DNA of 64,000 bases. Origin: Candidatus Bathyarchaeota archaeon. Its GTDB lineage: Archaea; Thermoproteota; Bathyarchaeia; Bathyarchaeales; Bathycorpusculaceae. Each line of letters opens with the position of its first letter. Positions within the stretch are counted from its first letter, which is position 1. A model generated the notes under the pieces. It worked only from the letters and a program-made list of their open reading frames with translations, made no database searches and had not been told where the DNA came from. A program made the translations under genes and the position numbers. This document shows positions 1 to 64,000 of the stretch, piece by piece. The stretch covers positions 719,555 to 783,554 of the forward strand of contig CAWHVC010000001.1 in the NCBI GenBank assembly GCA_963832745.1. Reading direction: 5' to 3'.

Positions 1-56
1 TGCGTCACTATGAGTCGTTTGGCGTCATAAATAGTCAACAGAATTTAACTTACTTA

Positions 57-88
57 AAAAATGAAAAGAAGAGAGCGTTTAACTCTCT
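57..88 (-). terminator. Putative terminator downstream of hcp
   Basis: AGAGAG-N7-CTCTCT hairpin (70-88) followed on the minus strand by T-rich tracts just after the hcp stop. Confidence 0.35.
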
Positions 89-96
89 GCGCCTGT

Positions 97-1714
97 TTAT
101 TTCATGATGGCTTTTAGATCTTCGTCTGCAGTGGCGATTGGCATGATGTTGAATTTCTCAACCAGAACTTTGAGGATGTTTGGCGTGATAAATGCGGGTA
201 GGCTTGGTCCGATGCGTATGTCTTTTATGCCCAAGTACAGCAGCGATAGGAGTATGGCTACCGCTTTTTGTTCATACCATGACAACACAATCGAAAGTGG
301 CAGGTCATTAACGCCAACATGGAATGCGTCAGCTAAAGCTTGAGCGATTTTTACTGCAGAGTACGCGTCATTGCATTGACCGATATCGAGCAGTCGCGGA
401 ATTTCGTCGATTGTGCCAAGGTCTTTGTCGAAGAATCGGAATTTGCCGCATGCCAATGTGAGGATTACTGTGTTTTTTGGTGCCTTTTCTACGAGTTCCG
501 TGTAGTAGCCTCTGGAGCCTTTTGCGCCGTCACATCCACCGACGAGCAGGAACTTTTTGATGTGTCCATCTTTTACGCTTTGAATCACCTTGTCAGCGAC
601 GCTTAAGACTGCATTTCTGCCGAATCCGACCATGACGGTTTTGCCTTCGGTGTCAGCTGGGAAACCAGGCATTTCAAGAGCTTTCTGAATGACTTGCGAG
701 AAGTCACTGTTTTCGATGTGTTTGACCCCTGGCCAACCTACTGGTCCAGCGGTGAAGATATTGCTGCTGTAGCTGTCCATGGGTTTTTGGATGCAGTTTG
801 TAGTCATCACTATTGGGCCTGGGAACTGAGCGAATTCTTTTTGTTGGTTAAACCATGCTGTGCCGTAGTGTCCGTAGAAGTGTGGGTAAGCTTTGAGTTT
901 GGGGTAACCGTGGGTTGGAAGCATTTCGCCGTGAGTGTAAACGTAGATTCCTTTGCCTTCTGATTGCTTGAGAATTTCTTCGAGGTCGGCAAGGTCGTGT
1001 CCTGAAACAAGAATCGCTTTGCCCTTCTTTGCGCCCAGCGGCACTTTTGTTGGGATTGGATGACCATAAGTTTCTGTGTTGCCGGCGTCAAGTAGTTCCA
1101 TGGCGCGAATGTTGACTTCTCCGCACTTGAAAACTAAGCCTACAAAATCGTTAACGCCAAGGGACTTGTCTAAGGGGGCTGCTAAGCCTTGATAAATAAA
1201 GTTGAAGACTGCTTCATCCTTCTTGCCCAAAATGTAAGCGTGATACGCGTAAGCGGCGACTCCTTTTAATCCGTAGGTTAGAAGCCACTGTAGTGAATGC
1301 AGGTCAGGGTCAATGGTTGTGTTAGCGTTTATTCCAACTTTTTTGCCCTGAGCAATTAAGCCCTCCATTGAAGCGTTCAACTGGCTGAAATGCTGTTTCT
1401 ATTTTGAGTTGCTTTTCAACTTGTCCCTGAAGTTCCTCAGACTCTCTTAGATACTTAACTATCGAGTCGGGATCAAAATTTACGTTAGTCAGCGTTACAA
1501 ATAGAGCTTCGGCGATGAAAACGTCGATTTTTTCGTCTTTGAAACCAGATTCTTTTGCTTTATTCATAAGCTGGCTTAATTCGCGTAGCTTGTAAACCAA
1601 AAGGTCTTGGAGTGTGGCTACCTGCGGGTTTTTGCCGCACACACCCATAATGGTGCAGCCTTGTCCTTTGGCTGTTTGTTCACATTGGTAACAGAACATT
1701 TGATTTTGGCTCAT
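97..1714 (-). CDS. hcp: Hybrid cluster protein (hydroxylamine reductase), split by one frameshift near 1381
   Basis: N-terminal MFCYQCEQTAKGQGCTIMGVCGK motif in ORF 1322..1714; rest (SGHDL, THGEMLP, GGCDG, GQCNDAYS, SWYEQKAV) in ORF 97..1380; removing one base near 1381 joins them. Confidence 0.95.
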
Positions 1715-1830
1715 TAATAATCACTGAAAATAATATAGGTGATTTTTGTAGATAGATATTTCCCCTTACTAGTATGGGATTAGGTTTTTTTGGAAAAATT
1801 AACAAGCCAGACTGCACTTCTTTTTCCAAC

Positions 1831-2529
1831 ATGAAACGATTAGGAATAATCATTCCATCATCAAACACAACAGTCGAACCCGAATTCTCCAAAACCCTGC
1901 AAAGTTTTGATGTTACACTACATTTTGCAAGAATTCACCTAAACAACGTTACTGTAAAAGACCTACAAGACATGGAAAAAGAAACAGAGACAGCCACCAA
2001 ACTCTTGAGTGATGCCGCAGTCGACCTAATCGTGTTTGCCTGCACATCCGGCAGTCTCATCAACGGGTTAGGTTATGACAAAGCTATTGCAGAAAAAATA
2101 GCCAAAACTGCCGGGTGTCCAGCAGTTACAACTTCGAGCGCTGTAATTGACGCGTTAAACGCTTTGAAAGTCCAAAAGATTGCTTTAGCAACGCCCTACA
2201 TTGCTGAAGTTGCCGAAAAAGAGGCAGATTTTCTTACAAAAAACGGTTTTACCATAGTAAACCACCAATCTTTGGGTATTAAAGAAAACCTGAAAATTGG
2301 CAAACTTGATCCAAACGACGCTCAAAAACTTACTCAAAAAGCCGATTCCCCGCTTGCCCAAGCCGTCTTCATTAGCTGCACAAACTTCCAAACATTTGAG
2401 ACGCTGCCATTTCTTGAAGCGCAACTTAACAAGCCTGTAGTCAGCAGCAACTCCGCTACGCTTTGGGCAGCTCTAGGAATGCTAAAAGTGACTGTGCAGG
2501 TTAATCTTGGTAGGCTGTTTAAGGTTTAG
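1831..2529 (+). CDS. Maleate cis-trans isomerase / Asp-Glu racemase family protein
   Basis: GIIIPSSNTTVEPEF, ACTSGS, ISCTNF, PVVSSNSA motifs; start moved to ATG 1831. Confidence 0.85.
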   Translation: MKRLGIIIPSSNTTVEPEFSKTLQSFDVTLHFARIHLNNVTVKDLQDMEKETETATKLLSDAAVDLIVFACTSGSLINGLGYDKAIAEKIAKTAGCPAVTTSSAVIDALNALKVQKIALATPYIAEVAEKEADFLTKNGFTIVNHQSLGIKENLKIGKLDPNDAQKLTQKADSPLAQAVFISCTNFQTFETLPFLEAQLNKPVVSSNSATLWAALGMLKVTVQVNLGRLFKV

Positions 2530-3155
2530 AGTTCTTCTTTAAAGTAGTGCTCCAGAAGTCTACGGGTACCTCGGCGCATTATTTCTGAAAGCGTCGCTGG
2601 GCTAATGCCAAGTTTTTTGGCGAGTTGGGTCATGTCTACCTGTCTTGGGTAATCAAAAAAGCCGCTTTTTAGCGCAAGCCAGAAAATGCGTTCCTGATTT
2701 TCGGTTAAGATACCTATTTGCTGTTCGAATTTACCAATTTTACGCACGTATACTTTGTGACCAGTTTTTTCCAGCTCTGCAAGGATGGCTTGGTAGGCTT
2801 CAAAAGTGGGAACCATAAAACTGTAAGTTATCATGTTGTCTTCCAAGCTTTTGCCGGAAACCAAGAAAGCGTCGTGAGCCAGAATAGCGTTACAAACTTC
2901 ACAGCCTTCACTTTCCATCCAAACTGCCGACTTGTTTTCCACACGTTTATGCGTGACGAGTTCTTTAGGCACCTTTTTGGCTTGCTCCTCGCCTATGTCC
3001 ATTAAATGTTTAACTGAGCCTTTGGTTGAGCTGCGTACATCTACAACTTTTAGGTGCTTTAAACCTAAGGCGGTAAGTTTTTTGACCATTTTGCATTGTT
3101 TGTTTTCAACCTCAAGTACAACATGGTATGGTTCACGCCAAGCAGACGACATCAA
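2526..3155 (-). CDS. Bat-like (HTH_10) transcriptional regulator
   Basis: C-terminal LTENQERIFWLALKSGFFDYPRQVDMTQLAKKLGISPATLSEIMRR. Confidence 0.85.
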   Translation of the reverse strand: MMSSAWREPYHVVLEVENKQCKMVKKLTALGLKHLKVVDVRSSTKGSVKHLMDIGEEQAKKVPKELVTHKRVENKSAVWMESEGCEVCNAILAHDAFLVSGKSLEDNMITYSFMVPTFEAYQAILAELEKTGHKVYVRKIGKFEQQIGILTENQERIFWLALKSGFFDYPRQVDMTQLAKKLGISPATLSEIMRRGTRRLLEHYFKEEL

Positions 3156-3214
3156 ATCAACCCTTACAATTTAGGGTTACATAGATAGCCATAGTTAAAA
3201 TTGTTTATAAAAAA

Positions 3215-4366
3215 TTAGGAAAAAACGTTTAGGTTATTGGTGCGGGTCTTTCTCCCAACACAACCGTGGCATGTATTGCTTACATTATCTCTCATAACCG
3301 TTACTTCCACGCTTTGACCCGGCAAAGTTTTTTCTTCAAGATAACTTGCTAAATCGTCATTGTTTTTGATTTTAACATCGTTTAAGGCTATGATTATGTC
3401 GCCGACTTGAAGCTTGCCATCTGAGGGGCCACCGTTAACAACTAAATTGACTCGCCAGCCATACGTAACGCTTGAACCAATCTCTTGAGCTACGCCGTAA
3501 TTCATATCATTGCCATTTATTCCTAAATAAGAGTGACCCGTGTATGTGCCTGTTGTTATCAAAGCACCAATTTCTCTAAGAATCGTGTTTGAAGGAATCG
3601 CAAAAGCTAATCCCTGTGAATCAGAAACAACCGCCGTCGTCACACCTATAACTTCGCCAGCCGCATTTAACATTGGACCGCCAGAGTTGCCTGGATTAAT
3701 TGGCGTGCTGGTTTGGATAATGTTTGCAATAGAAAAACGGTTTGATGTATCTTCATTAATGGACCTGCCAAGTGCACTGATAACACCTGTAGTTAAAGAG
3801 CCCACAAGCCCATAGGGGTTTCCAATCGCGATTACCTGTTCACCAACACGTAGAGTGGATGAACTTGCTATTTGAAGAGGCTTAAATTCTTCTGTTGGAG
3901 CGTTAACGGAGACTATTGCAAGATCTGCGTATGGGTCTGATCCAAGAACAGTTGCTGAGTAACCGTTGCCGTTTTGGAATGTGACACTTAACTGATCTGT
4001 TCCTTGAACAACATGATAATTGGTGATTACAACGTTACGTCCTTGATAATTGTAAACAAAACCTGAAGCTTGCACGGTTCCGTCACTGGTTGTTCCTTGA
4101 ACCAAAACCACTGAATCTTTAACTTGCTGGTACAATTCGGCAAGCGAGGTGCCATTCTGGTAGATTGTAATGTTTTGGTAAGTTGCATTCTGAAAACCCT
4201 GCAGTTCAGAAACCTGCGCCTGTAAACCTGAAACTTGAGCCTCTAAACCGCTTGTATCGCTTATTGTTACGAAAAATATTGTAATTCCGCCGACAAGTAT
4301 TCCTGCAACAAAAAGCATAATGAGTAAACTTGTCATCGCTTTATTGTGACCCTTAATTAGACTCAT
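3215..4366 (-). CDS. Membrane-anchored HtrA/DegP-like serine protease with PDZ domain; C-terminus probably frameshifted near 3277 (alternative end 3229)
   Basis: N-terminal TM, ITNYHVV, DLAIV, PINPGNSGGP; +1 frame after 3277 gives a typical PDZ end ATVVLGERPAPIT*. Confidence 0.9.
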   Translation of the reverse strand: MSLIKGHNKAMTSLLIMLFVAGILVGGITIFFVTISDTSGLEAQVSGLQAQVSELQGFQNATYQNITIYQNGTSLAELYQQVKDSVVLVQGTTSDGTVQASGFVYNYQGRNVVITNYHVVQGTDQLSVTFQNGNGYSATVLGSDPYADLAIVSVNAPTEEFKPLQIASSSTLRVGEQVIAIGNPYGLVGSLTTGVISALGRSINEDTSNRFSIANIIQTSTPINPGNSGGPMLNAAGEVIGVTTAVVSDSQGLAFAIPSNTILREIGALITTGTYTGHSYLGINGNDMNYGVAQEIGSSVTYGWRVNLVVNGGPSDGKLQVGDIIIALNDVKIKNNDDLASYLEEKTLPGQSVEVTVMRDNVSNTCHGCVGRKTRTNNLNVFS

Positions 4367-4416
4367 GTAAGTACCCTTCTAAAAAACAAGTAAAAAGATA
4401 GAGAAATAAAAGTTTG

Positions 4417-5421
4417 CTATTGACGTCTATCGATAATATCCAGCGCGTCAGGACCTGTACCTATCAATGTAACGGGCACGCCGGTTCTTGTTTCAACTTC
4501 TTTAACGAAATCTTTAGCTTCAACCGGCAAGTCTTCAAACTTACGAACGGCATTACATTTTGGGAATAAGCAGTCAAGTTTTGTAAGCGCCGCCTGAGTT
4601 GCCCCGTTAATTCTGGCTGTTTTCTTTGCTAAATCAAAATCAAACGGTGCACTGCGTCGGTCTCTACCGGTGCCTGCTGCAGTTTCAAACCAGCCACGTT
4701 TTACGGCTTCTTCTTTGCTGATTTCGCCTGGCAACGGTCCGCCGCCAACGCGGGTAATAAAAGATTTGTAAACAATCATTACATCATCGACTCTTGTTGG
4801 GCCTACGCCTGCTTCTGAAGCTATTGCGGATGCACCTGTGTCTCTACCTGTAACGTATGGGTAGTCGCCGCTTAGGAACAGTGACAACATAAAGCCTTGA
4901 GTACCTTCAAGCAACACGTTTTTGCCTGCGTCTAAGCCGTCGTTTACTTCTGCTATGCCGTCAGTAATGAACGGTTTGAGTTCTGGAATGTCTTTTGCAA
5001 GTTTAGCGGTTCTTCTAACGCGTTCTTCTAAGGCTGGCCCGACTCCCCAACCGGTTGTGCCGATGCCCTTGTTAACGGCACTGGCTTTGTCTTGCATGCT
5101 GTGTTTTTCTTCGATAATTGAAGCCATCTGGTCGATGCCTATTCGGCTTTTGTCAACTTGAGTTAATTCGAGTTCTTTAAAGAATTGGCCGACATGCACG
5201 TTCGCGCCTGCAGAAATCAGGAGCCGACATTTCGCATAAATGAAGCCTGCTGGAACCATGTGCAGAGCATATTTTTTGCCTTCATGCCAAACTGTGTGTG
5301 CCGCATTGACCGAACCTGTGCGGACGCAAAAGTCAAGCTTGTCTTTAAGTGCTAAGTACGAAATTATTTTTCCTTTGCCTTCGTCTCCCCAGAAGGCACC
5401 TACAATAACCGTGCAAGGCAT
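4417..5421 (-). CDS. purA: Adenylosuccinate synthetase (short archaeal type)
   Basis: GAFWGDEGKGK, LLEGTQG, YPYVT, LTKLD, IGTGP motifs; 334 aa. Confidence 0.95.
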   Translation of the reverse strand: MPCTVIVGAFWGDEGKGKIISYLALKDKLDFCVRTGSVNAAHTVWHEGKKYALHMVPAGFIYAKCRLLISAGANVHVGQFFKELELTQVDKSRIGIDQMASIIEEKHSMQDKASAVNKGIGTTGWGVGPALEERVRRTAKLAKDIPELKPFITDGIAEVNDGLDAGKNVLLEGTQGFMLSLFLSGDYPYVTGRDTGASAIASEAGVGPTRVDDVMIVYKSFITRVGGGPLPGEISKEEAVKRGWFETAAGTGRDRRSAPFDFDLAKKTARINGATQAALTKLDCLFPKCNAVRKFEDLPVEAKDFVKEVETRTGVPVTLIGTGPDALDIIDRRQ

Positions 5422-5486
5422 AACAATTCACCTTTGAAAGGTTCACTTATGAATTATTTAAAACTGTTGGAGCAACAATTATGACG

Positions 5487-5864
5487 TTAACGTCTGGCTT
5501 TTGCTTCTGCATCTATAACTTCTAAAAGTTTGATTACAGCTTTGCCTTTCGCTTCTTTTTCTTCAGAGGTTATTGTGGATTTTTCGGGACAAATATCATC
5601 AATTATTACACCTGTTTCTTCATCTAAAATCACGGGGTAAACGCCACAACCTGCAGGCTTATCATTGTAAACGCTGCATTGACGTTTTTCTAAATCGTAA
5701 AAGACACAGTAGCCATTGCGGTTTTTGAGCTGCGCGTATCCTTGTTTGTCGATTTTCATGAAGTATTTTTTGTGGAACCCTTTTTTCTCTAAACGTTTGA
5801 TATCCTCGTTTGATAGCAGCATTTCTGTTTCTGTGCAGCAGATTCCGCAATGTGAACAATGCAT
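5487..5864 (-). CDS. YkgJ family (CxxCxxCC) Zn/Fe-chelating protein
   Basis: CSHCGICC, CVFYD...CSVYNDKPAGCGVYP. Confidence 0.85.
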   Translation of the reverse strand: MHCSHCGICCTETEMLLSNEDIKRLEKKGFHKKYFMKIDKQGYAQLKNRNGYCVFYDLEKRQCSVYNDKPAGCGVYPVILDEETGVIIDDICPEKSTITSEEKEAKGKAVIKLLEVIDAEAKARR

Positions 5865-5914
5865 AAACCTAAATTATTAAAAGGTTATTTTAGCCTTTAT
5901 CCGGAGCCGGCAGT

Positions 5915-6154
5915 TTAGCTTTGTACCAGCATAATGTTTCGGTTAAGCATCTCGGCGTATGCAACGGTTCTTAATGGGATTCTTTCACTGTTAAGGTTTC
6001 CAAACGGAATATATTCTAACAGGTTTGCTTTACCCAATTCAGCTTTTTTGATGGCAGTTAATTGAACGTTTACTATTACTGCGCCGTCTTTTAGGTGTAG
6101 GTTGACGTTTTTTCCGATGTAGGATTTTGCACTGTTTAAACTAAAATTTTCCAT
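5915..6154 (-). CDS. Hypothetical protein, possible Sm/LSm-like fold
   Basis: SYIGKNVNLHLKDGAVIVNVQL resembles the Sm1 motif; likely start MENFSLN at 6154. Confidence 0.55.
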   Translation of the reverse strand: MENFSLNSAKSYIGKNVNLHLKDGAVIVNVQLTAIKKAELGKANLLEYIPFGNLNSERIPLRTVAYAEMLNRNIMLVQS

Positions 6155-6161
6155 GCTTTGG

Positions 6162-6311
6162 TCACCATTCATTGTCTTGATCGGCGATTTTGCTCCAGCA
6201 GTGCTCGCAGATTGGGATTATTTCTCCTTTAAATTGAATGTATAATTTAATTTGTTCACTTTGGCAGGTTTCTTCCCACGGGTTTTTGCAATGTTCAATG
6301 TGATGTTCCAT
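6162..6311 (-). CDS. Small 49-aa Cys4 zinc-finger-like protein (absent from ORF track)
   Basis: MEHHIEHCKNPWEETCQSEQIKLYIQFKGEIIPICEHCWSKIADQDNEW*, preceded by TGAGGA SD-like sequence. Confidence 0.7.
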   Translation of the reverse strand: MEHHIEHCKNPWEETCQSEQIKLYIQFKGEIIPICEHCWSKIADQDNEW

Positions 6312-6444
6312 GATTTTGTTCCTCAAAAACTGCTATGTCGCTTTTTTGCTTTTAAATGGGCTGTTTGAACTGATAATATCGACTGGGGAGAGGTGAGTTA
6401 AAGTAAAACAGTGTGAATTATAATTTTAGAGGTATTGAATTTTT

Positions 6445-6873
6445 ATGGATTATTATTTTTTAGCGGCAACTGTTACCTTCGCTGTGCAGATTGTAGTTTT
6501 AGCCATGTTAATAGTTGGGTTTGGCTTAGAACGGCAGAAACGTTTTCGTCAACATGGATTTTTAATGGTGGCAGCTGTAATTTTGCATTTAATTACTATA
6601 TTGGTAGTGATGGTTCCTGCTCTTGGCGTTATCGAATTTACGTTTACGGGTCTACCAGTAACCGTCGTTGCTTTCTCGGCTGCTCATGCAGTTATTGGTT
6701 TAACCGCTCTAATGTTGGGCATCTGGCTTTCCGCTTCATGGCGACTTCGTCAGTCCCTGCAGTATTGCGCTCCCAAAAAAATTCCAATGCTCGTGACCTT
6801 CACAATTTGGATAATTGCTCTCGTAATGGGTATAACCTTGTTTTTTATGCTCTATTTGCCCCTCATGGCTTAA
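6445..6873 (+). CDS. DUF420-like four-helix membrane protein
   Basis: Four hydrophobic segments with spaced His residues (QHGFLM, ILHL, AAHAVIG); GAGGT SD upstream. Confidence 0.65.
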   Translation: MDYYFLAATVTFAVQIVVLAMLIVGFGLERQKRFRQHGFLMVAAVILHLITILVVMVPALGVIEFTFTGLPVTVVAFSAAHAVIGLTALMLGIWLSASWRLRQSLQYCAPKKIPMLVTFTIWIIALVMGITLFFMLYLPLMA

Positions 6874-6883
6874 CGCCTAAGGG

Positions 6884-7441
6884 TTAAATGTTAATTATTT
6901 CGGGGGTAATGCTGTCTTTTGTAATTTTTAGCAATGCAACAGTCGGCTTGTTTAGCAGGGACGAAGGGCTAGTGGGGCTTCCGGGATTAATGTAAAGTGT
7001 TTTTCCTTCCCATTTGATGTTAGCGTTATGCGTGTGCCCATAAACCAGTACGTCAAACCCGTTTTCTTTTGTTAACTCCCGCATTTTGTCCATGCCTGAC
7101 ATCGTATCTGGGTCATGTATTACCCCGATTTTTCTATCAAAAATTTTCAATGAATTCAGGTTTGGCAGGATTTCTTTAGTTTCTGGACCATCCATATTGC
7201 CGTGGACAGCTAAAACTGGTGCAATCTGTTCAAGTTCTTCAATTACTGATAACTCGACTAGGTCTCCTGCATGAATAATGAAGTCAACGTTTTCAAAACT
7301 GGTGAAGACTTCTTTTGGAAGACTGTTTGCTCTTGACGGAATATGTGTGTCTGAAATTAAACCGATAGTTTTTGTGGCTGTCGCATTAGCCATCTCTTTA
7401 GACACCATTGTTTGTTCGCTAGTCAACTGTCTGGTCCTCAA
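6884..7441 (-). CDS. YfcE/MJ0936-family metallophosphoesterase
   Basis: ISDTH, HAGD, HGNMD, GHTH, INPGS. Confidence 0.9.
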   Translation of the reverse strand: MRTRQLTSEQTMVSKEMANATATKTIGLISDTHIPSRANSLPKEVFTSFENVDFIIHAGDLVELSVIEELEQIAPVLAVHGNMDGPETKEILPNLNSLKIFDRKIGVIHDPDTMSGMDKMRELTKENGFDVLVYGHTHNANIKWEGKTLYINPGSPTSPSSLLNKPTVALLKITKDSITPEIINI

Positions 7442-7529
7442 GCAATCGTTTAAACTGTATTTACCCTTATATGGATTCTAGTAAATGGGTATTTGATTTT
7501 AAGCTTAATCATCAAAAACAGCTTATTAC

Positions 7530-7850
7530 TCCATAAATCACGTATTTACCGCAAACTTAAATGCAAATCTTGTTGACGACAAAATCTACTCAATCGGTGG
7601 AATAAAATCGTTAAACAGTCATAGCGACCTAACAAGTGTTAACGCCCCTCAAATCTATGACCCGCAAACCGACACTTGACTACACCAGAAACTATTCCGA
7701 CACCTGTAAATGCGCCAGCATGTATCAGTAGGACATCAAGTGATTCACCGAAAATTTATGTTCTAGGCGGCAGCAGTACAGGTTTCAAAACAACATACAA
7801 CTTAACACAAATTTATGATGTAAACGCAAACTCGTTGACGTCTTCAATTC
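7530..7850 (+). pseudogene. Kelch-repeat protein fragment
   Basis: ANLVDDKIYSIGG...QIYDPQTDT then, after a one-base deletion in a TGG codon at ~7678, TIPTPV...KIYVLGG...LTQIYDV; no start or full-length frame. Confidence 0.7.
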
Positions 7851-7952
7851 TTTAGCCATTCTAAATCCTAATTTCTTTTTTGTCTCCTGTCATTTTTGGT
7901 TGCTTTAAACAATTTATTAATATAAGTGCGTTATAACAAACTGCGATAATTC

Positions 7953-8309
7953 ATGGACCCGCAATGCGAAGTAATCGGCAAAATTGTGCTTCCAATCTTC
8001 AGGTCAATGCTTGCCAAAGAACTTGTACAAAAATATCACCTGTCGCAAACGCAAACCGCCAAAAAACTTGGCACAACACAAGCCGCAGTAAGCCAGTATC
8101 TTAGCAGTAAAAGGGCATACAAGGGCATGGAGCAGGCTGAAGAGTTTTTGCCTAAAATTCAGGTGATGGCTCAAGAAACCGCCAAAAAACTGGTTAATAA
8201 TGAAATTAAATCGACTGAAGTAACAGCTGATTTTTGCGGGTTATGCTCAACTTTTTGCCGAAAAAAAACGCCAGTTGACAGTGCTCCTAACCTTGAGTAC
8301 TATATTTGA
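7953..8309 (+). CDS. HTH transcriptional regulator with Cys motifs (COG2522-like)
   Basis: PQCE...LPIFRSMLAKELV...SQTQTAKKLGTTQAAVSQYLSSKR; C-terminal FCGLCSTFC. Confidence 0.8.
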   Translation: MDPQCEVIGKIVLPIFRSMLAKELVQKYHLSQTQTAKKLGTTQAAVSQYLSSKRAYKGMEQAEEFLPKIQVMAQETAKKLVNNEIKSTEVTADFCGLCSTFCRKKTPVDSAPNLEYYI

Positions 8310-8384
8310 ACTTCTTAGTTTATTTAGACTATATTAGTCAGCATCAAAAATAACCAAGCACTTTTCAGTTTAGGAGAAGACAAA

Positions 8385-8678
8385 ATGTCAAAGCTACAAT
8401 TGATAGTTTTAGAGCCCCATGCCATCAGTAGTAAACCTTCGCAAAAAGAATCCGCAAACCAGCAAACCGTCAAAGTTAAGCTTGAATGCCCAAGATGTTA
8501 CTGGATTTTTGAAACCCAAATACCAGACGGTAAACATCCAGAACACACATACAAAAAACAAGAAACCAATCCTGCCCTTGGCGACGTTATTGAAGAGCCT
8601 CGAGTCTGTAGAAACCCAAAATGCAACAAACACTTCACCATCTACTGGTGCAAAAGCGGGGTCACCAGCAAAGTCTAA
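8385..8678 (+). CDS. Small zinc-ribbon protein
   Basis: CPRC and CRNPKC pairs; AGGAG SD upstream. Confidence 0.6.
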   Translation: MSKLQLIVLEPHAISSKPSQKESANQQTVKVKLECPRCYWIFETQIPDGKHPEHTYKKQETNPALGDVIEEPRVCRNPKCNKHFTIYWCKSGVTSKV

Positions 8679-9005
8679 AAACAGTGTTTTTTTAACAGTT
8701 TAATCCTGTTATCAGATTAGTCTTCAACCAAATGTATTTGTCCTCATACCAATTTTTTGGGTTTTAACATGCTTTTTTCTTGTTTTTTAACCATTTGGAT
8801 TTAATCCTTAGGATTTTCTGAAAAAAGCTGGTTTTACTCCTACCCACTTAGGTTTCTGCAATGAATTTCTAATAGGCTTCAAATAACAGGCAATCAATGG
8901 CAAATTCATGTTTATACTATTGTAACTATTTAGATTTGAATAAATAATCTATAGACAACTCTTATTTAATATAGAAGCGCTTGCAGGGTTCAAAGTGAAA
9001 AACAA

Positions 9006-9845
9006 ATGAACCAAAAAACTTGGCGCCAACCAGCCACCCTAATCATCGTAGCAACAGCCGTAAACGCTGCCCTCTACGCAGTAGGCTCCCTAACAACCGC
9101 ATACATCCCTTCACCATGGGGCATAGGACAATTCCGCCCAGCAGTGGTTATTCCAAGCTTTTTTGCCATAATTTTTGGTCCATGGACAGGAGGCTTAGGC
9201 GCTGCTTTAGGAACATTGATAGCGGATTCAATTAAGCATGGTGGAATTTACCCGGGAAGCCTGCTTTCAGCGGTGCCAGGCAACTTTATCGGCTTCTTCA
9301 TAATGGGCTATTTTCTAAGAAAAAAATTCACTTGGTCCAGATTCATAACATGGACAAACATTTCACTGCTAGTCGCTAACTCTGTAGTGGCATTCTTGTA
9401 CGTGTACATTTACAAGTTTCTTTACGCTCAAACTTCAACGTTCATTCAAGCATCTAACGACACATTAATTGTACTATCAGCGGGACTTACAATATTTTGG
9501 TTTGTAACTATGCTACCTTTTGTACTCATTGTTACGCCGCCGCTACTGGCTATTATCACCAAAGCGTTCCCTTCGATCGTTTCGCCGGAAATCAAAGAAG
9601 CAGGAATAAAGCCAATACCCAAACGCCTCTTAGGAACGTCAATGCTTGCACCCGGCATAATCATGATACTAATCGGGTTAGCCATCACTTTCACGCCACT
9701 GAACAGTTACATGTCAACTAACATGGTAGCAAGTTACTTGCCTATTACAACGCTTAACCTGATTCAACTGTTACTGTACGCGGGCGGCTCAGTTCTTGCA
9801 TTATTAGGCGCCGTTTTGTTTGTTAAGAAAAGCAGTATAACATAA
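9006..9845 (+). CDS. ECF transporter S-component-like membrane protein
   Basis: GQFRPAVVIPSFFAIIFGPWTGGLGAALGTLIAD signature; multiple TM helices. Confidence 0.7.
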   Translation: MNQKTWRQPATLIIVATAVNAALYAVGSLTTAYIPSPWGIGQFRPAVVIPSFFAIIFGPWTGGLGAALGTLIADSIKHGGIYPGSLLSAVPGNFIGFFIMGYFLRKKFTWSRFITWTNISLLVANSVVAFLYVYIYKFLYAQTSTFIQASNDTLIVLSAGLTIFWFVTMLPFVLIVTPPLLAIITKAFPSIVSPEIKEAGIKPIPKRLLGTSMLAPGIIMILIGLAITFTPLNSYMSTNMVASYLPITTLNLIQLLLYAGGSVLALLGAVLFVKKSSIT

Positions 9846-9883
9846 AGAGGTTAGTGCAGGCAAACTGCCGCTCACTTTTTCTT

Positions 9884-10744
9884 TTATTGGTTTAATGGTC
9901 GCATAAGGTTTAGTCGCCATTGTTGACCGTAAGCGTTGATTGTCGTCCAATAGCATTCTTTCTGCACTGTTTCGCCACCAGTAGCGTTTAAGGTAAAGCT
10001 GTATTTTCCATGCCCAGAACTCTCAGCTGCCACTCTGTGCCCTACCGCTAAAAGTTCAGTATATCCAGAGTACAGGGGGTCAGTGAAAAGGTTCTTTCCC
10101 TGCTGGGCAGGGTCAGTGTCATAGAGGGATAACCCGTCAGTCTGCATAACCAAAGCTGAATAATCCTTACCGTTTAGCAGTGGTGCAATGGTTGTGTTGA
10201 TTAACTGGTCAGGATGGAAAATGACGCTTACACTGCCGATTTGCTGGTCGTTTGAATTATAAACTGGGCAGGCTAAAGCTACCCCTTGTACGCCTTCAAC
10301 AAGCAGCATTGCTGGAGTCATCATGGGCGTCAATTCGCCATGTGGATTGGTATAGAGCCAAGCTTGTTCGCCAACGTTTTTGCCTTCTGAACTTTGGTAT
10401 TTGCTTGGTTCAACAATTATCATGTTATTGTTTAGGTCCTGTGTTGCTCCATCAATAATGAATGAACTACTCAAAGCTAAATCGTTCACAACAGCACGGG
10501 CTTTGTCACCAGAAATTCCCGTTATTGAGAGTTGCTGGGAAGCGTAAATTAGGCTATCTCTAATTTGTTTAATCTGCGCGTCTATGCCTATTTGTGCCTG
10601 AGACAAAATTTGAGTCATTTCAAGCCGAGTTTCGGCATTGCTTTTTTGGCTACTTGATGTTTGATTAGCAAGATATAGATTGCAACCTATTGATACAATT
10701 AAAGCAACGGTTAACACAGCTACTAAGAGCTTTAAAGTATTCAA
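9884..10744 (-). CDS. Membrane-anchored stand-alone Cache-domain protein
   Basis: N-terminal TM/signal, then ALACPVYNSNDQQIGSVSV and MQTDGLSLYDTDPAQQGKNLFTDP (dCache-like); no cytoplasmic output domain. Confidence 0.7.
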   Translation of the reverse strand: MNTLKLLVAVLTVALIVSIGCNLYLANQTSSSQKSNAETRLEMTQILSQAQIGIDAQIKQIRDSLIYASQQLSITGISGDKARAVVNDLALSSSFIIDGATQDLNNNMIIVEPSKYQSSEGKNVGEQAWLYTNPHGELTPMMTPAMLLVEGVQGVALACPVYNSNDQQIGSVSVIFHPDQLINTTIAPLLNGKDYSALVMQTDGLSLYDTDPAQQGKNLFTDPLYSGYTELLAVGHRVAAESSGHGKYSFTLNATGGETVQKECYWTTINAYGQQWRLNLMRPLNQ

Positions 10745-10842
10745 TTAACATCAAATCTCCATAAGACATTACGGCTTAACGGTAAATAGAGGTTGTTAAG
10801 GGCAAAGCAAGATTAAAAATTCAGTGCAGAAAAACAAAAAAA

Positions 10843-11445
10843 TTAGGCTTTAACTGGAGCCTTTGTAACAACACGCGGGGGCTTTGTAACTACAATAGAC
10901 GGTTTCGTGTCAGGTTTAACTGTATCCTCAATCTTAACCGGATACACCGAGTAACCCACACTTAACCTATAAGGTGCCAAAAGCATGCCCCAAATCTTGC
11001 TTAACTCATCAACCGAAAGCGCATCAGGGACCACTTTTAGGTCCTCCCCAGCTTCGCTTATGCTGCCTTGAAGGTTTGAACCACGTATAATCGGCGTTTC
11101 ATGGAACAGCTGCATAATTTTGCCCAAAACGATTTGGTCATTCTCGCCATTTTGGGTTATAGGCGTGATTAGGTAACGGAGGTTTAGGTAGAGTGGAGGC
11201 TTTGACGGGTTCTGGGTGGGTGTCGGCTGGTTGCGCATGCTGGCTAGTTCGGTGACGTTGTAAAGGTAAACTGAGATTTGTGGCGGTTTTAATTCGGCGG
11301 CGTCTTTAGGTGAAAGGAAATTGATTTGCTCAGGGTTTCTGATGATGACGCTTGTTTGTTTGTCATCTTTGAAAGCGTTCCAGATTCGGTTGGCAAGAGT
11401 TTTGCTTGCACCGTTAATATTGTTAAAGCTCACCTGGTCTGTCAC
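10843..11445 (-). CDS. DUF4255 / Pvc16 (Afp16)-like tail terminator-cap protein
   Basis: ISVYLYNVTE..MRN, PPLYLNLRYLITP, DQIVLGKIMQLFHETP, LSVDELSKIW, YRLSVGYSVYPVKI. Confidence 0.85.
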   Translation of the reverse strand: MTDQVSFNNINGASKTLANRIWNAFKDDKQTSVIIRNPEQINFLSPKDAAELKPPQISVYLYNVTELASMRNQPTPTQNPSKPPLYLNLRYLITPITQNGENDQIVLGKIMQLFHETPIIRGSNLQGSISEAGEDLKVVPDALSVDELSKIWGMLLAPYRLSVGYSVYPVKIEDTVKPDTKPSIVVTKPPRVVTKAPVKA

Positions 11446-11451
11446 CTAAGC

Positions 11452-11886
11452 TTATTTTACGCGTTGCATTGTTTCGAAAACGATTTCTAAGGTTTCAATG
11501 GCTACTTCGTTGGCTTTAGCGTTTAAGTCGGGTCCTTTGTATTTGCTTGGCCAAGCGTTTGTGAAGTCCCAGCGGGCTGCTTCAACGCCTTCCTCGTCAA
11601 TAAGGATTACGGAAACGTTTTTGCGCATGGTGTTGATTTTTCCTTGTTCAATCATTTTCCGCCAATTATAAAGCTCCAATGAGTTAGTGATACCCCATTT
11701 CAGAATTAACGGGTTGTAGGCTGTGGCGCCGGGCAGTTTTTGAGTGGTAACTGATGTGCCTTCTCTGTGTTCGATTACTTCGCTTGCGGATTCAGGCACG
11801 ATTACTTCACAAAAGTTTGCTTGTGCAACACCGGTTATTTCGATTCTGAAACGATGATTTCGAAAAGGGTCTTTTCTGGTTGACAT
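11452..11886 (-). CDS. Phage tail tube protein (T4 gp19-like, Afp1/5-Pvc1 family)
   Basis: RKDPFRNHRFRIEI, EVIEHREG, KLPG, LILKWG, LYNW, RKNVSVIL, RWDFTNAWPSKYKGPDLNA, VAIETLEIVFE; likely start MSTRKDP. Confidence 0.92.
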   Translation of the reverse strand: MSTRKDPFRNHRFRIEITGVAQANFCEVIVPESASEVIEHREGTSVTTQKLPGATAYNPLILKWGITNSLELYNWRKMIEQGKINTMRKNVSVILIDEEGVEAARWDFTNAWPSKYKGPDLNAKANEVAIETLEIVFETMQRVK

Positions 11887-11975
11887 GTTATCGTTAACTC
11901 CAAACATGTACTCAGATGAAGGAATTATTATGTTTTGCCAAAAACTGCAAAGGCAACGCCGTGGATTTAACGCGT

Positions 11976-12320
11976 TTAATTTTTGGTTATGAAATCGCGG
12001 AGGGCTTCTTTTACAGGCATATTAAAAAGCGCACGCAAACGGTCCAAAGATTCCATGCCGCTGGAGGTTATTGCGTAATATTTGGTGCGTCGCCTGCCTT
12101 TTTGTGTCCATTCTCCAACAATGAAGCCGTCTTTTTCCATCTCATAAAGAAGCGGGTAAACTATACCGGAAGGCAAATGCTGTCCAGTTAGATGTTCAAG
12201 TTCTTTGACAAGCCCGTAGCCTGACATGGGCTTCTGGTTAACAAGCCACAGAATAATGCCTCTGCTGAAGTTTGTTACGATGTTTCTTATCGCTTCCCTT
12301 TCAGCCTCATCCACTGTCAA
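11976..12320 (-). CDS. PadR family transcriptional regulator
   Basis: PMSGYGLVKEL, GIVYPLLYEMEKDG, RRTKYYAITSSG. Confidence 0.9.
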   Translation of the reverse strand: MTVDEAEREAIRNIVTNFSRGIILWLVNQKPMSGYGLVKELEHLTGQHLPSGIVYPLLYEMEKDGFIVGEWTQKGRRRTKYYAITSSGMESLDRLRALFNMPVKEALRDFITKN

Positions 12321-12393
12321 AACGCCCCACGTGCAGTTGAATGCTTATTTAATCATCGTATTAAATCATTTTTAAGGGCTAAAGTCAAAAAGG

Positions 12394-12405
12394 TTGATAT
12401 ATCAA
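12394..12405. promoter_or_regulatory. Palindrome TTGATATATCAA between divergent padR genes (candidate operator)
   Basis: Perfect 12-bp palindrome in the short divergent intergenic region. Confidence 0.4.
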
Positions 12406-12431
12406 AAAAAGAAACTCATAATAGTGGAATA

Positions 12432-12761
12432 ATGGTTGACGTAGTCTGTGCTTTCCAAAGAGGATTAGATAGGCCTCTTATTCTTTGGCTTATCTCTAAA
12501 GGACCTGTTCACGGATATGAAATCAACAATGAAGTAAAACGGTTAACTGGTCGACGTCTTAAGCCTGCAACCTTGTATCCACTGCTTAACAAATTGGAAG
12601 ATGACGGTTTTCTGGTAAGCGAATTGATTGAAAAAGGCCGCCGGAAACTGCGATGCTACCGTTTGACGGAGAAGGGAGAAAAATTCCTGTGTAAAACGTC
12701 AGAATTGTTCAAGTTGCCCCTTAGACGGATAATTGCGGATTTGCTAGGCGAACAAGACTAA
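12432..12761 (+). CDS. PadR family transcriptional regulator
   Basis: PVHGYEI, ATLYPLLNKLEDDG, RCYRLTEKG. Confidence 0.9.
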   Translation: MVDVVCAFQRGLDRPLILWLISKGPVHGYEINNEVKRLTGRRLKPATLYPLLNKLEDDGFLVSELIEKGRRKLRCYRLTEKGEKFLCKTSELFKLPLRRIIADLLGEQD

Positions 12762-12917
12762 AAAAAGAGTTAGCGTGCTTTTCGGTTCAGTTCTTGATTG
12801 ATAGTTGTTTTTGGTTTCTAAGGGAGCAAGCATGTGGTTGACAGAGAAGATTATATATCGGAATTTAAATGATTGATAAAATAAAACATTTAAATTATTA
12901 AGCAAGAAGGGTAGAAA

Positions 12918-14510
12918 TTGGACAAAACAAAAAACGGTTACAAAATTGTTTTAACCGCAGACCGAACACTCATGAGCGAATACAACGGAGGCATATTTCT
13001 AGGCTTCAGCGCCTGCATTCCACGCGGAGTAATACCTGACAAGCTCTACTTTTCACTATTTTGCCCATCTATACAGGTTAACAAGGACGGGTCAGCCAAG
13101 TACGCGCCATGTGGAACAAGAAAAATGGAAGCCGAACTTCTAAAAAACGGGTACAGCCCAAACGATGTCATCGTCGCACACCCTGACCACCTTGACAAAG
13201 TCGTTGGACCAAACACAAAAGCCCTTTGCATAACAGGAAATGACCCCTTAGGCATGGGACCAGCCACATCCACATTTAGGAACCTGTTCGGCGGCCAATC
13301 CTATATGGAACTCAAATTCAAAGAAATCCTAAACAACCCCGCCGTCCAAAAATACAAGCCCAAAATTATCGTTGGCGGAGCAGGCGCGTGGCAACTGGAA
13401 GAGGAGCAGGTGCGAAAAACCTTGGGCGTTGACTGCGTGGTTATTGGTGAAGGAGAAAAAGCGATGGATTCACTTTTTACTTCAACAGCTCTTGAAGAGC
13501 CCTGGCCGGGAGTTGTTAACGCCCCAGTTGTAGCTGAACCAGACATCCCACTTATTCAAAACGGCACAATCGACGGTATTGTGGAGATTTCCCGTGGCTG
13601 CGGCAGAGGTTGTGCATTCTGTGTGCCTACTCTTCAACAGTACCGTTGTCGTTCTATAGAGAGCATTCTAAAGGAGGTTGATGTTAACCTTAAAGCTGGA
13701 AGACGCCCTTTGCTTCACGCAGAAGACGTCCTCAGATATAAAGCCAAAGGTTTTGAAATAAATGAGCCAGCAGTAAAGGAACTCTTTGATACTGTTTACC
13801 ATCACCATGGCGTTAAAGCGGTGGCGATTAGCCATTTTGCGCTTTCCTCTGTAGTAAGCGCTCCAAACCTAATCAAGGATTTATCACAGATTTTGGATGT
13901 GACAAGTGACAGTTTATGGATGAGCGGTCAATGTGGTGTTGAAACAGGCAGCCCAAAAATTATCAAGAACCTGATGGCAGGCAAAGCTAAACCGTTCTTG
14001 CCTGATGATTGGCCAGAGGTTGTCGAGAAAGGCTTCCAGATTTTAAACGAGAACAATTGGGTTCCAGTAGCCACTTTAATCATTGGTTTACCTGACGAGG
14101 AAGAAGAAGACACCCAACTAACAATTGACCTTGTAGAAAGGCTCAAGGAACACAAAAGCCTAATTGTGCCCTTATTCATGGTCAGTGAAGGCGGATTAAA
14201 AGGCAAATCAGAATCCTTCACCATGGACAAAATCAACCGTATACAATCAGAGCTTTTTCTTAAATGCTGGCAACATAACCTTGACTGGAGCGGCACACTT
14301 ATCAAAGAATATTTTGCTCAAAGCATTACAAGGGGCTATGGTATGCGGCTAGTTTTTGGGTATGGCGTTAAAGAAGCAAACAAGTTGATTAAGCAATGCA
14401 AGGACGAGTATAATTATGACATGAACACCATGATTAAAGATGTCAAGGCAGGCAAAATCAAGATTGGACCATTGCCGGCAAGGCTCCTTTACAAGGTTGT
14501 AAAGCACTAA
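12918..14510 (+). CDS. B12-binding-like radical SAM protein resembling archaeal tetraether-lipid modifying enzymes (Grs/Gms/Gmm group)
   Basis: CGRGCAFC radical SAM motif; N-terminal IVLTADRTLMS, APCGTRKMEA, DPLGMGP, IVGGAGAWQ motifs. Confidence 0.75.
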   Translation: MDKTKNGYKIVLTADRTLMSEYNGGIFLGFSACIPRGVIPDKLYFSLFCPSIQVNKDGSAKYAPCGTRKMEAELLKNGYSPNDVIVAHPDHLDKVVGPNTKALCITGNDPLGMGPATSTFRNLFGGQSYMELKFKEILNNPAVQKYKPKIIVGGAGAWQLEEEQVRKTLGVDCVVIGEGEKAMDSLFTSTALEEPWPGVVNAPVVAEPDIPLIQNGTIDGIVEISRGCGRGCAFCVPTLQQYRCRSIESILKEVDVNLKAGRRPLLHAEDVLRYKAKGFEINEPAVKELFDTVYHHHGVKAVAISHFALSSVVSAPNLIKDLSQILDVTSDSLWMSGQCGVETGSPKIIKNLMAGKAKPFLPDDWPEVVEKGFQILNENNWVPVATLIIGLPDEEEEDTQLTIDLVERLKEHKSLIVPLFMVSEGGLKGKSESFTMDKINRIQSELFLKCWQHNLDWSGTLIKEYFAQSITRGYGMRLVFGYGVKEANKLIKQCKDEYNYDMNTMIKDVKAGKIKIGPLPARLLYKVVKH

Positions 14511-14656
14511 ACAGACAACTTTTCTTTATTTTTATTTTGTGGATAGAAGGTTTAACTTCGAATTAACTTTTTTATTTAAAGATTTAACGTTAACAGAGAG
14601 CATAGTTTATTTTCAGGTAGCCAAGAAAATATTAGGGTAACGTAGGGCAGCTTCGC

Positions 14657-15754
14657 TTGACCAGCATACAAACTCCAGTTTCATTCAAGAAATGGATCAT
14701 AATTTCTGCAGCCATAGGATATGCCTCACTCATCATTTACCTACTCTACTTTGTCGGGTTTTTTGAGTTAATAGATACCATCCAAAAAGTCAACGTTGGC
14801 ACTTACCTTTTAGCAATTACTTCCGTAATCGTTTCCATTACACTTCACGCCCTTGTCTGGTTCAAACTCCTGCATTATGTCGGCATTAAGCTGAGTTTCA
14901 GAAGAACAAACGTGCTTTACTGGCTTGGCGTATTCGTGGACAATCTTATCCCAGGCGGATGGTCCGGCGACCTCTTCAAAGCATACTTGCTTGGCAAAGA
15001 ACCAGGAATCGACGGCGGCAAAGCGGTAGCGTCTGTTGTTGCCAAAAACATGTACGAAGCCATCTTTAACTTGGGAAACATGGTACTGGGGCTTGTCCTG
15101 CTTTTGCTTAATTACAGTTTTGAAGGCACAATCTTGCTTGGAATAGCCGCAGTTATGTTGCTGTTGACAGTGCCACTGTTTCTGTTGATGATTATCAGTT
15201 TTAAACCTAAAGGCGCAAAGAAACTCATTGCTATGCTTATCCGTGGAATAGCACAGTTTTCTAAAAACAAAATTAACCTCTCCAAGTTTCAAGGGGAAAT
15301 AAACAAGCTTTTAGATGATTACCACGAAGGCATGAAGATTCTAATAAAAAACCCAAAAATGCTTGGGCAACCAATGCTTATCTCTTTCTTTGCGTGGGGG
15401 TCTGAAATTTTAACGCTTTACCTCGTGTTTGCTTCGCTAGGCTTTTTTGTGGATGCAGATAAAATCATTATTGTTCGTTCAATCGCAGGCAACGTTGAAT
15501 CTCAGGGGTACGCGTTTGCAGGTTACGCCCAAATAATCACCACTGCTTTATACACGGCGTTAGGTATAGTCCCAGCCGTTGCAGCCTCCGTAGGCATCCT
15601 TGGCAGTGTAGTAATGTTCTGGTTAAAAACAGGAATATCTTACGTTGCATTTCACTGTGTGGTTTTTGCGGGTTGTGCAGGTTATTTGTGTAGGATTGTT
15701 AGGGCATCTGATTCTTGCAAGACAAATAGTAAAGATTCAAAAGGCAAAGGGTAA
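14657..15754 (+). CDS. Lysylphosphatidylglycerol-synthase TM domain / UPF0104 flippase-like membrane protein
   Basis: GVFVDNLIPGGWSGDLFKAYLL motif, about 8 TM helices. Confidence 0.8.
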   Translation: MTSIQTPVSFKKWIIISAAIGYASLIIYLLYFVGFFELIDTIQKVNVGTYLLAITSVIVSITLHALVWFKLLHYVGIKLSFRRTNVLYWLGVFVDNLIPGGWSGDLFKAYLLGKEPGIDGGKAVASVVAKNMYEAIFNLGNMVLGLVLLLLNYSFEGTILLGIAAVMLLLTVPLFLLMIISFKPKGAKKLIAMLIRGIAQFSKNKINLSKFQGEINKLLDDYHEGMKILIKNPKMLGQPMLISFFAWGSEILTLYLVFASLGFFVDADKIIIVRSIAGNVESQGYAFAGYAQIITTALYTALGIVPAVAASVGILGSVVMFWLKTGISYVAFHCVVFAGCAGYLCRIVRASDSCKTNSKDSKGKG

Positions 15755-15859
15755 GAACAATAAATAGGTCTACCATGTAAGCGTTGAATTGGGTAGCAAC
15801 AGCTTAAATATTTGAAAAGACCCTTTTTTTAGGTAAGCACCAAGTGAGAGTGTTTTTTT

Positions 15860-16057
15860 ATGCCAGAACATATGGAAATTTCTTCAGACAGTATGGGAAA
15901 AATGAAGCAGGCAGCAAATCAATTCAAAGATACATTAGTAGAATATTTCAAAGAAAACAATGTGGAAATAAAAGATTGGAAATTCGGCGTTGAAAACAGT
16001 GAAGGCAACTACATAATTGATGCTGCATTAAAAATCAAAATAAGCCCAAAAAAATAA
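15860..16057 (+). CDS. Small hypothetical protein
   Basis: 65-aa ORF with natural composition, TTAAATA box upstream. Confidence 0.6.
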   Translation: MPEHMEISSDSMGKMKQAANQFKDTLVEYFKENNVEIKDWKFGVENSEGNYIIDAALKIKISPKK

Positions 16058-16085
16058 ACTATCCCCCATTTTTTGGAGCCTGTTA

Positions 16086-16394
16086 GTGCAAAATAAAAAT
16101 CAGTATAATCAAGTAATTTTAAAGCTTATAACAGAACTCTTTGCTAACCCTGTTATCCAGTTTTTTCTTGACCCCATGATACCTAAACTTATCACCTTTT
16201 ACCTACAAAGATACCTTAACAATTGGCAAAAAAAGGGATTAATAAAAAAGTATCATGTTGAAGTTCAACGGTTAGGCAAACTCTACTACAAAATAGGTTT
16301 ACACGCTTTAGCAGCAGAAAAAGAAACAAACATTTCAGTACTAAACTACATTTCCAGCAGGGTCGAGAATATTCTTAATCAAACAATTAAATAA
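16086..16394 (+). CDS. Hypothetical protein
   Basis: 102-aa ORF co-oriented with the previous gene, fills the gap. Confidence 0.5.
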   Translation: MQNKNQYNQVILKLITELFANPVIQFFLDPMIPKLITFYLQRYLNNWQKKGLIKKYHVEVQRLGKLYYKIGLHALAAEKETNISVLNYISSRVENILNQTIK

Positions 16395-16419
16395 AATAAG
16401 AAAAGGTTGGGCTGATTTT

Positions 16420-17544
16420 TTATTCAGCGTTTGCTGAAGTGTCAACGATGCTTTTTATTTCCTTGTTAAGCATGTCAGGCAAACCTAAAATGCCTACATC
16501 CATAAAGCCACGGATAATCAACGAAACCGCTTGGTCACGTGAAAGCTTGCGAGTCATAAGGTAAGTGATTTCTTTTTCACTGATTTTGCCTACTGCAGCT
16601 TCATGGGTGATTTCGACGCCTTTCTTTGTCGCGATAAGTTCAGGTATTGACTGCATAAAAGATTCGTTATCCATTAGTAACCCGCGGCACTCTAAGTGAC
16701 CTTTGCATTCAGAGTTGTTGCCTTCAATTAAACCGCGAATAATCATTTTTGATCCTTCGCGGGCAATTGCACGGCTAACCATTTCGGCTTTACTGCCTCT
16801 TCCTGTTAGAACTGCTTTTGAACCAATGTCTAAGAGGCTGTTTTTGTGACCATAAAGTATGCTGTTGAAGCTTACTCTGGACTCGACGCCATTGCAGTAT
16901 GCCACTGGATACATTTGCATGTCACGGACTGGACGCATACATACATAGTTAGAAACAAAGGTAGCGTTATCATCTATTTGGGCAGCACTTCTTGGACGAA
17001 CCATTGTTTGTTCGCTCCATTGGTGAATCATTGTGAAGTTTAGCATTGCACCCTTTTTGACATAGATTTCAGAAATGCCCATGTGGGTAGCATTCGGGAC
17101 ATTGTAATGTTGAAGGCAACTGGTGATTATATGAGCTTTTGAATCTTCCTCAGCAATAATTATGTTATGCACTTTTTGTTCAAGATTCTTCTGTGTGATC
17201 ATTAAACATGACTGCAGTGGAAAATCGATTTCTGCCCCTTTAAGAATCCGCATGAAGTATCCACCGCTGTAGTCTTCAGCAACTTTTTTGGTGTATTCAT
17301 CTTTGTCTTTGTTAACTAGTTTCCACCGGTACTCTTCAAGCCATGGATACTTTTTCAACGCAACTTTAATGTCCATAAGCTCTATTTTTCCTTCATAGAG
17401 CTCGTTGACCTTAGCAGCGATTGTTTCCTGATTTACATGATAGAATGTGCCTGAACGTTTTGATTCGTCACTTTCCATTCCAGCTTTTTGAGCTTCCAAT
17501 AGAATCTGGTGTGGAATTTTGGTTAAATCACTTTCTTTGGCCAT
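16420..17544 (-). CDS. sufB: SufB/D-family Fe-S scaffold (SmsB)
   Basis: GHLECRGLL, SIPEL, THEAAVGKI, YLMTR, LIIRGF. Confidence 0.9.
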   Translation of the reverse strand: MAKESDLTKIPHQILLEAQKAGMESDESKRSGTFYHVNQETIAAKVNELYEGKIELMDIKVALKKYPWLEEYRWKLVNKDKDEYTKKVAEDYSGGYFMRILKGAEIDFPLQSCLMITQKNLEQKVHNIIIAEEDSKAHIITSCLQHYNVPNATHMGISEIYVKKGAMLNFTMIHQWSEQTMVRPRSAAQIDDNATFVSNYVCMRPVRDMQMYPVAYCNGVESRVSFNSILYGHKNSLLDIGSKAVLTGRGSKAEMVSRAIAREGSKMIIRGLIEGNNSECKGHLECRGLLMDNESFMQSIPELIATKKGVEITHEAAVGKISEKEITYLMTRKLSRDQAVSLIIRGFMDVGILGLPDMLNKEIKSIVDTSANAE

Positions 17545-18298
17545 TGTTTTTCCATCCTTCGTCTGTTCTTATTCGGCAGGCTACGCATTCCTCGTATCCT
17601 AAACGTTTAATGTCCTCATAAATACGCATTGGGTCTTTAAAGCAGTGGAATTGACCGCTAAGCAGAATACAACCGTATGAAGCCTTAATGTTTTCCATAA
17701 TATCACCTTTATGGGTAATAATTAAAGCTGAACTGCCAGTACTTTCAACGTATTTTTGAATTGCAGTTGAAATCATCCTTAAACTTTCAACGTCAACGCC
17801 TGAATCAGGCTCATCAAGCAGAAGCAATTGGGGCTTAAGGAATATCAACTGTAAGATTTCAGAACGTTTTCTTTCTCCACCGCTGAAACCCATGTTAACA
17901 TCTCGGTTAAGAAAGCTGGTTAAACGGAAAGATTCAATCTGAGCCATTTCTTCGGGACTAAACTCGTCAGTTGCAGATTTGCCTAAACAAAGCTTAAGCA
18001 AATCTCCAAGCTTAACACCGGTTATTTCAGGTGGGCTTTGGAAGCTAACGATTATGCCCAGTTTTGCGCGTTCGTCAACCCCTTTATTGGTTATGTCTAC
18101 TCCACGGAAAAGTATTTGTCCAGAAACAACCTCGTAACCTGGGAGCCCCATTAAGGTACTGATAAGCGTTGTTTTTCCTGAACCGTTAGGTCCAAAAAGA
18201 ATGTGGCTTTTTCCTTCTTTAAGGTCGAAGGTTAAATCTTTGAGAATCAATTTGCCCTCAACTTTAACGGACAGCCCTTTAACTTCAAGCATTGACAT
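17528..18298 (-). CDS. sufC: SufC-like ABC ATPase (SmsC)
   Basis: GPNGSGKT, GFSGGERKRSE, LLDEPDSGVD; C-terminal CVAC. Confidence 0.9.
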   Translation of the reverse strand: MSMLEVKGLSVKVEGKLILKDLTFDLKEGKSHILFGPNGSGKTTLISTLMGLPGYEVVSGQILFRGVDITNKGVDERAKLGIIVSFQSPPEITGVKLGDLLKLCLGKSATDEFSPEEMAQIESFRLTSFLNRDVNMGFSGGERKRSEILQLIFLKPQLLLLDEPDSGVDVESLRMISTAIQKYVESTGSSALIITHKGDIMENIKASYGCILLSGQFHCFKDPMRIYEDIKRLGYEECVACRIRTDEGWKNNGQRK

Positions 18299-18421
18299 AA
18301 TTGATCAAAAAGAAGTGTACTAAGGAAAAATAAAACCTTTTATTAAAAAATCAATCATTTAATCAACAAAATACGCATTTCGATAAATACAACCAGAAGA
18401 GCAATACATAAGAAAAAAAGT

Positions 18422-18909
18422 TTAGAAAGGAAGAAGTTTAGTGTTTTCGACTTGTGTGTCTGTCAGGTTATCGATTGCATAGTATCCTGGCGGCAAATTG
18501 GTGGTTCCACCGACAGCTTCAAGGATCACCATCAATCCTGGAACTGGACTTGTGTTTGTGCTGTTCCCTAAGTAATCTGTCTGAACGGGAGTGAATATAG
18601 CTTGAACGGTAATGTTGTCACCTGAATTAACAATAAAGGTTAGTGGAAGGTTTTTGCTTATAGTTGAGCTTGTTTGATTATAGATTATCCATTAAAGAAA
18701 CGCAAATGTGCTTTCACCATTTGCTGTTATGGTGTCTGTATCACCATTGTTGTATGTGTACGTGCCAGCAGTTGGGGTGGTTGTTCTGCCTACAGATTCA
18801 AGAACATTTACAGTTGCCTGATTTTGAGCGTTCACAGCACTGACTGAAACAGTCAGAATCGAAACTAAAATGAAAAAATCATTGTTGAAACAAAAATTTT
18901 GTTTTTCAT
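18422..18909 (-). pseudogene. Degraded secreted/surface protein with repeated small beta-domains
   Basis: MKNKIFVSTMIF, frameshift in T-run ~18875, then signal peptide and ATVNVLESVGRTTTPTAGTYTY..., in-frame TAA ~18692, second partial repeat ILEAVGGTTNLPPGYY. Confidence 0.65.
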
Positions 18910-19218
18910 TTTAGAAACCTACTTTTTAGATTCTACTTGAATTTTTTTTATGCAAGCATTAAATATTAAAGTTAGCGGTTGTATCGATACAGTCATAAAC
19001 TATGGCTATGTAGATCCAAAAGCGCTTAATAGACAAGTTACCAAAAAACCTGTTATAGAAAACAAGAAAATTGTCTCATGGAGCGGTCGCAAAATACAAA
19101 TAAACAGAATAACCAACGAATTGTACCCAGAATTGAATCAAAATTCAAAAATTTACCCCTAAATTACGCAAATGTTTTATTCTCAAACAAACAAACTATC
19201 TGTGGAGATAAAAAAAGA

Positions 19219-19488
19219 ATGCCAAGCGCATACGTGTTATTTACTGTCTCCCCAGGATTTGAAGATGCCGTCTTAAATGCCGCAAAAAACACTGGAGAAG
19301 TCGAAGAAGCATTCGTATCTTATGGCGCCTATGACCTTATCGTTAAAGCAAAAGCAGAATCTATGGATGAACTAAAAGAGCTAGTAAGCTACAAACTACG
19401 TACAATCGCCAACGTGACATCCACTCTGACGTTAATGATAGATCAAGAAAACAAAGCCAAACGATTAGAAATACCATTACAGCATTAA
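19219..19488 (+). CDS. Stand-alone Lrp/AsnC ligand-binding (RAM) domain protein
   Basis: AYVLFTVSPG, EAFVSYGAYDLIVK, LRTIANVTSTLTLM; GGAG SD before ATG 19219. Confidence 0.85.
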   Translation: MPSAYVLFTVSPGFEDAVLNAAKNTGEVEEAFVSYGAYDLIVKAKAESMDELKELVSYKLRTIANVTSTLTLMIDQENKAKRLEIPLQH

Positions 19489-19630
19489 GCACAAGCTAAA
19501 ATGGGGAAGGATAAAAGCCAAAAATTTTTGGCAAACAGGTAAGGGTACTTATTAACTGTAACAGACATGAAACAACCTTTTACGTTTGCGCATGACAAAT
19601 TTTCTGATTAAGCGTAAAAAGCAGAAATGT

Positions 19631-21202
19631 TTATGGGTTTACAACGCAGGATACGTCTAACTGCTTCTCGAACGCTTCATAAAACGCTCGCCTGTTCTGC
19701 ATAATACTCCATTTTTCCATGCTGCAATCAGTCTCAGAGTGAAAAGAAAGCATAACAACGCCCCCTTTGTTGCTGGTAAACTCGACATTCTTTACTAAGC
19801 CACCGTGGCTACGGTCCAGTTTTTCAGCTATCCTTAAAAAAGTTGATAAAACAACCACCGCGTACTTGGATTCTACATCCAAATCTATTTTCTTTAATGC
19901 TTTACTGGTGGGCAATTTTTTTCGGTGAAAACGAGCCACATTAGCGATTAGCGTGATTTCTTGGGGTTCAAAACCGTAAAGCTCAGCGTTACTAATAATG
20001 TAGTGAGAATGCAAATGGTGATTATTGAAAGAAATGACATCACCAATGTCATGAAGCGTGGCAGCGTAAGCTAACAATTCCCGATACTTGTCTGAAAGGT
20101 AATGCAGCCCAATTTGTTTTGCACTATCAAATAATTGCACAGCTAAAGCTGAAACGGTTTGAGAGTGGTCTTCATCAAAATTAAAAGATCGCCCTAAATG
20201 CAGAACGCTTCGATTTCTTAAAGGAGTTTTTTGAAGCTCCCGGTAACTTTCAAAATTCGACAAATAATCAGCAAGCAAACCATCACGAAGCTCTTTGTGG
20301 GTAACACGAATTTCTTCTAAACCAAAATCTTCCATCAACGCATCAATGATAGCTGCCCCAGCCACGATTATGTCTGCTCGGTAAGGGTTAATTCCAGGCA
20401 ATTTTCGTCGTTCTTCAAGCGTCAAAGAACACAACGTAGAAGCTAATCGTTTCAGATTTTTCCTGTTAAGCACAAGACCGCCGCTGTTGTTTTTCTTGAA
20501 TAGTTTGCCCGCGATTTCTGCAAGGTTAATAATGGTACCTGAGGAGCCCCAAGCAAGCCTTGAACCGCATTCTTTAACAATTGTCTGTACTGATCGTGCA
20601 CTGCGGTGTACATGATTCTTCATTTTCTTGTAGATGCTATCAGGTATTTGTTTGGTCCAGCCTTCACCGATAAATTGGGTTGTAAGCCTTATTGCGCCAA
20701 CTTTTAGGCTGTAAGTATAGTAAAGTTGGTATTGGTCTCCGATAGCGATTTCTGTGCTTCCACCGCCCAAATCTATGAACATTGCTTTTTCTTCGCCAAT
20801 GTCTATGCCGCTTAAAACACCCATGTAAATTAAACGAGCCTCTTCTTCCCCAGAGATAACCTGAACATTCAAACCAGTCTCTTTAAAAAGTCGATCAAGA
20901 AACACTGACTTATTGTCTGCTTCTCGAATGGCGGACGTGCCAACAGCAAATATTTTTGTTGCACCATAAGTTTTGGATAAACTGGTAAATTTTCCGCAGA
21001 CAAAAATTGCACGATCCATTGCTTCGGGTTTAAGCAGGTTATCACTAAATTCTTCTTCGCCTAATCTTACAACTTCTTTTTCTTGGCTAATAATAGTGTA
21101 AGAAAAATTAGGGTTTATTCTAACAACAAGTAGCCTAACCGCGTTGGTTCCAATATCTATGAAGCCTACAACTTGGCCTAAGGTTGCTACTGTTTGACCC
21201 AT
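19631..21202 (-). CDS. ppx: Ppx/GppA exopolyphosphatase with HD domain
   Basis: IDIGTNAVRL, TSAIREA, SGEEEA, DLGGGSTE, LHDIG. Confidence 0.92.
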   Translation of the reverse strand: MGQTVATLGQVVGFIDIGTNAVRLLVVRINPNFSYTIISQEKEVVRLGEEEFSDNLLKPEAMDRAIFVCGKFTSLSKTYGATKIFAVGTSAIREADNKSVFLDRLFKETGLNVQVISGEEEARLIYMGVLSGIDIGEEKAMFIDLGGGSTEIAIGDQYQLYYTYSLKVGAIRLTTQFIGEGWTKQIPDSIYKKMKNHVHRSARSVQTIVKECGSRLAWGSSGTIINLAEIAGKLFKKNNSGGLVLNRKNLKRLASTLCSLTLEERRKLPGINPYRADIIVAGAAIIDALMEDFGLEEIRVTHKELRDGLLADYLSNFESYRELQKTPLRNRSVLHLGRSFNFDEDHSQTVSALAVQLFDSAKQIGLHYLSDKYRELLAYAATLHDIGDVISFNNHHLHSHYIISNAELYGFEPQEITLIANVARFHRKKLPTSKALKKIDLDVESKYAVVVLSTFLRIAEKLDRSHGGLVKNVEFTSNKGGVVMLSFHSETDCSMEKWSIMQNRRAFYEAFEKQLDVSCVVNP

Positions 21203-23532
21203 ACCAACACCATCTTCTTTTTGAAGAACTTTTCAAATAAGTCCTTTTTCTTATCAAACGCTTGCTCCACTAATGAAGTATCCGTATCTGAAACACATTC
21301 AAGTGTTACTCTTTTCGAAGCAACCCTGACACCTAAGATTTTAACTTTGGCATCATGCGTGTAATCTAACGAGTCGGCTACTCGGAGAATGCTGGACAAA
21401 GCTGAGATTTCGTTAACTGTTTTACTGTTTAAGGTTGCAAGATTGTAATGCTTTTGTTTCGGAAGCCCCTTTCGGTGGTAACGGGCAATACTTGCTACAA
21501 CTCGCCGCTCCTCAGATGCCAGAGGCAATTGGGCCTCGTTTAGAATTATAGTCATTGAGGTTTTGTTATGGCCTTTTATGGCTTTTGATAAGCCCAAATC
21601 GTGCAGTAAAGCGGCGCATTCCAGCAGGTTCCGTTGGTATTCGCCTAAATGGTGAAGACTCTGCAGAGTATCATACAAACTTAAAGATAACTCTCGCACG
21701 TGCTCAACATGCATTGTATCCTGCAAACAAGTTTTTGATAATTCACGAGCTGCATACATTAGTTCAGTCCAGTTTCGGTTTTGATTAGCTTTTTTTGCTT
21801 TGTCTTCACTTTTTATTGCTTCCAAAGCTTCACCGCGAAGTAACATTTGGGCAAAACTTTCAGGCAATCCCTTCTTACGCGAAGCTGAAGCGGCATCTTC
21901 AACAGGATAACTCAACCGAAACAGTTCTACATTGAGGGGGTTAAAACTTAGCATTGCATAAGCAGTTTGAGGATTACCATCTCCAGGACGGCCCACACTT
22001 CCAGGATTAACAAAAGAGACACCAGCCGCTTGCCTATAAAATGGATCATGCGAATGCCCCACAATAATCAAGTCAGCCTCCGCATCAGACGCGATTTTTT
22101 TAAGTCTCGCTTCAGGCGTATCATGATAAAGATGTTCGGTTGAAGATTTTGGGCTTGCATGTGTCACGAGTACTTTTTTGCCTACAAGCTCCAGCTTCAT
22201 TTCGGTTGGGAAAGAGTGAAGATAAACCTTGCAGGGTTCGGTTAATACGTTGTTAGTGTAGGTTAATGCAAGCTTTTTGACGCCCTTATCTTTTGAAGTG
22301 TCCTGTAAAACTTCTGAGTCAAAATTTCCGCAAACACTAAGCACGTTTTTTTCATACAGCAAATTAAGAACCTCGTTTGGACATGCGCCAAAACCGACAG
22401 AGTCTCCAGCATTCAAAAAAAGTTGCGCTCCCTTTTTTTCGGCATCTTGAACCACCGTTTCCAAAGCATGCAAGTTAGCATGAATATCCGATAAAACTGC
22501 AACCTTCAAGTTTGGGTTTGAAAGCAAAACAGAATCAAGCTTATTTGCCCCAAATCCTGCCTCAGTGTTTACGGATTTTTGGAGATTACTAAAAAAGTTT
22601 TGCGCCATGACTTCATCCCACCGTTTGACGAAACTGGCATAATTGCGTTCTTTGCGCTCGGTGACATAAACTGAAAAATCGATGGCTGCTTGTTTGAACT
22701 CTACGGTTATGAAATCTTTTTTGAAACGTTTCTTTTGGTTGTCCCCTAAGTGTTGGTTGTCGACAGTGAACTTTGAAAGAATGCTTAGCCATTCATCGCA
22801 ATCATGCATTTCGCCAAGCAAATCTTGAAAATCCTTTATCACCTGAATTTCTTGAGTTAATCCATTTTTGTATAAGGGAGCAAACGTTTCCATAGTGTAA
22901 CGGAGATGTTTAGCGTTTATTCGCATTTCATGATGCTTAAGCGTCTCTGATTCCTGATGAACATACTCAGATAAAGCTAACAAATCATCAAGCAGGCAGG
23001 TTATGTTCCAACCAGCTTTTTCGAAAACAGACCGAGAATCCAAAGATTCACCTGACAATTCGCCGGCAGTCCGCTTTAAGAAATCAGAAATTTCCGTTAA
23101 TCCTGCAGAATTTTGCAGTTTCTCCAAACCTTCAGTCACAGTTGCTTGAACGGCTTTTCTACAGTCCTTGTGGTCCTTTAAAAGGGGAGTTAATCCTTGG
23201 CGTTTAGCTGGCGATTCTTGGATGTAATTTTGCAAAAAAGCTATTTGAACATCAAGGTCTCGAGCTTCACTGAGAAGCTTTGTTACAGTTTTTATCTCTT
23301 TAAACCATCGTTTGTACTTCTTTTTCGGGTAACATGACTGAAATAAAGACATAACGGCTCTTATTTTTCGTGAGCTAACGCGCATTTTGTGAACGCATTC
23401 AACATCTTTATTCTCTATGACATCATCAATGTGAGCTTCAAAACTCTTCAAAAGCTTACTTAGCACGTCACAGCCAAACAGGCAGTAGCTTTTGCCATGG
23501 TTAAACGACAGGTTTTTATCGGTTATACTCAT
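21187..23532 (-). CDS. CHAD - metallophosphoesterase - HD domain fusion protein
   Basis: CHAD (VHKMRVSSRKIR, RDLDV, HEMRINAKHLRY, QDLLGEMHD); MPE (SDIHAN, GDSVG, GNFD, GHSH, NPGSVG); HD (LLHDLG, ARYHRK, RVADSLD). Confidence 0.9.
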   Translation of the reverse strand: MSITDKNLSFNHGKSYCLFGCDVLSKLLKSFEAHIDDVIENKDVECVHKMRVSSRKIRAVMSLFQSCYPKKKYKRWFKEIKTVTKLLSEARDLDVQIAFLQNYIQESPAKRQGLTPLLKDHKDCRKAVQATVTEGLEKLQNSAGLTEISDFLKRTAGELSGESLDSRSVFEKAGWNITCLLDDLLALSEYVHQESETLKHHEMRINAKHLRYTMETFAPLYKNGLTQEIQVIKDFQDLLGEMHDCDEWLSILSKFTVDNQHLGDNQKKRFKKDFITVEFKQAAIDFSVYVTERKERNYASFVKRWDEVMAQNFFSNLQKSVNTEAGFGANKLDSVLLSNPNLKVAVLSDIHANLHALETVVQDAEKKGAQLFLNAGDSVGFGACPNEVLNLLYEKNVLSVCGNFDSEVLQDTSKDKGVKKLALTYTNNVLTEPCKVYLHSFPTEMKLELVGKKVLVTHASPKSSTEHLYHDTPEARLKKIASDAEADLIIVGHSHDPFYRQAAGVSFVNPGSVGRPGDGNPQTAYAMLSFNPLNVELFRLSYPVEDAASASRKKGLPESFAQMLLRGEALEAIKSEDKAKKANQNRNWTELMYAARELSKTCLQDTMHVEHVRELSLSLYDTLQSLHHLGEYQRNLLECAALLHDLGLSKAIKGHNKTSMTIILNEAQLPLASEERRVVASIARYHRKGLPKQKHYNLATLNSKTVNEISALSSILRVADSLDYTHDAKVKILGVRVASKRVTLECVSDTDTSLVEQAFDKKKDLFEKFFKKKMVLVWVKQ

Positions 23533-25654
23533 GCCAAACGCCCCTGTTTTGGATAAGCCAAAGTTGCGAATTTATTACTTCTTCGCCTTCGTTAGGCACA
23601 ACCATTTGATACGTTCCATCTGAAAGAAGTCTTCGAGCTTTAACGTTATCTTTAAGATGAATTTTGAGCATATCTTCAAGAATTACCTGCCGCACTCTCG
23701 AGTCTGGAACACTAAAAAGCACTTCAATACGTTCATTGAGGTTTCTAAACATTAAATCGGAACTGCCGATTAAAACTTCACTTTCGGCGCCCGCTTGGAA
23801 ATAAAAAATTCTTGCATGTTCAAGAAAACGGCCAACAATAGAAATAACTGAAATGTTATCACTAACACCTTTCAACCCAGGTCTTAAGCAACATAAACCG
23901 CGAACGTTCAAATCAATTTTAACTCCAGCGATTGAAGCCCGGTAAAGCGCTTGGATAACTTCAGTTTCTTCCAAATTGTTTAACTTAAAAGCAAGATACC
24001 CTTTGCCCGTCTTACGATGAAACGCTATTTCCCGGTCAATTCTTTTAAGGATTTCGCGTTTCAACGTTTTTGGTGCGACCAGAAGGTTTCTGAATTTAAA
24101 TTCTTTTTCTTGAAGACCATTTTCCAATATGTTAAATAAGGCCTCAAGTTCTAAACCGACATCATGCCGAGCCGTTAAGTAGCCTATGTCACCGTAAATT
24201 TTAGCTGTCACTGCATTATAGTTGCCTGAACCAATATGAGAGTATCTAACAAGCGCTTCTTTTTCTCGTCTAACAATTAGGCAAAGTTTAGCGTGCACTT
24301 TAATTTTAGGGAAATTGTAAACTATTTCTACTCCTGCCCTTTTGAGATTTGAAGCCAACAAAATGTTGTTTTCTTCATCAAACTTGGCTTTTAACTCAAT
24401 TACAGCTACCACTTTTTTGCCATTCTGTGCAGCCTCTTTTAGGGCGTCAACAACCGGCGATTTTGCATCCATGCGGTACATTGTTATATAAATTTCCAAA
24501 ACATTAACGTCAACCGCTGCTTCCTTAAGCAAGTCAACTATCACTTCAAAGCTATCATAAGGGTGATAAAGCACAACGTCACGTTTAGCAATGTTTTCAA
24601 AAATGTGTTTTCGAGAAGAAAGCGATGGTAAAACGTAAGGCATAAACGTTTTGTCCTTTAGGTCCGGCCTGTTTATTTTAAGTAGTTGCCAAAGGTCTAC
24701 AAATCCAAGTGGTGCATCGGTTTCATAAATCAAGTAATCGGGTAACTTTAAGGACAAAGCAAGTTCGTCTCTAACAAAAGCAGGGGTTCTCTTGTCGAAT
24801 TCAAGCCTGCTTGGAAAACCCAGTTTGCGTCTGCATAAACTCTTTTTAACGGAATTAAGAAAGTCAGAAGATTCATCCATCAAAATATCAATTTCGCCGT
24901 TACGTGTTAAACGGAAAGGGTAAGCAGTTAACGTTTTCTGGTTTGGAAAAACAAGGTCCAAATTGTTTGCTATTAAATCTTCAAGGAAAACGTACTTGTG
25001 GACTGTTTTTTCCAGTTTTTCTAATTCTAAAGCGTTCAAGTTATCGGGAATTTCTATTAGCCTGCCGAAGCGGTCAGCTGGAACGTCAAGTAGGTAAAAG
25101 TCATCTTTCTTAGAAAAACCCATCACAAAAAGATTAATGTGCAAATTCTCAAGAGCAATATTATTACAACCTTTGGCTGGGACAATTATGTATGGCAAAA
25201 TTTTATTTTGAAAGTGTAACCTCAAACCTGCTTTTTCTTGAATAGATAATTCATCAAATTGTTTAATGTGAATATCTGATTTTGCCAATGCGGGGACAAG
25301 TTCATATCGCCAACAATCAGAATGACGCTGGATGAGTGGAAGGATTTCTTTACGGGTAGCATGAATTTGTTCGATAGCAGTTAAGCCGTCAACAGACCGC
25401 ACGTCAGAGCCTTTATTGATCGTCTTTAAAAGCCTTGGAATACGTGTCATGAAAAACTCGTCTAAATTACTGCCACAAATCGCTAGAAACTTTATCCTTT
25501 CCAGTAGAGGATGCCAAAAATCTTTAGCTTCCTCAAGCACGCGAACGTTAAACCTTATCCAGCTCAACTCGCGATTTATGAAATAATCCGGATTATCAAG
25601 TTGCTTTTTTATGGCAGAGTTAAAGTCTGGGTCAATATTGCTTGTGTCTAACAA
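23516..25654 (-). CDS. ppk1: Polyphosphate kinase 1
   Basis: INRELSW, SNLDEFFM, HPYDSF, ELKAKFDE, KVHAK, VGRFLEH. Confidence 0.95.
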   Translation of the reverse strand: MLDTSNIDPDFNSAIKKQLDNPDYFINRELSWIRFNVRVLEEAKDFWHPLLERIKFLAICGSNLDEFFMTRIPRLLKTINKGSDVRSVDGLTAIEQIHATRKEILPLIQRHSDCWRYELVPALAKSDIHIKQFDELSIQEKAGLRLHFQNKILPYIIVPAKGCNNIALENLHINLFVMGFSKKDDFYLLDVPADRFGRLIEIPDNLNALELEKLEKTVHKYVFLEDLIANNLDLVFPNQKTLTAYPFRLTRNGEIDILMDESSDFLNSVKKSLCRRKLGFPSRLEFDKRTPAFVRDELALSLKLPDYLIYETDAPLGFVDLWQLLKINRPDLKDKTFMPYVLPSLSSRKHIFENIAKRDVVLYHPYDSFEVIVDLLKEAAVDVNVLEIYITMYRMDAKSPVVDALKEAAQNGKKVVAVIELKAKFDEENNILLASNLKRAGVEIVYNFPKIKVHAKLCLIVRREKEALVRYSHIGSGNYNAVTAKIYGDIGYLTARHDVGLELEALFNILENGLQEKEFKFRNLLVAPKTLKREILKRIDREIAFHRKTGKGYLAFKLNNLEETEVIQALYRASIAGVKIDLNVRGLCCLRPGLKGVSDNISVISIVGRFLEHARIFYFQAGAESEVLIGSSDLMFRNLNERIEVLFSVPDSRVRQVILEDMLKIHLKDNVKARRLLSDGTYQMVVPNEGEEVINSQLWLIQNRGVWHEYNR

Positions 25655-25746
25655 AGGTTTATTTCCCCGGAATTATTCGGCGCAAACCGCACCTTTTCGT
25701 CCGTTAAGAATAAAACAGCAAACGGTGACAGGAGAAGCACACGCTT

Positions 25747-25845
25747 TCAGTGGTTACGCTTCCTTACCAAGTAATCAACATCTGTCTTTTTAATTTTACG
25801 AACAGCAAATGTTTCATATTCGAAAAGAGGAGCTTTCTTGTCCAT
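25747..25845 (-). CDS. Putative 32-aa small protein upstream of ppk1 (absent from ORF track)
   Basis: AAGGTGA SD then ATG; MDKKAPLFEYETFAVRKIKKTDVDYLVRKRNH*. Confidence 0.45.
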   Translation of the reverse strand: MDKKAPLFEYETFAVRKIKKTDVDYLVRKRNH

Positions 25846-25965
25846 GGATTTCACCTTGGTACAGTTAGCAACCAATGAAGCCATTAAATTCTACGAAAAT
25901 AGACTCTATAGTCTCCATTAGTTTATATAGGAAAAGTTTAAGTATAAAACGATTTAGTACAACTT

Positions 25966-26433
25966 ATGAATTCTTTAACTCTTAAAGACAGAAGCTTTTC
26001 TGAATTTACACTCCTAAAAGAAATCGTTTTTTCATGTGTACCAAACGATAAAGGATGCGTTATAGTTTTAGCTGACAAAACATTAGCAGAAACACCAACT
26101 TCAGACATTATTTACATTGGCAAATCCAAGAAGCCGGCCAAACGGGTCTTCGGCGGCTACCTTTCAGGTTACGGTGGAAAAACAAACAAAAAAATTAACT
26201 CAAAACTGTTCAATGAAGGATTCTTGGAAAAAATTTTAATCAGTTGGTTACCAAGCGAGGACCCAAAAGCATCACAGGAAGAACTGCTTGAAGCCTTCAA
26301 AAAAGAGCATGGAAGCTACCCGGCATGGAACAATAAGAAAACTGAAAAAGTTCAGCCTAAACCAAAAACTCAACGGACAACTAAACCAGTTAAAGCCAAA
26401 CCAACCATCAAATCCGTAGGCAACAAAGCCTAA
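25966..26433 (+). CDS. Hypothetical protein, degenerate GIY-YIG-like, Lys-rich tail
   Basis: GCVIVL...IIYIGKS..KR, EELLEAF...YPAWN; TTTATATA box upstream. Confidence 0.5.
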   Translation: MNSLTLKDRSFSEFTLLKEIVFSCVPNDKGCVIVLADKTLAETPTSDIIYIGKSKKPAKRVFGGYLSGYGGKTNKKINSKLFNEGFLEKILISWLPSEDPKASQEELLEAFKKEHGSYPAWNNKKTEKVQPKPKTQRTTKPVKAKPTIKSVGNKA

Positions 26434-26561
26434 TTTATTTTTAGCAATAGTAACTTTTACACAGCTTTTTTGTATCGATTTATTTCTTTTTTACATGTTA
26501 AAGATGGTAAAAAGCAGCTAATGTTTATAGAGGGAATTTGGAAAGATGGTAAGCTTGGAGT

Positions 26562-26831
26562 TTAGCTTACTAATTCAACAATTGTTCCTAAAGCTTGACC
26601 TGGAACAGGGGTTGCAAATTTTGCTCTGACCATACCGTTTTTTCCGTGGATGCCAACTATTTTTCCTGTTAAAGCACTTTTGCCGCTTTTCCAAGTTACT
26701 TTTTGTCCAAGGAGTTTTCCAGCTAAAGAAACGGAGGTTACGTTATCAAATGCGATTAAGCATTCTTTTGGTTGTTGAGACTTAGGGCCGATACGATAAT
26801 TTGTTATTCTGCCGAATGTTTTTTGTGACAA
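26562..26831 (-). CDS. rpl35ae: 50S ribosomal protein L35Ae
   Basis: GRITNYRIG, GKIVGIHGKNGMVRAKF, PGQALG. Confidence 0.93.
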   Translation of the reverse strand: MSQKTFGRITNYRIGPKSQQPKECLIAFDNVTSVSLAGKLLGQKVTWKSGKSALTGKIVGIHGKNGMVRAKFATPVPGQALGTIVELVS

Positions 26832-26994
26832 GATTATTCACCAATATGATGCCCTCTGTAATGATTGGTAGCATTTAAAGTATTAGTCACAAGAGTTCTT
26901 GTTCTTGCAATATCTTAGTGTTTTCCAAAATATTGATAAAATTAACACTAAAACTCTAAGAATTTAAGCTTAACAACCCAGAAGTCTTCTACGT

Positions 26995-27459
26995 TTAACT
27001 TTTTTGACTTACCAATGTTTTTCTTCGGACAATTCCAGTGTAAACCGAAAAAGCAAGAACAGAAACTAATAACGCAACCTTGTAAACTGTAGCCTCTTGA
27101 AACAATGAAACAACCACAAGTATCAAGGGCAAAACACTTAGCAGCAAATAAGCCAATGGAAACAACTTCAAAGCCCGCCGATTAACATTTACAACAACTT
27201 GCTTGCTAAAGAAAAGTTCAGGCAGTTTACCCATACCGATAGTACAGGTTTTACATAAGAAACAAGAGACACAACCATGTTTGCCTATCTCGTAAAATAT
27301 CAAGAAAGCAGTAGCTGCAAAATACAGGACAGCCACTAAGGGAATAAAGAGAGCACAACAGAAGGCGCCTAAAACAATCCAAAGAACAATCGCCAAGTTA
27401 CCGAAAACCAATGCACGCATGGAATAAGTTTTTTGTTGAATTTTTGGATTTTTCGCCAT
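26995..27459 (-). CDS. Cys-cluster membrane protein
   Basis: Four TM segments, GCVSCFLCKTC loop; last gene of the TetR operon. Confidence 0.65.
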   Translation of the reverse strand: MAKNPKIQQKTYSMRALVFGNLAIVLWIVLGAFCCALFIPLVAVLYFAATAFLIFYEIGKHGCVSCFLCKTCTIGMGKLPELFFSKQVVVNVNRRALKLFPLAYLLLSVLPLILVVVSLFQEATVYKVALLVSVLAFSVYTGIVRRKTLVSQKS

Positions 27460-27465
27460 GGTCCT

Positions 27466-28773
27466 TTACGCCTTTAACTGTTTGCCATTTTGTTGGATGA
27501 TTTTTCTGGTTACTCGTAAAGATAACGCCGAAGTAGTTAACATTGACGGCAATCCTTGGGAACGTGGCATCAGTGAGAGGTCAGCAACCCAAAGGTTTTG
27601 GGGCAGCCAGGAAGGATGCATTGTTTCAACGTCTTCTTTAGTTAGGGGCACGGTACCGCCAAGATGTCCACCATGAATCATCCCGTCAACAAATGGACCT
27701 GAAACATCCGAAGCCTGCATTATTTTTATTGCCTCATCTCGTGCTGTGTCGAGATTTTCGTAGTCTTCCTTGGTTAACGTTTTAGTAACTGTGCCGTCAG
27801 CGCCAACAATTCCCTGTTCAGTATCGGCCAATTTAATCATCATACCAACCCTGTCATCAGCGGATACGTTTTTCCATGGTTTATGGAGCCAAAACGAGAG
27901 TAAGTCAAAGTATGGTGAGAGAATATATTTGTCTCTTTTTATGTACCAAACCATGGGCGGCTCGTTTAACATTTTAGAACCTTTTGAAACGCCGCCGACA
28001 GTGAGCACGATGTCAACCCATAGTCGGTCTTTTGCGGGCAAATTGGATGCTTTGAGGATTTGGGCTGTGCCGATGCCTCCTGCTGAGAGAACCACAAAGT
28101 CAGCGTTAAACTGTTGAGTTTGTGAGCCGTGACTAACCAATACTCCGGTTGCTCGTCCGTCCTCAAGGAGCACTTTTTCTGCTTTTGTGTTTGTCAAAAG
28201 TGTGATGCCCCTGTCCAGATATTCGGTATAGACGCGTCTGCTGTCCCATTTTGCGCCTGTTATGCAGCCTAATTCGCAGTAGCCGCAGCCTACGCATTTG
28301 TTTAAATCTACAACTTTCGGTGTAGGCTTAGGTGAATAACCTAAAGTTTTGGCTTTGTCGAACATTTGTTGAGTGAGGGGGCGCCATCTTTCGCATGGTG
28401 TAGGCGCAATTGTGAGGCTGTTTTCGATTTCGTCGTACTCTTTTGACAAGTCAAGTCCAATTTCTTTAAGGCCACCTTCAGCGCGCACCATGTTGCCGGT
28501 TGAGATTGGGGTGCAGCCGCCTTCGGTTACGCCTCTGAAAATAATCAAGTCTTTGCCTGAACGGTTAACGGCGTAATGAGGAAACACACGGCGGATGGAG
28601 CTTGCATCGCTTAGCGGCCAAGAACCTCTAAAGGAGCTGAGCAGTGATATTTTGTGTGTTAATGGTTTGAAGGGTTTGCCGGCTTCTATAAGGGTGACTT
28701 CGTAACCGTTTTTTGCTAGTTCCCGGGCTGCCACTGACCCGCCGGTACCTGAACCGACTATGATTGCTTTCAT
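27466..28773 (-). CDS. GMC-family FAD oxidoreductase with ferredoxin-like Cys motif
   Basis: IIVGSGTGG FAD motif, CVGCGYCELGC, LSAGGIGTAQIL, GHLGGT, ADLSLMP. Confidence 0.85.
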   Translation of the reverse strand: MKAIIVGSGTGGSVAARELAKNGYEVTLIEAGKPFKPLTHKISLLSSFRGSWPLSDASSIRRVFPHYAVNRSGKDLIIFRGVTEGGCTPISTGNMVRAEGGLKEIGLDLSKEYDEIENSLTIAPTPCERWRPLTQQMFDKAKTLGYSPKPTPKVVDLNKCVGCGYCELGCITGAKWDSRRVYTEYLDRGITLLTNTKAEKVLLEDGRATGVLVSHGSQTQQFNADFVVLSAGGIGTAQILKASNLPAKDRLWVDIVLTVGGVSKGSKMLNEPPMVWYIKRDKYILSPYFDLLSFWLHKPWKNVSADDRVGMMIKLADTEQGIVGADGTVTKTLTKEDYENLDTARDEAIKIMQASDVSGPFVDGMIHGGHLGGTVPLTKEDVETMHPSWLPQNLWVADLSLMPRSQGLPSMLTTSALSLRVTRKIIQQNGKQLKA

Positions 28774-29393
28774 ATAATTGGCTCCTTTATTTTGAAGTAA
28801 ATGTTTGCTTTGCAGTTTTCACAGCCGCTTGTCATGTATTGGCTAAATTGGAGCCGTACATTTGGCTGTAACCCTTTTATTACGCCTTCATCAGTGGCGC
28901 TTAAAATTTCGCAGGTTAACTGGGAATATTTTTTTGCCAGAGCACAATGGTTAATGGTGACTTTCGCGTTGGAGTTGTCAACCATTTCTATGCTGAAGGT
29001 TATGCCCAATATTCGATAGAGTATCTTGGCAGCCTTAATCAAGTCCGCTTGGTTATTGCCTACGCCTAGTTTAATGCGTGATTGTTTGCCCAAGTTTTCG
29101 CCTACTGAGAACAAAGCCGCTCGCCCGAGCTCAACTGCCTTTTCATGTCCAACGGCATTTTGGAGGGTTTCAACCATTTTCACATGGGTTTGAGCCATGT
29201 TTAATCTTTGCTCTTCAATACTGGTGGAGACCTCTTGTTTTGTTTGTAAAATAGGTTCTCGCGGAGCATATTTTTTTATTAAACTTTGAAGCGCCATTGT
29301 GGTCTGATTTGATACTTCTGCAAGTTCTCTACGGATAACATACCGTGGAGTCCACCAATACAAAAACAGCAACCTCAAACCCATGTTATTCAC
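28770..29393 (-). CDS. V4R / ATC-hydrolase-like small-molecule-binding protein
   Basis: C..C(TCEILSATDEGVIKGL)..MTSGCENC pattern; overlaps neighbours. Confidence 0.55.
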   Translation of the reverse strand: MNNMGLRLLFLYWWTPRYVIRRELAEVSNQTTMALQSLIKKYAPREPILQTKQEVSTSIEEQRLNMAQTHVKMVETLQNAVGHEKAVELGRAALFSVGENLGKQSRIKLGVGNNQADLIKAAKILYRILGITFSIEMVDNSNAKVTINHCALAKKYSQLTCEILSATDEGVIKGLQPNVRLQFSQYMTSGCENCKANIYFKIKEPII

Positions 29394-32193
29394 CCTGCTT
29401 TTCTACACCGCCAAAATGAACTTGCACGGTGAGTTTAGCGTCGTTGTAAAGAGCATCAATTATTTTAGCGTTTTTCTGGAAGGCAATGTTTCGTTTTAGT
29501 TTCAGGTTTGGAGTAATATCTCCATTTTCAATCGTCAAATCGTTTGGAAGAAGCGCCCATTTCTTAATTTTTTCGGGGTTTGAAAGGTGCTTATTCATTT
29601 CTTCAATAGCGTGGTCAATAACTGCAAATGTGGCTTGGTTGAAGCTTTTTTTGTCAACCCAGAGAAGCGCCGTGCAGTACGGTTTAGATTCACCAATCAG
29701 CAACGCTTCAGATACGGTGTGCAACTCTTTTAGCATGCCTTCGATTTTTCCGCAGTAAATACATTTGCCATAGGAAGTTTTTATTAACTCTTTTTTGCGT
29801 CCATAAATGATTAGGCTATCTTCATTGGTCAATTTACCTGTGTCGCCAGTCATTAACCAGCCATCTTTTAATGGTGACTCGAGGGTTTTGTCGAAGTAGC
29901 CGACGGTTACCTGTGGACCTTTAACCATTACTTCACCGTCCTCGGCGATCCTTACCTGCGTGAAGGGCATAGGTTCACCAACGGTACCAATCCGGTTTCT
30001 TCCAAGCCGATTCAGCGTCACCAGTGGAGCCTCAGTTAACCCGTAAGCATTATAGATTTCTACGCCGAGTTCACGGTAATTCTCCAGAAGAGACTCTTCA
30101 GAGCTGGCTGAACCAACAATCAGTTGGGCGCATTTGTTTAATCCTGCTTTTTTAAGTGTGACATTTCTAAGTGTTCGGCGAAATATCGTTTTTAGCAATC
30201 TACTTTTTGTTTTTATGTAGAGGCATCCGAGTGAGTTTTTTTGTAGGGCTTCCCAGACCTTTTCGTAAACACGTGGAACCGAAAAGAACACAGTTGGTCG
30301 CACATGGGGTAGTTCTTCTTGAAGTTTTCGGAAGTCTTCAAGGAAATAAATCTCCATTGGCGCTGGAACATAATAAGGCGAGTAGGTTGCGAGTATTCCT
30401 TCTACAACATGCCCCATGGGTAGAAAGGATAGGTAACGATTTTTACGGTTTCTTGCTGTCCAAGAGGTTATAGAAACTATAGATTCAGCCATATAACGCA
30501 GGTTTTCGTGTTTAAAGATGGCGCCTTTTGGTTTGCCCGTCGTGCCAGATGAATATCGTAAGGTTGCGATGTCTCCAAAACCGATTGGAGCCCGAATGGA
30601 AAGAGGTTGGGTTGTAGCTTTGGATAAGAAATCTTCCCAGCTAAGTACTGGTCGGTTAAAATCATGGGGCAGTGGGGTTCGGCAGATTGAAACTATTGGC
30701 ACATTAGTGGTTAATTCTTTGGCGCGAACCAGAAGGCTTGGCATGCCAATGAAGAAGATTTTTGCGCCACTTGCCTCCAAAACACTGTTGATGTCTGCTG
30801 GAGGCGTGGTATAATATAATGGAACGCTTATTGCCCCTGCAAGCCCAATTGCTATGTCAACAACCAAATATTTCGAATTGTTCAAACCCGTCAACGCTAC
30901 TCGATCGCCGGGAGCCACACCAAAAGCATGAAGAGCACGGGTTGCCGCCAAAATCTCTTCACGCATCTCTTGAGCAGTTTTCTTTACGACTTTGCCTTCA
31001 ACTATGTCGTAGTAGGTGATAGGGTATCTTTTGCTTTCTAACCGAAACAGTACCTGTTCATGGACTGTGCGGTCTGAACGGTGAAAGAAGCTGGTGTAAA
31101 CCGCGTATTCTAACAGTTTAGGCATTACTTGACGCCAATCAAAATCGTAGGTACCTATTAGTTTGTCAAGGTTGTCTCTTTTGAATTGGCGGTTTTCGCT
31201 AAAATATGGCGAAAGAGAGATTAAAGCGTCTGAAACTCTGCGGTCACCTGTGAAGGCTCGTTGAAGTTTTAGGGCAGTCTTCATTGAACCAGCGGAAAGC
31301 GGCAGAAAAACAGGGTTGGGTAATTTGCAGTTTAACTCGGTTTTTGCCCATTTTTGCACGAAATCAAGCAGGTCACCAATCTGTGGCAACGAATCGTGAG
31401 GCGCTAAAACATGGAAGGTTAAACCTTCAGCTTTAGGCTCAAACGTCAACTTAGCTATGACTTTTGCAACGTAATCAACGGGAACAATGTTGATTTTTAG
31501 GTTGCGGTTTACGGGCATGAGGCGCATTTTGCCTGTTAAGTAAAGCCGTAGTGGAAAGTAGAAGGTATTGAATGTTTTGATAGCGCCAGTTTTTGAGTCA
31601 CCTACAACCATAGAGGGTCGAAAAACGGAAATGTGCAACTCGGTTTTGGCTTGTTGTACAAGTTTTTCGCCTTCATACTTACTACCTTCATAATCAGTGA
31701 AGAAGCCGTATTGGTCGGTTAACTGGTCTTCAGGGATTTCGCCTGTTGCGCCGCCTGCCACATAAGCAGTGGAAACGTGGGATAATCTTTCCAAATGATG
31801 ATGCTTGTTGACTTCCTTGGCGAGAGTAACCACGTTTGCGGTTCCTTGAACGTTCGTTTTTCTGAGTTCTTCAAGGGGGATAAAACGCCAGTCAGCCGCC
31901 GTGTGGATAATGTGGGTGATTTTTTGAATCAATTCTGAGTATTGGGTTTCGTTTAAACTGAAACTGGGTAAGCTTACATCAGCAGCTACGGCTTGAATTC
32001 TTGAGTCTAAAGCCGCAATCAGTTCAGGGTGGTCCCACCATTCCCGCTCAAGTTTAAACCGAGCAGCCTCATCGTTAACTGCCCTGACAAGTGCAATTAT
32101 AGTTACATCTTTGTCAGCAACGAGATTTCGGGCGACTTGGGTAGCAATGAACCCGTTTGCACCCGTCAACAGGACCGTTTTCAGTTTAACCAC
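29386..32193 (-). CDS. Fusion of N-terminal fatty-acyl/thioester reductase (extended SDR) and C-terminal long-chain acyl-CoA synthetase
   Basis: TGANGFIA, HVSTAYV, YEGSK, RPSMVVG; then YSSGTTGKPKG, AYGLTE, TGDTG, GRKKELI, TPNLKLKR; no carrier-protein domain. Confidence 0.9.
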   Translation of the reverse strand: MVKLKTVLLTGANGFIATQVARNLVADKDVTIIALVRAVNDEAARFKLEREWWDHPELIAALDSRIQAVAADVSLPSFSLNETQYSELIQKITHIIHTAADWRFIPLEELRKTNVQGTANVVTLAKEVNKHHHLERLSHVSTAYVAGGATGEIPEDQLTDQYGFFTDYEGSKYEGEKLVQQAKTELHISVFRPSMVVGDSKTGAIKTFNTFYFPLRLYLTGKMRLMPVNRNLKINIVPVDYVAKVIAKLTFEPKAEGLTFHVLAPHDSLPQIGDLLDFVQKWAKTELNCKLPNPVFLPLSAGSMKTALKLQRAFTGDRRVSDALISLSPYFSENRQFKRDNLDKLIGTYDFDWRQVMPKLLEYAVYTSFFHRSDRTVHEQVLFRLESKRYPITYYDIVEGKVVKKTAQEMREEILAATRALHAFGVAPGDRVALTGLNNSKYLVVDIAIGLAGAISVPLYYTTPPADINSVLEASGAKIFFIGMPSLLVRAKELTTNVPIVSICRTPLPHDFNRPVLSWEDFLSKATTQPLSIRAPIGFGDIATLRYSSGTTGKPKGAIFKHENLRYMAESIVSITSWTARNRKNRYLSFLPMGHVVEGILATYSPYYVPAPMEIYFLEDFRKLQEELPHVRPTVFFSVPRVYEKVWEALQKNSLGCLYIKTKSRLLKTIFRRTLRNVTLKKAGLNKCAQLIVGSASSEESLLENYRELGVEIYNAYGLTEAPLVTLNRLGRNRIGTVGEPMPFTQVRIAEDGEVMVKGPQVTVGYFDKTLESPLKDGWLMTGDTGKLTNEDSLIIYGRKKELIKTSYGKCIYCGKIEGMLKELHTVSEALLIGESKPYCTALLWVDKKSFNQATFAVIDHAIEEMNKHLSNPEKIKKWALLPNDLTIENGDITPNLKLKRNIAFQKNAKIIDALYNDAKLTVQVHFGGVEKQGE

Positions 32194-33416
32194 TCCGGAT
32201 GTTTTTCTTCCAAGAACCCTCGGAAGAGCTGAATGTTTCGTTTCTCGCGGGCAACGTATTGTTGCAAACCGTTTTGAAGGGTATTTCTTAAATTACTGCT
32301 TTGATTAAGAAGTGTTTCAACGTTTTCGCTTAACTTCTTGTAGCGGTCTGGGTCTTCATGGTCTACAAACAATTCAGGAATGCCCAAGTCTGAATAGAAG
32401 TCTTGGATTCGCAAGTCATGTCCGATTGCTGTTTGCGGCACCAGACTTGGCAAGGAAAGAACCCCAGCATGATACCGTGAAGTAATCAGCAAGTCCAAGC
32501 TTCGCAACACACTGGTCATTTGTGAAGCGTTGTAATTGATTGAACTGAACACTTTGGTTCTGTCAGCATGCTTCATGTGTTGTTGGATTTTAGTTGTGAA
32601 AGTTGTGTCTAAGCCTTCCATGCTTAACAAGGCTACGTCTTTATCGTACTTTTCTACCAACTCGTCAGCCTGCACAGCTAAAACTTCAGCCAACAAACCG
32701 CTCTTTTCTTGGCAGGATTTTGAATGCTGATAATAGTAAGGCCATCTGTAGCAATGCTTTTTTCTGCCCCAAGGACGCATTTGAACGGGCCAAATGTAAA
32801 TGTCTTCGGCAGCTAACCCAACAACGTGAGATGCCTGTGGCCAGACACGTTTAAGCAAATCCGCATCTTGAGGTTTTGGTTTAAACGCGAACGCGTTGTC
32901 CGCTGTAACTTCGATTGGGGCATTAACTTGCCATTTGCGTAGACGTTCAGCTGCTTTGTTGGTCCGCGCCATTATGAGGTCTGTTTTGCTTGCTTCCCTG
33001 CGGATTAGCCATCGGTTGAAACGTGAAGCAGATCCAGCATCAACCGAGTAGGCTATGCAGGGTTTTTTCATTGAATGCGCGTATCTTGTGGCAAGGAGAT
33101 AATACCAGAGAAGTGCTTGCCCCCATGTGTCCAGGTAGCAGCTGCCTTCAACAATCACGATTAAATCGTTCTGCTTAACTAAATTATAAATATCAATGGG
33201 GAACACAGAGGGTCGTACAGGCTTGATTTTTAGGTTTGAGCTTTCCTGCAGGTACCTTCGAAGGTTTGCCTCGTTTAATGTGGGCACTGTAAATATTGCG
33301 TCTTGACCAAGAATTGAACGTATTTCGTCAATTATAACGAGAAGCTTAGCCTCGGCTCCAGTATTATTCGCCCCGTTATAGCCCACGAGCAAAATTCTTG
33401 GATTCAACCTACACAA
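32181..33416 (-). CDS. Polysaccharide pyruvyl transferase family protein
   Basis: VGYNGANNTGAEA, TADNAF, LITSRYHA. Confidence 0.8.
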   Translation of the reverse strand: MCRLNPRILLVGYNGANNTGAEAKLLVIIDEIRSILGQDAIFTVPTLNEANLRRYLQESSNLKIKPVRPSVFPIDIYNLVKQNDLIVIVEGSCYLDTWGQALLWYYLLATRYAHSMKKPCIAYSVDAGSASRFNRWLIRREASKTDLIMARTNKAAERLRKWQVNAPIEVTADNAFAFKPKPQDADLLKRVWPQASHVVGLAAEDIYIWPVQMRPWGRKKHCYRWPYYYQHSKSCQEKSGLLAEVLAVQADELVEKYDKDVALLSMEGLDTTFTTKIQQHMKHADRTKVFSSINYNASQMTSVLRSLDLLITSRYHAGVLSLPSLVPQTAIGHDLRIQDFYSDLGIPELFVDHEDPDRYKKLSENVETLLNQSSNLRNTLQNGLQQYVAREKRNIQLFRGFLEEKHPEWLN

Positions 33417-33433
33417 ACCCCCATTTTTCGGAA

Positions 33434-34006
33434 TTATTCTTGAGCTTTCTTAGCTAGTTCCTCAGCCCAGTTATGGATTTCAGTCCAGTCACGTAAGTCA
33501 AAAACGTTCGGTTCAACTTCTTTAAAGCCGTGTTTCTTAAGCGCCGATTTGTAGCCTAATTCCATGCTTTTTTTGATTAAGAAGTTCATTTTGTTATAGT
33601 CAATTATTCCGCCAAATATTCGAGTCGAAATGGGTTTAAGTTGATACTTTAAGATTTTGTCATCCAAACCAATTTTCTGAATTCGAGAAACCAGTTCTGT
33701 TTTTCCTTCTTTTTCTTCAATGGTCTTAAGCGAGGAAATAAAAAGCGCCAGTTTTTTGCCTTCAAAGTCTTTATTTGATTTTTTTACAAAGTCTTCGACT
33801 TCTTTAGCCCAATTACCCATCGCCATGCCGGTACCTACAACGATTAACCCGTATTCGGAAAGGTCTTTAACTTTTTCTTCCTTAGCATTCACTATTTTTA
33901 CGTCAAAATTGGCTTCTTTTAGAACCTTGGCGATTTCGTCAGAGGTTCCCTTTGTGGCACCATATCGTGTGCCGTACACTATGAGTGCCTTTAGATTTGT
34001 GTTCAC
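33434..34006 (-). CDS. Flavodoxin-domain (HemG-like) protein
   Basis: LIVYGTRYGAT, FGGIID, DLRDWTEIHNWA. Confidence 0.85.
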   Translation of the reverse strand: MNTNLKALIVYGTRYGATKGTSDEIAKVLKEANFDVKIVNAKEEKVKDLSEYGLIVVGTGMAMGNWAKEVEDFVKKSNKDFEGKKLALFISSLKTIEEKEGKTELVSRIQKIGLDDKILKYQLKPISTRIFGGIIDYNKMNFLIKKSMELGYKSALKKHGFKEVEPNVFDLRDWTEIHNWAEELAKKAQE

Positions 34007-34662
34007 TTTGATTCACCTAATGTTTTCATAAAAAATGCTACATGGCGTTCAAAAGAATCCGTGTAGAGCTCAACAAAGGAGCATGATGTTCGGCCGTATT
34101 GAATTAGGAAGTAGTCAGTGAAGGTTTTCCAGAAAAACGCTAGAAATTCTGAGGCAAGAACTTGGGGGTCTTGCGGTTTAACGAAACCCTGTTTTATCAT
34201 CATACTGAACACTGAAGCCCAGAATGTTTCGCCTGCACTAATGAGGTTAACGAAAGATTCCATGATTTCGTTGTTATGGTACAATTCTATATAGAATATT
34301 CTTAGTATTTTTAGGGTATTGGCGTCTGCCATCCAGCTGAGGAACACGTTGCCTGAATCAGCTATGAATCCATCTATACCCAGTTTAGCGATGAGTTGTT
34401 CTGTCGTGTCGTCTCTGGCTGCAAGGGCGTATATTTTTGCTAGTGGGTATTGGATGATTTTTTGGAGTATTTGTTCTTTGCTTGTGTAGTGTTTGTATAT
34501 TGAGCTTTCTTTGATTCCTACTGTTGAGGCGATGTCTCTTATTGTTACGTTTACGTACCCTCTTTGGGCAAATAGGTCAATGGCGGCATCGAAGATTTTT
34601 TCTGCTGTTCCTTTTTGGCCGGGGATTTTTGTTGGTCTTCCGGTTTTTTTGTTTTGTGCCAT
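34003..34662 (-). CDS. TetR/AcrR family transcriptional regulator
   Basis: IFDAAIDLFAQRGY..VTIRDIASTVGIKESSIYKHYTSKEQI. Confidence 0.93.
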   Translation of the reverse strand: MAQNKKTGRPTKIPGQKGTAEKIFDAAIDLFAQRGYVNVTIRDIASTVGIKESSIYKHYTSKEQILQKIIQYPLAKIYALAARDDTTEQLIAKLGIDGFIADSGNVFLSWMADANTLKILRIFYIELYHNNEIMESFVNLISAGETFWASVFSMMIKQGFVKPQDPQVLASEFLAFFWKTFTDYFLIQYGRTSCSFVELYTDSFERHVAFFMKTLGESK

Positions 34663-34673
34663 TCCGCATCACT

Positions 34674-34695
34674 TAAGCTAACACGTGTTAGCTTA
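34674..34695. promoter_or_regulatory. Candidate TetR operator 1
   Basis: Perfect 22-bp palindrome TAAGCTAACACGTGTTAGCTTA just upstream of tetR start. Confidence 0.8.
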
Positions 34696-34720
34696 TTTGG
34701 TTTATGAGAAAGACAAATAT

Positions 34721-34742
34721 AAAGCTAACGGCCGTTAGCTTT
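34721..34742. promoter_or_regulatory. Candidate TetR operator 2, overlapping TATA/BRE region
   Basis: Perfect 22-bp palindrome AAAGCTAACGGCCGTTAGCTTT; shares AAGCTAAC-N4-GTTAGCTT with operator 1; abuts minus-strand TTTATAT. Confidence 0.8.
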
Positions 34743-34798
34743 TTACAACAACTGCAGTTAAATTCCCGAAACACCTTACCATTAATTGGCGAATCCAA

Positions 34799-35167
34799 AT
34801 GAAATACGTCACCCTTTACATAGACAACCAAAACATATCCCACTTCAAAGACCAAAACATCGAATTCAAACCCAACAATTTCGCACCACCAGCCCCACCC
34901 GTAAACCTCTCAAACTACACCGCCACCTCACAAATGGTCTTCTTCCAAATACCCCAAGGATGGTTCGGCGACTGGCACCCAGCACCCAAAAAACAGTTTT
35001 TCTGCTGCCTCCAAGGCGCAATTGAAATAGTTGCAGGCGACGGAGAAAAGCGCACCTTCAACTCAGGAGACGTTTTTCTTCTTGAAGACACCGCAGGCAG
35101 GGGGCACACAACAAGAGTCGTTGGAAATAAAGATTTTATAGCCGCCATTATCCAAACAATCACTTAA
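34799..35167 (+). CDS. Cupin domain protein
   Basis: DWHPAPKKQF, GDVFLLEDTAGRGH. Confidence 0.8.
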   Translation: MKYVTLYIDNQNISHFKDQNIEFKPNNFAPPAPPVNLSNYTATSQMVFFQIPQGWFGDWHPAPKKQFFCCLQGAIEIVAGDGEKRTFNSGDVFLLEDTAGRGHTTRVVGNKDFIAAIIQTIT

Positions 35168-35325
35168 CTTGGGCAAGCAACAGAGCTTCATTTTGGTCAA
35201 TAAAGCTCTTTTTAAACATAAAGTTGTCTAATGAAAAACTGCTAAAAACCGATTCAACCACGTTACAACACAAGTTAAACTAAGGTTTATATGGGCATTA
35301 AGTCAAAGAGCCATAAGGTGACCTG

Positions 35326-36612
35326 ATGCTACAAAATACGTGTGAAACGTTGGAAAAAACTGGCAACAACTTCGTTTGCCCCGACTACAAAAAAAACTGC
35401 ATCTCAAACATACCCCAACTGGTTTCACATGCATTAAAAGTTAATAAAAAAACAGGCAAAGCACCTTTTGAGGAAAAAATAGAAAAAACAGATTACGAAG
35501 AAGCAAACAATGTTGTGCTCGTAGTCATTGATGGTTTTGGGTTTAACCAATTCCTTAAACATTACAAGAAAGACAAGTTTCTATCAAGACTTACCGACCA
35601 AGGCGACACTTTTCCACTAACAAGTACCTTCCCCTCCCAAACAACAAACGCCCTTACAACCTTAAACACGGGTTTAACACCGCAAGAACATGGGCTTTTT
35701 GAATATTTTATTTACCTCAAAAACGTTGGAGTAGTTAACACATTAAGTTTCGAACGCACCGGCAGTCCAGCGGAAGAAGCATGCAACCCAAACATACTGC
35801 TATCCAAAGAAAAAACAATTCACACCAAGCTTAAGGAAGAGGGAATTAACAGTTTTACACACATAAGCGCGTATAACGCTTTTAATGCATGCTCAAAACT
35901 GCTTTTTCAAGGAAGCACTATCATGCCGGGCTTAAAGCTGTCTGACACCATCGTTGGTCTTAGAAAGAACATTGAGAAAAACCGTGACAAAAAATCATAC
36001 TATTTTGTTCACTTGGATAGTTTAGACACAATCGCCCATGAATATGGCCCAGACAGTTACGAAACGCACGTAGAATTATCGTTAATAACGCATTTACTTA
36101 ACAAAGAGTTAGTGCAAAAAATTGATAAAAAAACAGCCAAAGAAACCCTGCTACTTATAACTGCTGACCATGGCGGGTTAAGCGTAAACCCAAAACAAAC
36201 AACATACCTTAACTTCTCAAACTACACAGTACCCAACCTGCAAACACAAAAAAACCGGGCACCGATCTCGCCAACAGGCAGCCTAAGAGAAGTCTTTCTA
36301 CACATTAAAGAAGAAAAAATACAAGAAACAAAAGAGTTGTTGGAGAAAAAAATTGGCGGGAAAGCCCAAATTCTTGAAACTAAGGAAGCCGCCAAAAACG
36401 GGTTCTTTGGACTTGGCGCTACAAGCAAAGAATTCTTTGAAAGAACAGGAAACCTAATGATTCTGCCTTTGGCAAATGAAACCGTTTGGTTTGAAAATTC
36501 TGAGAAAAGAAGAGTAAACTTTTTGGGTCAACATGGCGGGTTAAGTGAGCAGGAAATGCTTGTGCCCTTTGCTGTAGCCAATTTGGGTGCCTTAAAAAGA
36601 AGCTACGCCTAA
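35326..36612 (+). CDS. Alkaline phosphatase superfamily (type I phosphodiesterase / nucleotide pyrophosphatase)
   Basis: VVIDGFG, STFPSQT, DTIAHEYGP, ITADHG, GQHGGLS. Confidence 0.88.
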   Translation: MLQNTCETLEKTGNNFVCPDYKKNCISNIPQLVSHALKVNKKTGKAPFEEKIEKTDYEEANNVVLVVIDGFGFNQFLKHYKKDKFLSRLTDQGDTFPLTSTFPSQTTNALTTLNTGLTPQEHGLFEYFIYLKNVGVVNTLSFERTGSPAEEACNPNILLSKEKTIHTKLKEEGINSFTHISAYNAFNACSKLLFQGSTIMPGLKLSDTIVGLRKNIEKNRDKKSYYFVHLDSLDTIAHEYGPDSYETHVELSLITHLLNKELVQKIDKKTAKETLLLITADHGGLSVNPKQTTYLNFSNYTVPNLQTQKNRAPISPTGSLREVFLHIKEEKIQETKELLEKKIGGKAQILETKEAAKNGFFGLGATSKEFFERTGNLMILPLANETVWFENSEKRRVNFLGQHGGLSEQEMLVPFAVANLGALKRSYA

Positions 36613-36654
36613 GTCAAGAAACGGGAAGAGAATAAAAATAATTTTTCTGTTTTG

Positions 36655-37002
36655 TTAAAGTTGGATTTTGTTTAGTTCTACGATTAATGCGCCGTATGAT
36701 TCTAGCAAGTGGCTTTTCTCGTGTTCTGCGTGTCCTTCAAGTTTCATGACTTCGCTTAATGCTGTCATGGCTTCTGTTTTTAGTTTTGATATTTTTTCTG
36801 CTGTTTCCGAGTTTATGGGGGCGGTTAACGGTTCAATTGAGGAGTGTATGGCTTTGAGTTTTTCTATGCAGTTTCGGATTTTTTGTACGAAGAGTTCTTC
36901 TTCTTTTAAGTAGTCTTCAAGTCGCACTTCGAGTTTGCGTACTTCACGGTAATATTCTTGGGGTTCTGGTTTGGAGGCGTTTTCCATTTGTGTTTTCACC
37001 AT
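36655..37002 (-). CDS. Hypothetical coiled-coil protein
   Basis: 115-aa Glu/Lys-rich helical ORF. Confidence 0.6.
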   Translation of the reverse strand: MVKTQMENASKPEPQEYYREVRKLEVRLEDYLKEEELFVQKIRNCIEKLKAIHSSIEPLTAPINSETAEKISKLKTEAMTALSEVMKLEGHAEHEKSHLLESYGALIVELNKIQL

Positions 37003-37241
37003 TTGTTACTGCGTTTTGGGGCTTATAATTTTTAAATTCTTTTTGGACGCAGTAATGTTACATTTTTCTATTTTTGTAGCACTATTTTAGGGTTATTGCC
37101 AACGAGAGGTTGTTGAACATGGAATTTAAGCAAAAAGCAAAACAGTTTGCCGTGAGTGTAGGATGATGTTAAAACCCGGCTTAATTATCAAAAAATTTAA
37201 TATTAACTATTCATTTTTTTGATAAGCAAGCTGTGGGAAAC

Positions 37242-37649
37242 ATGACTGCAAAAAAGTTAGAACTAACTTTAATCACTGGTCGAACAATAGACCAAGGCGC
37301 AGGAAAAGAAAAAGGAAAAGGCTCCCAAGAATATTTTGATTCAGCCGCAATATGCATGCTTGACAGAGTAGACATGAATAAACTTGGAATCAGAGGCGGC
37401 AACGTACAAGTTACATCCCACTACGGTTCAGTAATAGTAAAAGCAAAAGAATACCCACGAGGTTCACACCCAGGAATAGTTTTCATACCCTGCGGACTAT
37501 GGGCAAACGCAGTCTGCGGCGACAACACCTACAGCATGGGAATGCCAATGTTCAAAGGTTTCCCAGTAGAAGTGGAATCCGCACAAGACAAACCCATCCT
37601 CACACTTGATGAGCTTCTAAAAGAAGAATACGGAAAGGAAATACCATGA
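37242..37649 (+). CDS. fwdD: Formylmethanofuran dehydrogenase subunit D
   Basis: LITGRTIDQG, VTSHYGSV, FIPCGLWANAV, GMPMFKG; ATGA overlap with fwdB. Confidence 0.9.
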   Translation: MTAKKLELTLITGRTIDQGAGKEKGKGSQEYFDSAAICMLDRVDMNKLGIRGGNVQVTSHYGSVIVKAKEYPRGSHPGIVFIPCGLWANAVCGDNTYSMGMPMFKGFPVEVESAQDKPILTLDELLKEEYGKEIP

Positions 37650-39199
37650 CAATTATAAAATCAGTTGTTTGCCCAATCTGTGGCTGCTTATGCGATGACC
37701 TTGAAGTAACCGTTGAAAACAACGAAATCGTAAAAATGAAAAACGGATGTGCCGTATGCGAAGCTAAAATGGTCTATGGCTACAAAGAAGAAAGAATTCT
37801 AAAACCCATGATTCGTAAGGACGGCGTGCTTGTGCCTGTAAGCATGGATGAAGCAGTAAAAAAAGCAGCTCAAATCCTAACAGACTCAAAGTACCCACTG
37901 CTCTTTGGGTGGGAATGCTGCACCAGCGAAGTGCAAAGCATTGGTGTTGAGATGGCTGAAGAATTAGGCGCCGCTTTAGACAATGTTTGCAGCATTTGCC
38001 ATGGCCCTTCAATGATGGCAACTCAAGAAGCAGGCATTCCAGGTTGCACTCTGGGGCAGGTTAGGCACCGTGCTGACTTGATTATTTATTGGGGAAGCAA
38101 CCCTTGGGCTTCACATCCACGGCATGTTGAAAGATATACAGCTTTCCCAGAAGGGCGCTTTGAGAAAAGTGAATGGAAAAGCTACCTGCAGAAACTTAAG
38201 GCAAACACAAGCAAGAAGAAGCTTGACGCCTTAACCCGCCGAAAAGACATAAAGTATCAGCCACCCCCACGTCCGCAAGCATGCGTCGTTGATGCTCCAC
38301 CACAGTCAATTCAGAAAATGGGGCGAAAACTGATTGTTTTTGACCCAATTAAAACTATGACTGCTGAAGTAGCTGACTATTTTGTTCAGGTTAAGCCAAA
38401 CACGGATTACGAAATAATGCAGGCGTTAAGGTGTCTGGTTAATGATCAAGAACTGGACGTTGAAAAGGTTGGTGGAGTTCCAGTTGAATACTTGAAGGAA
38501 GTCGCCGATGCAATGGTGAACTGCGAGTTCGGCGCCATCTTTTTTGGTTTAGGTTTAACTGCGAGTGCAGGCCGCTTCCGCAACGTTGAAGTCGCAATCA
38601 AATTAACAAGAGACTTAAACAAGAAAACCAAATTCGTTGTAGCACCTATGAGAGGGCATTTTAATATTACAGGCGCAAACGTTGCTTTTGCTTGGGCAAC
38701 AGGTTACCCGTTTGCAATCGACTTCTCGCAAGGTTATCCACAGTATAACCCGGGGGAATTCACAGCAATTGACCTGTCTAAAAAATAATCATGTAGACGC
38801 AACATTAGTCATTGGGTCGGACCCCGGTGCACACTTCCCCAAGCCATCAATGCAACAAATGATGAAACATCCATTAATCGTGATAAACCCAGACATGAAC
38901 TGCACCTCAAAAGTCGGCGACGTACTGTTTCCCACACAATGGTGCGGAATAGAAAGTGAGGGCACAGCTTACCGAATGGATGGCGTACCAATTAGGGTTA
39001 AGAAAGTTGTAGAAGCACCACTGGGCGTTCCTGATGATGAGGAAATTCTCAAAAGCGCATACTGGCTGAAATAAGAGCAATCAAAGCTAAAAAAGCAGAA
39101 AACACTGACAAAACAGTAACAGAAAAAGAGGCAAAGCTGACAAAGACGGCGCAAATAGCAGAAAAGAAAAAGCGCGTTAAACAGAAGGCAAGCGCTTAA
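37646..39199 (+). CDS. fwdB: Formylmethanofuran dehydrogenase subunit B, two frameshifts (~38777, ~39053)
   Basis: CPICGCLCDD, CHGPS, HPRH, MRGHFN; frame 2 VDATLVIGSDPGAHFP...GTAYRMD; frame 3 RILAEIRAIKAKK...*. Confidence 0.9.
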
Positions 39200-39228
39200 C
39201 AATTTTTCTTGTTTTTATAGGCGATTTA

Positions 39229-39495
39229 ATGCCAACTGTGGAGGATTTTGTTTTAAATGTTGGGGGCATTTGTGGTGGAGAGGTAAATAGTGTTGCTGTT
39301 CTTAGACCTGAGAAGATTGATCAAGCCATAGCAAGGATTCTGAGTCGAGGCATTGTTAAGAAGAGGGCGGCTGGTTACATGTGGGAAATTAGGTTTCTTA
39401 ATGTTACTTTCAGGGTTTTTAAGAGTGGCAGGCTTGTTTTTCGTGGCATTGGTAAAGATGAGTTGGATAGGCTTTTGATAGCGCTTTTTATGTGA
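39229..39495 (+). CDS. Small hypothetical protein, possible TBP-like fold
   Basis: ICGG and TFRVFKSGRLVFRG motifs; AGGCGA SD-like sequence upstream. Confidence 0.55.
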   Translation: MPTVEDFVLNVGGICGGEVNSVAVLRPEKIDQAIARILSRGIVKKRAAGYMWEIRFLNVTFRVFKSGRLVFRGIGKDELDRLLIALFM

Positions 39496-39572
39496 TTTTC
39501 TGAAAAAAGGCAAGTTACTAAAAAAATTAAGTGCATTCTTGATACTATAGATAGTTTGTTTCAATCACTAAA

Positions 39573-40520
39573 TCAGAAAATTGAGTATTCAAAACCGTTC
39601 AGAGTTAAGTCCATTAAAGTATATACTCTGCCGCTTCTTTCCACATTTATCAACCATTCAAAGATGCCCATCAATAAGACAGGCTTTACAACATAAAGTT
39701 TCCCATTGACTTCCTTCTCCAGGCAACCAAAGAATCCATTTTTTAATGCACCAATTACAAGGATTGGCAAACTCGGGCCATTTGGGTCGCCAGTTACAAT
39801 TTCTTTTTTGATCTCCATAATTGTAAAGCATAACGTTACCTTCGTTACCTAAGTCGTTCAAAATATGTTTCTAAGTTCTTCGTCAGGAATTATCCTTCAG
39901 TGAAGAAACCGGACTTCGTAATTTTCGGTGTCATTTACTGCGAGAAGCATATTAATGGTTAGGAAAAGCTTGCAATGTTATTTGGTAGCCAAGCCTTTTC
40001 GATAGTCGATTAACGAAGGCGGCAACCGCCTCTTGCCAGGAACTGTCGACTGTCAGAACAGCATGAGACGCATATTCAATGGATCATCAAATATATTTCC
40101 ACCAAATATTGCGCCACCAGCGACATCATATATTGTGCCCTATCATGAATTATTTATGCCGTTCCAAAACTGTAAGTCATATTGCATATGGATTCAGAAC
40201 ATCAGCAAATATTCTATCAATATCACTTCTGCGTCGGGAATATTATGATTATTGTTGAGGTATTTTGTACACTAAGGACAATTACTCCATTAACGCTGGC
40301 AGAGCGTAGGTCCACAGCGAACGATAGATAACCCAAGGATTCAAAATATGGACATAAATTTTCTTGCCAACACCAATCTGCGAACCAGACCATTGAAGGA
40401 AGAGTTCACTGCGGAGTGTTACTGCGAAAGGGCCTGAACAGTATTTAGCAAGAGTCATGGGTAAAACAATTGCCATGCCAATAATTAGGGATAAGGTACA
40501 CCCAGTTATCAATCAATTTA
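39573..40520 (-). pseudogene. Heavily degraded gene remnant (membrane-anchored protein)
   Basis: Signal-anchor-like ITGCTLSLIIGMAIVLPM followed by short broken frames on the same strand. Confidence 0.3.
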
Positions 40521-40533
40521 TTAAACATGTTTA

Positions 40534-41379
40534 TCACCGAGTTGTTAAAATGAATTCCGCTAATAACCTATAGAACACATATAAAAAAGAGACGTAAACA
40601 TGAGTAACTTTTTTCAGGTTAAACATGAAATTAAGGATAAAATGGATAATAAAACTAGAGATGTACAACATTTTAGCGTCCAGTGCTTCGCCCAGTAAAC
40701 CTTTTTCCTGCACAGACGAACTAAAGGGCACAACGCCAATGACTTGTTCTTTACCGATTTGAGCGATTATTTTCTCTGCAACTGCGGGGTCTGCTTTGTT
40801 TATTATGAAGTATAGGGGTTTTTTGCTTTCTTGGGTCATGTCAGCAATTTTTTTGGATAACCTAATGGATTCATATGAGGGGTCAATGACTCCAAGGATA
40901 AGATCTACTCCGCCGGCTACACCACGACCTAAATGTTCCACCCCAGCTTCAGTATCAATAATAGCAACATCTTTTTGAGCCAAAGTCAAATGATTCAGAA
41001 AATCTTTTGAGAGCACACCCATTGGGCAGGCGCAGCCTTCATCAAAATGTTTAACCTTGCCAATTTGCAGCAGGTACAGGTTGCCTTTTTTGGAGATACT
41101 TTCTACGGGTATGTTTTCGATACGCCAAGACGCATCAAACACGGGTGCTTTGTGACCATCAACAACGCGGCCCATCTTGTTTTTGACTGCTTTTTTGCCG
41201 CCGATTTGCTCCATAAGCTCCACTGGTTCAGCAAGACCAAGTTGTGCGCTTAAGCCATAATTTGATTCGTCAGCATCCACCACCAACACACGGTAACCCT
41301 TAGCTTCCAAGTTTTTTGCTAAAAGCGAAGTGACGGTGCTTTTCCCGCTACCGCCTTTTCCGCAGATGAGGATTTTCAT
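40534..41379 (-). CDS. CooC-like (MinD family) nickel-insertion ATPase, atypical C-terminus
   Basis: GKGGSGKS, VDADE, GCACPMG, IDTEAGVEHLGRG. Confidence 0.88.
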   Translation of the reverse strand: MKILICGKGGSGKSTVTSLLAKNLEAKGYRVLVVDADESNYGLSAQLGLAEPVELMEQIGGKKAVKNKMGRVVDGHKAPVFDASWRIENIPVESISKKGNLYLLQIGKVKHFDEGCACPMGVLSKDFLNHLTLAQKDVAIIDTEAGVEHLGRGVAGGVDLILGVIDPSYESIRLSKKIADMTQESKKPLYFIINKADPAVAEKIIAQIGKEQVIGVVPFSSSVQEKGLLGEALDAKMLYISSFIIHFILNFMFNLKKVTHVYVSFLYVFYRLLAEFILTTR

Positions 41380-42179
41380 TTTTGCTTGCTCCGTTTGATT
41401 GTTATAAATTTGACGGCTGATTTTAAGGCTGGTGTACCGCCACCTTCGGAGACGACTTGCATCATTTTGGCTGCATCCACTACTTTGACGCCGCCGACGA
41501 TAGTTACGCCATGGTCAAAAAGCACTTCAGGCAATATGCCAGCGGTTGCACCGATGATTACGACTTCTCGCGCGTTTTTGGTGAGTTCAAGCAGATGGTC
41601 TATTGTTCCATTCACTAAAGCGGTTCCAGTGATTAAGACTACATCGGCATTGGGCAGTATTTGGTCGCAAGCAGTGTCTGGAAGGATACCTTCTTCGCGC
41701 CTGCTGGGGGTGCGTTCAAGAATGTAAAGTTTTTTAGAGTTTGCTCTTATACGTGGAACTAACGGTCCAATGTAACCAACTAAAGCCACAACGTCGTTTC
41801 TGGTTAGCGTCAAGTATTCAATTACGTCGCCGGTTAAAACTTCATAGTTTTGAGGGTTTTGGTCCATAACGATTTGCGAAAGCGCGTTTAAGACTGCGAA
41901 ACCGATTATGCCTTCTCTGAGGTCCCATGATTTTGCTTTTTCCGCCAGCTTGATGGCTTGTGACCCAGCGAGGGTTCCAGCATAGTTTGAGACCTGACAG
42001 TGACTGCTGCATTGTGCTATTTCAGTTTGGAAAGTATAGCATAATCCAGAGTGCCCATCACTAAGACGTACGCCAGTGTAGCCAAGACCTAAAACAATCT
42101 GCTCAACAACTATGCGGTCAATATCTGGAATGAGAGTCTTTACTTTTTCTAATGCTTCTTCAACTATTCGGCCAGTCAT
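41376..42179 (-). CDS. DUF364 family (Rossmann-like, putative metal chelation) protein
   Basis: GLGYTGV, AVLNALSQ, VALVG, ADVVLITGTALVNGTIDHLL; start MTGRIVEE overlapping the upstream stop. Confidence 0.8.
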   Translation of the reverse strand: MTGRIVEEALEKVKTLIPDIDRIVVEQIVLGLGYTGVRLSDGHSGLCYTFQTEIAQCSSHCQVSNYAGTLAGSQAIKLAEKAKSWDLREGIIGFAVLNALSQIVMDQNPQNYEVLTGDVIEYLTLTRNDVVALVGYIGPLVPRIRANSKKLYILERTPSRREEGILPDTACDQILPNADVVLITGTALVNGTIDHLLELTKNAREVVIIGATAGILPEVLFDHGVTIVGGVKVVDAAKMMQVVSEGGGTPALKSAVKFITIKRSKQK

Positions 42180-42745
42180 AACAAGGTTCCTTCTTTGATT
42201 GTTTCGGTATAATATTTGCCGTTGGCGCAGGCGCGGCACAAAATCTTTTGGTTTATTATTACTTCACGGCCATCCATTATTCTTTCGCCGCAAACAGCAC
42301 AGTTTTCCCGTTTCTTAGGCAAACCAGGCAAATCCACTTCTGCAATAGTCATTTTTACTTCCTGAAGGTTAACCACTTCATGTTCAGGTGAAGCAGCCAT
42401 CTTTGCAACCACCTCTTCTGGAGAGCCTTTGATTTCGCAGCTTTCAAGAATAGTTGCACGTACAGCTTTACCTGTTGTCAGATTTACAAAGGTGGCAGCG
42501 AATTTTCCGTAATCAACATGTTTTAGTGTTCGGTGCCCCAGTGTGCAGCCACTGATAACCTGTATCGCATCGGTCATGCAACGGTCAATTTCAGCATACA
42601 CAATAAGGTTCTTGTTTCTGACAGCGGGGTCTAAACCGAGGTGCCGCATTGCTGCTAAGGTCATTTTGGTTCCCATAGCGATGCCGAAACAGACATGCCC
42701 ATGGTATTCTCCAACTTTTTTTACATAGGTTTCAAATTTGGTCAT
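42176..42745 (-). CDS. FmdE family protein with C-terminal zinc finger
   Basis: YHGHVCFG, EIDRCMTDAIQ, GCTLG, CAVCGE...LCRAC. Confidence 0.9.
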   Translation of the reverse strand: MTKFETYVKKVGEYHGHVCFGIAMGTKMTLAAMRHLGLDPAVRNKNLIVYAEIDRCMTDAIQVISGCTLGHRTLKHVDYGKFAATFVNLTTGKAVRATILESCEIKGSPEEVVAKMAASPEHEVVNLQEVKMTIAEVDLPGLPKKRENCAVCGERIMDGREVIINQKILCRACANGKYYTETIKEGTLL

Positions 42746-43553
42746 TTATTTTTGTCTCCGGGTTACTTTCTCCAACAGGTACGCAAATCTTCCGGTTAAC
42801 GCCTACATTAACGTCAACTATTTTGACTTTAATTTTGTAGACTTTCTCCAAATTAGATTCAGTCACAATATCACTAGGGGGCCCAACACCAATCAATTCA
42901 CCACGCTTCATCAGAGCCACCTTGTTTGACACTAAAAAGGCGTGGTCAGGAAAATGTGAAGTCATAATTATCGGCAAACCGTTACTGGCTAACTTTTGCA
43001 ATATTCCTAACAGTTTTATTTGGTTTCCAAAATCTAAATGCGAAGTCGGCTCATCAAGTAAAAGCAGGGAAGGCTGTTGCGCCAGAATTCTGGCGATAAG
43101 CACCAGTTGTCTTTCGCCGCCGCTAAGCGCGGTATAACTAGCATTAATTAGGTGAGATATACCCATGTCTTCCATTGCCTGCTTAGCGATTAAGACGTCT
43201 TCTTTTTTTGGAGAATTCAAAAAGCCAATGTGTGGAGCCCTGCCAACCAGCACTGCATCCAGCACTGAAAAAGCAAAACTGGGCTGATGAAACTGTGGTA
43301 CATAACCCACGGATTTTGCTATTTCAACCCGTGACAAATCAGACAAGTTTCTGCCGTTTATCGTGATTTTGCCGTCGTGCAGTTTCATTAAGCCATCAAT
43401 GCATTTTAGAAGCGTTGTTTTTCCACAACCATTTGGCCCAAGTATGGACATTACGCCCGGCTTGTCTAAATCAAAGCTGACGTCTCTAAAGCCGTTTTTT
43501 TTCTCTAAATCGTAATGATACTCGGCTTGTTTAATACAAAGTTTCATGCCCAA
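42732..43553 (-). CDS. Type II ABC importer ATPase (FecE/MolC-like)
   Basis: GPNGCGKT, LSGGERQ, LLDEPTSHLD, SHFPDHA. Confidence 0.9.
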   Translation of the reverse strand: MGMKLCIKQAEYHYDLEKKNGFRDVSFDLDKPGVMSILGPNGCGKTTLLKCIDGLMKLHDGKITINGRNLSDLSRVEIAKSVGYVPQFHQPSFAFSVLDAVLVGRAPHIGFLNSPKKEDVLIAKQAMEDMGISHLINASYTALSGGERQLVLIARILAQQPSLLLLDEPTSHLDFGNQIKLLGILQKLASNGLPIIMTSHFPDHAFLVSNKVALMKRGELIGVGPPSDIVTESNLEKVYKIKVKIVDVNVGVNRKICVPVGESNPETKINDQI

Positions 43554-44614
43554 CCTTTTCCCCTCCGGCTAAGCATATAAAGGAAGAACGGTGCACCAAT
43601 CATTGCTGTCAAAATTCCAAGGGGTATTTCTAGGCTTGATGCTGTGCGTGCGATGTCATCGATAAGTAAAAGGTAACATGCACCCAGCAGAAGGCATACA
43701 GGCAAGAGACGCTTGTGGTCAGGTCCAACCAGCAATCGGCTTATATGAGGAATAACCAAACCTACCCAGCCAATGATACCACTAAGGCAAACCGCTGAAG
43801 CACTCATTAGGGTACAACAAATTACTATTATAATACGAATTTGGCTAACATTTACGCCTAAGGCTTGAGCTTCTTCTTCACCCATTGCCAAAACGTTAAA
43901 GCGCCAACGAATAAGCAAAAGGATAACCGCACCAGTCACCAGCGGAACTGCTGCAACCAGCACGTCAATCGTAGTAAGGGAAGCTAAACTACCCATTAAC
44001 CAGTAAATAATCATTGGCAACTGATTGGTCGGATCAGCGATATACTCCATCAATGCTAAAGAAGCATTAAAAAAGGAAGAAATTGCTAAGCCCGCTAACA
44101 CTAAACTAAGAGTACGATTGCCTTTAACCACCTTACTAACACTATAAACAATAGTTACTGCTATAATCGCGAAACAAAAAGCGAAAGCTTGAATCATAAA
44201 CTTGTCGCCTGATATCAAAATGGCCAATGCAGCCCCAAAACCGGCTCCTGCAGAAACACCGAGAATGTCGGGTGAAACCAGTGGATTGCGGAAAAGCCCT
44301 TGAAATGAACCGCCTGCCAAAGAAAGGGCTGCACCAACCAAAATAGCGGCTGATATTCTTGGCAACCTAACGGTCATTACTACATGGTTAGGAATAGTGT
44401 CCTGCGCGTGCCCTAAAATGTTAGATACCAAAATATCAACCACATCACCAGGAGAAATATGGTATATTCCCAATCCTAAAGATAATACAGTGAGAGACAC
44501 AAGCAAAACTAGTAAAATCATGGCCACAGGGAGACCCCGGAGTGATTTTAGCAAGTGCAAAAGTTTAGTAACACACTGTTTACGGATTTCAATCGTCTTA
44601 GTTTTTGCTTTTAT
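43544..44614 (-). CDS. Type II ABC importer permease (FecCD/MolB-like); start either TTG 44560 or ATA 44614
   Basis: VRLPRI, FRNPLVSPDILGVSAGA, GEEEAQALG, IGWVGLVIPH, EIPLGILT. Confidence 0.92.
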   Translation of the reverse strand: MKAKTKTIEIRKQCVTKLLHLLKSLRGLPVAMILLVLLVSLTVLSLGLGIYHISPGDVVDILVSNILGHAQDTIPNHVVMTVRLPRISAAILVGAALSLAGGSFQGLFRNPLVSPDILGVSAGAGFGAALAILISGDKFMIQAFAFCFAIIAVTIVYSVSKVVKGNRTLSLVLAGLAISSFFNASLALMEYIADPTNQLPMIIYWLMGSLASLTTIDVLVAAVPLVTGAVILLLIRWRFNVLAMGEEEAQALGVNVSQIRIIIVICCTLMSASAVCLSGIIGWVGLVIPHISRLLVGPDHKRLLPVCLLLGACYLLLIDDIARTASSLEIPLGILTAMIGAPFFLYMLSRRGKGWA

Positions 44615-44679
44615 GTTCCCACCTCATGTTAAAATAATTTTCAATTGCTGACTAAAAAAAGGAAAAAGGGATTGTGTGG

Positions 44680-45909
44680 TTAGATGTTTCCTCCGCCAAG
44701 TAACGTTTGAACCTGCTCTGCTGTTAAGTCGTAGTGGAAGAACTCTGAGTAGAATGTCTGCACTTGCGCGTTAAGATCTAAGTCGGTGGTTAAGCTTGGG
44801 TAGAGCGTGTGAACCATCCAGTACATGCCCAAAATCTGGCCGGGACCTGGTGGACCATCAAACCATGAATACGGATTATCTGGTCTGATTACTACGTTAC
44901 CGTTTTTAACTGCATCCAGTTGGTTCCAATTTGAACTGCTCATGATTGTGTTGTAAAGCGTGGCTTGACTGCCGCGTCCAATTATGATCATGTCTGGGTT
45001 CCATTGGTAGATTGCTTCCATAGAGGTTGAAGCCATGCCGTAGCCGGGCAAAAGTTCAACATTAGCAACGTTTACGCCACCGCAGAATGAAACAAGCATT
45101 GTATGCATTGAACCTTGAGGGTCAGTGTTAAGTCCAGCTGAGCCTTCTGCATAGTAAACTGTGACTTTATCGGCTGGTTGAATGTTGAAAACTTTGGAGG
45201 TTACGTAGTTCATTGCGTCTTGGTAATAATTATTGAGTTTTTGCGCTTGCTCTTGTACGCCCAGCAGGTTGCCTATGAAAGTGATTTCAGCACTGTATTG
45301 TGTTAAGTAGTCCCCAGCTTTGCATCCTATCACTGGAACTGAACCGAACTGTGCTTGGCGTTCTTCAACTTGCTCAAGGGTATTACATGAACCATCTATG
45401 ATGATATCAGGTTCTGCGGCTAAGAAAGTTTCAATGTTGCCAGTTTGTTGCCCGAACCAGCCGCCAACTACAGTTAGGTTTGCGTACTGGGTTGGCACAT
45501 AGGTTGGGTTACCATTAAATGTGAAGGGTATACCGGCAAGCATGTCTGGGGCTATCATGTAAACGAATTCTGCTTCAATTGGGCCTGTGCATAATACACG
45601 GTGAATTGTTGTTGGTACTGTTACGGTTCTTCCATACATGTCAACGACTGTTGTTGTGGTTGGAGTCGTTGTCGGGGTAGGTGTCGGGGTTGCAGTTGGA
45701 GTGGGTGAAGTGCTAGTGGTTGGGGTTGGCGTTGCAGTTGCTGAGGGTGAAGGTGACGTAGATTCTGTTGGCGTCGGAGTTGCTGTTGCTGAAGGAGACG
45801 GCGAGGGTGAACCTGTTAAGATGTAGGGTGAAGCTAAAGCTGCGGCTGCTATGATAATTACCAGTGCAATTGCAATAATTATTATGTTCCGATTTTTATT
45901 TTCCATCAA
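44680..45909 (-). CDS. Type II ABC importer substrate-binding protein with Pro/Thr-rich linker
   Basis: N-terminal TM, PT linker, DMYGRTVTVP, WNPDMII, AVKNGNV, PYSWFDGPPG. Confidence 0.9.
   Translation of the reverse strand: MMENKNRNIIIIAIALVIIIAAAALASPYILTGSPSPSPSATATPTPTESTSPSPSATATPTPTTSTSPTPTATPTPTPTTTPTTTTVVDMYGRTVTVPTTIHRVLCTGPIEAEFVYMIAPDMLAGIPFTFNGNPTYVPTQYANLTVVGGWFGQQTGNIETFLAAEPDIIIDGSCNTLEQVEERQAQFGSVPVIGCKAGDYLTQYSAEITFIGNLLGVQEQAQKLNNYYQDAMNYVTSKVFNIQPADKVTVYYAEGSAGLNTDPQGSMHTMLVSFCGGVNVANVELLPGYGMASTSMEAIYQWNPDMIIIGRGSQATLYNTIMSSSNWNQLDAVKNGNVVIRPDNPYSWFDGPPGPGQILGMYWMVHTLYPSLTTDLDLNAQVQTFYSEFFHYDLTAEQVQTLLGGGNI
45640..45812 (-). repeat. Pro/Thr/Ser-rich low-complexity linker with duplicated SPSPSATATPTPT
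   Basis: Protein-level tandem repeat with synonymous divergence. Confidence 0.7.
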
Positions 45910-45955
45910 ATTTTCCTCTTAGTAACTTTAGAAAAAAGGCAATCAAGCCGTATTC

Positions 45956-45984
45956 TATAAGCCTTGGTAAACCGAACTGCTTAC
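45956..45984 (-). promoter_or_regulatory. Promoter with candidate Tfx operator (copy 1)
   Basis: TATAAGccTTGGTAAACCGAACtGcTTAC; near-identical to 46773-46802. Confidence 0.7.
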
Positions 45985-46066
45985 ATAATACTATCGTATA
46001 TGGGTGGCAAGAAAGAAAAACAGGCATAACAGCACGAAGATAAGTTAGGGCTTAAAAATTAGAAAA

Positions 46067-46729
46067 TTAGAGAGGGCGATAATAAGGACCCTTCAGGCAT
46101 GCTCTGCACAAAACTTGCCCATCATGCTCAACACTCATCCCACTCATAATTTCCTCACCACATTTCGAACAGAAAACTGCAGGGGTATCCCTTGAAGAAA
46201 TAAGCGGACTATCCCAAGTTACTTTGACAGCTTGAAAATCAAGCAACTCTTCAGGAGTCATCTTCATAAAAGCGTTCATCAACACCTGCCTTTCCAGCCG
46301 AGACATAGCTTCAACTTTTTCGTTAGGTTTTATAATGCCATCTTTAACTGCTAACGCTAAGGCCCTAGGCATAAAATCTTTCCTTGAAAAAACACGGTAA
46401 CCCTCTCCTGTCCGGCCATCAACAAAAGTGGCGGCTGATTTCCCGTAATACAGCATTTTGAATTTTCTGCTGCCAGCACTACAGCCTGTAGCAATTTGTA
46501 TCCCGTCTGCGGGGCACTTGTCATTTTCAACAAAAACTACAAGGTACTCTCTTTTGTCTGCTTCAGATAAGTTAAGCAGTTTAAGACCTAACTGAGCCAT
46601 TTTTATCCCTAAGGGTAAACCTAGACAACGGTGACCACGCAGCTCTGCTGCTTTTTGGATTAAACCTTCAAAATCGTCAAAATTTACAGGTTTTTGTTCA
46701 TGATGATGAGGTTTCAGGGGATTGCAAAT
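46067..46729 (-). CDS. Second FmdE family protein; frame is open to an ATT at 46729
   Basis: In-frame upstream AAELRGHRCLGLPLG, ENDKCPADGIQ, CSKCGE...LCRAC; no in-frame ATG/GTG/TTG before the N-terminal motif. Confidence 0.8.
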   Translation of the reverse strand: MCNPLKPHHHEQKPVNFDDFEGLIQKAAELRGHRCLGLPLGIKMAQLGLKLLNLSEADKREYLVVFVENDKCPADGIQIATGCSAGSRKFKMLYYGKSAATFVDGRTGEGYRVFSRKDFMPRALALAVKDGIIKPNEKVEAMSRLERQVLMNAFMKMTPEELLDFQAVKVTWDSPLISSRDTPAVFCSKCGEEIMSGMSVEHDGQVLCRACLKGPYYRPL

Positions 46730-46772
46730 TGTGTGGCTCCTTTTTGGTTGAGTCGCTTACTCGTGATTACTT

Positions 46773-46802
46773 TATAAGTGTTGGTAAACCGAACAGATTA
46801 CC
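46773..46802 (-). promoter_or_regulatory. Promoter with candidate Tfx operator (copy 2)
   Basis: TATAAGtgTTGGTAAACCGAACaGaTTACC; GGTAA-N10-TTACC inverted repeat upstream of minus-strand TTATAAA. Confidence 0.7.
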
Positions 46803-46835
46803 TCTTTAAAAAAAGACGCCTAACTTTCGGGTTTT

Positions 46836-47306
46836 CTATTTGACAAGCAACTGTCCATCAGGTTTTATCCTCACGGATAAGGGGGAAACTAAACGGTATT
46901 GTCTAAGTTTACCCTTCGACTTAACCATAGACAATATACCATTTTCATCTATCTTTACTTTGATGCCTAATGCATCTCCGCGCAAGAAAATAAGTCGAGG
47001 AACATCATAAAGTGAAGTATGACTGGGCACCAAAAAAACGCCGTCTTCATGCAAAGATTCAAACGCTTCAATAGTTGCTTGAGCTTCCCAAACAACTTTG
47101 TAAGCGTTACGTTCAATAATGCTCACGTTTGCCCGGCTTGTGCCAAGCAGTTTAGCGACTTTTTCCTGTGTAAATCCACGTTTCCGCAGCAATAAAACTT
47201 CCATTTGCCGAGTGGTGAGGTTTGTGCGGCTTTTAACTCGCAACTGTCTTTTTACGTCTAAGCTGCTTTGGGTTTTTCTGATAATTGACCAGTCAATTAC
47301 TGTCAC
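46836..47306 (-). CDS. Tfx family DNA-binding protein
   Basis: LTTRQMEVLLLRKRGFTQEKVAKLLGTSRANVSIIERNA, LYDVPRLIF..GDALGIKV. Confidence 0.85.
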   Translation of the reverse strand: MTVIDWSIIRKTQSSLDVKRQLRVKSRTNLTTRQMEVLLLRKRGFTQEKVAKLLGTSRANVSIIERNAYKVVWEAQATIEAFESLHEDGVFLVPSHTSLYDVPRLIFLRGDALGIKVKIDENGILSMVKSKGKLRQYRLVSPLSVRIKPDGQLLVK

Positions 47307-47845
47307 TGTTTAGCCTCCCTACATTTAGAATATTTATTAATTATTTGTCTTGCAGCATAAGACAGGTTCACTTGGGAACCTTTAGTGTAGTAAGTGACAT
47401 GTTTGATTTCGTTTTTAGGTTCAGCAACGCCATTTACTTTTATTAAGTATACTTTGTGGTGGTCTTGGAAGAAACCGCCTTTTATGTCTCTTTGAATGCG
47501 TCCCTTGCATTCAAAAAGCCAAGAGCACTCAACAGTTTTTAGGCAAGTTTCTTCTTCAAGTTCTCTTACGGCGGCATCTTTGCGGGTTTCTCTGTTTTTG
47601 GCTGCGCCACCTGGCAAATCATATTTTTTCCCGTTTTCGCTTACTACAAGTATTCCTTGGGAGGTGTCTACTATTGCGGTGCCTCTTCTACGTGTTCGAA
47701 AATGCAGATATCGTTTCCATCGGGGTTTGCTTTTGACTTGTTTTGGTTGTTCGATAACGTGTGTGTTTGATGATTTTGGTGTGTGGTTGGGGGCTTCGGG
47801 TGATTGTAACAGATAGTTAATTGTTTGGCGTTGGTATGCTGTTAT
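47303..47845 (-). CDS. NUDIX hydrolase; true start uncertain (upstream of 47690)
   Basis: Nudix box GG.....ETRKDAAVRELEEET; in-frame upstream RRRGTAIVDTSQGILVV with no canonical in-frame start. Confidence 0.75.
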   Translation of the reverse strand: MTAYQRQTINYLLQSPEAPNHTPKSSNTHVIEQPKQVKSKPRWKRYLHFRTRRRGTAIVDTSQGILVVSENGKKYDLPGGAAKNRETRKDAAVRELEEETCLKTVECSWLFECKGRIQRDIKGGFFQDHHKVYLIKVNGVAEPKNEIKHVTYYTKGSQVNLSYAARQIINKYSKCREAKQ

Positions 47846-47981
47846 TTTTTACAAGCCCCCACTCGATGTTACTGGTTAATAATTTCGGTAATTAAGTCTT
47901 ACGCCCAAAAAAACAAACTACCAAACATAAAACACATCAAACAACACCCATACAAGCAATAAACAGCAATAAAAGTTGAGT

Positions 47982-48012
47982 AAAAAGAGGAGTCACTGGC
48001 TTGTAACCAGTG
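47982..48012 (-). terminator. Putative terminator after atpK
   Basis: CACTGG-N7-CCAGTG hairpin (47994-48012) followed by CTCTTTTT on the minus strand. Confidence 0.4.
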
Positions 48013-48036
48013 TTCTTCGGGGGGTTAACTGTTTAT

Positions 48037-48471
<435 letters not shown>

Positions 48472-48604
48472 TTAAAAACGGGTAAAACAGGTTTCAAGGC
48501 AAAATATATGCTTGGTCAAGAGCGTTAACTTTGCACAAAAAATTCAATATTTATGGTGAAGCTTTTGAAGCTCCAACCATTTTTTGTCATGTTTTAGCAT
48601 TAAA

Positions 48605-49054
48605 CTATTTTATCACTAAAACAGGACAAGGCGAATACTCTATCACACGTTGAGTGACACTGCCGATAAGAATTCGGTCTGTACTTCTAAGGCCAGTTGT
48701 GCCCATAACTATTAAGTCCACACTTTGACTTTTAGCCAGATCCACAATCTGTTCAAAGGGTTGCCCCTCCTTAATTATTGAGTCAACAGCAACACCTTGT
48801 TTCTCGGCCAAACCAGCTATATAGTTGATGTAGCCTTGACCACTATCTTTTAGGTCTTGTTTGATCAGGGAGGTTCCTTTTTGGAATTGATTGACTACAA
48901 AATTGTCAAGTACATAGACAGCTAAAATTTTGGCTCCATGCACTTTGGCGATGCTCAACGCGTATTCAGCTGCACGAACACTATGGCCTGACCCGTCAGT
49001 TGGAACCAAAATCAGCTTAATAGTTTCAGAACTAAATTTTTTAGTTTCTTGCAT
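48605..49054 (-). CDS. Universal stress protein (Usp)
   Basis: ILVPTDGS, DLIVMGTTG, IGSVTQRVIEYSPCPVLVI. Confidence 0.92.
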   Translation of the reverse strand: MQETKKFSSETIKLILVPTDGSGHSVRAAEYALSIAKVHGAKILAVYVLDNFVVNQFQKGTSLIKQDLKDSGQGYINYIAGLAEKQGVAVDSIIKEGQPFEQIVDLAKSQSVDLIVMGTTGLRSTDRILIGSVTQRVIEYSPCPVLVIK

Positions 49055-49684
49055 TTATTGTCTCGCCTTAATCATGTTTTTAATTCGTTTAGTTCTAACA
49101 AATTCTTCACGTTCTTTTTCCTCTAAAACAAGTTCGATCCACTTTACAGCATCACGATATTTTGGGATAAGAACATATTTTAAAGCGTTAACTCGACGTT
49201 GTGTCCGGTTGACGTCATTGGCAAGCTGAAACGTTGTACCCTCAGCTTTAGCTAAATCGCCAACCAGTCTAAGCACAGCATAGAACTGCTTAAAGGCTTT
49301 GTCCAAGTCTGCACTTGTGTTTGCGAAACCATAATCAGGTTTCAAGTTTTTTTCGCTTTGAAACTCAACAATTGGAACAGTAACGCCCATTATACTTCGG
49401 GTATCTACAAGATAATTAGCCTTATAGGGGGAACCTAACGCAACATTTGAGATGGTTTCAGAGCCCTTGGCAATGTTTGCTTCCCTAAGACTCTGATAAG
49501 CGGCAGTTAAGGCAGTTGTTACATTTGCACGTATCTGTTCAGCGTCGTAAATGCTGTTTCGCAATTCCCGCAGTAGAATATCACGTTTGCGTTCAAGGAC
49601 TTCACGCCCAGTCTCCGCTAGTTTTAGCGTCTTTTTTGTTTGAATAAGACTAATTCTTGTTGGGCTAATATTTTCCATTGACAT
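49055..49684 (-). CDS. atpD: A/V-type ATP synthase subunit D
   Basis: SPTRISL, LERKRDIL, TQRRVNAL, EEKEREEFVR. Confidence 0.95.
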   Translation of the reverse strand: MSMENISPTRISLIQTKKTLKLAETGREVLERKRDILLRELRNSIYDAEQIRANVTTALTAAYQSLREANIAKGSETISNVALGSPYKANYLVDTRSIMGVTVPIVEFQSEKNLKPDYGFANTSADLDKAFKQFYAVLRLVGDLAKAEGTTFQLANDVNRTQRRVNALKYVLIPKYRDAVKWIELVLEEKEREEFVRTKRIKNMIKARQ

Positions 49685-49693
49685 GGAACTATT

Positions 49694-51079
49694 TTACCTC
49701 ATGGACGGTTTTTTGTAATATTTTTGGATGTATTCAGGTTTGATTGCAGTTAATTCTTCAGGTGGCAAAAGTGAAAGTGCTTCCCAAGCGATTTGCAGGG
49801 TTTCTTCAATTGAACGGTTTTCAGCGGGTCCTTGCTTTATGAGGTGCTTTTCGAAGTATTCACCGAAACGCAGGTAATCTTTGTCTCTGCTGCCTAAACC
49901 TTCTTCACCGATAATTGTAACAAGTGACTTTACCGAGTTATACTGTGCATATGCAGCGTACAGTTGGCTTGCAACGTTAGCGTGGTCTTCTCTGGTGCTG
50001 CCTTTTCCGATGCCGTCTTTCATTAACCGGGATAGGCTGGTTGTGATGTAGATTGGCGGGTAAATGCTCTGTTTTTCAAGGGAACGTGACAAAACAATTT
50101 GTCCTTCCGTGATGTAGCCTGTAAGGTCTGGGATTGGATGAGTGATGTCGTCGTTTGGCATGGTTAAAATGGGCATTTGAGTGATGGAACCTTTCTTGCC
50201 GTGGATTCTGCCTGCGCGTTCGTAAAGACTTGCAAGGTCACTGTACATGTAGCCGGGGTAACCTTTTCTGCTTGGCACTTCTTCCATTGAAGAGCTGACT
50301 TCACGGAGGGCTTCGCAGTAGTTAGTCATGTCGGTCATTACAACTAGAACATGTCGGTCCTGTTCATAGGCTAAGTATTCAGCCAAAGTTAGACCTGCAC
50401 GAGGCGTGATAATACGTTCCACTGGCGGGTCATCAGCTAAGTTGAGGAACATTGCCACGTTTTTGATGGCGCCAGTTTCCTCGAAGCTTTTCTTGAAGAA
50501 AGCGGCATCATCATTTTTTAAGCCCATAGCGACGAATACAATGTTGAAGTTTTCACCAGTACGAATCTGTGCTTGTCTTACTATTTGTGCGGCAAGTTCA
50601 TTGTGTGACAGACCGGGACCACTGAAAACTGGAAGTTTTTGGCCTCGGACAAGGCTGCTTAAGCAGTCGATGCCAGATATGCCTGTTTGGATGAATTCTT
50701 TGGGATACTCTCGAGCTACAGGGTTTAAGGGGTAACCGTTGACGTCACGTTTTTGTTCTGTAAAGAAGTGTGGATGCCCGTCTATTGGTTCGCCGAAACT
50801 GTTCATGATGCGGCCAAGCATCTCTGTTGATACTGGAACTTCTAATGGGTGCCCAAGGAAGCGGGTGTATGTTTCTGTAAGTGATAGACCTGTTGTGCCT
50901 TCGAATACTTGTACGGCTACGGCTTTAGGCATGATTTGGATGACTTTGCCTAAACGTGTTTCACCTGTTTGGGTTTTAACAGAGACAAGTTCATCATAGC
51001 CCACGTTTTGCACGTTTTCTACAACTATTATTGGACCGGAAATTGAAGCTACGCCTTTATATTCTAAACCAGATGCCAT
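49694..51079 (-). CDS. atpB: A/V-type ATP synthase subunit B
   Basis: [39 protein letters not shown]. Confidence 0.97.
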
Positions 51080-51085
51080 CTTTAA

Positions 51086-52855
51086 TTACCTCAAATTTAT
51101 TTCTAAACTTTCGAAGCTTTCACGAATTCGCTTATCTAAATCATCCAACAATGATAGCTTATCGTTTGGAATACCTGTTTTGATACGCATTATTTCTTCT
51201 GTCACTGGCAGCGAGGTAACTTTAGAGATTGGTAAACCCTTGCTTACGACGTTATCAGCTAAATGATGGAAATCCACTACTAGTTTCAACATTTTGAACT
51301 GTTTTTGGGGTGAACAGTAAGTGTCGATATCATCTAACGCGTTTTGCTGCAAGATTGCAATACGGATGATTCTAGCGGTTTCTAAAATTAATCGTTGCTT
51401 GTCAGGAAGAGCTTCTGGACCAACCAGTTTAACGATGTTTTTAAGTTCATCTTCTGCATGCAAGATACGCATGGCTTCATCTCGGTATTTGCTCCAGTCT
51501 TTATCAACAGTTTGGTGCCACCATTCTGCAAGGTCTGCAACATAGCCGCTGTAACTGTTCATCCAGTTAATGGAAGGATAATGTCTTGCGTCGGCTAATT
51601 CTGCATCCAACGCCCAGAAAACACGGGTGAAACGTTTAGTGTGTTGAGTGACGGGTTCAGAGAAGTCACCACCTGGCGGAGAAACTGCACCTACTGCACA
51701 GATTGAGCCAACACGTTTATCTGAACCTAAGACTTCGACGACACCTGTGCGTTCATAAAATTCTGCTAATCTTGAAGGCAAGTAACTTGGGAATCCTTCT
51801 TCTGCAGGCATTTCTTCAAGTCTGCCGGAAAGTTCTCGGAGCGCTTCTGCCCATCTGCTTGTAGAGTCAGCCATCAAAGCAACTGCGTACCCCATGTCTC
51901 GGTAGTATTCTGCAAGAGTAATTCCTGTGTAGATGCTGGCTTCACGTGCGCTGACTGGCATGTTGCTTGTGTTAGCGATAAGGATGGTACGCTCCATAAG
52001 TGGGTGCCCTGTTGTTGGGTCAGTTAATTTTGGAAAACTGTCCAAGACATCAACCATTTCGTTACCGCGTTCACCGCAGCCAACGTAAATAATGATGTTG
52101 GCGTCTGACCATTTGGCAAGTTGCTGTTGAGTGACAGTTTTACCTGCACCGAAAGGACCAGGAATAGCGGCGCTACCACCTTTTGCCAACGGGAAAAACG
52201 TGTCTATAACGCGTTGACCGGTAATCAATGGTTTGAACGCAGAAAGACGTTTGTTATGGGGGCGGGGGTTTCTTACTGGCCATTTCTGAAGCATTTGAAT
52301 CTCGGATTTTGTGCCTTTAGATTCCACTGTTACAATAGGGTCAATGATTGTGTATTCGCCTTTTGATACAACTTTGACCACTTTACCTGAAACATTGTAG
52401 GGAACAAGGACGCGATGTTCAACAAGGGCAGTTTCTTGGACTGTTCCAATGATATCGCCGGCTGAAACTGTATCGCCAACCTTAATTTTGGGTTCAAAAA
52501 GCCATTTTTTCTCTCTGGAAAGCGCAGTTACACCCTGTGCTGGCTTGATGAATGCACCTGTTAATTCCTTTAAGGTTTCTAGGGGGCGTTCGATGCCATC
52601 GAAAACGTTTCCCAGTAAGCCTGGACCAAGCTCTACTGAAAGAGGTGTACCTGTTCCTAAAACAGGTTCATTTAGTTTAAGCCCAGTGGTGTTTTGATAT
52701 ACTTGAATGGTGGCTTTATCACCATCTAAACGGATAATTTCACCAATTAAGCCTGCCGCGCCTACTTGGACAAGTTCATGCATAACTACGTCGGACATGC
52801 CTGTGGCTTCTACTACTGGCCCAGAAACTCTACATACACTACCGTTAGCTGGCAT
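51086..52855 (-). CDS. atpA: A/V-type ATP synthase subunit A (no intein)
   Basis: GPFGAGKT, GCGERGNEM, DSTSRWAEALRE, SPPGGDFSEPVT. Confidence 0.97.
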   Translation of the reverse strand: MPANGSVCRVSGPVVEATGMSDVVMHELVQVGAAGLIGEIIRLDGDKATIQVYQNTTGLKLNEPVLGTGTPLSVELGPGLLGNVFDGIERPLETLKELTGAFIKPAQGVTALSREKKWLFEPKIKVGDTVSAGDIIGTVQETALVEHRVLVPYNVSGKVVKVVSKGEYTIIDPIVTVESKGTKSEIQMLQKWPVRNPRPHNKRLSAFKPLITGQRVIDTFFPLAKGGSAAIPGPFGAGKTVTQQQLAKWSDANIIIYVGCGERGNEMVDVLDSFPKLTDPTTGHPLMERTILIANTSNMPVSAREASIYTGITLAEYYRDMGYAVALMADSTSRWAEALRELSGRLEEMPAEEGFPSYLPSRLAEFYERTGVVEVLGSDKRVGSICAVGAVSPPGGDFSEPVTQHTKRFTRVFWALDAELADARHYPSINWMNSYSGYVADLAEWWHQTVDKDWSKYRDEAMRILHAEDELKNIVKLVGPEALPDKQRLILETARIIRIAILQQNALDDIDTYCSPQKQFKMLKLVVDFHHLADNVVSKGLPISKVTSLPVTEEIMRIKTGIPNDKLSLLDDLDKRIRESFESLEINLR

Positions 52856-52858
52856 AGT

Positions 52859-53488
52859 TTAAAGCTCTCCAAACAGTTTTTTCGCTGCCTCAACACGTAA
52901 AATGGGTTTAAGTTCACGCAACTTGTTATCTAAAGTTGCATCAAAGATTAGTTTATCATCAGCGGTGTGGATTTTACAGCCCCCAAGATAATCTTCCGTT
53001 TTATCGGATAATTTCAAGTCGAGATGCAACTTGGCAGATAAATGTTTCAGCGTGATTTGCTTTATCCACTCATAATCTTTGCTGTTAACTTGAAGAACCA
53101 AGTTTTTTTGGCCAAGTTTATTAGCCGCATCTTTTACGATTTTAAGAAAATAATCATGATACTCTTCACTTTCAACGAAGTCTTTGATTTTAACAAGAGC
53201 TTTTTCGAAAGCAACATCTACTAAGTCTTCTTTGGTTTGAAGCAAACTGTTGCGTATGTCCACTTCAGTAACGGAAGCTATTTTTCGTTTTTCAGATCCA
53301 ATTTTTACGTTTGCTTGGCTGAGTATTTCTTGATAAGTCTGGTCCGCTTGTTCTTTAGCTCTGCGTAGAGTTTCTTTAGCGTTATTTTCAGCTTCCAAGA
53401 TTACAGCTTCTGCTTCTTTTTGTGCAGCCCCAATTACTTCGTCTGCTATTGCCGAAACGCCATTTTTGACATCCATTTGTTTGTTCAC
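52859..53488 (-). CDS. atpE: A/V-type ATP synthase subunit E
   Basis: Helical N-terminus, LGGCKI...DATLDN; position between F and A. Confidence 0.88.
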   Translation of the reverse strand: MNKQMDVKNGVSAIADEVIGAAQKEAEAVILEAENNAKETLRRAKEQADQTYQEILSQANVKIGSEKRKIASVTEVDIRNSLLQTKEDLVDVAFEKALVKIKDFVESEEYHDYFLKIVKDAANKLGQKNLVLQVNSKDYEWIKQITLKHLSAKLHLDLKLSDKTEDYLGGCKIHTADDKLIFDATLDNKLRELKPILRVEAAKKLFGEL

Positions 53489-53796
53489 CTTACTGTGATG
53501 CCTAATATTTTGCTGATAATATCAGACAATTGAGCCCTGTTTGACGTCCCCTTGCTTGAAGGCACCTCGACAATTAAGGGGGTCATGCGTTCCAGACGCA
53601 CTTTATCAATTTTTTCACGAATAGAGGGTTCGTTTGAGAATACGTCACTCATTATTAGGACAGCTATGTCATTGCGATTGAGTGCATCGTTTAGTGCTTT
53701 TTGTGTTTCATCAAGAGAGGTTACTTCGACCCCTTCCACGCCTACTAAACGGAAACCGGTGAGCATATCATTGTCCCCAATTACGTATCCATTCAT
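53485..53796 (-). CDS. atpF: A/V-type ATP synthase subunit F
   Basis: VIGDNDMLTGFRLVGV, PLIVEVP, ILGI. Confidence 0.92.
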   Translation of the reverse strand: MNGYVIGDNDMLTGFRLVGVEGVEVTSLDETQKALNDALNRNDIAVLIMSDVFSNEPSIREKIDKVRLERMTPLIVEVPSSKGTSNRAQLSDIISKILGITVR

Positions 53797-53854
53797 ACTA
53801 TTCGCCAGATATATGTTTAAATCTTGGAGCTATACAAATGAGTTTGTCATAAAA

Positions 53855-55891
53855 ATGTTGCTACCTGAAAGAATGACTTCAACATCAATTATCTGCGTAA
53901 AAAAAGATATTGAAGCAATATTTGAAACGTTGAGTGACTTTGGCGAATTCCATTTAATAGAAGAAGTTCAAGATGACAACATGGACCTTTCTGAATATAA
54001 AAGAAACATTCAGAAAATAGAGGAAGCCATAGCTAATGTTGACGCTTTAACCAAGCAGTTTATCAATGAAAAAGTAAACCTTTTAGACATTTTTAAAGAC
54101 ACCCAACCGACAAAAACTCTTGTAACCGCAAATAATTGGCACACACTTTCAGAGTTAACTATCCAAAAAATCTCTGAAGTAGTTAACGAAACTGGGGAAG
54201 CAAAAGCTTCACTAAGCAGCATGCACAAAGAAGCGGTTCAACTAAACCACGCCAAAGACATGCTGACAAACATGGAAGCAATGAATGCAGACCTTGCAAC
54301 CATGAGAGAACTAAACCTGATTCACGTTATCTTTGCAAGTATACCAATCAAAAACATGGAAGGCTTACAAACAGCAATTGCCAGTTACCCAGTTTATCTA
54401 AATCAAAGCAAACTGTACAAAGATTCCAATTTTATCTGTGTAGCAACTCCCAGCATGCATTACGCTGACGTTGACAGAATTTTAAAAACGTATCATGCAG
54501 AAATTTTTCAGGCGCCAGAAAATTTGCCTGATAACATGGCAGAGGCAATCAAAGAAGTAGACAAGCGATTAAAAGAAAACGCTGAAAAAGAAAAAGAGTT
54601 ATCTGCCAATCTCTGCAAAATAGGCGGAGATAACAAAAATAATTTTGCGGTTTGGAAAGAAACAGCGGAAAACATTTTGGTCCTTTTAAAGACAAAAACT
54701 AAGATTCTACAGTCTGGGCGACTTGCAACCATTAAAGGGTATATTCCGCAGGACAAATTCAGTCAACTCAGCGATAAATTAAACAAAATGCTAAACGGAA
54801 AAGTTGTTGTGCTTAAAAATGAAGAAACAACAACAGCTCCAAGTGAGGCTCATACGGTTCACGCTCAAGTAGCACCTCCCACTAGAATATCGCATAACAG
54901 GTTTGTTAGGCCCTTTGAGGAATTAACAAAACTTTACGGGTTACCCAAATACAATGAAATAGACCCCACCCCAATAATGGCTATTACATTCCCGATTCTC
55001 TTCGGGTTAATGTTCGGCGACCTTGGACACGGCTTACTCCTGCTAATAGGCGGGTTAACAGTAGGCAAACTAATTAAGAAGAACCAGGGCATGAAAAACC
55101 TGTGCTACATCATGGCAGCCTGCGGTATCGCCGCCTGCGTTACGGGGGTATTATTCGGCGAGTTTTTCGGTCAACAAATATTTGAGCCGTTATGGTTTAG
55201 TCCATTCGAGGACATATTCACTTTCCTAATCTTCTGTCTGTACGTGGGTATAGCGCAGATACTGATTGGTTTAGCAATAGAAATGGGCAATTACATCGTG
55301 AACCACCACATCGTAGACGCAGCATTAACATCAATTCCAAAAATGGCATTCTTCATAGGCGGCATCTACATAATCTACAATTACCAACTAAACTTCAACG
55401 CATGGCTCAGTGGCCCAATCTTAGCAGCCATAATTCCGTTTGTCATCCTAATCGTCGGCAAACCAGCATACTTAGCTATAGCGAAACCAGCAAACTACGA
55501 ACCCGAAGAAATGGATGGCATCGCAAATAGACTATTCGAAGGCGGAGACTTCTTCACAAGACTACTAAGCAACACAATTTCATACTCAAGAATACTTGCA
55601 TTACTCATGGCACATTGGGCATTAATGCTTGTAATCTACACCATCTCCGGTTTAGTAGGCACTGCATCTATTCTGTCTATAATCCTTAGCACCATCATAA
55701 TCCTTGGCGGAAACATTTTCGTACTTGGACTGGAAGGCTTAATCGTGTTCATTCACACCTTAAGACTCCACTTCTATGAATGGTTCAGCAAATTTTACAC
55801 TGGCAGCGGAACAGCATTTACTCCCATACAACAGAAACATAACTACACCAACGTGGTCTTCGAAAAAGAAGCAACAATAGAACAACAATAA
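53855..55891 (+). CDS. atpI: A/V-type ATP synthase subunit I (a), opposite strand to the rest of the cluster
   Basis: Start MLLPERM; YNEIDPT, FGLMFGDLGHG, SNTISYSRILAL, HTLRLHFYEWFSKFY. Confidence 0.95.
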   Translation: MLLPERMTSTSIICVKKDIEAIFETLSDFGEFHLIEEVQDDNMDLSEYKRNIQKIEEAIANVDALTKQFINEKVNLLDIFKDTQPTKTLVTANNWHTLSELTIQKISEVVNETGEAKASLSSMHKEAVQLNHAKDMLTNMEAMNADLATMRELNLIHVIFASIPIKNMEGLQTAIASYPVYLNQSKLYKDSNFICVATPSMHYADVDRILKTYHAEIFQAPENLPDNMAEAIKEVDKRLKENAEKEKELSANLCKIGGDNKNNFAVWKETAENILVLLKTKTKILQSGRLATIKGYIPQDKFSQLSDKLNKMLNGKVVVLKNEETTTAPSEAHTVHAQVAPPTRISHNRFVRPFEELTKLYGLPKYNEIDPTPIMAITFPILFGLMFGDLGHGLLLLIGGLTVGKLIKKNQGMKNLCYIMAACGIAACVTGVLFGEFFGQQIFEPLWFSPFEDIFTFLIFCLYVGIAQILIGLAIEMGNYIVNHHIVDAALTSIPKMAFFIGGIYIIYNYQLNFNAWLSGPILAAIIPFVILIVGKPAYLAIAKPANYEPEEMDGIANRLFEGGDFFTRLLSNTISYSRILALLMAHWALMLVIYTISGLVGTASILSIILSTIIILGGNIFVLGLEGLIVFIHTLRLHFYEWFSKFYTGSGTAFTPIQQKHNYTNVVFEKEATIEQQ

Positions 55892-55922
55892 AAAAGCCCT
55901 TTTTTGGGCAAAAACAATTTTT
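55892..55922. terminator. Possible terminator between convergent atpI and atpC
   Basis: GCCC-T6-GGGC hairpin flanked by A and T runs. Confidence 0.35.
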
Positions 55923-56978
55923 TTAATAGTTCAACAGGTAATTTTGTATTTCTTCAGGCTTTAACATAGCATCTATACTCAAAGTTAAAGCAATCAAATT
56001 ATGCACGTCAGCTTCTTTAAGGGTAATAAACGCTAACGGCGCGCCAATGTTAAAGACGTCAAGAAGCACTCGTGACTTAGCATACTGCAGCACTGCATTC
56101 TTGAAGGCTTTTTCAGCAGCAGAAATGGTTTCTTCGGGCGTGCCAGCGGTGACAAAGTATTGTTTGTATTCGGTTTTTTCAACAATTTTTAAAGCCGCAT
56201 CATAATCTATCGCGAACAGCAGAGACTCAATAGTATGTTCATTAAGGGTAAAGCAGTTAGTCGGCAGGGTCACTCTTAGCCAGTCAGAATCGTAACCTAA
56301 AGCTTTTCCACGCAGAATAGTCAACAACAAAAAGCAATCAACACTCATGCGGGCATAAAACTTTGCGTGCGACTGCTCTAACTTAGGCAGTTTTTTGTAA
56401 ACGCTGCAAAGTTTGTCAAAATATTGCCTATCAAGCAAGACATCAAAATGAACCGCTGAACCTGCCTCCTCATATTTTCTCAATCCTAAGCTCAAGGTTG
56501 AATTGTATTGAGTTTTTTTGAAGGCTTGAACTAACTGGGATACAGCAGAAGCTTTAGCGGCTTCCTCCATAATTGCTTGATTATTGAAGTATTCTTCAAC
56601 TGGCATGTACATTCTTGAAAGCTTTTCTTCTGGAGTCATCTTGGCAAGAGTTGCTTTTATGAGCATTTTTATGTGTTCAATTTCAAATCTTTCCAAGTAT
56701 AATTCAAAGAAGGGTTTCACGTTTTTTGGCAGATTCTTTAGCAGCATGATATAGGTGCTATGAAGGTTTTCGTTGAATGCACGTTCAAGTTTTCGGCTGG
56801 TAAACGGTGTAGACAGTTTGCTGATTTGCTCCTGATAAACTGTATCCCGAAGTTGACCCACAAAATCAGAAAGACCCTTACTGTCAGAAAGAGCCTTAAT
56901 TTTTGTGTCACTAAGCAGCCCTTTCCGTTCTACCCCAATTTTAGGCAGAACCTGAGCATAATTTCTTGTCTGCGTCAA
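55923..56978 (-). CDS. atpC: A/V-type ATP synthase subunit C (d)
   Basis: LERAF, RFEIEHIK, LDRQYF, ILRGK, LKEADVHNL; 351 aa in the ATPase cluster. Confidence 0.85.
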   Translation of the reverse strand: MTQTRNYAQVLPKIGVERKGLLSDTKIKALSDSKGLSDFVGQLRDTVYQEQISKLSTPFTSRKLERAFNENLHSTYIMLLKNLPKNVKPFFELYLERFEIEHIKMLIKATLAKMTPEEKLSRMYMPVEEYFNNQAIMEEAAKASAVSQLVQAFKKTQYNSTLSLGLRKYEEAGSAVHFDVLLDRQYFDKLCSVYKKLPKLEQSHAKFYARMSVDCFLLLTILRGKALGYDSDWLRVTLPTNCFTLNEHTIESLLFAIDYDAALKIVEKTEYKQYFVTAGTPEETISAAEKAFKNAVLQYAKSRVLLDVFNIGAPLAFITLKEADVHNLIALTLSIDAMLKPEEIQNYLLNY

Positions 56979-57293
56979 CTAGTTTGCCTCAAGAACAGCG
57001 TCTACAATTACCTTAACAGCTTGATCAATATGTTTTTTAGCGCCCGTTTTTAGCTTCGTAATTTCCGCTTGATTTTCTTTGAGCTGAGTCTCTCGTTCCT
57101 CATTAGCCTGAGCAACCGCATTTTGGTAAAGTTTTTGTGCTTCTACTTCGGCGTTGGCTTTGCGGGTATTGATAAGTGTCTGTGCGTCTTGTTGCGAAGT
57201 GGCAATTATTTGTTTAGCTTTACTTTGAGCTTCAGAAGTAATCTGCTCGGCTTGAGCTTCAATCTTTTTTAGCTCACTCCAAACGTTCTCCAT
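56979..57293 (-). CDS. A/V-type ATP synthase subunit H/G (peripheral stalk)
   Basis: 104-aa Ala/Glu/Lys-rich helix ending AVKVIVDAVL, directly upstream of atpC. Confidence 0.75.
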   Translation of the reverse strand: MENVWSELKKIEAQAEQITSEAQSKAKQIIATSQQDAQTLINTRKANAEVEAQKLYQNAVAQANEERETQLKENQAEITKLKTGAKKHIDQAVKVIVDAVLEAN

Positions 57294-57408
57294 AGTACCA
57301 CAGCGGCATAGGTTCAGGATGGGCTTAAAGTCTTTTACGGTTTATAAAACTATTAATGATACATCCAAAACACGCTTAAAATATAACAGGTTGAACCAGC
57401 AATTGGAA

Positions 57409-57909
57409 CTATTCATTTCTGCTTTCTGGGTTAACTATTTTTGGATCAGCAAAATAGTCTGTTATCCAAGCTTTGATTTCATCTCTTGAACGGCGAAAAG
57501 CGGCAATCTTTTCGTCTTCAGTTCCTTCAACTTCGGAAGGGTCACTAAAACCGTGAACTACATAGTTTCTTGTTTTATGCAGTTTTGAAGTAATAATAAG
57601 CGGTCGCCCACTCATTGAAAGGGGTGATGAGCAAAGCATACAGAGTGTTTTTGCACTGCTAAGGCAAACGGAAACTGCCAAGTCAATTTCAGTATCGGTA
57701 AACTCATCTAAACTTTTTGAGTAATGCTTTGAAATGTCAACACCTATTTCCGCCAAGACCTTAATTGCCAACGGGTTAACCATTGTCGGGTTTGTTCCTG
57801 CGCTAAAAACTTCATATTTATCTCTAAAAATGTGCCTAAGTAACCCTTCAGCCATCTGTGACCTAGCAGAATTGTGAGTACATATAAAAAGAATTTTTGG
57901 TTTAACCAT
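57409..57909 (-). CDS. arsC: Arsenate reductase (LMW-PTP fold) with an insertion
   Basis: ILFICTHNSARSQMAEG, SAGT, FSDP, FRRSRDEI; start MVKPKIL behind GAGGT. Confidence 0.85.
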   Translation of the reverse strand: MVKPKILFICTHNSARSQMAEGLLRHIFRDKYEVFSAGTNPTMVNPLAIKVLAEIGVDISKHYSKSLDEFTDTEIDLAVSVCLSSAKTLCMLCSSPLSMSGRPLIITSKLHKTRNYVVHGFSDPSEVEGTEDEKIAAFRRSRDEIKAWITDYFADPKIVNPESRNE

Positions 57910-58078
57910 AGATAAGACCTCAACGGGTTGAATTAAAGACGGTTCTCGCCTATAAAACGCTCCCAAAGAGTAAACGAGTTTAGCGTCTTTCTTAATAGCA
58001 CATGATTTATGAACACGCTGAAAAAACCCTAACATGTTAGTGGAAAACACTAAATTTTGCGTTCACTTATACAGCCCT

Positions 58079-58396
58079 ATGAAAATCGTTAAAGTTGAAG
58101 AAGCAAAGACCTTCCAAAACGCTCACATGGCAGATGCCAGAAAAATTTACCAAACCACAAACGCGGAAGTAATTCACATGACATTAACACAAGGACAGAC
58201 ACTTAAGAAACACACAACTCCGGTTGACGTTTTCTTCTACATCCTTGAGGGCAAAGGCGTTGTTGAGATTGGCGATGAATCCCAAGAAGTAGAAAAAGAT
58301 GCCATAATTGATAGCCCCAAAGGCGTCCCACACTTGCTGCGAAACAGTGGAGAAAACGCTTTCAGATTCCTTGTCGTAAAACTGCTAAATAGTTAA
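58079..58396 (+). CDS. Cupin domain protein
   Basis: KHTTPVDVFFYILEGKG, SPKGVPH. Confidence 0.85.
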   Translation: MKIVKVEEAKTFQNAHMADARKIYQTTNAEVIHMTLTQGQTLKKHTTPVDVFFYILEGKGVVEIGDESQEVEKDAIIDSPKGVPHLLRNSGENAFRFLVVKLLNS

Positions 58397-58441
58397 CATT
58401 TGAACAGAGGCAGACAGAGCCAACAACAAAAAACAAAAAGG

Positions 58442-58651
58442 TTAGGGGCAGCAGTTGCAACTGTTGCAGCTTTCTTTGTCATTATCGTTAAGATATTTTT
58501 TGTGCCACTTAAAATTGTCACAGTTACCTTTGGATCCACAAGCCATGCAGGGGTCTTCACGGGAGGCTTCATTAAACATGTCAATCAGCGTTTTCTCGAA
58601 TACAGGGTCAAGATTTAACTTTTTTACTTGCTTCTCAAATTCACCTGTCAA
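58442..58651 (-). CDS. Small Cys-rich protein
   Basis: PCMACGSKGNC...SCNSCNCCP; 7 Cys in the C-terminal half. Confidence 0.6.
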   Translation of the reverse strand: MTGEFEKQVKKLNLDPVFEKTLIDMFNEASREDPCMACGSKGNCDNFKWHKKYLNDNDKESCNSCNCCP

Positions 58652-58749
58652 CCTTGCATAATCTCCTTGCTAATTTTTACACGTTAGCAGTTTATTAAAG
58701 CTCGCAAAGGAAAAAGCAGAATCTGTTGGAAAATATAGGAAAAAATAGT

Positions 58750-59301
58750 TTACCAGCTGACTTTATATCGGCAAATGTTTCCGCGAGTTTTTCGGCATTC
58801 ACCGTCTACATGTCTAACCTGAGCGGTGGGTACAAAACGTTTTGCCATGCCTTCAACTATTCCAATGTTAAAGTCGCAAGGATAAGGATTCATCGCTTCC
58901 ACAAACCCTTCATGGGCACCCGTCTTTTGGAATTTGTTGTAACCGATTTCGCCTCCTCGATGATTCATTTGGTAGGCCTTTGCCGATTGATTCTAAACCG
59001 GTTTCAATGGAGTTTACCTGTGGAGGAAAATTGGCTGTTTCAGGAATTTTTTTACAAATCATTTTAAGGTTTAGGCTACCATATTTTTGCTGGATTTTTT
59101 TGAGGAAGTTTAACCTTTTTTGTTGGGGGTACATTGGTTGGGGTTGGGTTCTGAGGGCAGGTTTTCTTCGGCGAGTATTTTTTCGGTTAGGCCTTTAATT
59201 GCGCTTCCTTCAAGTGTTGCATTTATTGTTGTGCCGTTTACTTCGACGGTTGGTTGAGATGCTTGGTATTCTGTTATTATGCTTGTTTGTTTTTGTGACA
59301 T
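58750..59301 (-). pseudogene. V4R-like ligand-binding protein, two frameshifts (~59134, ~58979)
   Basis: Three ORF pieces join to VEVNGTT...Q(W)YPQQ...KIPETANFPP...AYQMNHRGGEIG...NPYPCDFNIGI...CRK..CRYKVSW. Confidence 0.8.
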
Positions 59302-59349
59302 AAAAACTGTATAGAATAGTACGACATAACAGCGTTTTCAATGTAAACT

Positions 59350-59615
59350 AAATAGAAACTGTAGAATCAACCGCAATCCAGTTGTTATCAACCAAATACT
59401 TTAGTTTAGGCTTAACAGGCAACTTAATCGAAACAACCGTCCCGCCACCTGCACCAATGCCTCCGACCGCGATTTGTCCCTCATACTCGTCTATAACACG
59501 TTTACAAATTGCCAACCCCACCCCCTTTGCTTTAGTAGTCGTTAACGAGCAAAAATCGTGGGCAAAAGCCAGTTAGAAATACCAACCCCCGTATCAACAA
59601 AGGAATCTGAAGGCA
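59350..59615 (-). pseudogene. Histidine kinase HATPase_c C-terminal remnant
   Basis: SFVDTGVGIS..LP.IF, frameshift, TTKAKGVGLAICKRVIDEYEGQIAV...GTVVSIKLP. Confidence 0.75.
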
Positions 59616-59798
59616 AAATTTAGCTTGCTAAACACAAAAACTATTAAAAACTTAATTGTTCGTTAATTTATAAAAATTATTTTACGGATTTGAGTTCAGA
59701 GTGCAAATTTCTTTTGTTTGCAGGATAAATTTAGAGTTTGCGTAACAAAACACTTATTCATTTCGAAGCATTATAGTAAGGAAAAAGGTTGATACGTT

Positions 59799-60035
59799 AT
59801 CCCCAAAAAAAGAGCTCCAAGAAACGCGAAAAATAAAGGTAAAGGCATACAATATCCAATGGAAATTGGAAAAGAATACGAAGTGGACATAATCAATATG
59901 AGCCCAAACGGTGAAGGCATCGCCAAAATAAAGAATTTTCCAATTTTCATAAAAGGCGCAAAACTCAATGAGCACGTAAAAGTAAAAATAACTGCACTAG
60001 TCAGCGGCGCCGCAGACGCTGAAGTAGTCACGTGA
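59799..60035 (+). CDS. Single TRAM-domain RNA-binding protein (absent from ORF track; start ATC 59799 or ATG 59859)
   Basis: PMEIGKEYEVDIINMSPNGEGIAKIKNFPIFIKGAKLNEHVKVKIT...ADAEVV*. Confidence 0.88.
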   Translation: MPKKRAPRNAKNKGKGIQYPMEIGKEYEVDIINMSPNGEGIAKIKNFPIFIKGAKLNEHVKVKITALVSGAADAEVVT

Positions 60036-60351
60036 TAAAATTTCTTTAACATACTTATTTGCCTAAGCCCCTCAAGTTTGCACCAAAAAGGTGCAGTTCC
60101 AAAGACGCTTTTTCTTTTTACCTAAAACTGTTGAATTTAGAAATTAGGCTGTACACTTCTTAGAGTGCATGAAGATTTGGAACCTCAAAAAATGAACAAT
60201 AAAACATGAAGAGTTTGCTGGGGTTTTCATTTTAATGGAGAAAAGAAAACTTTCAACAATCGCTTATAAAAGCAATTAGAGCCCACTCAGCCCCTCCATG
60301 AATTTAATTTTTTAAAAAAAAGGAAAAGTTGATTTTGAATTTTCACGCATT

Positions 60352-62901
60352 TTATGGCCGCTTTCGAAGTATCAATAATGTCGCTATTGCCAGTGCAATG
60401 ATGATAGCTATGCCTATTCCCACTGAGATTGTTAACATCGAATTGTTGATTGAATCAAAGCTTACGGCTGTTGGTGTTGATGTTGTTTCATTGACTTCTG
60501 TCACTGTTGCAAATGTTTCAGCCCAACTGCTGCCATATGAATCGTCGCCCATGAAAGTTGTAGTAATTTTGTAGTCGCCTGAAGTGGTTGGCGTCCAAGT
60601 GTAACTGTATTTGCCACTCATGTCGGTTGTAACGTCAGCAATGTGTACATAGTTTCCATTTGGATCAACAGCATCGATAGAAACTGGAACACCGATGACA
60701 TCAGCTGGAATCGATTTTTGCATATGCAAGTATTCCATCCAGCTAGCCATTGATTCAGCTGATACGCATGCTGTGCCTTCTTGAGCTGGAGACATGTCTA
60801 AGACTGCGCCTGAAATTATTGCGCTAGTTCCCGATGTTATAGCTGTTTGAGGTGCCGTGACAGTAGTTTCGCTTTCACCTTTTCCGAAGACATACATGTA
60901 ACCGTCGTATCTGCTATCAAATGTTAAGTATCCGTCAGAGATTGCACCTGTTACACCGCCACCGCTTATGCTCCAAATTTCGTTACCGGTAGTTACGTTG
61001 AGACAGAATAAGGTCCATCCTCTAGTTAGTGGTTGAGTTGGTGAGTGTTCGCCGTTCGCTAAGTAGATTTTTCCGTCGGCAATCATTGCGTTAGTGAAGA
61101 ATGACCACGTTCCATAGGGTGTTTCGTATGTTGAGTCGCCTGATTGAAGGAAGTGCCAAGCTATGCTGCCGTCAGCCCAGTTTATTGCGTAGATGCCGTG
61201 GTATGATTGGTCAAAGAGCATTCCGTAACCGGATGATATTGTGTATGCGCCAAAGTCTCCCCATGGATAGTCTAAGGTTTCGCTCTTCCATGCCAGTTGA
61301 CCTGTTTGTAGGTCCCAGCAATCCCACCATCCGCCTAGAACGCGTATTGCGTATTTTCCGTGGTCTGCAACTGCTGTGGATGTACTGAAGAAGACATCGT
61401 CTGTGGTTACGTTCCATAATAGTTGACCTGTTGTTAGACTTGCTGCCATAACGTATTGACCAGTCGGGTGACCTGTTCCGTTTAGTGTTATTGAACCTAC
61501 GTTCACTGCTATCATTGATTCAAAGTCGCATGTGCCTAAACTTGAAAATGCATAGGTTATGTTGCTTTGTACTCTGGTTGAGAAGTCTGTGCTGCCGCCT
61601 GATGTTGTCCAGTTAATTAATCTGTAGGATGAACCGACTCTTTGTAAGCTTAGAACGAATGGTTCAGCATAGTATGTACTTGAAGTGAATGTAGGTAATG
61701 AAATGTTTGCTGTTACTGCGCCGTTCCATGGATTGTATTTTATGAGCCTGTTTGTGCCAACGTACATTAATGAGTAGGTGTTGGTACCTTGACCTGTTTG
61801 TTCTGCTCCAGGCACTGAAGAAGTTACGTCATTATAGGTTACAACTGTTGGAACTTGTGTTATACCTGTTTTTTCCCAGTAGATTTCGCCTGTTCGTAAA
61901 TCATAGCATTGCCAAACGCTTTGGGTTACGCCATCATAAACTTCGGTAATGCTTTGGTAGCATCTGCCCTGGAATATTATGTTGGGTGTACCTGCATATG
62001 TGCCTTCACCTGGACCAACTGAGGTGTAGCCGTATTGGCCTCCGACGATGCCGGCTAATGCGCCTTGTCTTGCCCAAACTACGTGTGCTGTTTCTGGTGC
62101 TTCCACGTATGGCGTGTATTTGTAGTTGCTAGCATAAGTGTTCGTGTCTGCTGGCCAGTAGTCACCGCCGCCTATTCCAGTGAATGGGTATTGTCCTCCG
62201 ATGACCCACCATTCTCTGTTTTCTATGCTTATTGGGCGAGTCCAATAGTCAGTTGGCAATGCGGCTGCGGGCCAAGAAGAGACTTGCTCTGCTTGTACTG
62301 TTATTGTTGTTACTGGCGATTCTGATGGTTTATAGTATGCCGAGTCAAGGTATGTTACGCCTGAGAACGACGAGAAAGCTGCATTAGGCTCTATTTCTAA
62401 TACGTCATCAAGGCTGTCGTAGACTTTGCCGTTATACCAATATCCTGCGGGGTAATAGTTGCCTGCTGCTTCAAACTGGAATGTATAATTGCCTTCTTGA
62501 TTTACGACGTAATTAAACCAGGCTGTAGCGTCACCTTGATATGAGTTGAGTGGGCCTGCAACTTCAATTGTTCCGTCTGGTTTTGTGATAGTTACGGTGA
62601 ATCCAGAGTGATATCGACTGTAATGGGTTGCAGGTTCAAGCCAAAGGTTCACAAGAACTGTTTGACCTACACCTACGGGGTCAGGAGTTACGCTCATGAA
62701 TGCTGATGTTTCAACTGTAACGCTTGGTGTTATTCCGTCTGGAACTGAGGTATCCCATTCAGGTAATTCAGGGGCACCGCCAGTTATTGTTGCTGATGTT
62801 GATGCTTGCACCGTTTGAGGAGAGATGACAACTGTAATAATAGAGAGCAAAAGTATCACTGAAAGCACTATATTTGCAATATTTTTCTCAATTTTTTTCA
62901 T
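60352..62901 (-). CDS. Large secreted, C-terminally anchored PQQ-like beta-propeller surface protein
   Basis: Signal peptide, repeated DLRTGEIYW / SLTTGQLLW / DLQTGQLAW / NVTTGNEIW motifs, IADGKIY, C-terminal TM + RKRP. Confidence 0.85.
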   Translation of the reverse strand: MKKIEKNIANIVLSVILLLSIITVVISPQTVQASTSATITGGAPELPEWDTSVPDGITPSVTVETSAFMSVTPDPVGVGQTVLVNLWLEPATHYSRYHSGFTVTITKPDGTIEVAGPLNSYQGDATAWFNYVVNQEGNYTFQFEAAGNYYPAGYWYNGKVYDSLDDVLEIEPNAAFSSFSGVTYLDSAYYKPSESPVTTITVQAEQVSSWPAAALPTDYWTRPISIENREWWVIGGQYPFTGIGGGDYWPADTNTYASNYKYTPYVEAPETAHVVWARQGALAGIVGGQYGYTSVGPGEGTYAGTPNIIFQGRCYQSITEVYDGVTQSVWQCYDLRTGEIYWEKTGITQVPTVVTYNDVTSSVPGAEQTGQGTNTYSLMYVGTNRLIKYNPWNGAVTANISLPTFTSSTYYAEPFVLSLQRVGSSYRLINWTTSGGSTDFSTRVQSNITYAFSSLGTCDFESMIAVNVGSITLNGTGHPTGQYVMAASLTTGQLLWNVTTDDVFFSTSTAVADHGKYAIRVLGGWWDCWDLQTGQLAWKSETLDYPWGDFGAYTISSGYGMLFDQSYHGIYAINWADGSIAWHFLQSGDSTYETPYGTWSFFTNAMIADGKIYLANGEHSPTQPLTRGWTLFCLNVTTGNEIWSISGGGVTGAISDGYLTFDSRYDGYMYVFGKGESETTVTAPQTAITSGTSAIISGAVLDMSPAQEGTACVSAESMASWMEYLHMQKSIPADVIGVPVSIDAVDPNGNYVHIADVTTDMSGKYSYTWTPTTSGDYKITTTFMGDDSYGSSWAETFATVTEVNETTSTPTAVSFDSINNSMLTISVGIGIAIIIALAIATLLILRKRP

Positions 62902-63057
62902 TTTGTATTCTCCTATTCATGATGGAAACCAAAATATGCAAGTCAATATTTAACGACTATTAAGTGTAATTTGCACAAAATGCGCTATGAATCAAAGCAA
63001 TTAATTTTAATAATGCACCATTCTTTTGAATATAATTAGTAAGGGGAACATACAAGC

Positions 63058-63876
63058 GTGGTCCAAGAGAGAGAGGAGATACTAAAACTTTTAGGATTAA
63101 GTCCCACACAAGCACATGTTTACTTGACACTCATAAAAACAGGAAGAACTAGTGCAAGAACATTGGCTGAACTTACAGGTGTAGCGTGCCCAGATATTTA
63201 TCGCATAATGGATGTTTTCGAAAAAAAAGGGCTAATTATAGAAATAATTGAATTACCAAAAAAATTTGAAGCAACCAAAATTGAACAAGCACTCCCTATT
63301 CTGATGAACAATAAAATTCAAGAAGCAAAAAAACTGGGTAAAGATATCAGACTTTTCATTAAGGAAATGAAGCAAATTCAGAAATGTGACAAAGTTTCTG
63401 GAAAAGATTCTGACTTGATTTTGTTACCAGCAACAAAAATAATTGTGCATAAAAGAAAAGAAAAAATTCTAAATGCTCAACAGAGCATAGACACGATTAT
63501 TTCCTGGAAATGCCATAAAGCATATCTGAATCAGAATTATAAAGCAGTAACCAAAAAAGCACTAGATAAAGGCGTAAAATACCGACTAATTATTGAAAAC
63601 CCTAAAAAGACAAATTTATTGCTAAAATCAGAAGTATTAAGCGTTTTAGTTAAAAGTGGAGCAAGAATAAAATACACTTCAAGCAATCCACCTGCATTAG
63701 TAACTATTTATGATAACAAAGAAGCGATAGTATACACAACTAACAAAGCAGGATTATACGACACGCCGCTAATGTGCACAAACAATAGTTCAATTGTTTC
63801 GATAGTAACTTGCTATTTTGAATACCTATGGATGACAACAGAAATGCAGCAAAGCAATACTAATGCTGTACAGTAA
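63058..63876 (+). CDS. TrmB family transcriptional regulator
   Basis: LGLSPTQAHVYLTL...DIYRIM..FEKKGLI; C-terminal IYDNKEA...YFEYLW. Confidence 0.88.
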   Translation: MVQEREEILKLLGLSPTQAHVYLTLIKTGRTSARTLAELTGVACPDIYRIMDVFEKKGLIIEIIELPKKFEATKIEQALPILMNNKIQEAKKLGKDIRLFIKEMKQIQKCDKVSGKDSDLILLPATKIIVHKRKEKILNAQQSIDTIISWKCHKAYLNQNYKAVTKKALDKGVKYRLIIENPKKTNLLLKSEVLSVLVKSGARIKYTSSNPPALVTIYDNKEAIVYTTNKAGLYDTPLMCTNNSSIVSIVTCYFEYLWMTTEMQQSNTNAVQ

Positions 63877-63977
63877 AATTTTGGTTGTTGATGCTTCAAC
63901 CATTACAAGTTAACTAAGTAAGGGTAAGAGCTTTCTTGAGAATATTAACGTGGAAAATAGACAAATAAATTGTTGAA

Positions 63978-64000
63978 TGGTGAGGCCGCTGGGATTTGAA
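63978..64000 (-). tRNA. 3' end of a tRNA (isotype not visible; Pro or Trp plausible), truncated by window edge
   Basis: Minus strand reads TTCAAATCCCAGCGGCCTCACCA: T-loop, T-stem, acceptor strand and encoded CCA. Confidence 0.85.

What the first reader, a model, noticed from the sequence alone, without database searches (positions are those of the whole stretch)
10843..12320. Orphan tail tube + cap module: a sheath-less, baseplate-less relative of contractile injection systems in an archaeon
Seen: an intact gp19-like tube gene followed 6 bp later by an intact DUF4255 gene, co-oriented behind a PadR gene, among housekeeping genes with no sheath, baseplate, spike, AAA+ ATPase, capsid or integrase anywhere in 64 kb. 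Established: in Afp/PVC-type eCIS the tube (Afp1/5) and terminator cap (Afp16/Pvc16, DUF4255) normally sit in a large cluster with those parts. Inference: either a satellite of a split eCIS locus, or a domesticated minimal system in which tube hexamers polymerise into a capped non-contractile filament or nanotube with a new job (cargo storage, scaffold, anti-viral decoy for tail assembly). Both ORFs lack the decay seen in nearby pseudogenes, which argues for selection.
Basis: partly seen in the sequence, partly recalled or inferred. Interest (0 to 1): 0.82.

Follow-up and report, generated by a model that had tools for sequence, protein, structure and literature searches.

The report
Baseplate-less tail tube, cap and sheath
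A soil or sediment archaeon keeps only three parts of a phage-tail-like injection machine (inner tube and end cap as a gene pair, the sheath gene far away) and none of the firing parts, and related species have kept the same parts intact, so they probably now do some other, still unknown job.

Summary
Window 11452-11907(-) encodes a full-length gp19/Afp1-type tube (PF06841, 9e-41) and 10843-11445(-) a Pvc16_N cap (PF14065, 4e-37), among housekeeping genes.

The 99%-complete genome has no gp25, Baseplate_J, GPD, base_V, PAAR, CIS_tube or Afp15-type WHD hit. It is not sheath-less, though: one intact 359-aa Afp2/Pvc2-like sheath gene lies 608 kb away, also alone.

The adjacent tube+cap pair recurs in 12 of 101 sampled congeners (Bathy-6 Bathyarchaeia). 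It forms one clade next to the tube of complete eCIS clusters in two congeners. NG86 dN/dS is 0.1-0.2, against 0.05-0.11 for neighbouring genes.

Nine of the 12 carriers also have an intact solo sheath, and 11 of 12 lack gp25.

My best reading is a vertically inherited, selected trunk remnant (tube, cap, sheath) of an Afp/PVC-type eCIS that cannot fire. That it assembles as a baseplate-independent capped polymer is inference. I rate it a new variant of a known kind.

The parts
11452..11907 (-). Inner-tube gene (gp19/Afp1/Pvc1 type). The longest ORF is 151 aa; the probable real start is ATG 11886, giving 144 aa.
   Evidence: PF06841 E=9.4e-41. TIGR02241 E=5.3e-42. PDB chains 9r9h_B 2.7e-16, Afp1 2.8e-9, Pvc1 2.9e-9. 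The ATGTCA start is conserved in all 12 pair loci.
10843..11445 (-). Cap / tube-terminator gene (Pvc16_N = DUF4255 domain only, plus a Lys/Pro-rich tail). The longest ORF is 200 aa; the probable real start is GTG 11433, giving 196 aa.
   Evidence: PF14065 E=4.4e-37. A profile of 15 relatives hits solved caps: 9gts_0A 5.7e-4, Algo1 7adz_0A 6.8e-4, Pvc16 7.9e-4, All3327 1e-3. Relatives begin MSFNN at this position. The SD-like AGGTGA at 11447-11442 was read.
11925..11934 (-). TATA-box-like AACATAATAA about 43 nt upstream of the tube ATG. It is followed by GGAG (11901-11898), an SD-like motif.
   Evidence: Read. AACA(T/A)AATA is conserved in the 4 syntenic genomes. SD-like GGAG/GAGG motifs precede the ATG in the other pair loci. 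Function is inferred, not shown.
10830..10842 (-). Oligo-T tract (T7 G T5) directly after the cap stop codon, a likely archaeal terminator. It would make tube-cap a two-gene transcription unit separate from the Cache-domain gene downstream.
   Evidence: Read. Function is inferred.

Best explanation
The tube-cap pair is a real two-gene operon. It is what remains, in this lineage of Bathy-6 Bathyarchaeia, of an Afp/PVC-type extracellular contractile injection system (eCIS) that some congeners still carry whole. Together with one unlinked, one-domain (Afp2/Pvc2-like) sheath gene 608 kb away, the genome keeps exactly the repeating trunk of the machine (tube, sheath, distal cap). It has lost baseplate, spike, tube initiator, tape measure and ATPase.

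Shown here:
- The three genes are intact and native in composition.
- Pair and solo sheath each form one clade of intact genes in partly conserved chromosomal neighbourhoods, which I read as vertical inheritance.
- They are under purifying selection.
- No baseplate is detectable, including in a single-contig relative.

Inferred:
- Without a baseplate the set cannot be loaded and fired as an injector.
- The proteins most likely still polymerise in the cytoplasm, with a hexameric tube-fold end ring (here the cap) binding or seeding a tube polymer that the sheath can coat.
- That polymer would serve a non-injection role, structural or otherwise.

A sister arrangement in other congeners (tube plus Afp7-like initiator ring, never found together with tube plus cap) fits the idea that one end ring plus tube is the selected unit.
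For: Identity of the parts. The sheath aligns end to end with Pvc2 (query residues 7-355 to chain residues 7-351, E=2e-61).

Own genome (99.02% complete, 5 contigs):
- One tube, one cap and one sheath hit.
- No hits at E<=0.1 for GPW_gp25, Baseplate_J, Phage_GPD, CIS_tube, Phage_base_V and WHD, and none at E<=0.01 for PAAR.
- tblastn with all ORFs of the complete clusters of G100 and G062 found only tube (62-64% identity), sheath core (47-55%) and cap (39-44%), apart from generic AAA and unrelated surface-protein families. One search shows that the G100 cluster is a canonical eCIS.

Relatives:
- Baseplate_J in 0 of 5 pair-carrying relatives, one of them a single-contig genome.
- base_V in 1 of 5. 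PAAR in 0 of 5. gp25 in 1 of the 12 pair carriers.

Recurrence:
- An adjacent pair in 12 of 101 genus genomes.
- It is the only invariably linked unit among the neighbours.
- All 12 tubes form one clade (99/99), which groups (90/94) with the sheath-adjacent tube of the G100 and G062 clusters and G002's AAA-adjacent tube.

Selection (NG86 dN/dS):
- Tube 0.11-0.23 in 11 comparisons.
- Cap 0.10-0.36 in the 6 comparisons with finite dS.
- Sheath 0.10-0.14 in 4 comparisons.
- Neighbours 0.05-0.11.

Sheath:
- 23 solo sheaths of about 360 aa form one clade (100).
- They share partly conserved neighbour genes.
- An intact orthologue is present in 9 of the 12 pair carriers.

Other points:
- GC is native: genome 0.418, tube 0.430, cap 0.463, sheath 0.455.
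- Conserved start, SD-like motif and TATA-like box.
- Assembly logic comes from the T4 tail review PMC3004832 (passages read): the gp48/gp54 platform seeds gp19, the sheath uses the tube as scaffold, and terminators bind the last rows.
- A phage sheath alone self-assembles into polysheaths (PMC6357053, abstract in the search listing).
Against: - There is no expression or protein evidence.
- No fold or complex prediction could be run.
- The modules are not strictly co-dependent. Among the 12 pair carriers, one has the solo sheath split over two frames (G094), one has only a sheath of another lineage (G046) and one has none (G092, 56% complete).
- The sister pair (tube plus initiator) lacks a solo sheath in 6 of 18 genomes, five of them 90-96% complete. 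A seventh, G012, has only a type-C sheath.
- At least 5 genomes have the solo sheath without either pair.
- Pairwise distances of tube and sheath correlate weakly (r=0.20 over 45 pairs; cap-sheath 0.66).
- Co-occurrence across kin is confounded by shared ancestry.
- dS is 0.75-2.5, near saturation, so the dN/dS values are rough.
- In canonical systems the cap ends assembly rather than seeding it.
- Extrachromosomal elements are not in these assemblies.
Confidence: 0.5

Rival explanations
1. Tube and cap act on their own as a sheath-less, non-contractile capped tube or ring stack, for example a container or scaffold. The distant sheath gene is an independently retained gene with its own role.
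For: - Only tube and cap are invariably linked.
- Tube-sheath distance correlation is weak (r=0.20).
- Sheath-only genomes exist (G005, G050, G059, G105, and G077 split) and so do pair-only genomes.
- Solitary Pvc16_N proteins of about 300 aa exist in congeners with no tube or sheath hit, such as G013 at 100% completeness. So CIS parts are reused singly in this group.
Against: - 9 of 12 pair carriers keep an intact solo sheath, and a tenth has it split over two frames, against about 5 among the 71 genomes with neither pair. This comparison is confounded by kinship.
- Sheath, tube and cap all derive from the same eCIS type.
Confidence: 0.2
2. The parts act as interference or decoy proteins. Host-encoded copies of tail trunk parts, above all the terminator cap, would poison tail assembly of infecting contractile-tailed viruses. 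Alternatively they could be spare parts used in trans by a mobile eCIS.
For: - The proteins evolve 2-3 times faster than neighbouring housekeeping genes (dN 0.12-0.25 against 0.04-0.08 in the closest comparisons).
- Congeners carry complete eCIS clusters and probable myovirus-like clusters: G100 and G062, and G017 with sheath, tube and T4_baseplate.
Against: - No PADLOC defence family hit for tube, cap or sheath.
- The pair lies in ordinary housekeeping context, not a defence island.
- dN/dS is well below 1 with no sign of an arms race.
- In IMG/VR the nearest tubes are at most 44% identical (19 loci) and no cap relative was found.
Confidence: 0.12
3. The genes are non-functional leftovers of a fragmented eCIS that are simply slow to decay.
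For: - Congeners show a graded series: complete clusters (G100, G062), scattered mini-modules (G079 has tube-cap, sheath and a base_V-PAAR-gp25 trio), and a trio only.
- Different lineages kept different pieces.
- Some copies are broken: the sheath is split in G094 and G077, and tubes carry stop codons in G048, G054, G087 and G045.
Against: - All 12 tube and all 12 cap genes are intact at 41-79% amino-acid identity to the window's copies.
- dN/dS is 0.1-0.2.
- Start codon and SD-like motif are conserved.
- The solo-sheath clade has 23 intact members.
Confidence: 0.1
4. This is a split but complete eCIS, whose baseplate and spike are encoded elsewhere in the cell.
For: - The sheath is indeed unlinked.
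- G079 shows that spike-PAAR-gp25 can sit in a separate mini-module.
- Plasmids and viruses would be missing from genomes assembled from metagenomes.
Against: - Seven Pfam searches of the 99%-complete genome were negative.
- tblastn with two full congener clusters found nothing beyond the trio.
- A single-contig relative also lacks gp25, Baseplate_J, base_V and PAAR.
Confidence: 0.06

Closest known systems
Afp/PVC-type extracellular contractile injection systems (Afp1/Pvc1 tube, Afp2/Pvc2 sheath, Afp16/Pvc16 cap)
   Same: Tube, sheath and cap are clear homologues. The sheath has the one-domain Afp2/Pvc2 architecture over its full length. Complete clusters of this type exist in congeners G100 and G062, and their tube is 62-64% identical to the window's.
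   Different: - No baseplate wedge, hub or spike, PAAR, tube initiator, tape-measure candidate or Afp15-type ATPase anywhere in the genome.
- The genes are dispersed (a pair plus a solo gene 608 kb apart) instead of one operon of 15-28 genes.
- Gene order is tube then cap. In the congeners' clusters it is cap, a 211-aa gene, sheath, tube.
CIS with short (N-domain-only) caps: AlgoCIS Algo1 (197 aa), Anabaena tCIS All3327 (192 aa), and the 225-aa cap chain 9gts_0A
   Same: The cap is about 196-200 aa, Pvc16_N only, like these solved caps. The caps inside the congeners' complete clusters are also 203 aa. So the short cap is normal, not a truncation.
   Different: Those caps work in complete machines with baseplates. 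Sequence similarity is low (profile E about 6e-4 to 1e-3).
Orphan hcp/vgrG/PAAR islands of type VI secretion systems
   Same: Trunk or tip genes sit away from a main cluster (PMC13098142, abstract in the search listing).
   Different: T6SS orphans usually supply a main T6SS cluster in the same cell (my own knowledge). Here no main cluster exists in the genome.
Phage T4 tail trunk (gp19 tube, gp18 sheath, gp3/gp15 terminators)
   Same: The division of labour and assembly logic are the same. The tube family is named after gp19 (PMC3004832 passages).
   Different: T4 needs the baseplate with its gp48/gp54 platform to start the tube, and the parts belong to a virion. Here there is no virus context.
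One-domain sheath homologues already noted in Bathyarchaeota (Evseev et al. 2022, PMC9230969)
   Same: That paper modelled a 321-aa one-domain sheath from a Bathyarchaeota MAG and noted sheath homologues in several archaeal phyla (passages read).
   Different: In the passages shown by my term search, that paper gave no analysis of gene context, of missing baseplates, of the tube-cap pair or of selection.

Membership tests
Afp/PVC-type eCIS (complete system) | Inner tube protein (Afp1/Pvc1, PF06841) | tested here: met
   PF06841 E=9.4e-41. One copy in the genome.
Afp/PVC-type eCIS (complete system) | Contractile sheath (Afp2-4, PF04984 plus PF17482) | tested here: met
   One 359-aa gene at G000:C1:121554-122633. 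It is unlinked, 607,764 bp from the pair.
Afp/PVC-type eCIS (complete system) | Cap / terminator (Afp16/Pvc16, PF14065) | tested here: met
   PF14065 E=4.4e-37. One copy in the genome.
Afp/PVC-type eCIS (complete system) | Baseplate wedge: Afp11 (Baseplate_J) and Afp9 (gp25). Afp11 together with Afp8 marks 98.7% of eCIS loci (PMC8213781 passage). | tested here: not met
   No hit at E<=0.1. tblastn with the congeners' proteins was negative.
Afp/PVC-type eCIS (complete system) | Hub and spike: Afp8 (Phage_GPD, Phage_base_V) and PAAR | tested here: not met
   No hit. tblastn negative.
Afp/PVC-type eCIS (complete system) | Tube initiator (Afp7-like, CIS_tube plus LysM) and Afp15-type AAA ATPase with WHD | tested here: not met
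   PF19266 no hit. PF22977 no hit. Only generic AAA matches at 26-29% identity.
Afp/PVC-type eCIS (complete system) | One contiguous operon of 15-28 genes (PMC8213781 passage) | tested here: not met
   A two-gene unit among housekeeping genes, with the sheath solitary beside complex I genes.
Integrated tailed virus (myovirus-type provirus) | Capsid, portal, terminase or integrase genes near the tail genes | tested here: not met
   None among the 64 ORFs of the window, and none next to the sheath. Whole-genome searches for capsid or terminase families were not run.
Known anti-phage defence systems (PADLOC-DB 2.0) | Match of any component to a defence-system model | tested here: not met
   0 families for tube, cap, sheath, PadR or the Cache protein.
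Functional contractile assembly (works like a CIS trunk) | Tube, cap and sheath bind one another and polymerise | not testable with these tools
This needs co-expression and electron microscopy.

The most novel reading that the evidence does not exclude
A self-sufficient, baseplate-free sheath-tube filament in archaea. A single tube-fold end ring (the cap in this lineage, an Afp7-like initiator ring in sister lineages) would be enough to seed a sheathed tube polymer in the cytoplasm. The trunk of a contractile injection system would then have been exapted as a cytoskeleton-like, or possibly still contractile, cellular structure that injects nothing.
Probability: 0.2. Interest if true: 0.85.

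Novelty: new variant of a known kind. Interest (0 to 1): 0.62.

Why it matters
Contractile injection systems are treated as all-or-nothing machines, and surveys find them by their baseplate and hub genes. A set of trunk genes (tube, cap, sheath) kept intact and under selection in about a dozen archaeal species that have no baseplate at all would mean the trunk has a use of its own. It would give a natural minimal system for asking how tube and sheath polymerisation can start and stop without a baseplate. It would also extend CIS-derived biology to Bathyarchaeia, an abundant uncultured group for which no such system turned up in my literature searches. If it is only a long-lived remnant, it still documents step by step how an eCIS cluster breaks into mini-modules.

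Tried and rejected
- **Complex prediction** (tube, cap and sheath, with the sheath as partner) was not available. Nothing was folded.
- **The look-up of sequencing runs**: no RNA holder listed. There were only three small-share DNA rows, which I did not lay on the sequence.
- **Earlier-findings look-ups** by place, by sequence and by one word set gave nothing.
- **PadR as part of the module** is rejected. It is adjacent in 4 of 12 pair loci (G000, G008, G067, G072).
- **The Cache-domain gene as part of the module** is rejected. It is adjacent in 3 of 12 (G000, G008, G067), and an oligo-T tract separates it from the cap.
- **A 125-aa "conserved neighbour" of the sheath** turned out to be the antisense frame of a gene I read, by eye from its sequence, as a fasciclin-domain gene.
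- **The 291-aa and 122-aa ORFs beside the sheath** have no family hit and are not conserved there.
- **The partner of the sister pair** is not a diverged cap (hhalign probability 0.2%).
- **The 135-aa ORF beside the G075 cap** is not a tube.
- **IMG/VR** holds no close tube (at most 44% identity, 19 loci) and no cap relative.
- **PADLOC**: no hit for tube, cap or sheath.
- **Distance correlation** as a test of co-evolution was weak or ambiguous.
- **Literature**: full-text searches and term look-ups in PMC11566945, PMC9230969, PMC11697101, PMC10848311 and PMC8213781 turned up no description of orphan tube-cap or trunk-only sets in Bathyarchaeia. Supplementary tables were closed. Those of PMC11697101 include pangenome and proteome tables that might show whether such proteins were detected.
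Full report
**1. Observation**

On the minus strand the window carries three genes in a row:
- a PadR gene at 11976-12320 (114 aa);
- a 151-aa ORF at 11452-11907;
- six bases further on, a 200-aa ORF at 10843-11445.

Pfam gives Phage_T4_gp19 at E=9.4e-41 over profile positions 2-133 of 134 for the first ORF. It gives Pvc16_N (formerly DUF4255) at E=4.4e-37 over positions 5-178 of 180 for the second. NCBIfam TIGR02241 (E=5.3e-42) and PHROG tail tube phrog_4542 (E=3.6e-16) agree for the tube.

By sequence the tube matches solved CIS tubes: 9r9h_B at 2.7e-16, Afp1 at 2.8e-9 and Pvc1 at 2.9e-9. A profile of the cap and 14 relatives matches solved caps, several of which are also about 190-225 aa: 9gts_0A, Algo1, Pvc16 and All3327, at E from 6e-4 to 1e-3.

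All 64 ORFs of at least 90 aa in the window were scanned against Pfam. They are housekeeping genes, such as the A-type ATP synthase operon, polyphosphate kinase, SufBD, purA and ABC transporters. There is no sheath, baseplate, spike, capsid, terminase or integrase family, and no tRNA.

**2. Gene-level anatomy**

- Alignment with relatives puts the tube start at ATG 11886 (144 aa) and the cap start at GTG 11433 (196 aa).
- All 12 pair loci start the tube with ATGTCA behind a GGAG or GAGG motif.
- The four syntenic genomes share a TATA-like AACA(T/A)AATA box about 45 nt upstream.
- A T7GT5 tract follows the cap stop codon.
- I therefore read tube-cap as its own two-gene transcription unit. This is inference from sequence.
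- GC content is native: genome 0.418, tube 0.430, cap 0.463.

**3. The rest of the genome**

The window is G000:C1:719555-783554 in a 3.02-Mb assembly of 5 contigs that is 99.02% complete.

- Six-frame family searches find one tube, one cap and one sheath.
- The sheath gene lies at C1:121554-122633 (359 aa, PF04984 plus PF17482), 607,764 bp from the pair. It stands alone among membrane-protein genes, a gene that looks fasciclin-like by eye (no family search was run on it), a zinc-ribbon gene and a complex I operon.
- It aligns end to end with Pvc2 (355 aa, E=2e-61) and Afp2 (E=3.7e-50). Its best match is chain 9ezm_A at E=3e-116.
- No hit was found at E<=0.1 for GPW_gp25, Baseplate_J, Phage_GPD, CIS_tube, Phage_base_V or the WHD of Afp15-type ATPases, nor at E<=0.01 for PAAR.

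As a more sensitive test I took every ORF of the complete eCIS clusters of two congeners, G100 and G062. One search shows that the G100 cluster has two tubes, a 696-aa sheath, CIS_tube plus LysM, GPD, base_V, PAAR, gp25, a 1069-aa Baseplate_J, Tail_P2_I, WHD plus AAA, eCIS_core plus OmpA, and a 203-aa cap. I ran these ORFs by tblastn against the whole genome. The only cluster genes with a counterpart were:
- the tube (62-64% identity);
- the sheath core (47-55%), which lacks the cluster sheath's insert of about 350 aa;
- the cap (39-44%).

The other matches were generic AAA proteins at 26-29% and unrelated surface-protein families. The genome thus holds exactly the trunk of the machine: tube, sheath and distal cap.

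**4. Recurrence and taxonomy**

Records of relatives carry these titles:

| Title | Loci (of 13) |
|---|---|
| Candidatus Bathyarchaeia or Bathyarchaeota archaeon, several labelled Bathy6 | 9 |
| uncultured archaeon | 2 |
| Methanocella sp. | 1 |
| Amycolatopsis samaneae (34% identity, the only bacterial locus) | 1 |

In a sample of 101 genomes of the genus (G000 included), family hits were:

| Family | Genomes with a hit |
|---|---|
| Pvc16_N | 39 |
| Sheath | 39 |
| gp19 tube | 45 |
| gp25 | 10 |

- In 301 genomes of the class, Pvc16_N was found only in the window's family: 6 of 48 genomes besides G000, and 0 of 252 in other families.
- A window-like tube directly followed by a window-like cap occurs in 12 of the 101 genomes: G000, G008, G046, G057, G067, G069, G070, G072, G079, G092, G094 and G113. 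ORF spacing is 6-19 nt.
- Clustering the neighbours shows that tube and cap are the only invariably linked genes. Other neighbours (LPG-synthase-like membrane protein, SufBD, ABC ATPase, radical SAM) recur in part of the loci. I read that as a rearranging but related chromosomal region.
- PadR is adjacent in 4 of 12 loci and the Cache-domain gene in 3 of 12.

**5. Selection and descent**

NG86 dN/dS of G000 against each relative:

| Gene | dN/dS | Comparisons |
|---|---|---|
| Tube | 0.11-0.23 | 11 |
| Cap | 0.10-0.36 | 6 with finite dS (5 saturated) |
| Solo sheath | 0.10-0.14 | 4 with finite dS of 9 |
| Radical SAM neighbour | 0.06-0.08 | 6 pairs among the 4 syntenic genomes |
| PadR neighbours | 0.05-0.11 | 6 pairs each (two PadR genes) |

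dS is 0.75-2.5, so these values are rough. All 12 tube and all 12 cap genes are intact at 41-79% identity to the window's copies.

- In a maximum-likelihood tree of 30 tubes, the 12 pair-borne tubes form one clade (99/99). It groups with the sheath-adjacent tube of the G100 and G062 clusters and with an AAA-adjacent tube of G002 (90/94).
- In a quick tree of 32 sheaths, the 23 solo sheaths of about 360 aa form one clade (SH-aLRT 100). They sit apart from the cluster sheaths, from a sheath-plus-tube pair type, and from G046's 400-aa sheath.
- The major split among pair carriers agrees in both trees. G000, G008, G067, G072 and G069 fall on one side, and G070 and G079 on the other.

**6. Do the three genes belong together?**

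Of the 12 pair carriers:
- 9 have an intact solo-clade sheath;
- G094 has it in two frames;
- G046 has only a sheath of another lineage (43% identity);
- G092 (56% complete) has none.

Only G079 has gp25. There it sits in a separate base_V-PAAR-gp25 mini-module among unrelated genes. Baseplate_J was found in 0 of 5 carriers tested, one of them a single-contig genome. base_V was found in 1 of 5. PAAR was found in 0 of 5, a set that included G000.

Over all lineages of sheath and tube, the 101 genomes divide as follows:

| Content | Genomes |
|---|---|
| Both sheath and tube | 33 |
| Sheath only | 6 |
| Tube only | 12 |
| Neither | 50 |

These genomes are kin, so this is not a test of dependence, and exceptions run both ways. 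Pairwise protein distances correlate at 0.54 (tube-cap), 0.66 (cap-sheath) and only 0.20 (tube-sheath) over 45 pairs.

**7. A sister module**

Eighteen other congeners carry a different pair: a 165-aa gp19 tube followed by a 225-260-aa protein.
- The partner matches Afp7-like, LysM-type tube-initiator chains (9rce_H at 2.2e-5, Afp7 at 0.23) but has no LysM domain.
- It is unrelated to the cap by profile comparison (probability 0.2%).
- It is found in none of the 12 tube-cap genomes.
- It is under purifying selection: median dN/dS 0.08 for the tube and 0.16 for the partner.
- Eleven of the 18 genomes have the solo sheath. Carriers of the two pair types are interleaved in the solo-sheath clade.

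In this genus the recurrent unit is therefore a tube plus one tube-fold end ring, usually together with the solo sheath.

**8. Mechanism**

What is established, from passages of PMC3004832:
- In T4 the baseplate's gp48/gp54 platform seeds gp19.
- The sheath polymerises on the tube.
- Terminators bind the last rows of tube and sheath.

A phage sheath protein alone forms polysheaths (PMC6357053, abstract in the search listing).

From this I infer that a genome with tube, sheath and cap but no baseplate cannot build a loaded, triggerable injector. My best reading (confidence 0.5) is a vertically inherited, selected trunk remnant of an Afp/PVC-type eCIS. Its proteins would still polymerise in the cytoplasm, with the cap ring holding or seeding a tube that the sheath can coat, and would serve a non-injection role.

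Rival readings:

| Reading | Confidence |
|---|---|
| Tube and cap act without the sheath | 0.2 |
| Interference with viral or eCIS tail assembly, or spare parts | 0.12 |
| Slow decay | 0.1 |
| Baseplate encoded on an unseen element | 0.06 |

**9. Novelty**

A 321-aa one-domain sheath in a Bathyarchaeota MAG was modelled before, without context analysis as far as the passages I read show (PMC9230969). eCIS surveys define loci by clustered core genes and report one archaeal phylum (PMC8213781 passages). The haloarchaeal CIS paper does not mention Bathyarchaeia (PMC11566945). Neither the Bathy-6 genome paper nor the Bathyarchaeia virus paper mentions sheath or contractile parts in the main text. 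Five full-text searches gave no description of trunk-only sets. Supplements were closed.

Earlier notes of this scan report orphan tube-cap pairs and solo sheaths in bacteria. They are unchecked leads, and they suggest this may be one instance of a wider pattern. I rate the finding a new variant of a known kind, with interest 0.62.

**10. Limits**

- There is no expression evidence: no RNA holder was listed.
- No structure or complex prediction could be run.
- Gene calls in relatives are simple longest-ORF calls from my own scripts.
- The genomes other than G000 are samples of the genus, and absence is "not found in those searched".
- Co-occurrence was not corrected for phylogeny.

Noticed in passing
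Outside the window: G000:C1:121554-122633 (+) = L005:1554-2633: A solitary 359-aa one-domain sheath gene (Afp2/Pvc2-like) beside a complex I operon. Orthologues (57-78% identity) form one clade of 23 genes across the genus, with partly conserved neighbour genes.
   Followed up: yes
L022:9077-10276(-), L024, L025, L026, L027, L028, L031 (congeners G012, G002, G010, G014, G015, G001, G007): A second recurrent orphan pair: a gp19 tube (165 aa) plus an Afp7-like tube-initiator homologue without LysM (225-260 aa). It occurs in 18 of 101 genus genomes, never together with the tube-cap pair, and is under purifying selection.
   Followed up: partly
L021:9801-11398(-) (G012). Sheaths of the same clade are in G054, G058 and G103.: A third mini-module: a 382-aa sheath directly followed by a 150-aa tube that groups with the second (Afp5-like) tube of complete clusters. 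In G012 it is embedded among giant PQQ_2/Ig-domain surface-protein genes.
   Followed up: partly
L117:9642-10957(-) (G079): A three-gene base_V (206 aa), PAAR (96 aa), gp25 (123 aa) mini-module among NUDIX and S51 peptidase genes, in a genome that also has the tube-cap pair and the solo sheath on other contigs. It looks like an intermediate stage of eCIS fragmentation.
   Followed up: partly
L119:1075-1962(-) (G013). Also G016, G047 and G053, and sister-genus genomes G327 and G330.: Solitary Pvc16_N proteins of about 295-320 aa with a C-terminal extension of about 130 aa that looks helical by eye (no fold was run). G013, G016 and G047 have no tube or sheath hit (G013 is 100% complete); the others were not all checked.
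   Followed up: no
L023:9055-10257(+) (G002): A 196-aa AAA ATPase ORF directly upstream of a 132-aa tube that is 64% identical to the window's tube. This may be another fragment of the same eCIS lineage.
   Followed up: no
window 97-1714 (-): The hybrid-cluster (prismane) protein gene is split into two overlapping ORFs: 130 aa covering profile positions 1-96 and 427 aa covering 91-513. This is a frameshift, either a pseudogene or an assembly error.
   Followed up: no
L005:8370-11913 (+) (own genome, next to the sheath): Two complex I antiporter-like subunit genes each appear broken into 2-3 overlapping ORFs (partial Proton_antipo_M hits). These are further frameshifts, in contrast with the intact sheath gene nearby.
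   Followed up: no
L111 (12,453-bp contig): A contig carrying the tube-cap pair is titled 'Methanocella sp.' in its public record, while its gene content and the other relatives' titles point to Bathyarchaeia. This is probably a labelling or binning issue.
   Followed up: no
window 11976-12320 (-) and 12432-12761 (+): Two divergently transcribed PadR paralogues (about 35% identical to each other). Each is 77-93% identical to its orthologues in three relatives, next to a B12-binding radical SAM gene. This is a conserved regulatory pair unrelated to the tail genes.
   Followed up: partly
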